Source: Escherichia phage vB_EcoP_IMEP8
Length of the DNA stretch: 64,000 nt
Sequence record: NC_070993.1
Direction: 5' to 3' (one strand)
Made by a program: the position numbers and the translations under genes. Within the stretch, counting starts at the first letter, position 1; the number at the start of each line of letters is the position of its first letter. Below, piece after piece: positions 1 through 64,000 of the stretch. The notes beneath the pieces were generated by a model, which was given only the letters and a program-made list of their open reading frames with translations, did no database searches and had not been told where the DNA came from.

Positions 1-295
1 AGCCTTTCTCTCACTCTTTAAAGGGGAACTAAATAAACGGGTGGGTAATGAATAGGATGGTATACACGGGGAAAGAATAACGGGGAGTAAGCACGGGGAA
101 ACGCTGGAACGTGGAAGGAGGTGTAAAGGCATTGCCAATAACCCTTTTTTAAATGAGGACTCCCCCCTTTTAGGAATTCGTCGCGGAGCGCCTAGCCCCA
201 CTCGGTCAAATCAGAATTTTAAACTCTTATATATAAGGTTGAAAGAGAACTTATGTGGAAAATCAAGTTAATCATTAAGCAATTCAAATGCAATC

Positions 296-493
296 ATGAG
301 TACTATCGGATACGCAAAGCTTACGGGGATGAAAGAGTTCACACTCTTTATAAGTCCACTTGGAGATGTAGTGAATGTGGTAAGCTTAAGCACAGCACAT
401 GGATGGATAGGCCTTAATGGAAATAATCTTTTGGTTAGTAATAGTCTTCTGTTTATTCATCTGCTTCTCTATAGCAAGATGTATCAAGTATGA
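296..493 (+). CDS. hypothetical small protein (65 aa)
   Basis: ORF from track; co-directional with the plus-strand arm; no recognisable motif. Confidence 0.25.
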   Translation: MSTIGYAKLTGMKEFTLFISPLGDVVNVVSLSTAHGWIGLNGNNLLVSNSLLFIHLLLYSKMYQV

Positions 494-531
494 CTAATGA
501 CATGGCCTTAACATGAGGGTGCCTTTATGAC

Positions 532-903
532 ATGCCCTTTACTTCAGCGTACACGGGTTGTTGGTATGAGGTAGTCATCAAAGATGACGTGGCCTTTACG
601 GGTTGGATATGCCTAGCCCTTTATACTCTTATTCAGAGGAGAAGAATTATGAATTTAGTATTAGATTTTTTATCAGAGATGGTGCCTCGGTTTAGGACGG
701 AGACATACGCTTTCGTAGTCAATAGTGACTCTGAAGAAGGGATGGAAGCTACATGCTTAGGTCGTCTTGTTGATTTAGATGATGAAACAGATTTCGATAT
801 TACAATTGATGTGAGTAGCTTAGGTTGGCTCTTCTTCAGAGCATTCCGCACTTACAAAGTAGAAACATACAAAGATTACAGCAAGGGAGAGACAGATGAA
901 TAA
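532..903 (+). CDS. hypothetical protein (123 aa)
   Basis: ORF from track; same orientation as downstream packaging genes; 8-nt overlap with next ORF suggests coupling. Confidence 0.4.
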   Translation: MPFTSAYTGCWYEVVIKDDVAFTGWICLALYTLIQRRRIMNLVLDFLSEMVPRFRTETYAFVVNSDSEEGMEATCLGRLVDLDDETDFDITIDVSSLGWLFFRAFRTYKVETYKDYSKGETDE

Positions 904-1465
904 TTTAATCAAAGCGATGGACCTTAACGAGTATAATTCACAGCTGTGTCGCTCTGGTTGTAGCTTACAACATTTAGAAACTATGGGAAACATCTCAGGA
1001 CTGGCTGTACAAGATTTGTATAGTGGAAGTATTCTTAAACCAAATATTACGGAGAACAAAAACATGTTAGATTTGATTCACACTACTCGCCCTAACTCTA
1101 AAACTAAATCAGCACCATCTACTCTGGAAGTAGTTGAATACGAATCTACTAAACATGACCACCTCCCTGACTATGCTCGTGCAATGATTGAGATGATTGA
1201 AGAAGCTGAATATGAAATGCTCCATGATTACATTACCTCCAAAGATGAATGGCATCGTGATGTTCGAATCGAAGAAGATGGTACAGAAACAATTACGTGG
1301 ATTCACAAGAGTGAGCTAGTAGACGACGCACTGCGAGACTACGAAAAATTTTTGGTCGACGGCTCTATTCTTTTAGAGGAAGAGAAGGATGTAGAACTTC
1401 CGTGGGAGGGTGAGACGATTGCTTTAGGTAAGATGTTTAACCTGTCCGTTGGTGATTGTAAGTAA
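896..1465 (+). CDS. hypothetical protein (189 aa)
   Basis: ORF from track; followed by a hairpin plus T-run terminator. Confidence 0.45.
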   Translation: MNNLIKAMDLNEYNSQLCRSGCSLQHLETMGNISGLAVQDLYSGSILKPNITENKNMLDLIHTTRPNSKTKSAPSTLEVVEYESTKHDHLPDYARAMIEMIEEAEYEMLHDYITSKDEWHRDVRIEEDGTETITWIHKSELVDDALRDYEKFLVDGSILLEEEKDVELPWEGETIALGKMFNLSVGDCK

Positions 1466-1470
1466 TGTTT

Positions 1471-1491
1471 GCCTCCCTTGGGAGGCTTTTT
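1471..1491 (+). terminator. putative rho-independent terminator
   Basis: GCCTCCC-TTG-GGAGGC stem-loop followed by TTTTT directly after the stop at 1465. Confidence 0.55.
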
Positions 1492-1521
1492 GTGTTGTTG
1501 ATAATGTAGAAGGAGTATAAA

Positions 1522-1995
1522 ATGTTTGGAGAAAACGGAGAACTCACACCTGCACAGGTAGCTGAGATTACAGGAAGATTACCCGGAGTAACGGAAGAAC
1601 TTGAAGGCCGTGGTATGAACCCAAGCAATGGGAAGTTTCAAAAGGGAAATAAATTCGGACGACCCAGAGGTAGTAGAGGTAAACTGACACAATTAATGTT
1701 GGACCGTGTTGCTGCAAGTCATTTGTCTCCTGATGAAGTGTTAATTCAAATTTACGAAGATCCTAATATTCCACCTGATCTTAGATTCAAGGCTGCATCA
1801 AAAGTTGCAGATCTGGTATATCCTAAGGCGGCCTCTGTTGAAGTTAAGATTGAGGAAGAGAATGTAATCAACGAAGAATCATTGAATGCACAAATCAAGG
1901 ACTTCTTGACTGGAGCACTTGGTATCGACGTTATGCCTCCAGAAGAAGACAACTCTGAGGACGCTGAAAAGGGGGAGGAAGCGGACGAGAGTTAA
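1522..1995 (+). CDS. putative terminase small subunit (157 aa)
   Basis: Position immediately upstream of large terminase; HTH-like N-terminus (TPAQVAEITG), basic middle, acidic C-terminus; RBS AGGAG before the ATG. Confidence 0.45.
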   Translation: MFGENGELTPAQVAEITGRLPGVTEELEGRGMNPSNGKFQKGNKFGRPRGSRGKLTQLMLDRVAASHLSPDEVLIQIYEDPNIPPDLRFKAASKVADLVYPKAASVEVKIEEENVINEESLNAQIKDFLTGALGIDVMPPEEDNSEDAEKGEEADES

Positions 1996-2111
1996 TTAAA
2001 GGAAGCTGTATGGGTGCTGGATTTTAAGTTAACCAGACTACAGCGAATAAGAGAGGGGGAGGTTCTTTGACGAAGGGACTTTCCCTTTTCTATTTTTAAA
2101 CTGGAGGAAGT

Positions 2112-3653
2112 ATGTCATTAGATAAACAAATTTATGAAGCTCTAACTGGTAACAACCTTAGTGTAGATGAAAAGAAAGCACTATTGAATATGTTGAAAGA
2201 GCGTGACCAATGGAGGAAGTATAATAGGATTTTGTCTTTCAAGGCGTATGACTTCCAAAAGAAATTTTATGCAGCAGGATTGAAGCATCGCTTTAGATTC
2301 TTGTGTGCAGCGAACCGTGTTGGTAAATCTTATAGCGAGGCATACGAGTTTGCTTGTCATGTCACAGGTCGCTACCCAACTTGGTGGACAGGGTATAAAT
2401 TTAAAAGACCTATCTTAGCATGGGCAGTAGGTATTACAGGGGATTCCACAAGGAAGGTATTGCAAAAGGAATTGTTTGGTACACCTATCGGAAAGGATAC
2501 AAATTTATTAGGGACAGGTGTCATTCCTCGTGATGCTATCGTCATTGATACGATAGAACGAGATGGTAACAAACTTCAAATCGTACAAATCAAACATCAA
2601 AATGAGAGAGGAGAGTTTGACGGTTTAAGTACATTAGAATTCCGTTCAACCCAACAGGGTGAACACACATTGATGGGTGCAACAGTTGACTACATTTGGT
2701 TAGACGAAGAAGATCCATACGAGTCTATGGCTATATTCGCACAGTGCGTCACACGTACACTCACAACTAAAGGTCTAGTTACAATTACAGCTACACCAGA
2801 GAACGGTTTAACTGAACTGGTAGATAAATTTATGAAAGGTGAAGGGGATGAGAGCACAGGTTCTCTATATTTCCAGAATGCTTCTTGGTGGGATGCTCAT
2901 GCAGACCTAGGTGGACATATCACTGACCAAGATATAAAAGATATGACTGAAGGTATTCCAGCGTGGCAGTTAGAGATGCGTTCAAAAGGTATGCCATTGT
3001 TAGGAAGTGGTTTGATATATGATGTACCGGATGACACAATTAAATGTGAACCATTCGAAATTCCTGATACGTGGAAACGTGTCTGTGCAATTGATATTGG
3101 TATTGATCACCCAACTGCTGCTGTTTGGACAGCTTACGACGCAAACACGGATACTATCTATGTTTACGACTCATATAAAGAAGGTGGCTTTACTCCAGTG
3201 TATCATGCTCCAGCTATTAATGGTCGTGGTCAGTGGATTCCTGTCATCCTACCGCATGATGCGGACAATATTGAGAAAGGTAGTGGCTCATCTGTTGCTC
3301 AGTTCTATAAGAATGCAGGAGTTAACGTACAGAGTGAGACCTTCTACAACAAAATTGGAATGGATGGTAAAAAGAACTTCTTTGTAGAACCGGGAATCAC
3401 AGATATCCGAGAAAGAATGATGAGTGGACGCTTTAAAGTCTTTAACACAGCCGCTAACGCTAAGCTATTCGAAGAGAAAGCTAGATATCACCGTAAGGTT
3501 GGTAAGATTATTAAAGAACATGATGACTTAATGGATGCAATGCGCTATTCAGCGTGCTCTGTTACACATCGTGGTCGCTCTAAGCATGATGTTAGCTACG
3601 GAAGCGCTTCTTTGTATGAGGCAAACGTAAGCAGATGGAATCAGAGCTACTAA
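2112..3653 (+). CDS. terminase large subunit (513 aa)
   Basis: Walker A-like NRVGKS, Walker B-like IWLDEED, RNaseH-like nuclease region (AIDIGIDHPTAAVW); size and position typical of TerL. Confidence 0.9.
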   Translation: MSLDKQIYEALTGNNLSVDEKKALLNMLKERDQWRKYNRILSFKAYDFQKKFYAAGLKHRFRFLCAANRVGKSYSEAYEFACHVTGRYPTWWTGYKFKRPILAWAVGITGDSTRKVLQKELFGTPIGKDTNLLGTGVIPRDAIVIDTIERDGNKLQIVQIKHQNERGEFDGLSTLEFRSTQQGEHTLMGATVDYIWLDEEDPYESMAIFAQCVTRTLTTKGLVTITATPENGLTELVDKFMKGEGDESTGSLYFQNASWWDAHADLGGHITDQDIKDMTEGIPAWQLEMRSKGMPLLGSGLIYDVPDDTIKCEPFEIPDTWKRVCAIDIGIDHPTAAVWTAYDANTDTIYVYDSYKEGGFTPVYHAPAINGRGQWIPVILPHDADNIEKGSGSSVAQFYKNAGVNVQSETFYNKIGMDGKKNFFVEPGITDIRERMMSGRFKVFNTAANAKLFEEKARYHRKVGKIIKEHDDLMDAMRYSACSVTHRGRSKHDVSYGSASLYEANVSRWNQSY

Positions 3654-3658
3654 AGTAA

Positions 3659-3688
3659 GGGGGAGGTTTGTCCTCCCTTCTTTTATTT
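3659..3688 (+). terminator. putative terminator or attenuator
   Basis: GGGAGG-TTTGT-CCTCCC hairpin followed by a T-rich run after the TerL stop. Confidence 0.4.
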
Positions 3689-3714
3689 AAGCTATCAACC
3701 GAGGGAGAGAATAG

Positions 3715-5958
3715 ATGGCTAAGCAAAAATATAGTGAAGAGGTGTTGGACGAGTTACGTGTTGACCTTCAACGTCGTTTTAATTACGCTCAAGGTTACGT
3801 TGACATGGCTGTTAAGGGCTATGCTCGTGAAGCTTGGGAATATTTCTATGGTAACTTACCTGCACCAGTAACTGCTGGCAGCTCTAGTTGGGTAGATCGT
3901 ACTGTTTGGGAATCTGTTAACGGTACATTGCAAGATATTATTAACGTATTCTGTTCTGGTGATGAAGCAGTTACTTTTGTGGCTGACAACCAACAGGACT
4001 CTGATGCTGCTGATGTAGCAACTAAACTAGTTAACCAAATTCTTCTGCGTGATAATCCGGGATACAATATTATCTCTTCTGCTGCACAAGAATGTCTGGT
4101 TACTCGTAACTCTTTTATCAAATATTATTGGGATGAGCACACTTCTACTCAAACTGAAGAGGCTGAAGGTGTACCACCGGAAGCATTAGCTGCATATGTT
4201 CAGGGATTAGAAGCTGGTGGACTCAAGAATCTGGAAGTCTTCACTGAAGAAAATGAAGATGGTACAGTTGATGTTAAAGTTACTTACGAACAAACTGTTA
4301 AACGCGTGAAGGTTGAATATGTTCCTTCAGAGCAAATCTTTGTTGACGAACATGCTACCTCTTTTGCAGATGCACAATACTTCTGTCATCGTGTACGTCG
4401 TTCTAAAGAAGATCTGGTTGCTATGGGCTTCCCTAAAGATGAGATTGAAGCATTCAACGACTGGACAGATACGATGGATACTACTCAATCTACAGTTGCT
4501 TGGTCTCGTACTGACTGGCGTCAGGATATTGATGCTGATATTGGTACAGATACCGAAGATATCGCTTCTATGGTTTGGGTTTATGAGCACTACATTCGTA
4601 CTGGTGTTCTAAATAAGAATAAAGAGTCTAAACTCTATCAGGTTATTCAAGCTGGTGAGCATATCCTTCACACTGAAGAAGTAACTCACATTCCGTTTGT
4701 AACCTTCTGCCCATATCCTATTCCGGGTTCCTTCTATGGTCAATCAGTCTATGACATTACGAAAGATATTCAAGATTTACGTACCGCGTTAGTTCGTGGT
4801 TATATTGATAACGTCAACAATGCTAACTATGGTCGATACAAAGCTCTTGTTGGTGCATATGATCGTCGCTCTCTGCTTGATAACCGTCCCGGTGGAGTGG
4901 TTGAAATGGAACGTCAGGACGCTATTGACCTGTTCCCATATCATAACCTACCTCAAGGTATTGACGGCCTCCTAGGCATGTCTGAGGAGCTTAAAGAGAC
5001 ACGTACAGGTGTAACCAAACTAGGCATGGGTATCAACCCTGATGTGTTTAAGAATGATAACGCTTATGCAACCGTAGGCTTGATGATGAATGCTGCACAG
5101 AACCGTCTCCGTATGGTATGTCGTAACATTGCTCACAACGGTATGGTTGAATTGATGCGTGGTATTTACAACCTTATCAGAGAAAATGGTGAAGTTCCTA
5201 TCGAGGTACAAACCCCTCGTGGTATGATTCAGGTAAATCCGAAACAATTGCCAGCTCGCCACAATCTTCAAGTTGTTGTAGCTATCTCTCCTAACGAGAA
5301 AGCAGAACGTGCACAGAAACTGATTAGCTTGAAACAGCTGATTGCAGCAGATGCACAGTTAGCACCTCTCTTTGGTTTGGAGCAAGACCGTTACATGACT
5401 GCACAGATCTTTGAGTTGATGGGTATTAAAGATACTCATAAATACCTTCTGCCTCTGGAACAGTATCAGCCTCCTGAGCCGTCTCCGATGGAAATCCTCC
5501 AGCTCGAGATGACTAAAGCACAGGTTGAGAACGTACAGGCTTCTTCTCAGAAGATGATTGCTGATGCATTCGACCAACGTGAACGTACTACATTCGAACA
5601 GCAGAAAGCTGCGGATGAATTAAGTCTGCGTCAGGAAGAGTTGCAGTTCAAGCAAGAAAATGCAGCAGATGCAATGACTCTGGAAAACCGTAAAGAAGAT
5701 AACAATGCTACTCTGGAACAAGCTAAGCACAAGTTAGCTCTTATGCAACAGCAGGTCCGTCAGTATGAATCTGTACTGAAAGAATTGCAGATGGTTATGT
5801 CTCATCAGGTAGACCAAGAGAAGATTGTTCAGCAAGCTCGTGTTCAGGATAAAACTTTGGAACTCCAAAAGAAAGAGGCTAATGTAACTAAGAAAGAGCA
5901 ACAAGCTTCTCTCAAAGATTCACGGATTCCAGGCAAACGTCTTGGAAGTAAAAACTAA
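3715..5958 (+). CDS. portal protein (747 aa)
   Basis: Large protein between TerL and scaffold; C-terminal coiled-coil/charged tail; canonical gene order. Confidence 0.75.
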   Translation: MAKQKYSEEVLDELRVDLQRRFNYAQGYVDMAVKGYAREAWEYFYGNLPAPVTAGSSSWVDRTVWESVNGTLQDIINVFCSGDEAVTFVADNQQDSDAADVATKLVNQILLRDNPGYNIISSAAQECLVTRNSFIKYYWDEHTSTQTEEAEGVPPEALAAYVQGLEAGGLKNLEVFTEENEDGTVDVKVTYEQTVKRVKVEYVPSEQIFVDEHATSFADAQYFCHRVRRSKEDLVAMGFPKDEIEAFNDWTDTMDTTQSTVAWSRTDWRQDIDADIGTDTEDIASMVWVYEHYIRTGVLNKNKESKLYQVIQAGEHILHTEEVTHIPFVTFCPYPIPGSFYGQSVYDITKDIQDLRTALVRGYIDNVNNANYGRYKALVGAYDRRSLLDNRPGGVVEMERQDAIDLFPYHNLPQGIDGLLGMSEELKETRTGVTKLGMGINPDVFKNDNAYATVGLMMNAAQNRLRMVCRNIAHNGMVELMRGIYNLIRENGEVPIEVQTPRGMIQVNPKQLPARHNLQVVVAISPNEKAERAQKLISLKQLIAADAQLAPLFGLEQDRYMTAQIFELMGIKDTHKYLLPLEQYQPPEPSPMEILQLEMTKAQVENVQASSQKMIADAFDQRERTTFEQQKAADELSLRQEELQFKQENAADAMTLENRKEDNNATLEQAKHKLALMQQQVRQYESVLKELQMVMSHQVDQEKIVQQARVQDKTLELQKKEANVTKKEQQASLKDSRIPGKRLGSKN

Positions 5959-5967
5959 GGACGTCGA

Positions 5968-6204
5968 ATGAACATTAGACATCAATTTAATAAAGAGCAC
6001 GCCGCCGCTTTGGCGGCTCTCAACCTTAACGGCAGTCTTGACGCAGCATTAGAGGCATTGAAAGAAAGACTCATGACAGAGATAGTTCAAACAGAACCTC
6101 ATGAGAATAAGAAACGCGAAGATTGTTATCAAAAGTATAAAATGGTTGGTAGCTTAAAAGAGGTCATAAAAGCTGCTATCAATAGTGCAGGAGATGTTTC
6201 ATAA
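5968..6204 (+). CDS. hypothetical small head-module protein (78 aa)
   Basis: ORF between portal and scaffold; stop overlaps next start (TAATG). Confidence 0.4.
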   Translation: MNIRHQFNKEHAAALAALNLNGSLDAALEALKERLMTEIVQTEPHENKKREDCYQKYKMVGSLKEVIKAAINSAGDVS

Positions 6205-7289
6205 TGCCACAAGATAATTATATTGACCCGAACGATTTTAAATCTTTCCTCCAACTGGATGACCTGAAAGGTTCTTTCAAAGAAGAACTCGGTCGATTAG
6301 AATCTGAACAAGAACCAGAAGTGGACATTGACGATGAGTTCCCGGAAAAAGACGGTGATGATTTCGACTTTGATACCGACCTTCTCGGTGAAAGCGATGT
6401 GCTTAAGTTCGAAGATGAAGATGGTTGGGAAGATCATGATGAGGAAGGCGAAGTCGAAGAAGATGAGGACGACTCTGATGAAGGTGCTGAAGACACTGAA
6501 GTAGAAGAGGAAGACTCAAGCGATACAGGATATGAAGATGATTCTGCTGACGGTGATGGTGAAGTCTTTGATGTAGACTACGAAACCGTTATCACCCTTC
6601 CTGATGGACGTGAGATGACTATTGAAGAACTCTCCAATGGCTATCTTACTGGTGCTGACATGACAGAACGAGAATCAACTCTTCAGCGTCACATGGAAGC
6701 ATTTGAGGAACGTGTAGTAGGTTTGAAGGATGTATTAGAATTAGCGTCTTTAGAAGCAGACCGAGTAATTGAAGATTACAACGGATTTGATTGGGACAAG
6801 CTTGCAGTAGAAGATCCTCAAGCATATGTTGAAAACAAACGTTTCTTAGAGAAGTACACAGCTCGCCGTCAACAGCTTGAACAGGCTCAGGTCCGTATTA
6901 AGCAGGAAGCAGCAGCTAAAGAGCAGGAAGCTTTCCAAGCCAAGAGCATTGAATGTGTTAATATTCTGAAACGTGAGATTCCAAATTGGGATGAAAACTT
7001 ATATCAAAACTTAATGCAATACGCAATTGACTTAGGTGCTACTGAAGAAGAAGTACTGAAGGAAAACCGTCCGTCTATTTTCTTAGCTCTACATAAAGCA
7101 TACCAATTTGATAAAGGTAAGCAACAGGTGATGGCTAAGATTAAACGTCCCGGTGCTCCACGCAAGGTTGTGAAGTCTGATGCTGCAAAGTCTCGCACTT
7201 CCAATAAGCCCGACAACGCTAAGGTTGCCAAGGCATTCGCAGAGGGTCGCGTTAGTCACGAAGACGCATTCAAATTCCTCGTAGATTAA
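6204..7289 (+). CDS. putative scaffolding protein (361 aa)
   Basis: Extremely acidic N-terminal half (D/E runs), helical/coiled-coil C-terminal half, position directly upstream of the capsid gene. Confidence 0.6.
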   Translation: MPQDNYIDPNDFKSFLQLDDLKGSFKEELGRLESEQEPEVDIDDEFPEKDGDDFDFDTDLLGESDVLKFEDEDGWEDHDEEGEVEEDEDDSDEGAEDTEVEEEDSSDTGYEDDSADGDGEVFDVDYETVITLPDGREMTIEELSNGYLTGADMTERESTLQRHMEAFEERVVGLKDVLELASLEADRVIEDYNGFDWDKLAVEDPQAYVENKRFLEKYTARRQQLEQAQVRIKQEAAAKEQEAFQAKSIECVNILKREIPNWDENLYQNLMQYAIDLGATEEEVLKENRPSIFLALHKAYQFDKGKQQVMAKIKRPGAPRKVVKSDAAKSRTSNKPDNAKVAKAFAEGRVSHEDAFKFLVD

Positions 7290-7330
7290 TCGACAAATTA
7301 AATTATTAATAGTATAGGAGCTAACATAAC

Positions 7331-8389
7331 ATGGCTAATCCAACTTTATTTGTATCGTATGACCAGAATGGTAAAAAACTTTCTTTTGCTAACTGGATTT
7401 CTGTTCTGTCCCCTCAGGATACCCCGTTCGTATCTATGACCGGTAAAGAGTCTATCAACCAGACTATCTTTAGCTGGCAGACCGATGCACTGGCAAGCGT
7501 TGACGGTAATAACGCACACGTCGAAGGCTCTCGTGCTGAAGACGGCGAAATGAAACCGACTGTTATCAAATCTAACGTTACTCAGATTCTGCGTAAGGTT
7601 GTTCGTGTTTCTGATACTGCTAACACCACCGCTAACTACGGTCGTGGTCGTGAACTGATGTATCAGCTGGAGAAGAAAGGTAAAGAGATCAAGCGTGACC
7701 TCGAGAAAATCCTTCTGTCCGGTCAGGCTCGTACCGACGTTCTGGCTGACCAGTACCTGACTAACTCTGCAACTGATCCTGCAACTGTTGGTCTGAACGA
7801 CACTCATGCAGCTCGTAAGACTGGTGCATTCCAGTTCCTGTGTGCTCACGGTGGTCTGGCTGGTGGCGTTGTTGACAAGACCAAGAATGGTCCTGCTGAC
7901 CCGGATACTGGTGCAGTAACTGTTAAAGTTGCACAGAATGCTTCTAACCCGACCACTAACATTGGTTTCGACGAAGCTGATATCTTTGATATGACCCTGC
8001 AACTGTATACCGCTGGTTCTGAAGCAGATATCATCATGATTAACCCAGCTCATGCTAAGATCTTCGCTGGTCTGCAAGAAAATACTCAGGGTTCACGTAA
8101 GCGTATCTTTGAGAACACCAAGCAGTTCATCTACGAAGTTAACAGCATCACTGACCCGCTGGGCCAGAGCTACAAAATCATCGTTAACCGTTGGATGCCT
8201 ACCGATGCAGTTTACTTCTTCCGTAGCGCTGACTGGACCCAGATGGTTCTGCGTGCTCCGAAACGTACTGAACTGGCTAAAGATGGTTCTTACGAGAAGT
8301 GGATGATTGAAATGGAAGTTGGTCTGCGTCACCGCAACCCGTACGCTTCCGGCGTTCTGTTCACTGCTGCGGGAAAGGTGGCGGCGTAA
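7331..8389 (+). CDS. major capsid protein (352 aa)
   Basis: Position after scaffold; size and composition consistent with an HK97-fold coat protein; followed by an Ig-like ORF reachable by -1 shift. Confidence 0.75.
   Translation: MANPTLFVSYDQNGKKLSFANWISVLSPQDTPFVSMTGKESINQTIFSWQTDALASVDGNNAHVEGSRAEDGEMKPTVIKSNVTQILRKVVRVSDTANTTANYGRGRELMYQLEKKGKEIKRDLEKILLSGQARTDVLADQYLTNSATDPATVGLNDTHAARKTGAFQFLCAHGGLAGGVVDKTKNGPADPDTGAVTVKVAQNASNPTTNIGFDEADIFDMTLQLYTAGSEADIIMINPAHAKIFAGLQENTQGSRKRIFENTKQFIYEVNSITDPLGQSYKIIVNRWMPTDAVYFFRSADWTQMVLRAPKRTELAKDGSYEKWMIEMEVGLRHRNPYASGVLFTAAGKVAA
8371..8377 (+). promoter_or_regulatory. candidate -1 programmed ribosomal frameshift slippery heptamer G_GGA_AAG
   Basis: Heptamer GGGAAAG sits in the capsid zero frame (codons GGA AAG) 4 codons before the stop; the -1 frame is open from 8311 through 8913. 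Confidence 0.5.
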
Positions 8390-8400
8390 CAGTAGACAGT

Positions 8401-8913
8401 GTGACTGTTAGCCCTGCGTCTTTAGCAAGTCTAGAGACAGGGGCTACTCGGCAGTTCACTGCAAGCGCGGAGAAAAGTGATGGTTCTACCGAAACAACTG
8501 GCTTTACTTGGTCAGTGACAGGAGGTGGTTCTATCACTCAGTCGGGTTTGTATACTGCTCCGAGTGCGTCTCAATCCACTGATGTATCCATTACTGCAAC
8601 TTTAGAGGGTGTTTCTGGTACAGCAACCATTTCTGAAATTGTTGCTCCTGCTCCTACTATTGTAGCTAAGGGTCCAATTACGGGTAAAACTGGTGGTTCC
8701 TCCACTAATTTCACTACCATGTTTACTGTAACTAATTCTGCTGCTGCGGATTACACGTTTGTTGTAACTCCTACAGAAGCTGGTACAGTAAGCGCCGCTG
8801 GTGCGTTAACCTTAGATGCTGCTGCAAGTGGCGAAGTTACTGTTCAAGCAAGTTTGACAGCTGACCCGTCCATCAATGCAACATGCACTTTTACTGGTGT
8901 AACACCTGCTTAA
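8401..8913 (+). CDS. Ig-like (Big_2-type) domain ORF, probable C-terminal extension of capsid protein via -1 frameshift
   Basis: No RBS in the 11 nt between capsid stop and this ORF; Thr/Ser/Ala-rich beta-strand pattern typical of bacterial Ig-like domains; frame is -1 relative to the capsid gene. Confidence 0.55.
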   Translation: MTVSPASLASLETGATRQFTASAEKSDGSTETTGFTWSVTGGGSITQSGLYTAPSASQSTDVSITATLEGVSGTATISEIVAPAPTIVAKGPITGKTGGSSTNFTTMFTVTNSAAADYTFVVTPTEAGTVSAAGALTLDAAASGEVTVQASLTADPSINATCTFTGVTPA

Positions 8914-8920
8914 AACTAGA

Positions 8921-8946
8921 CCCTGCCTTCGGGCGGGGTTTTTTCG
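8921..8946 (+). terminator. rho-independent terminator
   Basis: CCCTGCC-TTCG-GGCGGGG hairpin followed by TTTTTT. Confidence 0.65.
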
Positions 8947-8972
8947 TTTTAAGACCTATACAAGCCAGTGTG

Positions 8973-8981
8973 TAATGTATA
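8973..8981 (+). promoter_or_regulatory. TAATGTATA promoter-like motif
   Basis: Exact TAATGTATA 34 nt upstream of the ATG at 9015; same motif recurs at similar spacing upstream of other genes on both strands. Confidence 0.4.
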
Positions 8982-9014
8982 TTCTTTGTCTACATATAAC
9001 AAGGAGGACAACCT

Positions 9015-9767
9015 ATGGCAATGCCAGATGTTCAATACCCCATCAATACCTATGGGTGGCTAAAGAAGGCCGTGGCCCTCTGGGCAGATAGGGACGATGA
9101 TGAATTTGTTAATCAAATTCCAAACTTTATTAACTTTGCAGAGAAAGAAATCTATCGTAACTTACGTATTCCTCCTCTGGAAAAAGAAGTCTATTTAGAT
9201 ATTAAAGATGGAGTAGCTTATATTCCTCCTGACTACCTAGAAGCTCAATGGATTATGAGAGCCAAAGATGGTACAATCTTCCAAGTAACATCTCCTGAAG
9301 AGATTAGCTATCGTAGACAGCATGGAACAATTAGCCCATCTCACTGGAACAACCAACCTGTTAACTTTGCTCGTTTCGGGAGTCGTTTCATTTTCTATCC
9401 TAGTATTGAAGCAGATACTCCGTACTACCCTGATGATGGAAGCCCTCTGATCCCAGCAGAAAACTCAGTGATTCTTAGTTATTATGCAGACCCACCGGAA
9501 TTCCACGAAGATACAGATACCAGTGCTATTCTTACTATCGCACCAGAACTTCTTCTGTATTTCACTCTACGTCACGCTTGCTTGTTTGTTCAAGATGATA
9601 ATGGAGTTCAGAAATGGTCAGCATTAGGAAAAGCTATCCTTGATGAAATGGTAGAGCAGAATAAGAAACAAGAGTACTCAGGTTCACCTATCGCAATTCC
9701 GAATAACATGACTCGACTTCAGAGCAGCTTGCCTGATATTTATGGTATTCGTACTTCTCGTGTATAA
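9015..9767 (+). CDS. virion structural protein (putative head-tail adaptor or tail tubular protein; 250 aa)
   Basis: Position between capsid and tail-fibre genes; own promoter-like motif and RBS AAGGAGG. Confidence 0.35.
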   Translation: MAMPDVQYPINTYGWLKKAVALWADRDDDEFVNQIPNFINFAEKEIYRNLRIPPLEKEVYLDIKDGVAYIPPDYLEAQWIMRAKDGTIFQVTSPEEISYRRQHGTISPSHWNNQPVNFARFGSRFIFYPSIEADTPYYPDDGSPLIPAENSVILSYYADPPEFHEDTDTSAILTIAPELLLYFTLRHACLFVQDDNGVQKWSALGKAILDEMVEQNKKQEYSGSPIAIPNNMTRLQSSLPDIYGIRTSRV

Positions 9768-9776
9768 GGAGATAAT

Positions 9777-12488
9777 ATGATCGTTTATAATAACCAAGCA
9801 CCTGATGCAGTGAATAACGTTGGGCAGTTTGGTGCTACGGAAGGCTCTATCGGAGCTTACAAGCAAGCAGCAGAATATGCAGCTGATGCTAAGTATTGGG
9901 CATTACTTGCTGAGTCTAAGTTTGGTACAATTGATGACCTGATCGCTGAGGTAGAGCGTCTATATCAACAAGGTGCTCTTTTACAGCAAGATATTGAAGC
10001 CTTGAAACAGGATTTTAGAGATCAAGATGCTCGTTTAATGCAACTTGTGGCACAAGCTACATCAGCTGTTGCTGACGCTAACAATGCGGTTGCATTGATT
10101 GACCAAAAGATTGTTGAAGTCCAGAAACAACTAGATATCCTGCTTGGTATGTCTGTTGATGTTACAACTCTTCCAGCAGGAAACCCAGCAACAGGTAACT
10201 TTGACCCTGAGACTGGTGTAATCTCTTTAGGTATTCCAGAAGGGGTTCCGGGTAAAGATGGCTCTGTTACCGACCTCAATTCTGCTCCTACTGGAACACC
10301 AGTTCTAGGTGATATCGGTTTCTATGTTGACAAAACAGACAACACTGTTCACAAAACTTCTCTTGAGAGCATTGCTAATCTAATCCCATCCGTTCGTTCT
10401 GTTAGTGTAAATGGTGGAGCACCTCTTGACGGTGAAGTGTCTCTTACAATAGATAAGAATACTGTAGGTCTTGGTAATGTTCTTAACGTATCCTCTTACA
10501 GCACTGCCATTGTTGATAACAAGCTCGACAATTTTGTTAAAACCTATTTGAGCAAAGCAGAAGCTGATGCTGATGCACCTAATCGAAAGATTGGAGAAGA
10601 GATTTTAGTTTGGGAAGATACGAAGTATGAGTTTTACACAATCGATGCTTCGGGTACATTATCTCCTTCTAAAACAGAGAATCGAATACTGACCGTTAAC
10701 TCTCGTGCTCCTGATTCCAGTGGTAATATTGATATTACAATCCCAACAGGAAACCCATCTTTGTATTTAGGTGAGATGGTTATGTTCCCTTATGACCCTT
10801 CAAAGAACGTTTCATATCCGGGAGTACTTCCTGCTGATGGTCGTTTAGTGTCTAAGGAAGCTGCTGGGGATTTAGGCCCATCGCTTATTTCTGGTCAGCT
10901 TCCAGTTGTCAGCGAGACTCAATGGCAGGCAGGTGCTAAAACATATTTTTCTTGGGGTAAACTTGCTGATGGGGTTACTGATGCGGATTCTACGAACTTT
11001 ATCAACATTCGTCTCCCAGATTGGACTGGAGGAGAAGCAGTTCGTGCTCCTAGCTCTGGTGCTGATGCAGATTATGCAGGTCAGAGTTTACAGCAAATTC
11101 CTTATATTGTCTCTGTTAATGGTATATCTCCGGATGAAGGTACAGGGAATGTCCAGATTACGAGAGCTACAATCGGGGCTGCTGCTTCTGGTGCTAACTC
11201 TGATATAACATCTCTGACGGGACTCACCACTGCCCTCTCTTTCTCTCAGGGTGGGACTGGAGGTAACTCTAAAGCAAGCGCAAGATCTAATTTAGAGATT
11301 GATCGAGTTGTCCAACTCACTGCACAAACTCGAACTTATGCGTCAGACGGTAAAACCTACTTCGAAGTTGGTAATGCTGCTACAAATGCATGGGGTGTTT
11401 ATGACGGTAACCAATCTACTTGGAAACCTTTAGACATACCTCAGGGTGGAACAGGGGCGAGTAGTGCAGCTAATGCTAGGACTAAGCTGGGGCTGAATAG
11501 GATTGACCAAGCATCACCAACTAGAACAGTCTTGAGATCAACCGATACTCCCGGAGAAGGTATTTACCTCCAAATGGATTCAACTGGTAGGTGGGGTTGT
11601 TTTAGTCCTGAGCTTGGAACTTGGGCTGCTCTGGGTATTGAGCAAGGTGGTACTGGCGCTACCTCTGCTACTGCTGCTAAAGCGAATTTGGGATTAGGGT
11701 CCTTCTCTCAAACAAGTGCTGAGGCAACTGTTACTTCTCCTAACAACACATACCACATATCTATAAACAATGACGGTTTATGGGGATGTTGGAATAAGTC
11801 AGGGAGTGCATGGAAACCATTAGGTTGGGCACAAGGTGGTACAGGTTCAAGCACAGTTGAAGGGGCTAGAACAAACTTAGGGTTAGGAACAGATAGTATT
11901 CCTCAGTTTAGTGGATTAAGAACAGAAACGTCCTCTTATACTGGAATCAGCATAAAGACTTCTGCTATTACAGAGTTAGGAGCCACTGCACTATTTGAAG
12001 TTACTCCTACTGGTGGGTTCTATCTTGCACGTCGTCCTTATTCTGGTTCTACTGGTGGTTATAATATTAACTTCCCGGTTTCTGGTGGTACTCTCGCTCT
12101 TGAGGGAACCTCTGATATCAACTACAAAAAAGATATTAAACCTTACGACGGTCAAATCTCTATTGACAACATTAAGAAAATGAACTTAGTCTCTTTTGTC
12201 TTCAAAGATGATGAAAAGGAAAGGGTTCGTAGAGGGGTTATTGCTCAGCAGATTGAAGAGATTGACCCTGAATATGTTAAGCACACTAAAGAGGTTTATG
12301 GTGAAGAGGTTTTTGATGAAGATGGAAATAAGGTAGGGTATGAAGGGGAAAGGGAGCGTATTGTATTAGACTCAAATGCTCTTATGTTAGATATCCTTTG
12401 TGCTACCAAAGTCTTGATTGAAGAGTCTGAGAAGAAAGATTTGAGAATCTCTCAACTGGAAGAGACCATTAAATCACTTACTAAATAA
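9777..12488 (+). CDS. tail fibre/spike protein with C-terminal intramolecular chaperone (S74-like) domain (903 aa)
   Basis: C-terminus has DINYKKDI...LVSFVFKDDE...GVIAQQIEEIDPEYV chaperone signature; repeated GGTG motifs in the body. Confidence 0.75.
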   Translation: MIVYNNQAPDAVNNVGQFGATEGSIGAYKQAAEYAADAKYWALLAESKFGTIDDLIAEVERLYQQGALLQQDIEALKQDFRDQDARLMQLVAQATSAVADANNAVALIDQKIVEVQKQLDILLGMSVDVTTLPAGNPATGNFDPETGVISLGIPEGVPGKDGSVTDLNSAPTGTPVLGDIGFYVDKTDNTVHKTSLESIANLIPSVRSVSVNGGAPLDGEVSLTIDKNTVGLGNVLNVSSYSTAIVDNKLDNFVKTYLSKAEADADAPNRKIGEEILVWEDTKYEFYTIDASGTLSPSKTENRILTVNSRAPDSSGNIDITIPTGNPSLYLGEMVMFPYDPSKNVSYPGVLPADGRLVSKEAAGDLGPSLISGQLPVVSETQWQAGAKTYFSWGKLADGVTDADSTNFINIRLPDWTGGEAVRAPSSGADADYAGQSLQQIPYIVSVNGISPDEGTGNVQITRATIGAAASGANSDITSLTGLTTALSFSQGGTGGNSKASARSNLEIDRVVQLTAQTRTYASDGKTYFEVGNAATNAWGVYDGNQSTWKPLDIPQGGTGASSAANARTKLGLNRIDQASPTRTVLRSTDTPGEGIYLQMDSTGRWGCFSPELGTWAALGIEQGGTGATSATAAKANLGLGSFSQTSAEATVTSPNNTYHISINNDGLWGCWNKSGSAWKPLGWAQGGTGSSTVEGARTNLGLGTDSIPQFSGLRTETSSYTGISIKTSAITELGATALFEVTPTGGFYLARRPYSGSTGGYNINFPVSGGTLALEGTSDINYKKDIKPYDGQISIDNIKKMNLVSFVFKDDEKERVRRGVIAQQIEEIDPEYVKHTKEVYGEEVFDEDGNKVGYEGERERIVLDSNALMLDILCATKVLIEESEKKDLRISQLEETIKSLTK

Positions 12489-12495
12489 TCTATAA

Positions 12496-12512
12496 CCCCT
12501 TCGGGGGTTTTT
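12496..12512 (+). terminator. rho-independent terminator
   Basis: CCCC-TTCG-GGGG hairpin followed by TTTTT. Confidence 0.55.
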
Positions 12513-12525
12513 AGGAGGAATATAA

Positions 12526-14739
12526 ATGGCTAGAGAGTTAATGCCCAAATCGGGCATAATGATGCCTTATGTGGTTATCAACCGAGATGCAGCTGTAGTT
12601 GGCGTCTCAACTGTAGATGGTCAAGCAGGAGCTATAAACCTTACTGGGAAATATTTACAGAAGACTGATGCTGCTGATACCTATCAAACAAAAACAGACG
12701 GAGCCTCTAAGACCTACGTCCTAGATTCAATTCAACCAATTATGGAAGGTGCTCTTTTTAAAGCAGACCCTTTCGTAGACAACAACGTACCTTTCAGATC
12801 TGCTGGGGCTAATGGTGTAGAATCTGTTGATATGATAAAAGTTACTCCAGAGAACACGATCAAGCTTGGAAGTTACGCTTCGTCCGTTCAAGGAGTAGAG
12901 ATTCACTCCGCAGGTCGATTACAAGTTGTAGACCAGAGTGATGCTGGAGTAGAAACAAAGTATCCGGTCTACTCTAAACGATACCGTCCTGAGATTGAAG
13001 ATTTGCCATTTGCAGCAATAGGTACTTATGTTAAAGATTCTAAAGGTCGTACTATTGGAGTAAACCGCACAGGGATTAACTCTGATATCAAGCAATTTAC
13101 TCAGAAGGTAACTTTCCAGCAACCCGTTACAGTAGCGGATGCTGTTGGGGATTATGATGCAGTAACTTTAAGACAGCTTCGTAACAGTGGTGGCGGTTCT
13201 GGTGGTCCAACGATGAGTGGAATCTCTAATTTCAACATTGGTGATTTCAGACTAGTAGACAGTCGTGCTTTTATCCAAGCAAATGATGTAGTGGCTGATG
13301 GTCAACTACTCAACAGAGCTGATTATCCTGAATTATGGGCATACGCTCAAATGCTTACCCCTATTTCAGATGCCGATTGGGTATCTACTCCAGAAAACAG
13401 GGGCAAATATTCTTTAGGTGATGGAACAACAACTTTCCGTGTTCCTGACCGAAACGGTGTACAGAAGCAAGGTGTTGGTGGCTTTACTGGACCTAATTCC
13501 ATTACAGCTCTTTATGCCAGAGGCGATGCTGGAGATTCTTCAATCAACGGTACTGTATCTCCTTCAGGTGTTCCAAACATCACAGGCTCTATTACTATTA
13601 ATACAGATGGTAACACTTTGGGCTTAATTGGTGGTGCTACTGGAGCTTTTGCTGTTGGTGAGCAATCTGCTAAAGCTGTTGCTTCAAACTCTACAACTAC
13701 AGGGGCTGCTAACAGAGCAAGAGTTGTTGATTTCAATGCTAGATTCCTAAGTGATATCTATGGAAGAACTACAACTGAAGTTAGAACTAACACTTTCTTC
13801 GGTGTATGGGTGATTCGTGCTAAGGGTGCATTCATTGCTGCTAACACTTCTTGGGCTGTGATAAATCAAGACACCACTCTTCCTGGTTCTGGTACAACTA
13901 TAAACGGTGGTGAATTACGCTCTCAGTATCTAGTAGGCGGGGAGGCTGAAGCTCAAGTTTCTCTTCGAGCTAATGGTGAGGTTGGCGGTACTTACGTAGG
14001 GCGTATGAACGTCTTTAATAAAACCAAGAATGTTACTCAGGTTTATGATTTTACCGATGGTGGAGCTTTCGTACTCCCAAGTGGTGGTTCTATTCGAAGC
14101 GGTAATATGAAGTTTGACTTCTCTAATAGCACAAACGAGATTTATGTATCCACAGGGAAACTTAGAATTTCAAGTACGGAACCCGGAACCCAGACTTTAG
14201 GTATGTCAGTAATATCTGGAACGAGCAGAGCTAAAGACCAAGCTTGGTTTGAACATTGGGGTAATAGCTTTGGTGGAGGTGCAGATAAAACTCGTGTAAG
14301 TGTTGTTGAGTTAAAGATTGGTAGTAGCTATGCTTCTTACTCCCAGCTCATGGCTGATGGAACCTATCAAACCCGTTTTGCTGGTTCTGTATATGCTACA
14401 GTAAACCCTTCTTCTGACATTCGAATTAAAGAGAACGTCCAGCGGATAGATAACCCTCTGGATAAGATGAAGCTGATTAAAGGCGTTTCTTGGAACCTCA
14501 AAACTACTGGCAACCCTGCTGGTTATGGTTTTGTTGCTCAGGATGTTGAAACTGTGTTCCCTGATGCAGTTAAGAATATTGGAGAGACGGAACTTGTTGA
14601 TGGTACAGTTGTAGAAGACACTAAAGCAGTTGATACTTATGGTGTTGCTGCCGCTCTCCATCACGAAGCTATCCTCGAACTTATGAAACAGATCGAAGAC
14701 CTTAAGAAAGAGGTAGCAGAACTGAAATCCGGTAAATAA
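12526..14739 (+). CDS. second tail fibre protein with C-terminal S74-like chaperone domain (737 aa)
   Basis: C-terminus SDIRIKENVQRIDNPLDKMKLIKGVSWNL...GFVAQDVETVFPDAV matches the self-cleaving chaperone family; coiled-coil at the extreme C-terminus. Confidence 0.75.
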   Translation: MARELMPKSGIMMPYVVINRDAAVVGVSTVDGQAGAINLTGKYLQKTDAADTYQTKTDGASKTYVLDSIQPIMEGALFKADPFVDNNVPFRSAGANGVESVDMIKVTPENTIKLGSYASSVQGVEIHSAGRLQVVDQSDAGVETKYPVYSKRYRPEIEDLPFAAIGTYVKDSKGRTIGVNRTGINSDIKQFTQKVTFQQPVTVADAVGDYDAVTLRQLRNSGGGSGGPTMSGISNFNIGDFRLVDSRAFIQANDVVADGQLLNRADYPELWAYAQMLTPISDADWVSTPENRGKYSLGDGTTTFRVPDRNGVQKQGVGGFTGPNSITALYARGDAGDSSINGTVSPSGVPNITGSITINTDGNTLGLIGGATGAFAVGEQSAKAVASNSTTTGAANRARVVDFNARFLSDIYGRTTTEVRTNTFFGVWVIRAKGAFIAANTSWAVINQDTTLPGSGTTINGGELRSQYLVGGEAEAQVSLRANGEVGGTYVGRMNVFNKTKNVTQVYDFTDGGAFVLPSGGSIRSGNMKFDFSNSTNEIYVSTGKLRISSTEPGTQTLGMSVISGTSRAKDQAWFEHWGNSFGGGADKTRVSVVELKIGSSYASYSQLMADGTYQTRFAGSVYATVNPSSDIRIKENVQRIDNPLDKMKLIKGVSWNLKTTGNPAGYGFVAQDVETVFPDAVKNIGETELVDGTVVEDTKAVDTYGVAAALHHEAILELMKQIEDLKKEVAELKSGK

Positions 14740-14832
14740 TCTATTGCCCCTTCGGGGGCTTTAGTAGTAACTAGAGCTAGTAGGTAATGAAACTAATATA
14801 TCCCAAGAGGTTAATACATAGGAGATACGTAA

Positions 14833-15051
14833 ATGAAAATGATGAAACAAGCTGTTTACGGTTTAGTCTGTTTAGGTGCAGGGGTTGTGGTTTCTACAGC
14901 AGTTCCTGTTAACGCAGTCCATCCATTAGCTACAGCACCAGCTCCTGTTGAGAAGCTTAGTTCTCAATGCAAGCAGCGAACTATTCAAAATAACTTGGTT
15001 GTTATTTGTCCTGATGCAGAATCTAACGCTCTGAGAAAGATACTACCTTAA
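14833..15051 (+). CDS. small secreted/membrane-anchored protein (72 aa)
   Basis: N-terminal signal-peptide-like hydrophobic segment ending VNA; two Cys; immediately upstream of the lysozyme gene. No evidence it is a holin. Confidence 0.45.
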   Translation: MKMMKQAVYGLVCLGAGVVVSTAVPVNAVHPLATAPAPVEKLSSQCKQRTIQNNLVVICPDAESNALRKILP

Positions 15052-15080
15052 TTTAAAGGGATCACAAAAGGAGGTTAGAA

Positions 15081-15572
15081 ATGGATAACGTCGCATTGCC
15101 ACCTGTACATTTAAACTTAAGCCCAGCTGGAATGGAATTCATCATGAAGCATGAGGGTATGAGAACTAAGGCTTATAAAGATTCCGCAGGTATCTGGACT
15201 ATATGTGTAGGGGCTACGCGCGATATGAATGGTTATCCGGTTAGGCAAGGATTAACATATTCTATAGAGGATTGTCTAGCTCTGCTAGATAGAGACACAC
15301 AAGACTCTGTTCGTGCTACTCAGAAAAACATAAAGGTTCCTTTGCTCGTTCATGAGTTCGATGCACTCACCTCTTTCAACTTCAATGTTGGTAGTGGGGC
15401 ACTGAGCACATCTAAGTTAAGGAAGGTTATCAATGGAGAAGTCAAAGGTGATGTATACTCAGAGTTTCTTCGTTGGGATAAAATTACGGTGAAGGGAGAG
15501 AAGCAGAGGAGTCAGGGTCTTCATAACAGAAGGGTTGCAGAAGCTGATCTTTATACCGAAGGTAAATATTAA
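15081..15572 (+). CDS. endolysin, GH24 (T4-lysozyme-like) muramidase (163 aa)
   Basis: EG...YKDSAGIWTICVGAT catalytic-region signature of phage lysozymes; RBS AGGAGG. Confidence 0.85.
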   Translation: MDNVALPPVHLNLSPAGMEFIMKHEGMRTKAYKDSAGIWTICVGATRDMNGYPVRQGLTYSIEDCLALLDRDTQDSVRATQKNIKVPLLVHEFDALTSFNFNVGSGALSTSKLRKVINGEVKGDVYSEFLRWDKITVKGEKQRSQGLHNRRVAEADLYTEGKY

Positions 15573-15584
15573 TGGAGGTGCCTT

Positions 15585-16388
15585 TTGGCTATCGAAACTA
15601 ATGCGGTAGTAGTTACCGACTTGAATCCACTCTATCCTCGTGATAGGGATTACATTTACGAAGGGGCGGCTCAAATCCGCCTCATCAAACAAACACTACA
15701 AAACACATTCCCTAACGTCACTGAACCTGTTAATGTTGATTCTGATACTTTTAAGATTATATCAGAGAAGCTCAAGTTTACTGGTGATTCAATGGATGTT
15801 GGTGGGCTTATGATTAAGAATGCTGCTCCGGGTACTGGTGATAAAGATGTTGTCACCAAAGGTCAGATGGAAGCATTCATGAAAAACTGGATGGAGAATA
15901 AGGTATTCCGTATTGGCTCTTATTACATCACTGAAGAAGATATTAATCCGGGTGATTCTATCTCTCTTGGGTTTGGCTCTTGGGCTAAAGTTACTGGTGT
16001 TATCATGGGTACTGGTGTAGTTAACCCTGATGGCTCTGTTCCTAACGCTCAGCGTGTTGAGTTCCAAGCAGGCGGTACAGGTGGTCGTGTATTTAATACT
16101 ATCCGTACTGAGAACGTACCACTGATGACAATCAATGGTTCTAGTTTTAAGGTGTCAAGTAATACTCACTCACATAACATGATCTTTGGTCGTGGTGATG
16201 CAAGCGGACACAACAGCTCTCCAAACTGGTACAACCCAGGAACTGGATACAGTAAGAGAACTGAAGCAGACACTCACACCCACACCATTTCTGGTTCTGT
16301 TAGTTTTGGTCGTGATGATATTTCGCGTCAACCTATTAACACTTTGCCACCATTCAGAGCGGCTCACATTTGGAGACGTATTAGCTAA
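15585..16388 (+). CDS. virion/tail-associated protein with TTG start (267 aa)
   Basis: TTG start 6 nt after a GGAGG RBS; Gly/Thr-rich; position in tail module. Confidence 0.45.
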   Translation: MAIETNAVVVTDLNPLYPRDRDYIYEGAAQIRLIKQTLQNTFPNVTEPVNVDSDTFKIISEKLKFTGDSMDVGGLMIKNAAPGTGDKDVVTKGQMEAFMKNWMENKVFRIGSYYITEEDINPGDSISLGFGSWAKVTGVIMGTGVVNPDGSVPNAQRVEFQAGGTGGRVFNTIRTENVPLMTINGSSFKVSSNTHSHNMIFGRGDASGHNSSPNWYNPGTGYSKRTEADTHTHTISGSVSFGRDDISRQPINTLPPFRAAHIWRRIS

Positions 16389-16397
16389 GGAGGAATT

Positions 16398-19397
16398 ATG
16401 GCGCTGTATCCAATCAAGTCTTTAGGTGCTGTAGGCGTAATCGCTGATCAGGCTCCAACAGACTTAGCTCCTAATGCTTTCACTAATGCTATAAACGCTC
16501 GCTTTGTTGAGCAGAGGGTTTTTAAGACGGGGGGCAATGCCCCTCTTTCTTACGTAGATGAAGATAAAGATTTAACACCTCTGTCTTTTGTATCTATGCC
16601 TTTTGATTACTATAGCGCAGGCAATAGCTTTCTTATTGTGGGAACTAATAAGAAGTTATATAAGCTGACAGATGAAAGCTTGACTGATATAAGCCGTAAG
16701 GTTGCTACAGTCACTAAGAGGGCTTCTGCCTCTATTAAGATTTATCCAGTTGTTTCTAGAATTGTTCCTAAAGAGACCACCATCTCTATGAACTTTAACC
16801 AGACTAAAGCTCTTGAAGTTTCGGTTCTTCCAGAGGATGCTAACAATGCCGAGTTAGTTTGGAGTTTGAGTAACTCTTCATACGGTCAGATAACAGTAGA
16901 CCCAACAGATTCTAAGAAGGCTTCTCTAAAATCTCTAAGTAAGGAAGGTAATCTAGTTGTTACTGTGAAGACTAAAGATGAAACAGTATCTGCTCAGATT
17001 GCTGTTAATATCATTGATGGTGATTCAGGTATCTTCTTAAGCCAAGACACAGTGACTGTTCGTAAAGGAAGTAACACTACGATCACAGCTGTTACTGGAA
17101 AAACGCCTGTAACGTGGTCTACTAACAACGGAGCCATTGTATCAGTTGTTCCTAACACAAATACCCTAACTGCTGTCATCACAGCTAATGGAGTAGGCAC
17201 TGCAACTATCACAGCAGATAACGGAACGAAGACTGCTACTTGTACTGTTAATGCAATACCTCAGATCGACAGTGTTTCTTTAAGTCAGACTGATGTAACT
17301 GTTAACAGAGGTACTCAGTATATTCTGACAGCTACAGTATCCCCAGCGAATGCCCCTAATAAGAATATCACTTGGACCTCTTCTAATCCGAATATTGCTA
17401 CGGTGTCTGGTACAGGAACAGAAGCTACCATCACTGCAATCACGGCTGGATTTACAGAGATTACTGCTACCACCGAAGAAGGTAGTAGGACTGCTGTTTG
17501 TACTGTTCGTGTTGATCTTGCTAGTAGGATGTTAAGATCTTCCTTTATGGCAGCACCAGAACCAGAGCCAGTTTCTGAAGAAGTTGTAGTTCCTGAATCA
17601 GAGGATGTTGTTTATTTTGCAGCACCTACATCTGGAATTGATACAACAGGGATGGCTGAAGGTAATAATTTCTACGACTATTCTAACGTAGATGATATGG
17701 AAGGTTTTGCAAGAGCCTCTCTCTATTCTACTCCTCTTGACTCTGTAACGTTGGATGTTGTTAGCGCTTCTCTCGATGTTGGAGAAGAGATAGTTATAAC
17801 AGCTACTGCTTCCCCTGAAGGAGAATATTCGTATCTTTGGTCTGTTGATAAAACTGGATATGTTTCTACTACATCAGTAACAGGGAGAACACTTAAACTT
17901 ACCGCTCTTCGTAAAGGTGAGATTAACGTGACCTGTACAGTAAGTCAGATGACTCAGAGAGATTACGATGCATTTGATGACTATCCTTGGTATCATGCAG
18001 TAATTTCCAACTGTGCAGTAGCAACCACCCACTATGAAACACCTCAGGTTAAAGAGTTTGAATCTGAATACTTTGTAGATCTTCCGGGATGGGGTGAACA
18101 GACAGTAGTGGATAATGATGGGAACCCTTCGGTTAAGAAATTCAACTGGAAGTGTGAGAGAGTAAGATCTTTCAACAACAGGTTGTTTGCTCTGAATATG
18201 CGGGAGTCCAATGCATCTGGTGTTACCACTAACTATCCGCTTCGTCTTCGTTGGTCTAACTTTGCTAACGAGAACAAAGCTCCTACGTTATGGGATGACT
18301 TCGCTTACGATCGAGTTGTGTCTTCGGACTTGGCTTCTAACATCGTAGGTCAGACTCAAGCACTAGAAAATGGATATGCTGGTTACATTGACTTAGCAGA
18401 CTCCAACGGAAGTTTGATTGATATCCTACCTCTTAAAGATTACTTGTTCGTTTATACAGAGTTTGAAACGTACATTGGTTCTCCAACTAATAACACATAT
18501 CAACCTCTGATGTTCAAGAAACTCTTTAACGATTCTGGCATCCTTGCCCCTGAGTGTGTGGTAGAGGTTGAAGGCAGTCACTTTGTTGTTACTCAGAATG
18601 ACGTGATCTTACATAACGGTGCAACCAAGAAGTCAATCGCTTCTAACCGTGTTAAGAACATGCTGATTAACGAGATATGTTTAGTTAACCCTTTAGCAAC
18701 TCGAGTGCATTTGCATCAGGACAAGAAAGAAGTTTGGGTTCTTTATGTAGGTCCGGGAGAACCAAAAGAAAGCTTCGCTTGTACTAAAGCTGCTGTATGG
18801 AACTACGAGTTTGATACTTGGTCTTTCCGTACTATCCCATACGCTCAGTGTATTGGTTTGGTTGACCCTCCTGTACTTGAAAGAGGTCCGATTTGGGCTG
18901 ACTTCCAAGAGATCACTTGGGATGACCCATCAATCAAAGAGCTTGTTTGGAGAAAGGATGCAACTAACTTCCGCCAGAGGGTTACGATAGTAGGTTCGTT
19001 CCTACGAGGTTTCTACCAAGTAGATGTTGGTGCTTTAGATTACTTCTATGATAGGCTTAATGATAAAGTTATAGAAAAACCGCTGGAGATGAGGTTAGAA
19101 AGAACTGGTATTGATTTTGATAACATCACTAATGAATGGAATCAGAAGCATATCAATAGATTCAGACCTCAAACAACAGGCTCTGGTACGTATACTTTCG
19201 AGGCAGGTGGTAGTCAATTCTCAAACGAATATGGTCATCCACATACATCCAAGACTTATACGATTGGTGTTGATAGGCATGTCTCGGTGAGACTGAACCA
19301 TCCATACCTTTTCTATAATGTTATAGATAATGATGTTAACAGTAATGCTGCTATCAATGGTTTAACGATAGAGTTTGCTGTTGGCGGGCGGAGATAA
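16398..19397 (+). CDS. large tail protein with tandem Ig-like (Big_2) domains (999 aa)
   Basis: Repeated ...ITA..G.A.ITA..G..TATCTV... Ig-like repeats in residues ~100-370; large size in tail module. Confidence 0.6.
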   Translation: MALYPIKSLGAVGVIADQAPTDLAPNAFTNAINARFVEQRVFKTGGNAPLSYVDEDKDLTPLSFVSMPFDYYSAGNSFLIVGTNKKLYKLTDESLTDISRKVATVTKRASASIKIYPVVSRIVPKETTISMNFNQTKALEVSVLPEDANNAELVWSLSNSSYGQITVDPTDSKKASLKSLSKEGNLVVTVKTKDETVSAQIAVNIIDGDSGIFLSQDTVTVRKGSNTTITAVTGKTPVTWSTNNGAIVSVVPNTNTLTAVITANGVGTATITADNGTKTATCTVNAIPQIDSVSLSQTDVTVNRGTQYILTATVSPANAPNKNITWTSSNPNIATVSGTGTEATITAITAGFTEITATTEEGSRTAVCTVRVDLASRMLRSSFMAAPEPEPVSEEVVVPESEDVVYFAAPTSGIDTTGMAEGNNFYDYSNVDDMEGFARASLYSTPLDSVTLDVVSASLDVGEEIVITATASPEGEYSYLWSVDKTGYVSTTSVTGRTLKLTALRKGEINVTCTVSQMTQRDYDAFDDYPWYHAVISNCAVATTHYETPQVKEFESEYFVDLPGWGEQTVVDNDGNPSVKKFNWKCERVRSFNNRLFALNMRESNASGVTTNYPLRLRWSNFANENKAPTLWDDFAYDRVVSSDLASNIVGQTQALENGYAGYIDLADSNGSLIDILPLKDYLFVYTEFETYIGSPTNNTYQPLMFKKLFNDSGILAPECVVEVEGSHFVVTQNDVILHNGATKKSIASNRVKNMLINEICLVNPLATRVHLHQDKKEVWVLYVGPGEPKESFACTKAAVWNYEFDTWSFRTIPYAQCIGLVDPPVLERGPIWADFQEITWDDPSIKELVWRKDATNFRQRVTIVGSFLRGFYQVDVGALDYFYDRLNDKVIEKPLEMRLERTGIDFDNITNEWNQKHINRFRPQTTGSGTYTFEAGGSQFSNEYGHPHTSKTYTIGVDRHVSVRLNHPYLFYNVIDNDVNSNAAINGLTIEFAVGGRR

Positions 19398-19401
19398 CAA
19401 C

Positions 19402-19430
19402 AAGGGGCTTCGTGCCCCTTTTATTGTTTT
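19402..19430 (+). terminator. rho-independent terminator
   Basis: AAGGGGC-TTCGT-GCCCCTT hairpin followed by T-rich run. Confidence 0.6.
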
Positions 19431-19440
19431 GGAGGAACTT

Positions 19441-20454
19441 ATGGGTGCAGGTGGTTTTCGTAAGAACACTGGTCGCAATAACACCACACTCCCGTACAAC
19501 GTTGGGTTTCTCAATAATGTACAGGACACAGAAACTTATAACGTAGCCGTGTATGATGAATTACAGAAAGTCAGCACAGCCACTAACCAAATGTTCCAAG
19601 CTATTGATGAGATTCACGATGAGATTGATGTTCGTATCAAAGCTCTAAATGCGATGAACTTACAATTTGATGAGCTTGAGAACAGGATTACTACAGAGAT
19701 TGAAACAGCTATTGCAGACATTCAAACTCAAATGGGTAATTTATCCACTGATGATATTTGGGATAATTCAGTACAACCTCCGGTTAAACTGGAAAGCTCT
19801 ATCTCTGGTATTAAAACGAGTATTGAAGGTAATGATTTAAAGATTCAAACTGTGCAAGGGATTGTTAATGACCAAGGTGAAGAGATTGCTTTGGTTCAAA
19901 CAGAGTTGACTTCTCAAGGTCAGCAAATCTCTGACGTAGATGGTAGAGTTACCACCGTCCAAAACTCACTGTCTCAGTATATGAAGCTTACCTCCTATGA
20001 AGCTACATGGGGTGTAAACTCTTCAGTCAACGGTCAATATGCCGGAGTTAAATTAACTAACAACGGAACTAATAGTCAATTCCAAGTAACAGCTAACAAG
20101 TTCATCGTAGGTAACGGTACGACAGGGAATACCCCTTTTGTATTTGAGAACGGAAGAGCTAGAATGGAGTTCGCTGATATAAAGAACGTCAACATCACAA
20201 CTGCCATGATTGCTAATGCTAGGATTCAGTGGGCACAGATTGATAACGTTTCAGTGAGTAATGCTCAGATTCAAAACTTGGCAGCCAACAAAATTACAGC
20301 TGGGGCTATGAGTGGTACGAACTGGAGACTTACTGTTGGTGGGGATTTCCAATTAGGTGCTGGTTCTGGTAGTAACCGGTTGTGGATGAATGGTAGCCGT
20401 ATCGACTTCTATGATGCAAGTGGTACGCTTCGTATTAGAATAGGGACTTGGTAA
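19441..20454 (+). CDS. virion structural protein (338 aa from ATG at 19441)
   Basis: Track ORF starts at 19375 inside the upstream gene and terminator; ATG at 19441 follows RBS GGAGGA and is the more plausible start. Confidence 0.45.
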   Translation: MGAGGFRKNTGRNNTTLPYNVGFLNNVQDTETYNVAVYDELQKVSTATNQMFQAIDEIHDEIDVRIKALNAMNLQFDELENRITTEIETAIADIQTQMGNLSTDDIWDNSVQPPVKLESSISGIKTSIEGNDLKIQTVQGIVNDQGEEIALVQTELTSQGQQISDVDGRVTTVQNSLSQYMKLTSYEATWGVNSSVNGQYAGVKLTNNGTNSQFQVTANKFIVGNGTTGNTPFVFENGRARMEFADIKNVNITTAMIANARIQWAQIDNVSVSNAQIQNLAANKITAGAMSGTNWRLTVGGDFQLGAGSGSNRLWMNGSRIDFYDASGTLRIRIGTW

Positions 20455-20455
20455 T

Positions 20456-21490
20456 ATGGCATATGGAATATGGACAACGCCAGTCGGACCGGGACCAGCT
20501 TCTCCGGCTGAGCTTTTTATCGACAGTGATACCACCTTCCCTCAATTTAAGAATAGGGTCAGTGGTAATTATAACTTTAATGGGGGCAGTAGAGATTTCC
20601 CTATTTCTGGATGGGATGGCTCAGGCCAAATCGTTGTAGTTCCAACCGGGTCTTTGTGTTGGCAATGGGAAGTCCCTCCTAACCTTGTCCCTGATGTGTA
20701 TGTTGTAAATAATATTAGTATTGTGAATAACTCAACTTTCAGAGTTAGCATAAATATGAATCCCGGAAGTAACCCATTGTTTGATGTAGCTTTTAATGTA
20801 TATCAAATATGGCCTAGGGCTAACAGAAACTACGGGATAACCTTTTCAAACACAGCTGATTACTTCTCTATATCAGATGCTGGAGTTGTTGGTCAATGTA
20901 TTTGGGCTTGGGAAGGAAATATTAATGGCTCTATGCAAATACCAGCAATCAGTGGTTTTGATATGTCTAGAGCTTCAGTGTTTGCTAACTGGTCTGGAGG
21001 ACAAGGTTTACTCTATGATGCTGGGAGTCGTAATATCAGGGTTTACCAAAACAGAACCTACGATAACGGAAACAACAACCAAACAGGAACAATCAATAAT
21101 GTGAAAGTTGCAGTGTTCTGTAATGGGGCTGGTGTTCCTACTCATAATGGTGGATTAAACATATATTCACCTAATGGTTCTCAGTGTGTATTTTCTACTT
21201 ACAGAACACCTTTTATGGTTGATCGTTTTATGGCTATGAGTGGAGGGAATACTGGACTTACATATCCTATGATACCTCTGACAAACGGAGCAGGTTCTAT
21301 TAGAGGTCAGGCGGGAAGTTGGTATTTCCAACATGCTAGATCTCATACGATGAATGGCTCTTCTTTTGGTACAGGGTATGGTCGATATATGTTCCAGTGG
21401 GATAGAAACTACGATATGGGTGGTGGTGGGGCTATCTCCCTTCAGGTTCCAGTCCTAGATGCTAGGAAAATTTTTAGAAGCATACAATAA
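20456..21490 (+). CDS. virion structural protein (344 aa)
   Basis: ORF from track; tightly packed after previous gene; Gly/Asn-rich beta-type composition. Confidence 0.45.
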   Translation: MAYGIWTTPVGPGPASPAELFIDSDTTFPQFKNRVSGNYNFNGGSRDFPISGWDGSGQIVVVPTGSLCWQWEVPPNLVPDVYVVNNISIVNNSTFRVSINMNPGSNPLFDVAFNVYQIWPRANRNYGITFSNTADYFSISDAGVVGQCIWAWEGNINGSMQIPAISGFDMSRASVFANWSGGQGLLYDAGSRNIRVYQNRTYDNGNNNQTGTINNVKVAVFCNGAGVPTHNGGLNIYSPNGSQCVFSTYRTPFMVDRFMAMSGGNTGLTYPMIPLTNGAGSIRGQAGSWYFQHARSHTMNGSSFGTGYGRYMFQWDRNYDMGGGGAISLQVPVLDARKIFRSIQ

Positions 21491-21499
21491 GGAGAACTT

Positions 21500-22282
21500 A
21501 TGGCAATTAGAATGGGTATAGAAGAACTAGACCCGATGGTTCAACAGGCTTCAAAGAAGTATGGTATACCAGCTGCTTTGATTCATGCTGTAATTCAAAG
21601 GGAGTCTAGTGGTCGTCCTAAGGTAGCTTCCGGAACTGGTCCTGTTGGTTTGATGCAGATCAGTAAAGGGTTAGCTAAAGATTATGGTTATAAACTAGAA
21701 GATAGGCTTGACCCAGCCAAGAATATCGACATGGGTGCTCGCTATATCAGAGACAATCTTAAAGCTTTTAATGGTGATGTTAAGAAAGCAATGGTTGGCT
21801 ATTCAGAAGGTATTGGTGGAGCTAAGCAGATGTTCGCTGGTAAAAGAGGGTTTACCCCTCAGGCTCTTGACTCTATGAACAACAAACACTTCCTTCCTTT
21901 CTATGGTGATGCAGCTTCTCAGATTGCTAATCCTATTGGGGCTTTACAAGCTGTTCAACCAGTCAACCAGTTTAGTCCTGACACTCTAGACAGAGAGAAG
22001 GCTGCACAAGCTCCAACTCAGGCAGAGATTGCTGCTTCTAAGACAGGAGCTTTAGGAGGTAATCCGGTAGAGTTTTACTCTGATGAAGTGCAGGAAGGGG
22101 AAGACCAGAAGCCTCAACAGAACTTTGGTAATGCAGTATTAGGAGTAGCTGCTATGCTTGCTGGTAAACCCCCTACTTCTCAAACAGTTCAGAGGGCAAG
22201 TGCACCACATGCAGCAGGTTCTCAGTACAGTCCACAAACACAAGCAGTGCTCAGGCGTTTGGCTAGCATTGGTGTAAAGTAA
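21500..22282 (+). CDS. virion-associated lytic transglycosylase (SLT domain; 260 aa)
   Basis: Motif IQRESSGRP...GLMQI characteristic of the SLT/goose-lysozyme-like fold; located among internal virion genes. Confidence 0.8.
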   Translation: MAIRMGIEELDPMVQQASKKYGIPAALIHAVIQRESSGRPKVASGTGPVGLMQISKGLAKDYGYKLEDRLDPAKNIDMGARYIRDNLKAFNGDVKKAMVGYSEGIGGAKQMFAGKRGFTPQALDSMNNKHFLPFYGDAASQIANPIGALQAVQPVNQFSPDTLDREKAAQAPTQAEIAASKTGALGGNPVEFYSDEVQEGEDQKPQQNFGNAVLGVAAMLAGKPPTSQTVQRASAPHAAGSQYSPQTQAVLRRLASIGVK

Positions 22283-22301
22283 TAATCTTTAAGGAGGACT
22301 T

Positions 22302-23354
22302 ATGTCTTTATTTGGAAAATCAGCTTCTAGCAAAACCACAGTGGCTCCTTCCTCTCAGGTTGATGCCCTGCTGAAGCAGATTGTTGCTAATGCTCAGAAT
22401 ATGCAGAACAACGATCCGGGATTCATCTCCCAACAGCTGGCTGGGTTTAATGGCAACCAACAGGGTGCTCTGAATAACTTAGCAGCTTCTACAACTCAGA
22501 AGCAATTGGCTGATATGTACACACCTCGTACACAGCAAGGACTGGACCAACTAAACGCTCTTGCTCAACAGTATCAGAATATTGTCAATGGTGGTGGTCT
22601 AACTGCTGATGGTGTTAATAACTTTAGTAAAGGGTTGAATAACTCAGCTCTTGCTCAAGCTACTAGTAAGGCAGCTTCCAATGTATCTCTCGGAAATGGC
22701 TCCGACTCTGGCTCTCTTCGTAGAGCTGCTGCTCAAGGTGCTGCCCTGAACGGTGCTAATACAAACTTAGCTCGTACTATCAGTGGTAAGAACATGGGAA
22801 TCAGTGCTCTTCAACAAGACCAAAACTTCCAGAGAGGCTTACTTGGTGCTCAGTCAGGGTTGGCTGGACAGAATCTCAATCTTGGTGCTCAGGGTGTTCA
22901 AGCAACTCAACAAGCCATCCAGAATCAACTTATGGCTGGTAATCTACAACAGCAGCAAGCTCAGGCTCAAGCTGATATCAATTGGCAGAACGCTATTGGC
23001 TCTCAGCAGTATGGATGGAATCAGCTTAACAACCAACTTAATGTATTAAACAGTGTAAGTCCAATGGCTGGGTATACAATTAAGAATGCCGCTCCGGGTG
23101 TTAATGTAGGACAACAGATTCTTGGTGCTGGTATTACTGGATTAGGTATTGCAGGTCGTATGGGCGCTTTCTCTCCTAACCAACAGACTCAGAATGCTTG
23201 GAGTTCCTATAACAACTCAGGTGGGCAATCTGGAATGGCTGGTCCTATGATTGGAGGTTCTAATCTTTCTCAACAGAAGGGTCAGTCTAACTGGTTATCC
23301 ACAGCAGGTAGTAATATCTTAGGTGGTGTCTTAGGGGCATTTGGAGCAAACTAA
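22302..23354 (+). CDS. Gln/Asn/Gly-rich internal virion protein (350 aa)
   Basis: Low-complexity Q/N/G/A/S composition; position between transglycosylase and large internal protein. Confidence 0.5.
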   Translation: MSLFGKSASSKTTVAPSSQVDALLKQIVANAQNMQNNDPGFISQQLAGFNGNQQGALNNLAASTTQKQLADMYTPRTQQGLDQLNALAQQYQNIVNGGGLTADGVNNFSKGLNNSALAQATSKAASNVSLGNGSDSGSLRRAAAQGAALNGANTNLARTISGKNMGISALQQDQNFQRGLLGAQSGLAGQNLNLGAQGVQATQQAIQNQLMAGNLQQQQAQAQADINWQNAIGSQQYGWNQLNNQLNVLNSVSPMAGYTIKNAAPGVNVGQQILGAGITGLGIAGRMGAFSPNQQTQNAWSSYNNSGGQSGMAGPMIGGSNLSQQKGQSNWLSTAGSNILGGVLGAFGAN

Positions 23355-23366
23355 AGGAGATTTGAT

Positions 23367-24335
23367 ATGGGACTTTTCGGAGGAGGGGGTAGTAAAACTA
23401 CTTCCCAAATGATTCGCCCTGAATACATTCAACAGTATATTGACCAACTTAATAAGCAGATTGGTAATACCAGTTCAGGGGATTATGTTTATCGAGATAA
23501 TGTAGGGTTTAATAACAACCAAACAGAGGCACTTAACAATTTAGCACAATCTGGCGCTCTAGGCACTCTCTCACAGCAATACATGGATGCAGCAGGTCAA
23601 GGCTTGGGTTATCTAGATAATGCCTATAAAGGCTATCAGAGCCTCTCTGGGCAAGGTGGAATTACTGGAGAACAGATTGGTGCTCTCGCTGGTCAACTGT
23701 ATGATGATGACGCTGTGCAAGCAGCCATTACAGCTAATAACGAACAGGTTCAACAGAACTTAGCACGTAATGCTCTTCCTCAGTTAGCTCAACAGTTTGC
23801 TGGTCAACAAGGTTCAGGTGCTCGTATGGCTAAATCTTTTGCCCAAGGTGATGCTCTGAATCAGATGCAAGGTCAAGCAACAGATATCACCAACAGTGCC
23901 TATAACTCGGCTATTAGCCAAGCTGAAAGTATCCTCTCTGGTAATAGACAGAATCAGGCAGCTGCTCTCTCAGGTCTTTCTAATATTGGTTCTAACCTTT
24001 CTAACCTAGGTCAGCAGGGTGCTAATTTGTCTCAACAGCAAATGATGAATCAATGGAATGCAGGGTTGCAGCAACAACAGCAACAACAGAATGAATATGA
24101 TAATGCCTACCAGAATGCTCAGAACGCAGCTAATTGGGGATGGCAGGATATCAACAACCAACTCGGTGCAGCAGGTGTACTTAACGGTGCTCTCGGACAA
24201 ACTACAACTACAAAACAATCCGGTGGTAGTGGTGGCTTCTTAGGTGGGGCTATGAGTGGTGCAGCAGCAGGCTCTGCGTTTGGGCCTTGGGGTGCATTAG
24301 CTGGGGGTGTAATCGGTGGGTTGGCTAGTACTTAA
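23367..24335 (+). CDS. Gln/Asn/Gly-rich internal virion protein, paralog-like of previous gene (322 aa)
   Basis: Similar composition and motifs (NNLAQSG, NQLG/NQLN) to the 22302 gene; Gly-rich hydrophobic C-terminus. Confidence 0.5.
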   Translation: MGLFGGGGSKTTSQMIRPEYIQQYIDQLNKQIGNTSSGDYVYRDNVGFNNNQTEALNNLAQSGALGTLSQQYMDAAGQGLGYLDNAYKGYQSLSGQGGITGEQIGALAGQLYDDDAVQAAITANNEQVQQNLARNALPQLAQQFAGQQGSGARMAKSFAQGDALNQMQGQATDITNSAYNSAISQAESILSGNRQNQAAALSGLSNIGSNLSNLGQQGANLSQQQMMNQWNAGLQQQQQQQNEYDNAYQNAQNAANWGWQDINNQLGAAGVLNGALGQTTTTKQSGGSGGFLGGAMSGAAAGSAFGPWGALAGGVIGGLAST

Positions 24336-24348
24336 TTAGGAGACAAAT

Positions 24349-26004
24349 ATGCAACAGACAACTTACGCTCAGGTCAGAAGTCGTGACCCGAGAAATACTT
24401 TCTATGGTGTTAATCCGGGAGCGGCTTCGGCCTCTCCTTATATGGCTAGACCAACTCAGACAGCAGATATTTCTATGTATCAACGTCCTGCTATACCTTC
24501 ATCTCTTGCAGGTCTTGTCTCTCAGGCAGAAGAAGATCAGAATGCTATGATTAATCCGGGATTCCAGCAACGTCTCATGGAACAGCAGAATCAAGGAACC
24601 CCTACCAGTCTTCAGGGTATTGATATTGGAGCACCAGCTCCTGTAGCGGCTAATCCTAACCTATCCACTGATCAAGGTTTACAGGATGCTGGGCTTATGC
24701 CTAGTGACCCTCTTCCGGTAACACCTCCTCCTAAACCACTAGAAGCTGGTCCTATGGAGTTTACTCCTTCTCAGGTGGAACAGGCACAAGGTGTGATTAA
24801 CACTCTTGCTCAAGGACAAGACACGGGTGATGGGATGACTGCTGCTACTCGTGCTAAAGATCGGGAACGTGTTAACAATGATATCTTGCAAGTTGCGAAA
24901 GCTAAAGACCCTTCAGAAGCTTGGAACAAACTACAGAAAGAGCCGTTCTATCAGAACTCTAGTTTCTACACAGGCTTGATGGGTGTAGGTCTTTCCATTA
25001 TGTCAGGTAAGTCTCCTATCGAAGCTTTCCAGATTGGTCAGGGAATGGCTAATCAAGATGAGACTAAGAAGCAACTGGAAGCTAACCGTGATGCTCTGAT
25101 TGAACAAGGATTCTCTCAAGACTCAATTGCAGCTGCTATTGCTAATGGAGACCCATCCCTGCTTAAGATGAAAGCTGTAGACCCTGCTCAGAAAGAAGCG
25201 TTGTATGCTGCTCGTGAAGAACGACAGAATGCTGAATGGGATAGACGTCAACAGATTCAAGAGCAGACTATGCGTGAGCGTGCTGACGAAACTCGTCGTG
25301 CTGCTGAAGAAAGAGCTAATATGAACTTTGAACGTCAGAAAGAACTTATTGGCTATCGTGATCAAGTTAAAGCTGAACGTGCTGAACAAGCTGCTCAGAG
25401 TTTTAACTTCAACCCGAAAGAAGTTCGTCTTGCTCAGAACACAGCTGAAGGTACAGTTGCTAAGCAGTGGGCAGAGAAAGGTGGTCTGTTTAACCAGTCC
25501 AACAAAGACTTGGATTTGGCTGACAAAGCGGTTAAAGATAAAGACTATCAGACAGCTCGTTCTGCTTACATGCAGGCTATTATGAACTCCGCAAGGGCTG
25601 AAATCGGTGCTACTCGTTCTCTTACCGAAGAAGACTTGGGGCACTTTGCAGAAGACCCGTCAATCTTCGTTCGTGTTGGCAACAAGTTTGCACTGAAATC
25701 TGGATGGCGTCCTACTGATTCTGCTCTTGCTTATGCTCGTAAGCAGGCTAACGTTGGTCACACCTCTGCAATGAAAGGTGTTGCTGATGCTAAGAGAGCT
25801 ACGATTGAAGCTTATATTGGTTCTGGTATGGATAAGAAGAGGGCTACTGCATTGGTCAACCGTGCAATCCCTTCTGGTGGTTTCTATGATCCTCTAGGTG
25901 TTTTCTCTGAACAAGCGGAAGAAGCAGTTGGTGGTGCAGCAACCAATCCTAAGCTTAATGGTGCTTTATCAGCTGTCGAAGACACTAGCTGGTTCACTCA
26001 ATAA
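24349..26004 (+). CDS. internal virion/ejection protein (551 aa)
   Basis: Pro-rich N-terminus, helical charged C-terminal half; position in internal-protein cluster. Confidence 0.5.
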   Translation: MQQTTYAQVRSRDPRNTFYGVNPGAASASPYMARPTQTADISMYQRPAIPSSLAGLVSQAEEDQNAMINPGFQQRLMEQQNQGTPTSLQGIDIGAPAPVAANPNLSTDQGLQDAGLMPSDPLPVTPPPKPLEAGPMEFTPSQVEQAQGVINTLAQGQDTGDGMTAATRAKDRERVNNDILQVAKAKDPSEAWNKLQKEPFYQNSSFYTGLMGVGLSIMSGKSPIEAFQIGQGMANQDETKKQLEANRDALIEQGFSQDSIAAAIANGDPSLLKMKAVDPAQKEALYAAREERQNAEWDRRQQIQEQTMRERADETRRAAEERANMNFERQKELIGYRDQVKAERAEQAAQSFNFNPKEVRLAQNTAEGTVAKQWAEKGGLFNQSNKDLDLADKAVKDKDYQTARSAYMQAIMNSARAEIGATRSLTEEDLGHFAEDPSIFVRVGNKFALKSGWRPTDSALAYARKQANVGHTSAMKGVADAKRATIEAYIGSGMDKKRATALVNRAIPSGGFYDPLGVFSEQAEEAVGGAATNPKLNGALSAVEDTSWFTQ

Positions 26005-26024
26005 GACCTAAGTCCTGCCTTCTA

Positions 26025-26033
26025 TAATGTATA
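26025..26033 (+). promoter_or_regulatory. TAATGTATA promoter-like motif
   Basis: Exact TAATGTATA 39 nt upstream of the ATG at 26072. Confidence 0.4.
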
Positions 26034-26071
26034 TAGGGGGTAGGACATTTTTATTTATAAAAGGAGACGTT

Positions 26072-29000
26072 ATGGCTAACATTAAACCGTGGGAAGAAGC
26101 TTCCAAAGCTCCTGCGTATCTGAATGCCTCTCCGGAGCGACAAGCTCAAATGAGAGAACAATATAAGGCAGCAGGTGGCTCTATTCCTGAGGAACAACCA
26201 GTAGCACAACCACAACAAGAAGAACGTGGTGCTATAGGCGAGTTTGCTCAAGGTGTGTCAAATGCTCTTCAATCTGGTGGTGCAAATATTGCAGCTAGTG
26301 CTGCTAAAGGTATTGGTGGTTTAGTTGAGATTGGTGAGAATCTAGCTGGAGCACAAACTAGTTACGGTAAGCGTATCCAAGAAAACTCTCAGAACCTTCT
26401 GAAAGAACGTATGGATAAGATTGAGGATGGGATTGGTAAAACTGTTGGTCAGTATGCTGGCGTTGCTGGTGACATTGGTATGACTGTTGCTAACCCATTG
26501 GCTGCTGCTGCTATCATCGCAGGTCGTGAGACAGGTCGTGCATATGCAGACCAAACCCCTGAAGAGGGAGAAGATAAGTCTATTCTAGATGCAGCCTTAG
26601 TTGGTGGTGCTAACTATGCGGCTCAGAGAATCCTTCCGGGTGCTGTTGGTACAGCTGAATCCACACTTGGACGTATTGGTCAGAACGTTGCTAGTAACGC
26701 AGTGGCTGGTGCTAAAGGTGGTGCTCTTGTAGGTGCTGCTGAAGCTCAGAACAAGCATGGCGATGACACAACCTTTGCTAATGTATTAGAGGGTGCTATC
26801 GAAGAAGGTGCTATGGGTGCTGCATTCGGTGGTGCAGTTGGTGGGGTTCATGGTTTGATTAGCCGTCCGGATTCTGCTGTCTTCAAGAATACTCCAGAGT
26901 ATGCGAAGACTGATATTGCTGCTGATGATGAACTGATTCGTAGTGCTAAGAATATTGATGAACTGAAAGAGGCTTATTCTAAAGCTGAAACTGCTAACGC
27001 TGCTTCTGCTCTGAATCTTCTGGATGAGAATGGATTCCGTATTACAGATGCTGTTGCTGTAGATTCTCCTGCTGCTCAGCGTATTCTTAATACCGACCAA
27101 GCTCGTGCTGAGAAAGCTGCTTCCGTTCAGAAAGAACATTCCAATATTCCGGGCCTTAATCCTTTAGCTTCTCCTGCTAAGACTCGTGGTAAAGCATTCG
27201 CTGATAACGAGCACAACCAGAAGCAGGCTGTTGCTATGAAGGATGCAATGGCTGACTACACCAAAGACAACACGAAAGCTCTTACAGATGTTCTAGATAA
27301 CCTAGACCGTGAATTAACTTCTCTCCGAGCTTCTGGTGATTTTACTGGTAGTCCAATTGATATTAAGAATCGTACACAAGCTGACCGTGACTTCATTGAT
27401 GCTTACAAGACTTTCTACAACGAAGCAAATCGATTCAAAGCTCGTGAAGGTGAAGATTTTAATAACTTTGTAGAGAAAGCTACTGAACTACAAAAGATGG
27501 CTGATAATGTTTCTCCAGAGATGAAGAAAGCTATCGGTGGGTTGAAGAAACTGAAAGGTATGCCTGAAGGTTTTAATCCTATTCAAGATGCTTACACTCT
27601 GAACAATACAGCTAAATTTATGAGCAACCAAGATCGTGGTTGGACTTCCCTGTCGGATGATGGATTCCGTGAAGCTTCTTCACCTAGTCTGGTAATGAAC
27701 ACTCTCGGTGCTGCTAAGTATGCTCTGAATCGCTTCTCTTCTCAGCGTGCTCGTTCTCAACGTGTTAAGCAACAAGAATCTAACAGTGAAGCTATCCGCT
27801 CTCTGGCTCGTGGTGATTTGGAAGTTGCTCGTGCTAAATCTACTGCTGATGAAGCTCGTGCTAAGATGGAAGAAGAACCAGTTGTTGATGACATTAAATT
27901 TAAGACGCAAAATGACGTGGAAACCGAACCGGTTCGGGAGCCTCCTTCTAGTACTGTGACGGAAGAAAATCTTCCTTCTTCTGCTCCTCAAGAAACTCCT
28001 CTTACAGCTCGTGATTTAGTTGCGCAAAGACGTGCTATCCGTCAGGCTGAACAGCGTCGCGCTGAAGAAGAGGCAGCTGCTGCTCAAGAAGCTCCGGTCG
28101 AACAAGCTCCACAGGCTGAACCTCTCCCTGCTCGTAATCCTTTAGAGGAGCGTCGTGCAATGGAACAGCAACGTGCTCAAGAAGAGGCCGCACAGGCTCC
28201 AGAACCCACTTTAGAGGAACCAACAGTTAAAGCTGAGCCATTACCTGCCCGTGCTCCTAAAGCTCCTAAGGAAGCTGTACAGGACGTTAAACCGGCAAGT
28301 GGTGTAGAACGTTTAGCTGCTATGTCTAGTGCTGCTCGTCAGGCTACCAAAGATCGTGCAGAACGCTTTGCTCGTTCTCTGTACTCTAAGGCTGCTAAAG
28401 CTAAAGCTACTGCTGAAAACTTCTTGGCTTATAAAGGTGATCCTAAGGAATTGATGCGTCGTATTCGTCAGGAAGATAATGCTATCAACACTGAACGTCA
28501 TGAAGAAATGGCTCGTAATCAGCTAGCTTCTCAGCAAGGTATTGCTACTGCTAAGAACAACACTGTACGAACTAATTTTGCTGAATGGGTTAAAGAACGT
28601 GGTCTGCCAGAAGACATTGCTACTAAGGCATTACGTGCTGAAGAGAAAGGTTTAGGTGGGAACGTTACTAACTTGGATAGTCTGAAACGTCGTGCTGAAA
28701 GGTTGTATCAGAAGCAGCGTGAGGATGAATTTGATAGATTGTATCAACAAGCTCTAGAAGAGAACAAAGCTTTCGATAAGAAAGATGCTCCTAAACTGGT
28801 TGACCAGAAGAAAGAGCTTCAGTCTGAGATTGATACTTTGATTGATTCAGAACCTTTACGTCCTGCTCAGAAAGATGCTATGCGTAAGCTGATGAATGAC
28901 TTTGTAGATGGGAAGTTTAAATCTTCAGAGAAGGCTGGTAGGGAAGAGGCTTTGGAAGTTGGTCAGATGAAGGATATTTGGGATGGGTTTATTAACACCT

Positions 29001-30493
29001 ATAACAGAGAAGTGAATGCCTTCAACAAAGCTAACAAGAACTCTCAATACGAAGCTGCTGCTAAACACTTGCAGGCTCGTGAAGAACGTCTTGCTACTCT
29101 GAGAAATAAAGCTCAGGCTCGTTCAGATGCTAAAGCTGCTGTTGAAAATGAACGTAAAACTCTAGAGGCTATTGCAGCTCAGAAGAGTGAGATTGAGAAG
29201 ATGATGGAAGGTTTACCTAAACCTGTTCGTGAAGCTCAGGAATCTCGTACATTGAAACAGTTGGCTGCTCACCATGATAAGAACTCTCCAGTTCCTCCAG
29301 AGAAGTTCCGTAGTTACATTGAACGTATCCATAACGCCGAGTCAGATTACCTTGATCGTCAGCGTCGTTTAACTGATGCAGAGGAAGATGCTCGTCAGGC
29401 TAAGTGGAATAAGATGTATGAGCAAGCGGAAGAGATGGACCGTAAATTTGATATAGACAAAAGAGTTAAACGCAGTGAAGAGCTTAAAGCGGCTCAGAAG
29501 CGTGAGAATGATCTCATGGCAGTACAACGTCAACGTGACGACATTCATCGTCGCCTGATGCATACTTTGGAAGATAAAGGCATATCTAAAGAGGATGCTG
29601 AAGCATTTGCTGGTTCCTACATGGATAACCGTTATGCACTTCTTGATAAGCCTATGACTCCTACTGAACATCAGAATGCTCGTTCTCGTATCGAAGCTGA
29701 TGTTGAGAAGTTTGCTAAGAAGTACGAATCAATGACCCCTATCGAGAAAGAGATTGTTAAGATTACTGGAGATACTGAAGGTAAGCTTGATAACTTGGAT
29801 GCGGATACTAGGAAGGCTGTTGAGGAGGCTCAGAAGGTTGACTCTGATATTAAGAAACTGCAAGAGGAAGAGTTGGAGATGGAGAAGATTCGTTCTGCTC
29901 TGCCTGACGATGAAAAATCTCAAGCAAATTCTGATATCTTGGAAAGTATTAAACAGCAGGAAGAAGTCTTTGCTGATAAAGTAGAGAAAGCTTTCTTGAG
30001 TGGGAAGAGCTTGGATGAGTTGGCTAGTGTGGCTGAAGTTTTAGACAGGGTTCATGGTGCAGACAAGGCTGGTAACAACCGTCGCTTTGTACGTGCATTG
30101 CAGACTGCTGCTGAAAACAAGAAGAAGTATGGTGATAATCCGGTAGCTTGGTTTAGTGCTGATGATTATTCTGCTATTGCTAAACTTGGTGCTTCTTCCG
30201 CAGGTGGTAACAAATCTAGAGCACTGGAGAAAATCTTTGGTTCTACAGCTGAACAGGCTAAGAGTAAGTTGCTTGGCAGGGATGATGTAGCGAAGATGAG
30301 ACGCGTGATTGAAGAGAACCCTGATGTTAAGATTCCTTCTTACAAGACAACGAATCGTACTGAGTACTTGCAGTTCTTGGAGAAGTTTAATGACGAAGGG
30401 AAGCCGAAGATTAAACGTGGCTCATTGTCAGAGAAGCTTGAACGCAGTAAGCGTCAATCGAGACTCCGTGTAAGAGTTCGACCTAAGGAGTGA
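26072..30493 (+). CDS. large internal virion/ejection protein, coiled-coil rich (about 1473 aa)
   Basis: ATG at 26072 preceded by AAGGAG; long A/E/K/R-rich helical regions; last gene of plus arm. Confidence 0.55.
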   Translation: MANIKPWEEASKAPAYLNASPERQAQMREQYKAAGGSIPEEQPVAQPQQEERGAIGEFAQGVSNALQSGGANIAASAAKGIGGLVEIGENLAGAQTSYGKRIQENSQNLLKERMDKIEDGIGKTVGQYAGVAGDIGMTVANPLAAAAIIAGRETGRAYADQTPEEGEDKSILDAALVGGANYAAQRILPGAVGTAESTLGRIGQNVASNAVAGAKGGALVGAAEAQNKHGDDTTFANVLEGAIEEGAMGAAFGGAVGGVHGLISRPDSAVFKNTPEYAKTDIAADDELIRSAKNIDELKEAYSKAETANAASALNLLDENGFRITDAVAVDSPAAQRILNTDQARAEKAASVQKEHSNIPGLNPLASPAKTRGKAFADNEHNQKQAVAMKDAMADYTKDNTKALTDVLDNLDRELTSLRASGDFTGSPIDIKNRTQADRDFIDAYKTFYNEANRFKAREGEDFNNFVEKATELQKMADNVSPEMKKAIGGLKKLKGMPEGFNPIQDAYTLNNTAKFMSNQDRGWTSLSDDGFREASSPSLVMNTLGAAKYALNRFSSQRARSQRVKQQESNSEAIRSLARGDLEVARAKSTADEARAKMEEEPVVDDIKFKTQNDVETEPVREPPSSTVTEENLPSSAPQETPLTARDLVAQRRAIRQAEQRRAEEEAAAAQEAPVEQAPQAEPLPARNPLEERRAMEQQRAQEEAAQAPEPTLEEPTVKAEPLPARAPKAPKEAVQDVKPASGVERLAAMSSAARQATKDRAERFARSLYSKAAKAKATAENFLAYKGDPKELMRRIRQEDNAINTERHEEMARNQLASQQGIATAKNNTVRTNFAEWVKERGLPEDIATKALRAEEKGLGGNVTNLDSLKRRAERLYQKQREDEFDRLYQQALEENKAFDKKDAPKLVDQKKELQSEIDTLIDSEPLRPAQKDAMRKLMNDFVDGKFKSSEKAGREEALEVGQMKDIWDGFINTYNREVNAFNKANKNSQYEAAAKHLQAREERLATLRNKAQARSDAKAAVENERKTLEAIAAQKSEIEKMMEGLPKPVREAQESRTLKQLAAHHDKNSPVPPEKFRSYIERIHNAESDYLDRQRRLTDAEEDARQAKWNKMYEQAEEMDRKFDIDKRVKRSEELKAAQKRENDLMAVQRQRDDIHRRLMHTLEDKGISKEDAEAFAGSYMDNRYALLDKPMTPTEHQNARSRIEADVEKFAKKYESMTPIEKEIVKITGDTEGKLDNLDADTRKAVEEAQKVDSDIKKLQEEELEMEKIRSALPDDEKSQANSDILESIKQQEEVFADKVEKAFLSGKSLDELASVAEVLDRVHGADKAGNNRRFVRALQTAAENKKKYGDNPVAWFSADDYSAIAKLGASSAGGNKSRALEKIFGSTAEQAKSKLLGRDDVAKMRRVIEENPDVKIPSYKTTNRTEYLQFLEKFNDEGKPKIKRGSLSEKLERSKRQSRLRVRVRPKE

Positions 30494-30500
30494 TAAAAGA

Positions 30501-30532
30501 AAAGCCCTCAAGGAGAAATCCAAGAGGGCTTT
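30501..30532. terminator. bidirectional terminator hairpin at the convergence of the two arms
   Basis: AAAGCCCTC...GAGGGCTTT inverted repeat flanked by A/T runs on both sides, between convergent stops at 30493 (+) and 30538 (-). Confidence 0.55.
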
Positions 30533-30537
30533 ATTAT

Positions 30538-30903
30538 TTAACGTCCCCAATCTTTATTGGTAAACGTTTTCAATCTGTGACAGTTCGCACAAAGTGTTTG
30601 AAGGTTTTCTTCTCTGTTATCTTTGTGGTTACCGTTTATGTGATCTACATCTAATTGGCAAGTGTGCTTAGGGATGAAACCGCACATCTCGCACACTTCT
30701 TTCTTAAAGTCTACATATGGTGATTTGTATCTTCTAGTACGCTCTCTGTGTGCATCCATATTCTCATACTCTCTTTTATTACAAGGAGAGCACAATGGTG
30801 CAAACTTTCCACCACCCTTTGATTTCTGAGGGTTCTTGTTGCACAAAACACAAAGACCACGAACATTAGATGGCTCTGTTTTTCTAAACCTCCATGTTCC
30901 CAT
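30538..30903 (-). CDS. HNH endonuclease (121 aa)
   Basis: Cys-rich zinc-finger region plus DVDHINGNHKDN...LCANCH HNH motif. Confidence 0.8.
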   Translation of the reverse strand: MGTWRFRKTEPSNVRGLCVLCNKNPQKSKGGGKFAPLCSPCNKREYENMDAHRERTRRYKSPYVDFKKEVCEMCGFIPKHTCQLDVDHINGNHKDNREENLQTLCANCHRLKTFTNKDWGR

Positions 30904-31343
30904 TAATCCTCCTTGGAAGGGGCTTTATTTATTTCTAGATTTTCTTGTAAGTGATAGTTCCTTCTTTAACAGCTTTATCATAAGCCGCTTTGAACTTTTT
31001 CATCATATCAATTTTGCTCTGTTTTATCTTTTCAAAATCCATCAAATTCATCCTCATACATCCCAATTCTCTTCAGAAATCTGGATGTTCATCTTAAAAG
31101 CATCCTGAGATGCCTCCATAGAACCAATCTGATTTACTGCCAAGGATAACAACTTCTTCATTCATATACCCTCCTAGATTGTGTTTATAAAATTAGTAAG
31201 TTTCTCTTCGCTTTCATCAAAAGCTTTTCCAGCTGCTTCCATCTCCCAAGTCTCGGCATTGTCAATAAAGCTCTGAGCTTCTAATAGATCGTGGATTAAG
31301 TCGAAGAGTTTATTTTTATCTGCTTGTGTGATCATGTCAGTTC

Positions 31344-31571
31344 CTAGATTAAATCGTAATACTGAATAATGTCAGAGAGTTTGAACTCTCGAATCTCATC
31401 TTTCTCTATATCTATCGCTGTCATAATCCAACAAGGTTTGCCACCGTTATGAAAACGGGAGCTAGCAACGGAGGTTCGGAGTGGAATAACGGACCGGTCA
31501 GCAACCTCGCCTCTCCAATTGCGATAGCGAAAGCGAAGCACTTGTTGCGTAGATTTTTGATCATCACTCAT
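31344..31571 (-). CDS. hypothetical protein (about 75 aa from internal Met)
   Basis: Track ORF (31344-31712) overlaps the upstream HNH gene by 149 nt; start at internal ATG 31571 gives a short overlap. Confidence 0.35.
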   Translation of the reverse strand: MSDDQKSTQQVLRFRYRNWRGEVADRSVIPLRTSVASSRFHNGGKPCWIMTAIDIEKDEIREFKLSDIIQYYDLI

Positions 31572-32016
31572 TTCCTTTTTTGAATTGTTTTCTTGCATCA
31601 TTCTCTTCTTTTGTTTTAATCTTATGACAAGGGTCTTTACATAGAACCTGAAAACCCTCTTTCTCACACAGAGCACGAGAGATGATTTCATCCCAAGTTG
31701 CTTCATGGTCAAGAGGAACTATAGGCTCTATGTGGTCAATAGCCATATCCTTTACAGGGTGGTCAGAACCACACATGGCACACTTAAAGTGCATTGCCAG
31801 TCTGCCTGTCTTTGGATTAATCTTCTGCTCTGTCTTGGCGTCTGCTAGTGCATCGAACATGGGCTTCCACTTTCTAGTCAGAGAACGAATCCCTGACTTG
31901 ATGAAAGAATTATAACGAGCTTCAGTCCACATGCCGGAGCATCTAGTTTTCTCAGACTTCGCCATAATCAGCTTCTTCCCATACGCGCTTACCCACTCGA
32001 TGTGATACTTTTTCAC
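31564..32016 (-). CDS. HNH endonuclease (150 aa)
   Basis: AIDHIEPIVP...CKDPCH HNH motif with CxxC pair. Confidence 0.75.
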   Translation of the reverse strand: MKKYHIEWVSAYGKKLIMAKSEKTRCSGMWTEARYNSFIKSGIRSLTRKWKPMFDALADAKTEQKINPKTGRLAMHFKCAMCGSDHPVKDMAIDHIEPIVPLDHEATWDEIISRALCEKEGFQVLCKDPCHKIKTKEENDARKQFKKGNE

Positions 32017-32144
32017 GCTTTTCTTTAATATAGCGACTTCCTAATTCATGGCTATACTTAATGCGCTGCTCCTTACGAGATTCACGATTGGAGGAGTTTT
32101 CATCATATGAACGATAATCAAATTTACCCATTATAATATCCTTA

Positions 32145-32963
32145 TTACCAAGATTTGTCTAACCATGTCCAGTCGAACAGGTCTTCCGGAGTCTGACCAA
32201 CAAAGAGCAGCCGAGCATTCTCAAGCATCTTCTCTTCATCTTCAGTATCGAACTTCTTATAATACTCCATTCGTACTATATGATACATGGTCCATTTGTC
32301 TGTAACACCAGCCAACAACTTAGCTGCTGCTTTCTTCCCTACTCCTTGGCGTCGAAGCTGAAGCTTACCGCCCCACATAACTTCTTTACGTTCTCCACAT
32401 CCGGGGATATTATCTGTTCCATCTCCAATCAACATCTGATAGAAGAAGTTTTGCCATGAAACTAAATCAGATACATAGTGAGGAGGAACTTCTTTCTGCC
32501 TTTCTCCACAAGCCCAACGGTAGTGCCATCCGGGAGTTATCAACAAATCTTTGTCTCTAGTACAGATGATAGTGTTCTTATCTCTACGTTGCCTTTCAGC
32601 TAGTGCATCATCAGCCTCTCTCCCAAATACATCTATGTATTCATATTTACCTTTAATATAATCACCAACATTTTGCCAGTGAAAAGGTCTTTCTCCGGGA
32701 GGTCTATTTGCCTTGTAGTCTTGCTGCTTAGCAACATCGAAACGGAAGTTACCACCTTCGCTAAAGTAGAACACAACCTTACTGCAACCTGAGCGAGCAA
32801 TGATAGTATCTATCTTGTACTGAAGTCGTTCAATCATGAAATTGTAATCAACTGGAACACGTCCTGTGTCAAGGAAGGGATGCTCCTGAGTAAGAGCACC
32901 CACTTCGTATCGAAGAACGTCAGCATCCACTATAGCTACTTCAGGGAGCTTAACGTCTTCCAT
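32145..32963 (-). CDS. 5'-3' exonuclease / flap endonuclease (FEN/RNaseH-like; 272 aa)
   Basis: N-terminal acidic PIN-like segment (IVDADVL) and H3TH-like GDGTDNIPGCGERK...GKKAAAKLL motif. Confidence 0.7.
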   Translation of the reverse strand: MEDVKLPEVAIVDADVLRYEVGALTQEHPFLDTGRVPVDYNFMIERLQYKIDTIIARSGCSKVVFYFSEGGNFRFDVAKQQDYKANRPPGERPFHWQNVGDYIKGKYEYIDVFGREADDALAERQRRDKNTIICTRDKDLLITPGWHYRWACGERQKEVPPHYVSDLVSWQNFFYQMLIGDGTDNIPGCGERKEVMWGGKLQLRRQGVGKKAAAKLLAGVTDKWTMYHIVRMEYYKKFDTEDEEKMLENARLLFVGQTPEDLFDWTWLDKSW

Positions 32964-32964
32964 A

Positions 32965-33491
32965 TTATTCTCCTAACAGCTTACGAATTTCATTGCGGAA
33001 GTTATCATACTCTTCAGGGTATTCAAACCCACATTCGAGAAGAGCGTAGTGAACAACCTTCAATAAATCCTGAGTCTTATTCTTATCTTTGTGTCGATAA
33101 GCATATTTGATCATGTTAGTTTGTTGAAAGTTCAACTGGGGGTTTGCATGGTAGAACTCAATAGGTTGAATGATTTTAGATTCAGGGTTATAGTGTGCAC
33201 CACCAACCATAGTGTCTAAAGCTGGACTTCTTTTGCTGGTTTGTTCAGTTGGAGACTTAAAGCTGACTACAGGGACAGAGGAATAAATTGGATACTCTTC
33301 ACCTACTGGCGGCTTTACCATCAACTTTTTCATTGCATACTGAATTTCTGTATCAGCAGAACACGAAGAGATTTCTTCAATAGATTTACGATAACTGTCA
33401 AGAACTGCACGTAGCATAGAGACTGTCCCGTTCTTCTCTTTTGATTTCTCTGCTAGTACAATAACTTCTGCTTTTTTGGATTCAAACTCTG

Positions 33492-33501
<10 letters not shown>
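32965..33501 (-). CDS. conserved phage protein, DUF3310-like C-terminal motif (178 aa)
   Basis: C-terminal GGAHYN...IQPIEF...NMIKYAYRHKDK...DLLKVVHY resembles a conserved phage family; function unknown. Confidence 0.35.
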
Positions 33502-34785
<1,284 letters not shown>

Positions 34786-35032
34786 AATGCATCTCTTTAT
34801 AAATAGTTTCTGTGTTCTTCTTCCAGTTAGATAGACCGGTAAGAACTCTCTGAGCAACTCCATCAGCTGCTTTACTTCTTTCTATTTCTAACTCTTGTTG
34901 ATGCTTTTCTTTATCTAGATTGTTACTATCTGTCCGATACTCATTAAACTTCATACCACCAAAGAATACAAGAGCTGAGAAGATAACAAATCCTAGATTA
35001 TCACTTAACGTGTTTTGCATGTTGTCTCCAAC

Positions 35033-35056
35033 GAAAAAAGCCACCCGAAGGTGGCT
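35033..35056 (-). terminator. rho-independent terminator after the SSB-like gene
   Basis: AGCCACC-TTCG-GGTGGCT hairpin followed by TTTTTT on the minus strand, 20 nt after the stop at 35078. Confidence 0.6.
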
Positions 35057-35077
35057 AAGCTATAACAAGGAGAGTTA

Positions 35078-35824
35078 TTAGAATGGGCTAGAGTCGTCAT
35101 CTTCATAAGTAGAAGCAGGTTCTTTATCAATCGTAGGGATTGAAGGAGTAGCTTCTTTCTGTTCTGTTTCAGAAGCACGAGTGATTTCACGACCAGCCAG
35201 AGGCATGTTCTTAGCGTCATTAGCTTGAGTAAGCAGGTTGCGCTGGAACGGGAACATCAGTTGATAGGATGCTACGTTCTCATCGGTTTCTGCATACGGT
35301 TCGAAGAATACCAGAGGACTGCGAGCTTCACCAACTGCTGCACGATATTTGGTTGGGATTGGAGAAATGGTTTTGATGGAGTTTTTAACTTCACCAGCTT
35401 TGTTAGTGTAAGAGTTAACCAGAATGTTAACAGGCTGACCTAACAGCACATCCTTAAACCAAGACAGATCACCTTTCAGTGCTTGAATGCTTGGGTCAAT
35501 CATCTTGCAGAGATCAAGGATACCAGAGTTCTTAGCTCGTGGGTTTACATCATAACTCTTGAACTGGCAAGCCGGACGTGGTTCTAATGCCTTACCATCG
35601 GAATCTTTACCAGTAGCATCAACACCAATCAGCTCGAAAGCCAAATCCATACGGAAAGCTGGATTCTTAGGAGTTACTGCTTTGGTCTTCGGGTCAACCC
35701 AAGGGTCACGATTGTGAACACCCAAACCTACTACACGAACGATACGTGCTTCATATTCACCATCAGGGATAATGTCGTAGTTGGATTTACGGGAAGAAGT
35801 TGCGATAGTTGGAATCATAGACAT
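35078..35824 (-). CDS. putative single-stranded DNA-binding protein (248 aa)
   Basis: Acidic C-terminal tail ending ...YEDDDSSPF as in SSB/T7 gp2.5-type proteins; position beside replication genes. Confidence 0.5.
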   Translation of the reverse strand: MSMIPTIATSSRKSNYDIIPDGEYEARIVRVVGLGVHNRDPWVDPKTKAVTPKNPAFRMDLAFELIGVDATGKDSDGKALEPRPACQFKSYDVNPRAKNSGILDLCKMIDPSIQALKGDLSWFKDVLLGQPVNILVNSYTNKAGEVKNSIKTISPIPTKYRAAVGEARSPLVFFEPYAETDENVASYQLMFPFQRNLLTQANDAKNMPLAGREITRASETEQKEATPSIPTIDKEPASTYEDDDSSPF

Positions 35825-35883
35825 ATTTTAATTTCCTTATTTAATTTGAAAGATTGTTGCTCTCTTTGAGCGGTTATGTATAG

Positions 35884-35892
35884 TATACATTA
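35884..35892 (-). promoter_or_regulatory. TAATGTATA promoter-like motif (minus strand)
   Basis: Plus strand reads TATACATTA; on the minus strand this is TAATGTATA, 60 nt upstream of the SSB-like start. Confidence 0.4.
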
Positions 35893-35955
35893 CGCTTATA
35901 CCGATAAGAGTACTATATAATATAAGTATCTTTGGTAGTAGATATAACACACTAG

Positions 35956-35964
35956 TAATGTATA
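35956..35964 (+). promoter_or_regulatory. orphan TAATGTATA promoter-like motif (plus strand) in a non-coding region
   Basis: Exact motif on the plus strand pointing into 270 bp with no ATG on the plus strand and antisense to downstream minus-strand genes. Confidence 0.3.
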
Positions 35965-36240
35965 TATTGTATAGCTGATAAAGTTATTGCAGGCTTGTAC
36001 ATTGGGCAATTCACAGAATCCCTTGCAAGTACCGAAGGGCAGGAGCCACCTGCGAGATAAAAATAGAGAATTAAGGAATCCTTGATTTAGGTTGTAGGGA
36101 CTCCTAGGGACTTTGATTCTCTATTTAAAAGAATATTAATTACTTACTACCTAAATAATTAACTAACTTACTTAAACCAAATTCAAGAATAATAGATAAA
36201 AAGATTATTCCTAAGAAAGCTAAAAAGTAAAGTATATAAG

Positions 36241-36438
36241 TTACCATTCAAGTAAACCTTTAAAGTTAGACTGTTCTACTACCCTCTGATAACGAAGATT
36301 AGAATCAGCTTGTTTCTTTAACATCTCATTATATTGATCTCTGATAGAGTCTTTATAGACTACAGGTTCTTTAAATAATGAGATATTGTTCTTTTCTTCA
36401 GAGTTAGATAGTACATCCATCACAAATGAAATCCCCAC
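36241..36438 (-). CDS. hypothetical small protein (65 aa)
   Basis: ORF from track; may start at internal ATG 36420 to limit overlap with upstream ORF. Confidence 0.35.
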   Translation of the reverse strand: MGISFVMDVLSNSEEKNNISLFKEPVVYKDSIRDQYNEMLKKQADSNLRYQRVVEQSNFKGLLEW

Positions 36439-36598
36439 TAAGTGATTCTTGTAACAAGCGACTCTGTTCGTCAGAGACTAATTGATTCACCACTTTCTGT
36501 AGTTCTAATAAATCATCAAAATCGATCATCATGCCTTCATCAAGTTTATCTGTATCAACCGACCAGAAGGGGTTATCTCCTAGTATTTTACTAATCAT
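36404..36598 (-). CDS. hypothetical small acidic protein (64 aa)
   Basis: ORF from track; ATG overlaps stop of an upstream 46-aa ORF (ATGA). Confidence 0.4.
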   Translation of the reverse strand: MISKILGDNPFWSVDTDKLDEGMMIDFDDLLELQKVVNQLVSDEQSRLLQESLSGDFICDGCTI

Positions 36599-36735
36599 TC
36601 TACATCTCCTTCTACTTCAGCGTACACCTTAACCTCACCTTTCAATACTTCCTGAGAAGCATTTGCACTTTCTTCAGAGTGATGTACAGCGGTGATCTCT
36701 TTCTTTCCAATCTTATAGGTGTGAATCCAAATCAT
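36595..36735 (-). CDS. hypothetical small protein (46 aa), not in ORF track
   Basis: Hand translation gives MIWIHTYKIGKKEITAVHHSEESANASQEVLKGEVKVYAEVEGDVE; RBS AAGGAA before the ATG at 36735. Confidence 0.35.
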   Translation of the reverse strand: MIWIHTYKIGKKEITAVHHSEESANASQEVLKGEVKVYAEVEGDVE

Positions 36736-36747
36736 TTAATTTCCTTA

Positions 36748-37146
36748 TTAACGTATAACCAGAGGCTCTTCAGAGTACACAGGAGCGGCTATTTCTACGG
36801 GAGGTGCTGCCCTAAGGTCATTAAGTCTTACACCCTTCAGCATCCCATCTAGGTGGTCTTTCTTAGGGATTCCAACAGGGAAGTCGTCAATCCAGACATC
36901 TACAAAGAAACCTAGCTGACGACATACATCATCCTTCTGAACACCATTACAAAAGATGATAGGAATCTGCAAACACTCTGCATCAATCTTAATGTCGTGA
37001 TTATCGTACCCATTAGGCTCTGCAAAGCGATAAGTTACAAAACGTACATCATAACCTTTGGCTTGCATTAATGCCACCACAGAGCGCCACAGCTTCTTAT
37101 CTGAGGTGTAAGTATCATCGTAATCTAAACCAATATTCATATCCAA
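36748..37146 (-). CDS. HAD-superfamily phosphatase-like protein, putative nucleotidase (132 aa)
   Basis: N-terminal DYDDT (DxDxT motif I) and C-terminal WIDD (motif IV-like). Confidence 0.45.
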   Translation of the reverse strand: MDMNIGLDYDDTYTSDKKLWRSVVALMQAKGYDVRFVTYRFAEPNGYDNHDIKIDAECLQIPIIFCNGVQKDDVCRQLGFFVDVWIDDFPVGIPKKDHLDGMLKGVRLNDLRAAPPVEIAAPVYSEEPLVIR

Positions 37147-37187
37147 ATCCTTTAGACAAGAAAAGCCGCCCTAAGGCAGCTTCTTAT

Positions 37188-37364
37188 TTAACTATTCACT
37201 TTAGCTTCAAGTGTTTCATTTTCAATACTCAAGTCAATCACTACGCCAGTAAGCTCAACGACTGCTTGGCGAAGGGCATCTTTACCCATAGAATGTACTT
37301 GAGATAAGAAGAAAGCTTTACCTTCTTCAGTGGATAGGGTTTCTTTTAATTCAGAAGCAGTCAT
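37188..37364 (-). CDS. hypothetical small protein (58 aa), not in ORF track
   Basis: Hand translation gives MTASELKETLSTEEGKAFFLSQVHSMGKDALRQAVVELTGVVIDLSIENETLEAKVNS; RBS AAGGAA; hairpin terminator-like element downstream. Confidence 0.4.
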   Translation of the reverse strand: MTASELKETLSTEEGKAFFLSQVHSMGKDALRQAVVELTGVVIDLSIENETLEAKVNS

Positions 37365-37378
37365 TGATATTCCTTATT

Positions 37379-37570
37379 TTACATTGTATAAATTCGCATG
37401 ATTGTACCACCATCAGCCTCGATAGCAGAAACAACTTCATCTCGTTCTTCATCCGTGTACACTAATACGCTTTTAAACGAACCAGTCACATCTGTGTACA
37501 AAATATTGTACTTGGGAGGTGGCTTACGGTAAATACCTTCCATCACTCTTTCTCCTCTCGTTCTTTCCAC
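37379..37570 (-). CDS. hypothetical small protein (63 aa)
   Basis: ORF from track, co-directional and tightly packed. Confidence 0.4.
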   Translation of the reverse strand: MERTRGERVMEGIYRKPPPKYNILYTDVTGSFKSVLVYTDEERDEVVSAIEADGGTIMRIYTM

Positions 37571-37726
37571 AGTTCAGCAAGTTCTAAATAAAACTCAGCT
37601 TCATCAGGACGTCCTTGTTCATTACAGATGGCGCTTTGACGATAACACCAATCCGATGGCATCTCTTCCACTTCAATCTCCTTGTTACGAACTAATCAAT
37701 AAGAGTAGTTCATTCGTCTTATTTAT

Positions 37727-37921
37727 TCACTCTACCAATGCAGGTAATTCTATCCTTTTAACTGTGAATGTTTTGTTTGGAAACTTTCGAACTAACTCTG
37801 CTGCTTTGGTTATTGCTAAGTTCTCTGTCTCAAAGATACACAGTTGACCATTTAATGCTACGAGAGTGGAGCCACCGCTGAAGACGGCCCAAGATTCATA
37901 ATAGCCTTTAATACTCATCAC
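37727..37921 (-). CDS. hypothetical small protein (64 aa)
   Basis: ORF from track; stop overlaps upstream gene. Confidence 0.4.
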   Translation of the reverse strand: MMSIKGYYESWAVFSGGSTLVALNGQLCIFETENLAITKAAELVRKFPNKTFTVKRIELPALVE

Positions 37922-38286
37922 TCAACCTCAATACTATATAGAGTTTTCAGTGTATTTTTAATCCAAGCCCGTCGTTTTGGATTCTTATGATGTACCCCAT
38001 TGTCTCTATCTCTAAAATATTGATCACATCCAAAGGGATATGTTGGGTCCAAGAATCCTTCTCGATTAAACATATTCTTCATGTCGTCAATATCTAAATG
38101 CTTTGTGAAATAGTAATATCTCTTATAACAGAGGAAGTTGAAGCATAATCCGTGATCTTCACTAAACCATTTTGGATAAATTCCAGTCTTAGCTATTTCA
38201 TAATATTGGAGGAGGAAATCCTCCATCCCCCTCTCTTTAGCTAAACATCTCAATGTTCTGTAGATGATATTGGTTTCTTTCATCAC
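37918..38286 (-). CDS. hypothetical protein (122 aa)
   Basis: ORF from track immediately downstream of the DNA polymerase gene. Confidence 0.45.
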   Translation of the reverse strand: MMKETNIIYRTLRCLAKERGMEDFLLQYYEIAKTGIYPKWFSEDHGLCFNFLCYKRYYYFTKHLDIDDMKNMFNREGFLDPTYPFGCDQYFRDRDNGVHHKNPKRRAWIKNTLKTLYSIEVE

Positions 38287-38291
38287 TCACC

Positions 38292-40136
38292 TTAGTGTGT
38301 ATGCATCCAGTTAAGTCCAATCTGACAATCAGATGCCAGAGGACATTCCATGTTCAAATACTCACCAGCTTTCTTAACACAAAGCTCAGTGTGTTCTTTG
38401 AGTTTCTGTACATCATTACGGTTCACTGAGAACTGACCCTCGTCGTGCATGTCAATTACTTTAGCACAACGAACCCCATCTTTCTCAATCCACTTGTTAA
38501 GGAACATCATAGCATATTTCATAACAACAGCACCAGCACATTGCAGGAGTGTGTTAAGTGCTTTATGAACCATAACTTTGCCAGTGGCATCTCGTCTCAT
38601 TGTAATCTTACGGCCATCAACGCCAATCAAGTATCCTTGAGCAGCTTTCTCTGTCATACGATCAATGAGGATTGCAATACATGGGTTCTCTGCTAAGAAA
38701 CGTGCTCGCATCACTGAACCTTCGTCAGCCCCACCACCTACAATTGAACCGAGCTTAGCATCACCAGCACCATAGTTGAATGCGTAGATAAACGTCTTAG
38801 CGTTGTCACGAGTAGGAAGACCAGCAAGTTTCTGGTTGTGGGAGTGGATATCACCTTCAAGGAGAATATCACGATACATAATAGCAGAAGCTAAACCACG
38901 CTCTGCCAGAGCTTTCTTAGCTGGATTATTCTCTTCGATTGCTTCAGCAAGCATATCCCTACACTCTTTAATGAGGTAGTGTGCAAGCATACGCAACTCT
39001 AATCCAGAACCATCATACCCTAAGAATACTTCTTTACCAGCGGGTATGTAATATTTGTAAGCACCTACAGGTTTATCTTTCTTCCCCGGCTTACCTTTCT
39101 CATAAATTACGTTAGTACCTTTTCGTATATAACAACCATCAGGAACAACGTTAGTAATAATGAAAGGACGAGAGTGATCATCATCTGAGTTATAGTCAGA
39201 CTCAAACAAACCGCGACACTCATGACCAAACAAACCACGGGAGGGAATATTAACCACGATACGATGTTTGAATCGAAAAGTCGGCGTAGCGCAGCTGTTA
39301 GCTTCTGCCGAAAGTTTACCATCTTCGCGTTCCTTTGCTATGAGTCCACTGATAAGACCTAGCCTGTGAGCCGCTACAACGCGTCTCTTAAGCAAACTCC
39401 CGACACTCCCTAGCTCACCCCCTAACCCTTCTTCAAGAGTCTCCTCGAGGTTTGTAGGAGCTGTAGGCCACTTGTTTGAAGTAGCTAGTGCTATCTTAAT
39501 CTCATCAAAAGTGATAGGCCTGCGTCGGTTAGGATTTAAACCTAAACCAAATACATAAGCCTTCATGTAGTTCTTAGTTTTAAACCTAAAATGCTTCTCT
39601 AAGAACTTCCTAATGTCAGCGTCAACCATCTCGGCTGTCTGTTTCTGTTTAGCATTACCTCGCATCCAAGCTGAATACCATGCTTGGTATGTTCCATACT
39701 TTCGCATATCTTTCTTGATTTCAAAAGTATTCCAAGGTTTCTTTGATACGTTAAACTCTGGAGGAAGAAAACCCTCATCCATAAGGGCTTCTTTAACTCG
39801 TGCATCTTTCGATGGGTCAAAGTCTACGTATTCAACACAGGTGAATGCTCCACCAATGTCTTCTCTCTTAAGACCAACTCTATCGCAATAGACTTGAGGC
39901 CACTTCTGTAAAGCTCCAGACTTCTTAAATGGCTTCATATAAGTAGAGCCATCTAATCTCATCTTAGGTAAGAGAGGAATCAGTTCTTTGTCAATATTAA
40001 CAATAATCTCTTTAAGGAGGTGAACATACCACCGAGCATTTCTTCGGTTGAAACTCACTCCGTGCTTCGCTTGCTTAGAGATTATATCAGCGACAGTCAT
40101 CTCTGTCAAAAATGGGAGAGCGTCCGGGTTGCTCAC
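38292..40136 (-). CDS. DNA polymerase, family A, polymerase domain only (614 aa)
   Basis: Motif A LGYDGSGLELRMLAHY, motif B RDNAKTFIYAFNYGAG, motif C VIDMHDEG; no 3'-5' exonuclease motifs in this polypeptide. Confidence 0.9.
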   Translation of the reverse strand: MSNPDALPFLTEMTVADIISKQAKHGVSFNRRNARWYVHLLKEIIVNIDKELIPLLPKMRLDGSTYMKPFKKSGALQKWPQVYCDRVGLKREDIGGAFTCVEYVDFDPSKDARVKEALMDEGFLPPEFNVSKKPWNTFEIKKDMRKYGTYQAWYSAWMRGNAKQKQTAEMVDADIRKFLEKHFRFKTKNYMKAYVFGLGLNPNRRRPITFDEIKIALATSNKWPTAPTNLEETLEEGLGGELGSVGSLLKRRVVAAHRLGLISGLIAKEREDGKLSAEANSCATPTFRFKHRIVVNIPSRGLFGHECRGLFESDYNSDDDHSRPFIITNVVPDGCYIRKGTNVIYEKGKPGKKDKPVGAYKYYIPAGKEVFLGYDGSGLELRMLAHYLIKECRDMLAEAIEENNPAKKALAERGLASAIMYRDILLEGDIHSHNQKLAGLPTRDNAKTFIYAFNYGAGDAKLGSIVGGGADEGSVMRARFLAENPCIAILIDRMTEKAAQGYLIGVDGRKITMRRDATGKVMVHKALNTLLQCAGAVVMKYAMMFLNKWIEKDGVRCAKVIDMHDEGQFSVNRNDVQKLKEHTELCVKKAGEYLNMECPLASDCQIGLNWMHTH

Positions 40137-40152
40137 TTTATACTCCTTTAAA

Positions 40153-40575
40153 TTATTGGTAAATCAAATCCGTAAATGCTTGATTATCTTCTACTACATT
40201 CAACATGGTAGCTTCATCGCTGTAAGCCCTAACCGTCCCGTTAACAACTGTCCAAGGAGGAGGTGGAGGTGGTGCATGGTTAGCCCTAGCTTCACGAGGT
40301 TGATCTCGTACTAGATGAGCCACAACCCTTTGGTTGGCGACCTCTTCTCTTTCTCGGATAGCTCTCTGGATGTAAGCCAACTTCATACCCCAAGCTTCTT
40401 CAAACTCTTGAGGATGTTTGTCACTGATAACCACATACTGACGATCAGGGATACCAGATCGAATCTCTGACAATAGTTCATGGAACAAATCCAGCTCATG
40501 TTCAGTGAGATTCATTTCGATATCATCCCACTTGAGAACTAGGAAACGGTTTTGATGTCTAGTCGGTAATGGCAT
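40153..40575 (-). CDS. hypothetical protein with poly-Pro segment (140 aa)
   Basis: ORF from track directly upstream of the polymerase gene; PPPPPP run. Confidence 0.45.
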   Translation of the reverse strand: MPLPTRHQNRFLVLKWDDIEMNLTEHELDLFHELLSEIRSGIPDRQYVVISDKHPQEFEEAWGMKLAYIQRAIREREEVANQRVVAHLVRDQPREARANHAPPPPPPWTVVNGTVRAYSDEATMLNVVEDNQAFTDLIYQ

Positions 40576-40578
40576 AGC

Positions 40579-40863
40579 TTAACCTTTTGGGAATGGCATT
40601 AAAGATTCCATAGCAGTCTTAGTTTCACTATTGATTCGTAGGTCTCGATAAGAGATAAACTTACCTTTGCTATCTCGTAACATTACATGAGTTCTAGCTG
40701 TTTTATGAGGAAGTAAAGTAATACTGGTTGGGATAGTATCAATCTCTACAGAGAAGTCATCAATAGTCTTACTATCCGCTAATAAGTAGGACCAAGTACG
40801 TGGTTTCTGCTCTGGGCGATTGGGGTATGTGTCTCGAATCTGAACCATAGCTAACTTATTCAT
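40579..40863 (-). CDS. small protein, paralog pair member A (94 aa)
   Basis: C-terminal ...TARTHVMLRDSKGKFISYRDL...AMESLMPFPKG similar to the adjacent ORF. Confidence 0.45.
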   Translation of the reverse strand: MNKLAMVQIRDTYPNRPEQKPRTWSYLLADSKTIDDFSVEIDTIPTSITLLPHKTARTHVMLRDSKGKFISYRDLRINSETKTAMESLMPFPKG

Positions 40864-40864
40864 A

Positions 40865-41116
40865 TTAAACTCCTTTAGGGAATGGGATGAGGTTTTCTAC
40901 TGCAACACGGAATTCTTTCTCTACATCTTTATTCTTATAAGAAATGAACTTCCCGTCAGCTCCACGTAGGATTACGTTAGTACGAGCTGTTTTTGGGTTA
41001 TGACTAATCTGGTTTGCAATAATATTAGCAATGCCGTGGTTATTGGTAAATTTCCATTTAACCATACGATTGTTAGACATTACATCAATGATATTTACAG
41101 ATTTTACAATAGACAT
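40865..41116 (-). CDS. small protein, paralog pair member B (83 aa)
   Basis: C-terminal ...TARTNVILRGADGKFISYKNK...AVENLIPFPKG similar to the adjacent ORF. Confidence 0.45.
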   Translation of the reverse strand: MSIVKSVNIIDVMSNNRMVKWKFTNNHGIANIIANQISHNPKTARTNVILRGADGKFISYKNKDVEKEFRVAVENLIPFPKGV

Positions 41117-41184
41117 ATTTATTACCTAAGAAGTTTAATTTGGTTTATATAAAAGAAAAGGCCACCCATTTGGGTAGCCTCATA

Positions 41185-41508
41185 TTACGATGAGCTTAAA
41201 GCTCCTTTTCGCTTAGCAGCACCAGCTGCTTTTCCAGCTCGATCACCACTTTTGCCGCCGTTTGAACGGTTTGAGCTGACTGATTCAACACGTAAGTTGC
41301 TTGACGCATTAGAGCCTCCAGACTTGACAGCTCGTTTGTGTCCAACATCTTTACCTCTGACAGCAGCTTTTCCATCGCGCTTTTCAACGATGCGACGTGC
41401 ACGGTGGCGCTGAGCATCTCCGCTCTTGCTCCCAACGCCTGTCTCACCACGGGCAATTGCGGTACGTCTTTCTTGTGCATAATCTCTCTTTCCTACATGA
41501 TCTGCCAT
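41185..41508 (-). CDS. basic Gly/Lys/Arg/Ser-rich protein (107 aa)
   Basis: Strong RBS AAGGAG 6 nt before the ATG; promoter-like motif upstream; highly basic low-complexity sequence. A nucleic-acid-binding role is a guess from composition. Confidence 0.5.
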   Translation of the reverse strand: MADHVGKRDYAQERRTAIARGETGVGSKSGDAQRHRARRIVEKRDGKAAVRGKDVGHKRAVKSGGSNASSNLRVESVSSNRSNGGKSGDRAGKAAGAAKRKGALSSS

Positions 41509-41544
41509 TTAGAACTCCTTAATATATCAGTGTACACTAAGGAG

Positions 41545-41553
41545 TATACATTA
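41545..41553 (-). promoter_or_regulatory. TAATGTATA promoter-like motif (minus strand)
   Basis: Plus strand TATACATTA; 37 nt upstream of the ATG at 41508. Confidence 0.4.
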
Positions 41554-41562
41554 TGGATGCTA

Positions 41563-41751
41563 TTAAAACTCTGCTAAGTATTTAATATCAGAGGCATATA
41601 CCTCATCAAAGGAAATAACTTCTCCATTGTAAAGAAGTTCTATTTTCAGTATACCAGAGCATTTAGTGTCTTTAGAATCAACCCTGATAGAGAGCTTATC
41701 AACTATCTGAGCTTTAATCTCTTCTATCACTAACTCTTGAGTGTTATTCAC
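41563..41751 (-). CDS. hypothetical small protein, probable GTG start (62 aa)
   Basis: Track ORF (to 41811) overlaps the upstream gene; GTG at 41751 follows GGAGGG RBS. Confidence 0.35.
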   Translation of the reverse strand: MNNTQELVIEEIKAQIVDKLSIRVDSKDTKCSGILKIELLYNGEVISFDEVYASDIKYLAEF

Positions 41752-41929
41752 TCCACCCTCCCGGTGGTACAAAATCATCAGGAACATCAATGATAGTAGG
41801 TTCTCCATCATTCATGCAGGTGTCTTCATTGAACTCTTCACACTCAAAGCACGCTCGTTCGATATTTTTGTAGAAGTCAATGGTTGCTGAACCATCACCA
41901 CAATCTCGGATAACTAGAGCTACTTTCAC
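41744..41929 (-). CDS. hypothetical small Cys-containing protein (61 aa)
   Basis: ORF from track; start overlaps PhoH stop. Confidence 0.4.
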   Translation of the reverse strand: MKVALVIRDCGDGSATIDFYKNIERACFECEEFNEDTCMNDGEPTIIDVPDDFVPPGGWSE

Positions 41930-42669
41930 TTCTCTTGTCCTTTTTCCATTGCTTTAACAATAGCTTTACAGAAACCAGAACGAACAATGTCATCTGATTC
42001 GCCATCTACTATCTCAGCGAACTCATACAGATCATGTTCATCAATAAAGTTAGTAGCCCAAGTAAGACCACTCTCACGACCACGCATATCATGCTGGTTA
42101 GTATCACCCATGCAGAACAGCTGAGAGGTCTCTCCCAATCGAGTCATGATTGAGAAGGCTTCATCTTTAGTGGTGTTCTGGAACTCATCTACGATAACAA
42201 TAGCATCGTTGAAAGAACGACCACGGAGATACTCCAGAGGTACGAACTCAATATTACTGTTACCGAGCTGGCATTCATAGAACCCTTTACCATATCGCTG
42301 AGTAATAACATCAATGATAGGCATCAGGTAAGGTTCAAACTTCTCACGCATCCCTCCCGGAAGTAACCCAAGAGAGTTTCCCATACCAACTGAAGGTCGA
42401 CTCAGAATGATCTTCTGAATCTTACCACTCTTCAGTGCATCAATAACCGTGGAAGTGATTACAAAGGTCTTACCACAGCCCGCAGGAGCGTCTGTGAACA
42501 CAACTTGTTTAGTCTTGATAGCATTGAGCAGTTCAGACTGGAACTGGTTCTGAGGGACTACAGGTTTTGCTAAAACCACCTCTTCAAACTCTCGCTTACC
42601 CTTACGAGTGACAAGTGCTTCCCTACGAAGGTCTTTCCGTGATTCTTTCCGTGATTGACGACGACTCAT
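41926..42669 (-). CDS. phoH: PhoH-like ATPase (247 aa)
   Basis: P-loop DAPAGCGKT and PhoH signature PSVGMGNSLGLLPGGMREKFEPYLMPIIDV. Confidence 0.85.
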   Translation of the reverse strand: MSRRQSRKESRKDLRREALVTRKGKREFEEVVLAKPVVPQNQFQSELLNAIKTKQVVFTDAPAGCGKTFVITSTVIDALKSGKIQKIILSRPSVGMGNSLGLLPGGMREKFEPYLMPIIDVITQRYGKGFYECQLGNSNIEFVPLEYLRGRSFNDAIVIVDEFQNTTKDEAFSIMTRLGETSQLFCMGDTNQHDMRGRESGLTWATNFIDEHDLYEFAEIVDGESDDIVRSGFCKAIVKAMEKGQEK

Positions 42670-42851
42670 TTACGCTCTCCAATTTCTTCGTAATGACATT
42701 CAGTAGTTAAACAATCTTTACAGATTGCTGTATAAACCCTGACGTTAGTAAATCGTTTGTTCTTCCCTTTGGTTGGAGAGCCTTTAGCAAGCTCTCTGAT
42801 AACCTTGTTACTTAAGTGAAGGTTTGTCCCTTCACATCTAGAGCACTTCAT
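42666..42851 (-). CDS. small zinc-ribbon protein (61 aa)
   Basis: CSRC...CKDC...C pattern; overlaps neighbours by 4 nt. Confidence 0.45.
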   Translation of the reverse strand: MKCSRCEGTNLHLSNKVIRELAKGSPTKGKNKRFTNVRVYTAICKDCLTTECHYEEIGERK

Positions 42852-43090
42852 GATTTAAAAGGGTCATAATCTAGAGAATCCCACCCATAGTCTGAACCAT
42901 TGAGGTACTCACGTTTTAATCCAAAGTTTTCGTAATAGGGTTCACTAGGAATAGTGCTCCCTTTGGTTACATCCTTAACTTGACTGGAGGAGAAAAGATG
43001 AATCCCTTCAGTAGTTCTAGCAGAAGATTTCTCTCCTTTCTTAACCACTTTCCCCTTTTTAGCCCACTCTTTAAATGTTCTATATTGCAT
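42848..43090 (-). CDS. hypothetical protein (80 aa)
   Basis: ORF from track; operon-like packing. Confidence 0.4.
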   Translation of the reverse strand: MQYRTFKEWAKKGKVVKKGEKSSARTTEGIHLFSSSQVKDVTKGSTIPSEPYYENFGLKREYLNGSDYGWDSLDYDPFKS

Positions 43091-43099
43091 TAAATCTCC

Positions 43100-43300
43100 T
43101 TACCACAATGTCCATTCAGTAAGAGACCACAGAGAGTCGCCTATGTTGGCATTGTCCTTCATGATGAGGTCTTTGATTTTATCAACATCAGTTAAGTGAG
43201 TCACATTCAAAATATCCTCAACATCTGGGGCATATTTAAATATGGCAACAATACTGTTGTGATCTTCAGCATATCTTTCTAGAACATAAACTACACTCAC
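43100..43300 (-). CDS. hypothetical protein (66 aa)
   Basis: ORF from track. Confidence 0.4.
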   Translation of the reverse strand: MSVVYVLERYAEDHNSIVAIFKYAPDVEDILNVTHLTDVDKIKDLIMKDNANIGDSLWSLTEWTLW

Positions 43301-43503
43301 AAGGCATCAACCTCTTCCAGATACCACCACTTATACTCAATACCTTTACGACCACCACCATTCATAACCCAATGCATCATCTCATCAGGTATTCCAAAAG
43401 GTTTAAGTTTTTCGTAGTTAGGCTTTTCTAAGAACACAGCTTCAAAATACTCACCATCTTGATTATACTGGTTGATCGCTCTTGTTAGTACCCATACTTT
43501 CAT
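43297..43503 (-). CDS. hypothetical protein (68 aa from internal Met)
   Basis: Track ORF (43297-43704) overlaps upstream gene; ATG at 43503 gives a plausible product MKVWVLTRAINQYNQDGEYFEAVF... Confidence 0.35.
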   Translation of the reverse strand: MKVWVLTRAINQYNQDGEYFEAVFLEKPNYEKLKPFGIPDEMMHWVMNGGGRKGIEYKWWYLEEVDAL

Positions 43504-43819
43504 GATTCTTCTCTTTATGAAGCCTATAAACAGCTGTCGCCATACAAGCAACAGCTTCGTTGTGTGGGAGATGCATCCCTGTAGAACCATCCCAATCTTT
43601 AAACTCATTGTCAAAGACTCCAGTAGGCTCTGGATACAGAGTTTGCAACTCAACCAAATCGTTAGCAACTTGTTGCCATTTATCATCAGACCAGATAGGG
43701 TCATCCAACCAGTAATACAAATAGGAATGGATGATCAATTGCCTTCTGTGCCGATTAATTACTTCAGCGGGACTTATCTCACTTCCATTTGAAGTCCTAA
43801 ATGTATTACTGTCAATCAT
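43463..43819 (-). CDS. small protein with NAD-ligase domain-Ia-like motif (118 aa)
   Basis: HSYLYYWLDDPIWSDDKWQQVANDLVELQTLYPE resembles the N-terminal Ia helical domain of NAD-dependent DNA ligases, but the protein is far too short to be a ligase. Confidence 0.35.
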   Translation of the reverse strand: MIDSNTFRTSNGSEISPAEVINRHRRQLIIHSYLYYWLDDPIWSDDKWQQVANDLVELQTLYPEPTGVFDNEFKDWDGSTGMHLPHNEAVACMATAVYRLHKEKNHESMGTNKSDQPV

Positions 43820-44040
43820 TTCACAACCTTAGATTTGAACGTTGTTGGGTGATAGTAGTGCAACCTGTTGATGGTGTGCTTGGTTTCAAGATATATCCTA
43901 CAAGAGTGACACATGACATGAGACAGACCAGTCACAGGGTTGGGTTTGAAGTTGGCGATAGGCTTCTCTTTCTTACAGAAGCTACACATTTTCTTATCCA
44001 TCTTTTCTCCTGCTAATCCTCTGAGTTGTGGGAACAGCAA
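43816..44040 (-). CDS. small zinc-finger protein (74 aa)
   Basis: CSFC...CHSC motif pair. Confidence 0.4.
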   Translation of the reverse strand: MLFPQLRGLAGEKMDKKMCSFCKKEKPIANFKPNPVTGLSHVMCHSCRIYLETKHTINRLHYYHPTTFKSKVVK

Positions 44041-44146
44041 TATTCACATACTCCACAACAAGGGCAAATTTCTACACTTGGGTCATATGCATCATCAACC
44101 GTCATCCCACACTTAGTGCAGAACACATCGTCATCTTCTTCCAACA

Positions 44147-44803
44147 TTAATTCTCCAAAGTTTTCTTCAGAGCTGCCCACGAGATTGGGTAGAGTTTAGC
44201 CATCTCTTCATCCAGAGATTGAGCAAACACTCGAACTTCGTATTGAGCGTGAGAGGAGAGTCGCTGACGACATAACTCAAACCAGCCATATAAAGAACCA
44301 GTCCACACCCACTCAGTGATCATTCCCTGAGGAAGAACAAATCGAGCTTGCTCTGGTGCAATAAATTCAATCAACTTGTCATATGCTGCTAGAGAAGCTT
44401 CATATGCATTGTTAATCAGCATTAATGCTTCAGCTCGTTCTCCATCGATGAGTTGAACCCCTGAACCTGCATGGAGGTCCGAAGGTCTCGCAAAAATCTC
44501 TTTAGGGATGAAGACTTCAACTGCTCCATCTTTATACCGCCGGGACATTTCGTTCCACGAGAATCCAACCTGATGCTTGCCCAGCTGTCTCGCAATTGCG
44601 ATAGGTGCTTTGCATCGGAAACTGACTTGTGGGTGTCGGAATGGAGTAACATGCTTCTCTCTTGCGAGGAAGTTGATGAGACGTTCATCACGTTCATTTA
44701 AATCACCTTCACGGGTTACGCCAAAGGAAACTCGAGCTGCGTTTACTACGCTATGATCACTTCCCATAGCTTCGATTAATGTTGCTTGTAATTGTTCATT
44801 CAT
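44147..44803 (-). CDS. thyX: flavin-dependent thymidylate synthase ThyX-like (218 aa)
   Basis: HVTPFRH...KAPIAIARQ...NEMSRRY aligns with the ThyX core, but the canonical RHR triad position reads KHQ. Confidence 0.7.
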   Translation of the reverse strand: MNEQLQATLIEAMGSDHSVVNAARVSFGVTREGDLNERDERLINFLAREKHVTPFRHPQVSFRCKAPIAIARQLGKHQVGFSWNEMSRRYKDGAVEVFIPKEIFARPSDLHAGSGVQLIDGERAEALMLINNAYEASLAAYDKLIEFIAPEQARFVLPQGMITEWVWTGSLYGWFELCRQRLSSHAQYEVRVFAQSLDEEMAKLYPISWAALKKTLEN

Positions 44804-44818
44804 CCGTGAATATCCTTA

Positions 44819-45094
44819 TTATTTATTGCCCAGAGCTGTATCCAAAAACGCTTTCAGGTTTGCTTCAGTCTGCATACCAGAGAGGCTATAGTGTGCACCA
44901 CTATTACGGTCAGGTACCACGAAAGCAGGAATGCTTCGTACACCATACTTAACAGCTTGTTCACGACCATCACCCTCAAGGATGTTAATCTCTTCTACTT
45001 CTACATCAAACCCCTTAACAACCTTTTCAAAGGTAGGAGCCATTGCTTTACATGGAGCACACTGATCGCTATAGAACTTAATTACTTTAGACAT
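44819..45094 (-). CDS. thioredoxin (91 aa)
   Basis: CAPC active site in thioredoxin-fold context (FYSDQCAPCKAMAP). Confidence 0.8.
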   Translation of the reverse strand: MSKVIKFYSDQCAPCKAMAPTFEKVVKGFDVEVEEINILEGDGREQAVKYGVRSIPAFVVPDRNSGAHYSLSGMQTEANLKAFLDTALGNK

Positions 45095-45102
45095 GTAAAT
45101 CC

Positions 45103-45282
45103 TTATGCAGTCAGGAGGTGAAGTAGGAATGGGATAACAACAGCTACGACAACCATGATGGTTGATGCTGTTTGAATCTCACCTTTCTTATCAGGTGTTT
45201 CTTCAATAAGCTTACCAGAAGCCCAATAAATACCACCACCGATAAAGATAGCCCAAATACCCCATACGATTGCTGATAACAT
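45103..45282 (-). CDS. small two-TM membrane protein (59 aa), not in ORF track
   Basis: Hand translation MLSAIVWGIWAIFIGGGIYWASGKLIEETPDKKGEIQTASTIMVVVAVVIPFLLHLLTA; RBS AAGGA upstream. Confidence 0.45.
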   Translation of the reverse strand: MLSAIVWGIWAIFIGGGIYWASGKLIEETPDKKGEIQTASTIMVVVAVVIPFLLHLLTA

Positions 45283-45342
45283 ATATCTATATCCTTATAA
45301 ATAAGTTCGCCCCACCTCGGGTTAGGAGACAGGGCGGAGGTT

Positions 45343-45906
45343 TTAGTAAGACACATCACCACTTGAGTGGGACATGTTGCTCTTGACAAAGTAGCAATAC
45401 TTGCCAAGACCTTCATTAATTTCTTGAAGCATACTCTGATCAACTGGATAAGTGGCTAAATCACCATCAAACTCATCCATCTTCTCAATAATACACATCA
45501 AGGTCATGCACATATCAGAGAGCATACCGTCCATGTCTAGGTCAGCATTACCCTCTGAGAACCAAGCATGAGAAAGATAATTGGCTGCTGTAGCGTCCAC
45601 TTTAACACAGTGGTAACGCATACGTTCAGCAATACGATCTCCTACTTGTCGTGCGTAATCTTCCAGCTCATCAAACATACCATGAACACCCTGAAATCCT
45701 GCACCAGAGACGTTCCAGTGGTAGTTTTTAGCTTTGATATGCAAGAGTTCCATGTTAGCTTGTAAGCAGCTCAGGATGTGTTCTAGGCTGTTTCCACTAA
45801 TCATACCCTGCATCGTTTCGAGGCGAGAGATTGAAAGCTCAGACCGGTCTAACATATTATAGTCGGCACGACCAATCTCAGGTAAGTCAAAGACATTCTT
45901 ATGCAT
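45343..45906 (-). CDS. Dps-like ferritin-fold protein (about 187 aa)
   Basis: KNYHWNVSGAGFQGVHGMFDELEDYARQVGDRIAERM matches the Dps ferroxidase helix pair (compare E. coli Dps [20 protein letters not shown]...TMAERA). Confidence 0.65.
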   Translation of the reverse strand: MHKNVFDLPEIGRADYNMLDRSELSISRLETMQGMISGNSLEHILSCLQANMELLHIKAKNYHWNVSGAGFQGVHGMFDELEDYARQVGDRIAERMRYHCVKVDATAANYLSHAWFSEGNADLDMDGMLSDMCMTLMCIIEKMDEFDGDLATYPVDQSMLQEINEGLGKYCYFVKSNMSHSSGDVSY

Positions 45907-46228
45907 TTGGGTTATCTCCATCAAGTTCAACTGAATTAGCAACGTTACGTTCGATGTTTGCCATCACCTGCTGGGTAATTACGATGCAGTTCTGTGGGTC
46001 TACTGACTTAGAACGTCCCATTTCAGGGTCATACACCTTAACTCGCTTAGCAGTTGAACCTGTGACCTGAAGAACCTTCAACAGATACCCCTGATTACCA
46101 ATAGACCAAGCAACAACATCACGATTCTTGATAAAGCGACCAAGCATATCACGATGATAAAACTGTTGCATCACCTTGGATTTTGTAATCTCTTCAGTGG
46201 GCGGGGCCACTTTACTCAAATCTAACAT
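45899..46228 (-). CDS. hypothetical protein (109 aa)
   Basis: ORF from track; variant promoter-like motif AAATGTATA 40 nt upstream. Confidence 0.45.
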   Translation of the reverse strand: MLDLSKVAPPTEEITKSKVMQQFYHRDMLGRFIKNRDVVAWSIGNQGYLLKVLQVTGSTAKRVKVYDPEMGRSKSVDPQNCIVITQQVMANIERNVANSVELDGDNPNA

Positions 46229-46300
46229 AACTCTCTCCTGTAAAATACAAATTCTTATTGTACTCTATATACATTTGAGAGTTACCATATCTACTACCAA

Positions 46301-46510
46301 TCAGTAGTAAACATTCCGAGATAGCATACAAGTACCTTCTGAGAATTCAATCCAACGATGTATGCTAACATGTTCAACTGTACCGACCAGAGCTTTCATA
46401 TTCTTTTTAGCAATACGAGCATCTTTACGGGTGTCAAATAATTTGATATTATCTTTACCTAGATGGTGTCCATCTTCCCAAACAATACGAATAGCCCACA
46501 TCTTTTTCAT
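46301..46510 (-). CDS. small protein, member 3 of tandem paralog triplet (69 aa)
   Basis: Shares ...TR..AR...K...V...SIH...S.G...VYY pattern with two upstream ORFs. Confidence 0.45.
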   Translation of the reverse strand: MKKMWAIRIVWEDGHHLGKDNIKLFDTRKDARIAKKNMKALVGTVEHVSIHRWIEFSEGTCMLSRNVYY

Positions 46511-46719
46511 CAGTAATGTACCTTTCCGCTGACATAAACACGACCAGAGGAATACTCTCTGGCCTTATGGATGCTGATACTATTGACCACGTCACCAGTA
46601 AGCATAGTCTTTTTAAAATCTCGAGCTTGTTGGCGAGTTGGTAGTGCAGTCATAGTCATACCACCTGATGCCCACTTAATCTTTGCTAACCAAAACTGTC
46701 TCATAGTGATTGGTCTCAT
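46510..46719 (-). CDS. small protein, member 2 of tandem paralog triplet (69 aa)
   Basis: Same conserved pattern, ends ...VHY; 1-nt start/stop overlaps with neighbours. Confidence 0.45.
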   Translation of the reverse strand: MRPITMRQFWLAKIKWASGGMTMTALPTRQQARDFKKTMLTGDVVNSISIHKAREYSSGRVYVSGKVHY

Positions 46720-46916
46720 TAATAATAAACCTTGCTGTTGGCAAAAAGAGCACCTTCGTTATTCACAATAGCTTTTCCTATTGTAACCTTGTTAAGTCTA
46801 AAAGTAGACTTGTATTGATTTTTGACCCTACGTGCGTGATCTCGAGTCTTAACAAAATCTACAGCTACCAAGTCTCCAGTCATGTTATCATGTACACGAA
46901 CAATCCACTTTTTCAT
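46719..46916 (-). CDS. small protein, member 1 of tandem paralog triplet (65 aa)
   Basis: Same conserved pattern, ends ...VYY. Confidence 0.45.
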   Translation of the reverse strand: MKKWIVRVHDNMTGDLVAVDFVKTRDHARRVKNQYKSTFRLNKVTIGKAIVNNEGALFANSKVYY

Positions 46917-47119
46917 TTTACTAAACCCTTCATGTAGTCATAAAGATCAATCGAAGCTTTACCCCATTCAAAGTGCTTCTTATCCATATAGCTCTTACAA
47001 GCTTCTTTACTGCTTTCGACGCATGTATCAAATTGATGACATGCTCGACCAAATGTAATAGCTTTTAATTGAACCTCGGTAGTCAAACCTTTCAGTTCTT
47101 GGAACTCTTCTTCAGTCAT
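46913..47119 (-). CDS. hypothetical Cys-containing small protein (68 aa)
   Basis: ORF from track; 4-nt overlap with the triplet. Confidence 0.4.
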   Translation of the reverse strand: MTEEEFQELKGLTTEVQLKAITFGRACHQFDTCVESSKEACKSYMDKKHFEWGKASIDLYDYMKGLVK

Positions 47120-47653
47120 TTACACACCTTTAGATGCAACTACACCTTCAGAGTTATTATAACGACCCTTCACTGCATAAGAATGTTCCCCTGCATGAGA
47201 GTGCTCAAACATCACCATCTGACCAACACGCATACCAGCACGAACTCGTAAGCTATGGTGCTTTGTTACGTTATGGAACTCAAATGTCAGCTTACTGCTG
47301 TTAAATCCAGCGTCTGCCCATCCAGCATGTAGGTGGTTCAAACCACAACGAGCCATGGACGAACGCAAAACAAACAGACTTGAGATGTTATCTGGAAGAT
47401 TAAACTCCTCCATAGAGTGAGCCAAGAAGAACTGACCCGGAGTAATAACCAAACCCTCTTCAGGAATTTTTACTTCCTTCCACTGAAGATTCTCTTTCGC
47501 ATCAATATCAACGATGCCATCAGCCTGTTCTTCAACAAGGATAGTATCACCAATACGGATATCCACACTAGCAGCGTTAACATACTTATGCTCCGCATCC
47601 AGATAGCCATTGTCAATTACATCGTGTAGTTCAACACTTCCTAGTAAACTCAT
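47120..47653 (-). CDS. dCTP deaminase / dUTPase-superfamily enzyme (177 aa)
   Basis: SVDIRIGDTILV and GQFFLAHS...SSMARCGL segments typical of the dCTP deaminase/dUTPase beta-jellyroll family. Confidence 0.65.
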   Translation of the reverse strand: MSLLGSVELHDVIDNGYLDAEHKYVNAASVDIRIGDTILVEEQADGIVDIDAKENLQWKEVKIPEEGLVITPGQFFLAHSMEEFNLPDNISSLFVLRSSMARCGLNHLHAGWADAGFNSSKLTFEFHNVTKHHSLRVRAGMRVGQMVMFEHSHAGEHSYAVKGRYNNSEGVVASKGV

Positions 47654-47662
47654 TCTTATTCC

Positions 47663-49012
47663 TTAGTTATTTGTTTCCATGTCAAAAGAAATTCCACGAC
47701 CCGCTTCATCGGCAAACCGAACTGTACGGGTTTGAGGCTGCAATACTTCAGGGTTATCAGCAACAAAACGATCAGCGAGACTGCGACTGACAGTCTCAGC
47801 TAATTCACCATGAGAAGGGATATCAAGATCACCAACAGTGGAACTCTGAGCAGAGGCTTCATCAGTCCATACAGCCCTAACAGGTGCGTTGAAACTCTGA
47901 CCAGAGAACTGGTGACGGTTAACAGTCAAACCATTTGATTGATCATTAGAACGTCTAGACAACCACCGCTCAAATGAATCGCTAGTAACACCAAGAGCTT
48001 CTTCAAAAGATGTTCTACGAGTAGAGCTTAGGTTTCGTGCCTCTTGTGCTCGACGTCTTGCAGGTACTGCAAACACCCCTTCAATTGCATTGTGTCGGTT
48101 AGGTTCATCTTCCCGACCAAGCAGATCACCACCTGTGTTAGTTGTTAAGTTTGTCAATCCTTCAGACCAATACGCATGAATCTGGCTAGAGCCGTGAAGA
48201 TTTGACATAACCTGAATCTCTTCATAAGGTATACCAAAGAATCGACTCATATCTCGGTTAACACAATACTGAGCACTTGTTGTATCTTCAAGAAGAGCAA
48301 CCTGACCTAGTTCGTTGACCAGATGACTAACCGATTGAGGTGTGGGAAGATATCGAGTTTGGGCCATGTATTGATGTGCAACTGCTGGAGAGGAAAATCT
48401 CAACACTTGCGAGTTAGGCCACTTCTTGTGAACGTATCTGATTTCACGACTAGAAACAACCACCGGGCAAGGGGCGGTCATCGCCAAGTATCCATGAGAA
48501 GTCATGAATAGGCTGTCAAGAGTCATCGCACCACGGCACATCATAGGGAAATTGTCCATTACTTCTTCAATAGAAGTAGGATAGTTAAACATGAATTGAA
48601 TTCGGGTTCCGTTCCACTGGAACTCAATAATATCAGTGAAAGTTAATTGGGAACCTTCGGCATAAGTCTCATTCGTAGCTTCAGCCAGAAGGGAAGCATA
48701 CTCGATACCTTGTGATTCAAGCCACTCTTTCACATTACTTTCAATTTCTCTTCCAAGATCTTGCCAACGATCAGTTGGGATGAAATAGTTTTGGGTTCTT
48801 GGTGCCTGTCCTCTGACAATAAAGATATCAATGTCATGTGGAGCTGTGTTATTAAGTACAGCATCACGAACAGCCCCACCAGTAATGATGGGACAAATAC
48901 CGTCTGGAATCAAGTTGTTGTCAATTAATTGTTCAATGAAGTGACGACCAACAGTGATATCAGGTTGTTGAGCAACCTTATCTTCAATTCGGTTAATCGG
49001 GATAACAATCAT
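47663..49012 (-). CDS. tRNA nucleotidyltransferase / poly(A) polymerase-family (Pol-beta-like) enzyme (about 449 aa)
   Basis: Head-domain signature ITGGAVRDAVL...HDIDIFI (GGxVRD...DxD); ATG at 49012 immediately after the upstream stop. Confidence 0.65.
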   Translation of the reverse strand: MIVIPINRIEDKVAQQPDITVGRHFIEQLIDNNLIPDGICPIITGGAVRDAVLNNTAPHDIDIFIVRGQAPRTQNYFIPTDRWQDLGREIESNVKEWLESQGIEYASLLAEATNETYAEGSQLTFTDIIEFQWNGTRIQFMFNYPTSIEEVMDNFPMMCRGAMTLDSLFMTSHGYLAMTAPCPVVVSSREIRYVHKKWPNSQVLRFSSPAVAHQYMAQTRYLPTPQSVSHLVNELGQVALLEDTTSAQYCVNRDMSRFFGIPYEEIQVMSNLHGSSQIHAYWSEGLTNLTTNTGGDLLGREDEPNRHNAIEGVFAVPARRRAQEARNLSSTRRTSFEEALGVTSDSFERWLSRRSNDQSNGLTVNRHQFSGQSFNAPVRAVWTDEASAQSSTVGDLDIPSHGELAETVSRSLADRFVADNPEVLQPQTRTVRFADEAGRGISFDMETNN

Positions 49013-49013
49013 T

Positions 49014-49568
49014 TTACATTTTCCAATATAATGAAGGTGGGTCGTAAGGGTCAAATCCTGTGAGTTCACACAAGAAAAGATAAACCTTAACAGTTAAGTT
49101 AACGTCCTGTTCACAGTAAGTAAACATATCTTCAGTGAAAGCATCCCATGCTTCCTCTTGCTCACCGTAATCTCCTTTAAGTTCCTCTAAGAACTCACCC
49201 CATTGCTTCAAACCATGACCTCTTGGGCCATGTCTAGGGTCGCCTTTCGGATACTCAGGACTATCACCAATACGGTCAGGTTTAAGATATCGACTAAGAC
49301 ACAGAGTGTCAAAGACGTTAAAATGATATTTAATCAAAGATGGATACATCTTCTTCAGAGCACAAAGGTCGAAGTCAATGATGTTATGACCCACGAGCAC
49401 ATCAGCTTCTGTAAGTTTACGAATCCCATCTTCAATTTGGTGAGGCCGATAGCCCCACCTTTCACCAGTTTCAACATCGAATATGTAAATACACCACACT
49501 TTAGTTATGTCATCGTACAGTGCATTACTCTCGATATCAAATGCAAACACTTTCTTTTTCTTTACCAC
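49014..49568 (-). CDS. stand-alone 3'-5' exonuclease (DnaQ/DEDD-like; 184 aa)
   Basis: Exo I-like FAFDIESN and downstream acidic motifs ([18 protein letters not shown]). Confidence 0.65.
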
Positions 49569-59956: not shown

Positions 59957-61153
59957 TTATTTTCCTAAAAATAATCCGCTCATAACACCATCCCACTCAG
60001 AGGAAGGAATCACTGAATACTCCGAACTTTGGTCCAGAGTCCCACTACTAAATCGCTGAACAATGTTGTAGATATTGAACAGGTCTTTAGCCTCGGCACG
60101 AATGCCGTAGATTAGCCTGTTAGCTGTTTTCTCATTTTTAGACACGCGACGGGTAAAGTTAACCAAAAGGTTGTCACCTTTAAGTATCTCTGACCCATCT
60201 TTTACTAGATCGGGGTGCATCACTGGCAAGAACATTGAGTTGTTAACTCGCAATTCTGCTGTTTCATCATTCTCATAATGAATCCACTTAAAGTCTTCAT
60301 CACGGAAGTGACCACATCCATCTCTGTACGACTGCTGACGCCAAGGCACTTGAAATGCTTCAGCATATTTATCAGCCATGCCGACTGTAAACAGCGACGC
60401 TGGGAAGATACAAGCATCCCAATCGTTACCAACCAGAGTTGCTTTCGTTTCCCCCAAGAGATTGGTGTAAGTACTAACCATTCGGGAATAAACGTAAGCC
60501 TGAAGGATTGTCCACCCCTCAACCAACCATTTATGAAGGAAGATTTCAACCTGACTCTCTTCATCTTCGCAATAGAAGGTTCGATCTAACATCAAATAGA
60601 ACAGACAACGATCAGCAGGAACATTCTCAGTTGCTACACCCATAAAACCTTTTTCGTGCCAGCGTAAACAGGAGGGACGATCTTTGTCCACAAATGCTTC
60701 CATAGCTTCCAGTACAGCACGAGGTGTGGTTCGATGCTCAGGGTTTTTGTCGTTCCAACGTTCGATGTTATTTTTAAGCTCGCCTTCGTAATCAATAGCA
60801 CCCCAACCTAAAGCTGCGGATACAGGTTTTTCATCACGCCAACGTCTAAAACCTAACATCTTCATGTGAGTTCCGGAGTTCCAGATATGCTTGATTTTAC
60901 ACATATCCATCTCTCGGCTTAACAGGAACTCTTCCCCATCAGCACTACGAACGTTAGCTTCTTCATGCCACACTCGAACGTGCATATTCCACCCATGAGT
61001 TGCCTCATACATGTTCGGGTCGAAGTAGTCATCATATTCGTCATCGTCTTCATCAACGCCACCGTTATAGTTGCGAAGCTGAAGGAACCCATAACAAGGA
61101 GGGTGGACCGTTAAAACATTACCTTCAGTATCTTCTAATGTTACTGGAAACAT
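59957..61153 (-). CDS. hypothetical protein of the amidoligase module (398 aa)
   Basis: ORF from track; acidic N-terminal segment, several conserved-looking Cys/His/Asp. Confidence 0.5.
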   Translation of the reverse strand: MFPVTLEDTEGNVLTVHPPCYGFLQLRNYNGGVDEDDDEYDDYFDPNMYEATHGWNMHVRVWHEEANVRSADGEEFLLSREMDMCKIKHIWNSGTHMKMLGFRRWRDEKPVSAALGWGAIDYEGELKNNIERWNDKNPEHRTTPRAVLEAMEAFVDKDRPSCLRWHEKGFMGVATENVPADRCLFYLMLDRTFYCEDEESQVEIFLHKWLVEGWTILQAYVYSRMVSTYTNLLGETKATLVGNDWDACIFPASLFTVGMADKYAEAFQVPWRQQSYRDGCGHFRDEDFKWIHYENDETAELRVNNSMFLPVMHPDLVKDGSEILKGDNLLVNFTRRVSKNEKTANRLIYGIRAEAKDLFNIYNIVQRFSSGTLDQSSEYSVIPSSEWDGVMSGLFLGK

Positions 61154-61164
61154 TATACCAACCT

Positions 61165-61527
61165 CTATTGGTTTTTAATCAACTCAATCGACTTACGGAT
61201 ATAAAGAATATCTCGGAAGTTTCGGTAGTTGTTCATAAATTGGTGCTTCTGGAAAGTAGCTTCTTCCAGAGCTTTCTTTGCTTCTGCGTAGTTTTTACGG
61301 GCAAGATGTACAACCCGCTCTGGTAACACATTTGCACGACGGATGAGATACTTGTGAGCTTTCATGTTGCTTTGCTCACGAGAAATCTTACCTTTAGCAA
61401 CTTTGATACCATTTGCAATCCAAGCAAGTTCTTGCTCAAGCTCATCGTTGGACATTCCACCGAGATTTGATGCAACCTTGTTCAGAGTTTCAATATTAAC
61501 GTTGCCCTTGATGGGACGTGTATTCAT
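61165..61527 (-). CDS. hypothetical helical protein (120 aa)
   Basis: ORF from track; RBS overlaps the stop of an upstream 50-aa ORF. Confidence 0.45.
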   Translation of the reverse strand: MNTRPIKGNVNIETLNKVASNLGGMSNDELEQELAWIANGIKVAKGKISREQSNMKAHKYLIRRANVLPERVVHLARKNYAEAKKALEEATFQKHQFMNNYRNFRDILYIRKSIELIKNQ

Positions 61528-61529
61528 AC

Positions 61530-61682
61530 TTACTCCTGTTGTTTACACTCGTCAATAACCCACTGATAAGTGGATTGCCCAGAAAAGAAACACTGAATAA
61601 ATCCAGATGTTCTCTGCGTTACCAGTGCTAGTGCACAAATCACTACCGCCGCTGCTAGCAGTTTTAAATCTAATTTAGACAT
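61530..61682 (-). CDS. small signal-peptide/TM protein (50 aa), not in ORF track
   Basis: Hand translation MSKLDLKLLAAAVVICALALVTQRTSGFIQCFFSGQSTYQWVIDECKQQE; RBS GAGG 5 nt upstream. Confidence 0.4.
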   Translation of the reverse strand: MSKLDLKLLAAAVVICALALVTQRTSGFIQCFFSGQSTYQWVIDECKQQE

Positions 61683-61911
61683 ATTTCCTCTCATTGAATT
61701 TAAAAAAAGACTCTCCGAAAAGAGCCAAGCTTTAAATCCAAAAAAAAGATATTACCCAATATCTGTGGATAACCTGCTCTTAAAATATCTATCCGACGGA
61801 TGTTTGAGGAACACTCCTCGCCCTAGCATCGGCCCCATACGGGAAATATATTAAGATTAGGTTAGTTGAGTTAGAATAACTCACATAGCCCTCCGAAGAA
61901 GGCTATAGGTG

Positions 61912-62379
61912 TCACTCTACCTTAACTGAAGGACAGTATTTCTCTTTCTTGCTGCGATACATCACAACAATCCAATTTGAATCACGACGCTCCTTCTTGA
62001 GCCGCTTCTTCTCAGCACGGAGTTCATATGTACTGTTTCGCCTGTCTCGGAGTTTGTCACGCGCCTTAGTTAAAAGCCACGTTGTACCAATCACGAAACC
62101 TACTAGACTTCCAGCAGCACCTAAACCAACCATGGGAGCAGCAAACCAAGTCCACCATACAAACGTACCTGCCGTATCGTGCCCCATTAGTGAGCCTCCG
62201 ATAAGACATAACGCTACATATAACATAGCAGAGAGCGCTATCAGTACGGCAAAGTTTTGAACTGTTCGCCAGAAGTATTCACAGAAGTTGGTCATGTTGT
62301 CCCAATGATAATAGGGTAGGCTTGACATGGCTTTGTTGAATTTGTGCAACCAGCCGTTCTTGTTAATCTTGATCATCAC
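61912..62379 (-). CDS. membrane protein with basic C-terminal tail (155 aa)
   Basis: At least two predicted TM helices then KR-rich tail. Could be a holin-like or superinfection-exclusion protein; not established. Confidence 0.45.
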   Translation of the reverse strand: MMIKINKNGWLHKFNKAMSSLPYYHWDNMTNFCEYFWRTVQNFAVLIALSAMLYVALCLIGGSLMGHDTAGTFVWWTWFAAPMVGLGAAGSLVGFVIGTTWLLTKARDKLRDRRNSTYELRAEKKRLKKERRDSNWIVVMYRSKKEKYCPSVKVE

Positions 62380-62609
62380 TCACCTTTCTTGGCACGATCT
62401 TTGGCAGTTTTACCAGTGCGGATGCGATGGGAAACGTTAACCAGAGTGCCACCATCAACTACGGTAACGCTCTTATTTTTAGCCAGATCGAACACAGTCT
62501 TCTCTGTGCCACCCAAGCGAATTTGCTTAGGTTCACTGAAGGTTTGGGTTGATTTGGATTGGAACTGGAACGGTTGACGGATTGCATCGATTGCGCTTAC
62601 TTTAGACAT
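62376..62609 (-). CDS. hypothetical small basic protein (77 aa)
   Basis: ORF from track; 4-nt overlap with the downstream membrane-protein gene. Confidence 0.4.
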   Translation of the reverse strand: MSKVSAIDAIRQPFQFQSKSTQTFSEPKQIRLGGTEKTVFDLAKNKSVTVVDGGTLVNVSHRIRTGKTAKDRAKKGE

Positions 62610-62840
62610 AGGGGAAATTCCTTAAAAAGTTATGGCTGCGTAGAGGGAATTCCCTACGCAAATTGGGCCGCCCACAGAGAGGCGTCATAGTACTAAAAGG
62701 AGGAGAGAAGAGGGCTTATTTAGCTACCTTTTTCTGTCCGTTTACGAACCAGATAATTGAACCATCAGGCTGTCGTTGACCGAAGCCTTTCTGATTAATC
62801 ATATCGTCATAAGAATATGCTTTACGTCTCATTTATTTTC

Positions 62841-63083
62841 CTATGGAGTTAAGATAATTTCAGCCTTACTAAACTTCTCACCAACTTCAAGAGTATCAGC
62901 AACAGGACGGGGCACACCTGTACCCAAACAAACAGCCCTTCGATACCCTCCAGTCACAGGCATCATCAAATAGATGATCTGATTATCATCTTCTTTTAAA
63001 GTGAAGATATCAGAGATCGATAGATCTTTAACAAAGAGTTTCTTTTCTTCTTCATGATGAACTTTGATATGTATTGTGCTCAT
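62841..63083 (-). CDS. small protein, tandem paralog array member 4 (80 aa)
   Basis: Shares L..L..G..F / V.PV pattern with three upstream ORFs. Confidence 0.45.
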   Translation of the reverse strand: MSTIHIKVHHEEEKKLFVKDLSISDIFTLKEDDNQIIYLMMPVTGGYRRAVCLGTGVPRPVADTLEVGEKFSKAEIILTP

Positions 63084-63085
63084 AC

Positions 63086-63331
63086 CTACTCCTGAACCAC
63101 TGACATACGAATCATTTCTACCTGATCATCAAGACCTTTAACAGATAATACACCTGTGAAAAGGTTTACCACAGGAACCCAACCACTGGCTATACGGATG
63201 TTACCAGAAGCATTTTCAACCCTCATGTAATACTGAGGAGAGGCGCTTCCGTTCTGAACCATAAAAGGGTTTCCGGGAATGATTGTTTCCAATCGTACCG
63301 TATTATCCTTTTTCTTTGGGATGATTTTCAT
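63086..63331 (-). CDS. small protein, tandem paralog array member 3 (81 aa)
   Basis: Same family pattern (VRLETIIPGNPFMV...VPVVNLF). Confidence 0.45.
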   Translation of the reverse strand: MKIIPKKKDNTVRLETIIPGNPFMVQNGSASPQYYMRVENASGNIRIASGWVPVVNLFTGVLSVKGLDDQVEMIRMSVVQE

Positions 63332-63570
63332 TAGACATTACTCACTAAAAGTTCGGCTGATACAGGGACAACTTGGCACGTAGAATCTGGTGCTGTTACA
63401 AGTCCGTCATGTAGACGAAGGGCTAGAGTACGTCCACTATTTACGGATACATTGGGTGTGCCGTGAACAAAACCTTTAACATAAAGTGTATCACTATCTG
63501 GATGCTTAAACACGGCCCCATTTTCTAAGGACTCAAGTGGGACACGATCCACTCTCTTTGTAATTTTCAT
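63331..63570 (-). CDS. small protein, tandem paralog array member 2 (79 aa)
   Basis: Same family pattern (VPLESLENGAVFKH...LRLHDG...VVPVSAELLV). Confidence 0.45.
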   Translation of the reverse strand: MKITKRVDRVPLESLENGAVFKHPDSDTLYVKGFVHGTPNVSVNSGRTLALRLHDGLVTAPDSTCQVVPVSAELLVSNV

Positions 63571-63821
63571 TTAGAACCCTTAATAACGTTGGCTTCGACT
63601 TTAACAGGGATAACAGTAATACCATCAACCGGACCACTCAGATTACCATCTTCCAGCCTGACACACACGACTCGATCTCGTGCAACTTCTACCCAATTAG
63701 TAGATGCCGCAGTACAAACCATATGGATTGGACCATTCTCTTCCAGCCGGAAGGTATCGCCCTTCTTCAGAGTGCGGAGCTTTGCTGTCTTGATGGTTTT
63801 GTTCAACTCGTTAACTTTCAT
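63567..63821 (-). CDS. small protein, tandem paralog array member 1 (84 aa)
   Basis: Same family pattern (AKLRTLKKGDTFRL...VRLEDG...VIPVKVEANV). Confidence 0.45.
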   Translation of the reverse strand: MKVNELNKTIKTAKLRTLKKGDTFRLEENGPIHMVCTAASTNWVEVARDRVVCVRLEDGNLSGPVDGITVIPVKVEANVIKGSK

Positions 63822-64000
63822 ATTGATTCCTATTTAAGTTTGAGGCTAATATTCAGGTGCATACATGCCCTGTTCTGTACAGCAGCATAACTTCTACCGA
63901 GCATGTCAGCCATTCTCTGAATAGACATGAACCCAGCATTACGGATAAGGAACTGGTCTTCTTCTTTAGACCACTTAACTCGGATTACAGCTCTAGAGAT

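Follow-up and report, generated by a model that had tools for sequence, protein, structure and literature searches.

The window analysed here, a 64,000-nt stretch of the genome of Escherichia phage vB_EcoP_IMEP8, belongs to a phiEco32-like coliphage (Gordonclarkvirinae, Kuravirus group). At positions 62841-63821, it carries four consecutive minus-strand open reading frames (ORFs), here called A to D (Table 1). Their lengths and spacing are those given in the initial annotation: the overlap is 4 nt for A and B (ATGA, with the start codon of B lying on the stop codon of A) and 1 nt for B and C (TAATG), and a gap of 2 nt lies between C and D. The surrounding 1.4 kb is 92% identical to phage Paul and also matches 87 other Escherichia and Shigella phage records. 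Every orthologue of the array genes is annotated as "hypothetical", and those of Paul carry annotated ribosome-binding sites. Slot A occupies the position of phi32_98, where phiEco32 has a different subtype.

The array is framed by two conserved anchors. Upstream, the stop codon of a phi32_99-like regulator lies 8 nt from the start of A; its label was taken from the annotation of the orthologues in Paul, phiEco32, 172-1, and EP335, and its nucleotide identity is 96% to Paul, phiEco32, and 172-1 and 86% to EP335. Downstream, the anchor is the 38-aa ORF, which shares 94 to 99% nucleotide identity with Paul, phiEco32, 172-1, and EP335 (in EP335 over 64% of the gene) and 82% with SU7. The 38-aa ORF does not belong to the family.

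Table 1. Genes of the array, its neighbours, and further family members in two related phages
Feature	Position	Strand	Product	Remarks
Upstream gene, 3' part	63830-64000	minus	"transcriptional regulator, D5-like"	phi32_99 homologue; cut by the window
Paralogue A	63567-63821	minus	84 aa, pI 9.3	first gene of the array; phrog_7832
Paralogue B	63331-63570	minus	79 aa, pI 6.8	phrog_7832; phi32_97
Paralogue C	63086-63331	minus	81 aa, pI 9.2	phrog_7431; phi32_96
Paralogue D	62841-63083	minus	80 aa, pI 5.9	phrog_12612; phi32_95
38-aa ORF	62716-62832	minus	38 aa	phi32_94 homologue; phrog_14557; directly 3' of the array
phiEco32, solo copy	L009 25572-25793			phi32_104
phiEco32, second array	L009 28031-28733			phi32_113-115
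Paul, solo copy	L001 8601-8822			gp108
Paul, tandem copies	L001 11997-12731			gp125-127

No promoter or terminator candidate was found on the coding strand inside the array, and the scan yielded fewer promoter-like sites there than in shuffled sequence. Because of the ATGA and TAATG overlaps and the lack of internal promoter and terminator candidates, A to D most plausibly form one operon. An Rfam scan of positions 61000-64000 returned only a subthreshold TarB match (E = 0.35). Within 62606-62720 (minus strand), a 106-nt noncoding gap separates the 38-aa ORF from the next gene (62376-62609). This gap contains a hairpin with a 10-bp palindromic stem, GCGUAGGGAA-UUCCCUCUACGC, and about 10 nt beyond it a U-run (fold, -27.1 kcal/mol; z = -1.7). 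An alignment to the distant phage SU7 (82% identity) covers the 3' part of the gap (62676-62715) and the 38-aa ORF. The hairpin could terminate or attenuate transcription, or mark a processing site between the array operon and the genes that follow.

The array had been placed near a genome end. However, the 179 nt beyond it lead only to the edge of the window, where the genome continues, and the apparent location is an artefact of the window, since the upstream gene runs past its boundary. In phiEco32, the equivalent genes 95 to 98 lie at 63.2 to 64.2 kb of a 77.6-kb genome, approximately 13 kb from the genome end. The suggested early-region setting fared better, as the array falls in a block treated in the phiEco32 literature as an early host-takeover cluster: located in the right part of the genome, read leftward by the σ70 holoenzyme of the host, and composed of host-takeover genes of unknown function (PMC8948821; PMC9965538). 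Synteny with phiEco32 therefore suggests that A to D are expressed early.

Homology and predicted fold of the four proteins

Pairwise comparison linked A to B (Smith-Waterman z = 11.6; blastp E = 1e-8), gave marginal scores for A-C (z = 3.2) and B-C (z = 2.7), and detected no signal between D and A, B, or C (z of about 0). All four proteins had full-length matches to PHROG HMMs, A (5e-25) and B (7e-17) to phrog_7832, C (2e-31) to phrog_7431, and D (4e-39) to phrog_12612, and weak cross-matches connected these families. With all window ORFs and five related loci as its search space, a local iterative HMM search settled on 33 ORFs; A to D were among them, and no other ORF of the window joined the family. 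Since iteration can drift, independent noniterative tests were run as well. When profiles of slot-specific orthologues were compared by hhalign, A matched B at 97% probability, and C and D matched dispersed copies at 83% and 88%, respectively; every comparison with six unrelated families, used as controls, had a P of at least 0.025.

The remote members outside the Kuravirus group provided a further test. The set of remote members had itself been gathered with a profile in which some D-type sequences were present, and one C-type sequence (P0137) stayed in the remote profile. An HMM built from eight remote members matched A (1e-14), C (3.7e-11), B (7e-8), and D (2e-4) as well as D orthologues down to 8e-9, and the first nonfamily ORF followed at 0.12. 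Aligned by hhalign to a remote profile free of D, the four proteins reached probabilities of 97.5 to 98.9% (A, 98.7%; B, 98.9%; P of 1e-11 to 1e-17), with a D-only profile matching over 65 columns (97.5%; P = 6e-12), and six unrelated small-protein families of the same region had a P of at least 0.043. Judged by these sequence comparisons, A, B, C, and D are all homologous, with D being the most diverged. The paralogy proposed in the initial annotation is thus borne out by pairwise alignment for A and B and, above the unrelated controls, by profiles for C and D.

The residue pattern originally quoted for the array corresponds to the L..L..G-D/x-x-F turn of the family. In an alignment of 130 sequences, the strongly conserved positions were M1, K2, I3, L15, L18, G21 (98%), F24 (100%), Y33, M34, V54, L56, G59 (97%), V70, and V73, all of them core or turn residues; D22, K35, N55, and T58 are further conserved positions. 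In D, Ser replaces the Gly of the G-x-x-F turn and the β3-β4 loop is short. No conserved set of His, Cys, or Ser residues was found in this alignment, which argues against catalysis. The conserved aromatic residues are F24 (100%) and Y33 (77%), which may or may not take part in a cage of three to four conserved aromatics as in Tudor and PWWP readers. The scaffold keeps constant spacing (5 residues between L18 and F24 and 13 between L56 and V70), and length variation is concentrated in two loops, β3-β4 (7 to 33 residues) and β2-β3 (6 to 18 residues).

AlphaFold2 modelled A with a pLDDT of 85.9 from a 125-sequence alignment and D with a pLDDT of 87.6 from a 59-sequence alignment; because the latter alignment held other family members, the two models are not fully independent. 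Both had a pTM of 0.76 and were all-β with the elements in the same order, and 36 of the 60 chains listed in the structure searches with A and D occurred in both. Each model forms a five- to six-stranded barrel that superposes on known SH3-like domains. A and D are therefore predicted to be SH3-like small β-barrels, which agrees with the small β-rich domain expected earlier. Sequence identity to known domains of this type (the uL2 C-terminal domain, EF-P/eIF5A domain I, KOW, Tudor, PWWP, and FeoA) is 2 to 20%, without a Pfam match, and the likeness is at the level of the fold and is not evidence of membership. ORF041 of Staphylococcus phage 37 (PDB 2p84; 133 aa), whose entry title names no function, shares 14 to 16% identity, and comparison of the family profile with PDB sequences detected no sequence-level relationship to it. 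A match of A to 4p99 (MpAFP RII; E = 0.0014) disappeared when the family profile was used.

Age of the duplications and exchange between phages

The duplication had been regarded as recent, but the copies share only 17 to 27% protein identity and no DNA similarity, and they have orthologues across genera. Searches for DNA repeats linking the genes yielded only chance matches of 12 to 16 nt. Orthologues of B, C, and D are present in Kuravirus (phiEco32, Paul, and 172-1) and Nieuwekanaalvirus (EP335), and those of B and D also in Suseptimavirus (SU7); the duplications are therefore older than the divergence of these genera. To judge from the sequences, the copies diverged anciently.

In contrast to the flanks of the array, which share 93 to 99% nucleotide identity with Paul, phiEco32, and 172-1, the identities of the slots are mosaic. 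Slot A is polymorphic and the most variable, with A being 85% identical to Paul at the nucleotide level, lacking a nucleotide match in phiEco32, and matching 172-1 over only 18% of the gene. Slot C is the most conserved (90 to 96% amino acid identity in Paul, phiEco32, and 172-1). By nucleotide identity, C and B are nearest to Paul (96% and 95%, respectively), and D is 99.6% identical to 172-1. The four-slot order is common to Paul, phiEco32, and 172-1, and the number of genes at the locus in relatives ranges from three (SU7) to five (EP335). Collectively, these data revealed that the slots recombine independently between conserved flanks by mosaic exchange. The genes are also under purifying selection, as dN/dS of A to D was 0.04 to 0.44 (0.12 to 0.24 for C), and A and its Paul counterpart retain 93% amino acid identity at a dS of 0.88.

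A gene for a 155-aa membrane protein homologous to phi32_92 (61912-62379, minus strand) shares 71% nucleotide identity with phiEco32 and 89% with 172-1, and nothing in Paul, EP335, or SU7 matches it at the nucleotide level. This patchy occurrence represents a second presence/absence polymorphism just downstream of the array.

Distribution of the domain family

Eight to nine copies are encoded by phiEco32, namely phi32_95-98 (the array), the solo gene phi32_104, a second array (phi32_113-115), and the marginal phi32_109; Paul has eight. The solo gene and the second three-gene array sit upstream of the array, past the end of the window. The Kuravirus-group members fall into at least eight PHROGs, all of "unknown function" (phrog_7832, 6570, 8365, 7431, 12612, 16423, 9955, and 10911), which cross-hits and profiles unite into one superfamily. 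PHROGs keeps its parts as separate unannotated families, and their link, fold, and wider distribution are not recorded there.

Word-indexed protein searches with single queries found close Kuravirus relatives only, and an alignment query and an exhaustive HMM search were needed to reach further. The exhaustive profile search over 1.84 billion cluster representatives yielded 484 protein clusters (50% identity) at an E value of at most 1e-3. Most of the 484 are stand-alone proteins of 68 to 95 aa with the signature MKI...L..L.pGDvF...YYmK...aVnL.tG...V.pV, and about 18 of the best 150 matches are fused tandem forms of two to five copies (P0138, P0141, P0149, P0202, P0220, and P0136). A Foldseek search of BFVD likewise showed that many virulent phages encode small, unnamed proteins with this fold, among them N4 (Gp21), PaP3 (ORF.65), LAMP, Cronus, Myduc, Luksen, Seu621, and 7-11. 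The remote loci with a family member have one copy each. The array is thus part of a lineage-specific expansion of a widespread superfamily.

In HMM scans, N4 Gp21 and PaP3 ORF.65 proved to be single-copy members. The HMM built from remote members alone matched them with E values of 1.7e-12 and 1.3e-5, respectively, and Foldseek with 7.6e-4 and 2.9e-4 (TM scores of 0.65 to 0.73). Like A to D, they are of the same protein size and lie within blocks of small ORFs; unlike the array genes, they are single copies, and their identity to A is 19 to 24%. Both are likewise uncharacterised. PaP3 gp70.1, considered as a characterised relative, is an unrelated 131-aa protein. A comparison of PaP3 (L011 31900-45400) with phiEco32 (L009 11900-36000) revealed a shared order of ligase and transferase genes (γ-glutamyl cyclotransferase, S6-glutaminyl transferase, GlmS-like aminotransferase, amidoligase, and COOH-NH2 ligase). 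After these genes comes a block of small ORFs running leftward, to which ORF.65 of PaP3 belongs.

None of A to D had a match in Pfam or, at an E value of at most 1, in NCBIfam; a Pfam search with 125 family members gave a best E value of 0.004, with no match recurrent or relevant, and the family profile had no match among PDB sequences. PADLOC gave no match at an E value of at most 1, a weak test because this collection covers defence systems and not anti-defence. A literature search that covered PMC9965538, PMC8948821, and a wider set of papers found the genes nowhere described as a family or as duplicates, and the strings "paralog" and "duplicat" do not occur in PMC9965538 or PMC8948821. Small accessory early proteins of virulent phages are a known kind; the domain family is undescribed, being absent from Pfam, NCBIfam, and PDB despite its presence in the model phages N4, PaP3, and phiEco32.

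Several distant matches deserve mention. P0136 (L012 3583-5019), a 478-aa chromosomal protein of a Tenacibaculum metagenome-assembled genome (Flavobacteriia), begins with an SprT-like zinc-metalloprotease domain and carries five copies of the small domain in tandem behind it, and its neighbours are housekeeping genes (LpxK, RF-1, and NIF3); it is the only fusion found to a domain of known type. P0133, a single-copy remote member on metagenome contigs L006 and L007, lies in a long same-strand run of small genes together with DUF4313, cREC_REC, DUF6927, DUF932, and a reverse transcriptase, and this locus resembles the accessory island of a mobile element more than a Kuravirus-like phage. P0131 is an NHL-repeat protein that matched spuriously through a VVNLHTGxI motif, and proteins of 800 to 2200 aa from the deep search, for which Pfam support was absent or irrelevant, were excluded from use. 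Some members or fold matches of 77 to 85 aa bear odd names ("DNA helicase", "Endolysin", and "ZP domain-containing protein"; P0123 of phage EcoN5, 85 aa, and BFVD entries A0A7L4XW47 and A0A5J6T783), which are probably annotation errors propagated between records.

Proposed role and its alternatives

We propose that A to D would be cotranscribed as a translationally coupled block of the leftward early cluster, each gene yielding a stand-alone protein of approximately 9 kDa that is predicted to form an SH3-like barrel of five to six β-strands. The barrel would serve as a rigid noncatalytic scaffold, conserved in its core glycines and hydrophobic residues, with the differences between copies placed on the surface and in the two length-variable loops (β2-β3 and β3-β4). 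Early in infection, the proteins would exert their effect stoichiometrically, through binding to host macromolecules; these would most likely be proteins, either host-takeover targets or defence proteins, with a different one for each paralogue. The array would be a recombination hot spot in which single slots are swapped between related phages. Taken as a whole, this picture of noncatalytic early binders, built on a rigid SH3-like scaffold, directed at a host or defence target of their own, and encoded by a cassette-like recombining array, seems to us evenly poised between right and wrong; within it, what we infer is that the proteins are binders and which kinds of target they have. The host-takeover or anti-defence role suggested in the initial annotation would be compatible with the evidence. 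Circumstantial support for binders comes from the Gordonclarkvirinae being reportedly unusually resistant to restriction-modification and other defences with no known inhibitor (PMC11990801). DNA mimicry of the Ocr/ArdA anti-restriction type is excluded by the isoelectric points (9.3, 6.8, 9.2, and 5.9) and net charges (+3.6 to -2.2) of A to D.

Protein binders have to be weighed against small nucleic-acid-binding modules (KOW-, Tudor-, or Sso7d-like) that would coat or recognise DNA or RNA early in infection and thereby affect transcription, translation, or nucleoid structure of the host or the phage. Nucleic acids are ligands of SH3-like barrels no less often than proteins are, A and C have basic isoelectric points, a predicted transcriptional regulator lies directly upstream of the array, and one cellular relative, P0136, joins five copies to a SprT-like metalloprotease, a kind of protease that is often DNA-dependent. 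However, B and D are not basic, and acidic and neutral proteins predominate in the family (median pI of the remote members, 5.7, with 24 of 126 above pI 8), which favours protein over nucleic-acid ligands; together with the isoelectric points of A to D, this weighs against a uniform nucleic-acid-binding role. Moreover, K2 and K/R35 are the only conserved basic or aromatic surface positions, and the KOW, Tudor, and PWWP models of Pfam found no sequence match, so that we consider nucleic-acid modules unlikely. Alternatively, the four proteins might be subunits of one hetero-oligomer and the array the split-gene equivalent of the fused multidomain proteins, acting as a single multivalent unit. 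By Rosetta-stone logic, the fused forms among the best 150 matches point that way, the ATGA and TAATG coupling favours coordinated, near-stoichiometric synthesis, and the slot order is kept in Paul, phiEco32, and 172-1. Fixed partners are nevertheless difficult to reconcile with slots that swap independently, as seen in the replacement of the A type by the phi32_98 type, in the five genes of EP335 and three of SU7, and in the near identity of D to 172-1, where A matches only 18% of its gene, or with the single copies of N4, PaP3, and the remote loci; we regard the hetero-oligomer as rather improbable.

That the genes are decaying or nonfunctional leftovers of old duplications could be argued from the lack of a known function and from the copy number differing between relatives. 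Against this, the dN/dS values and the persistence of the A protein sequence despite synonymous divergence from Paul speak of constraint, the frames are intact in every relative examined, orthologues carry annotated ribosome-binding sites, the predicted folds are confident, and the family is conserved across hundreds of clusters. This disfavoured reading is hardly credible. At the other extreme, the family might be a general-purpose hypervariable binder scaffold of virulent phages, with each Kuravirus cassette neutralising a different defence or takeover target. We deem this a long shot; if it were true, it could account for the broad defence resistance of the Gordonclarkvirinae, and the fused proteins of two to five copies would represent this scaffold in a multivalent version.

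At present, the finding is a well-defined protein family and not a mechanism. The shuffling of eight to nine copies between Kuravirus-group strains is the typical behaviour of host-interaction accessory genes, and since the reported defence resistance lacks a known inhibitor, the array provides a short list of candidates for testing. The family would make a sensible DUF definition and supplies candidates for host-takeover and anti-defence screens, and if the proteins are binders with different targets, their scaffold would also be of interest to protein engineers.

Elsewhere in the window, positions 52438-52686 (minus strand) encode a protein identical to phiEco32 gp79, which binds RNA polymerase and displaces region 4 of σ70. 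Neither the gp79 of the window nor phi32_79 matched either family HMM or resembled the motif, and gp79 was rejected as a family member. Nevertheless, this 82-aa phiEco32 protein acts purely by binding host RNA polymerase (PMC12276001) and offers a working precedent for the binding mode proposed for A to D.
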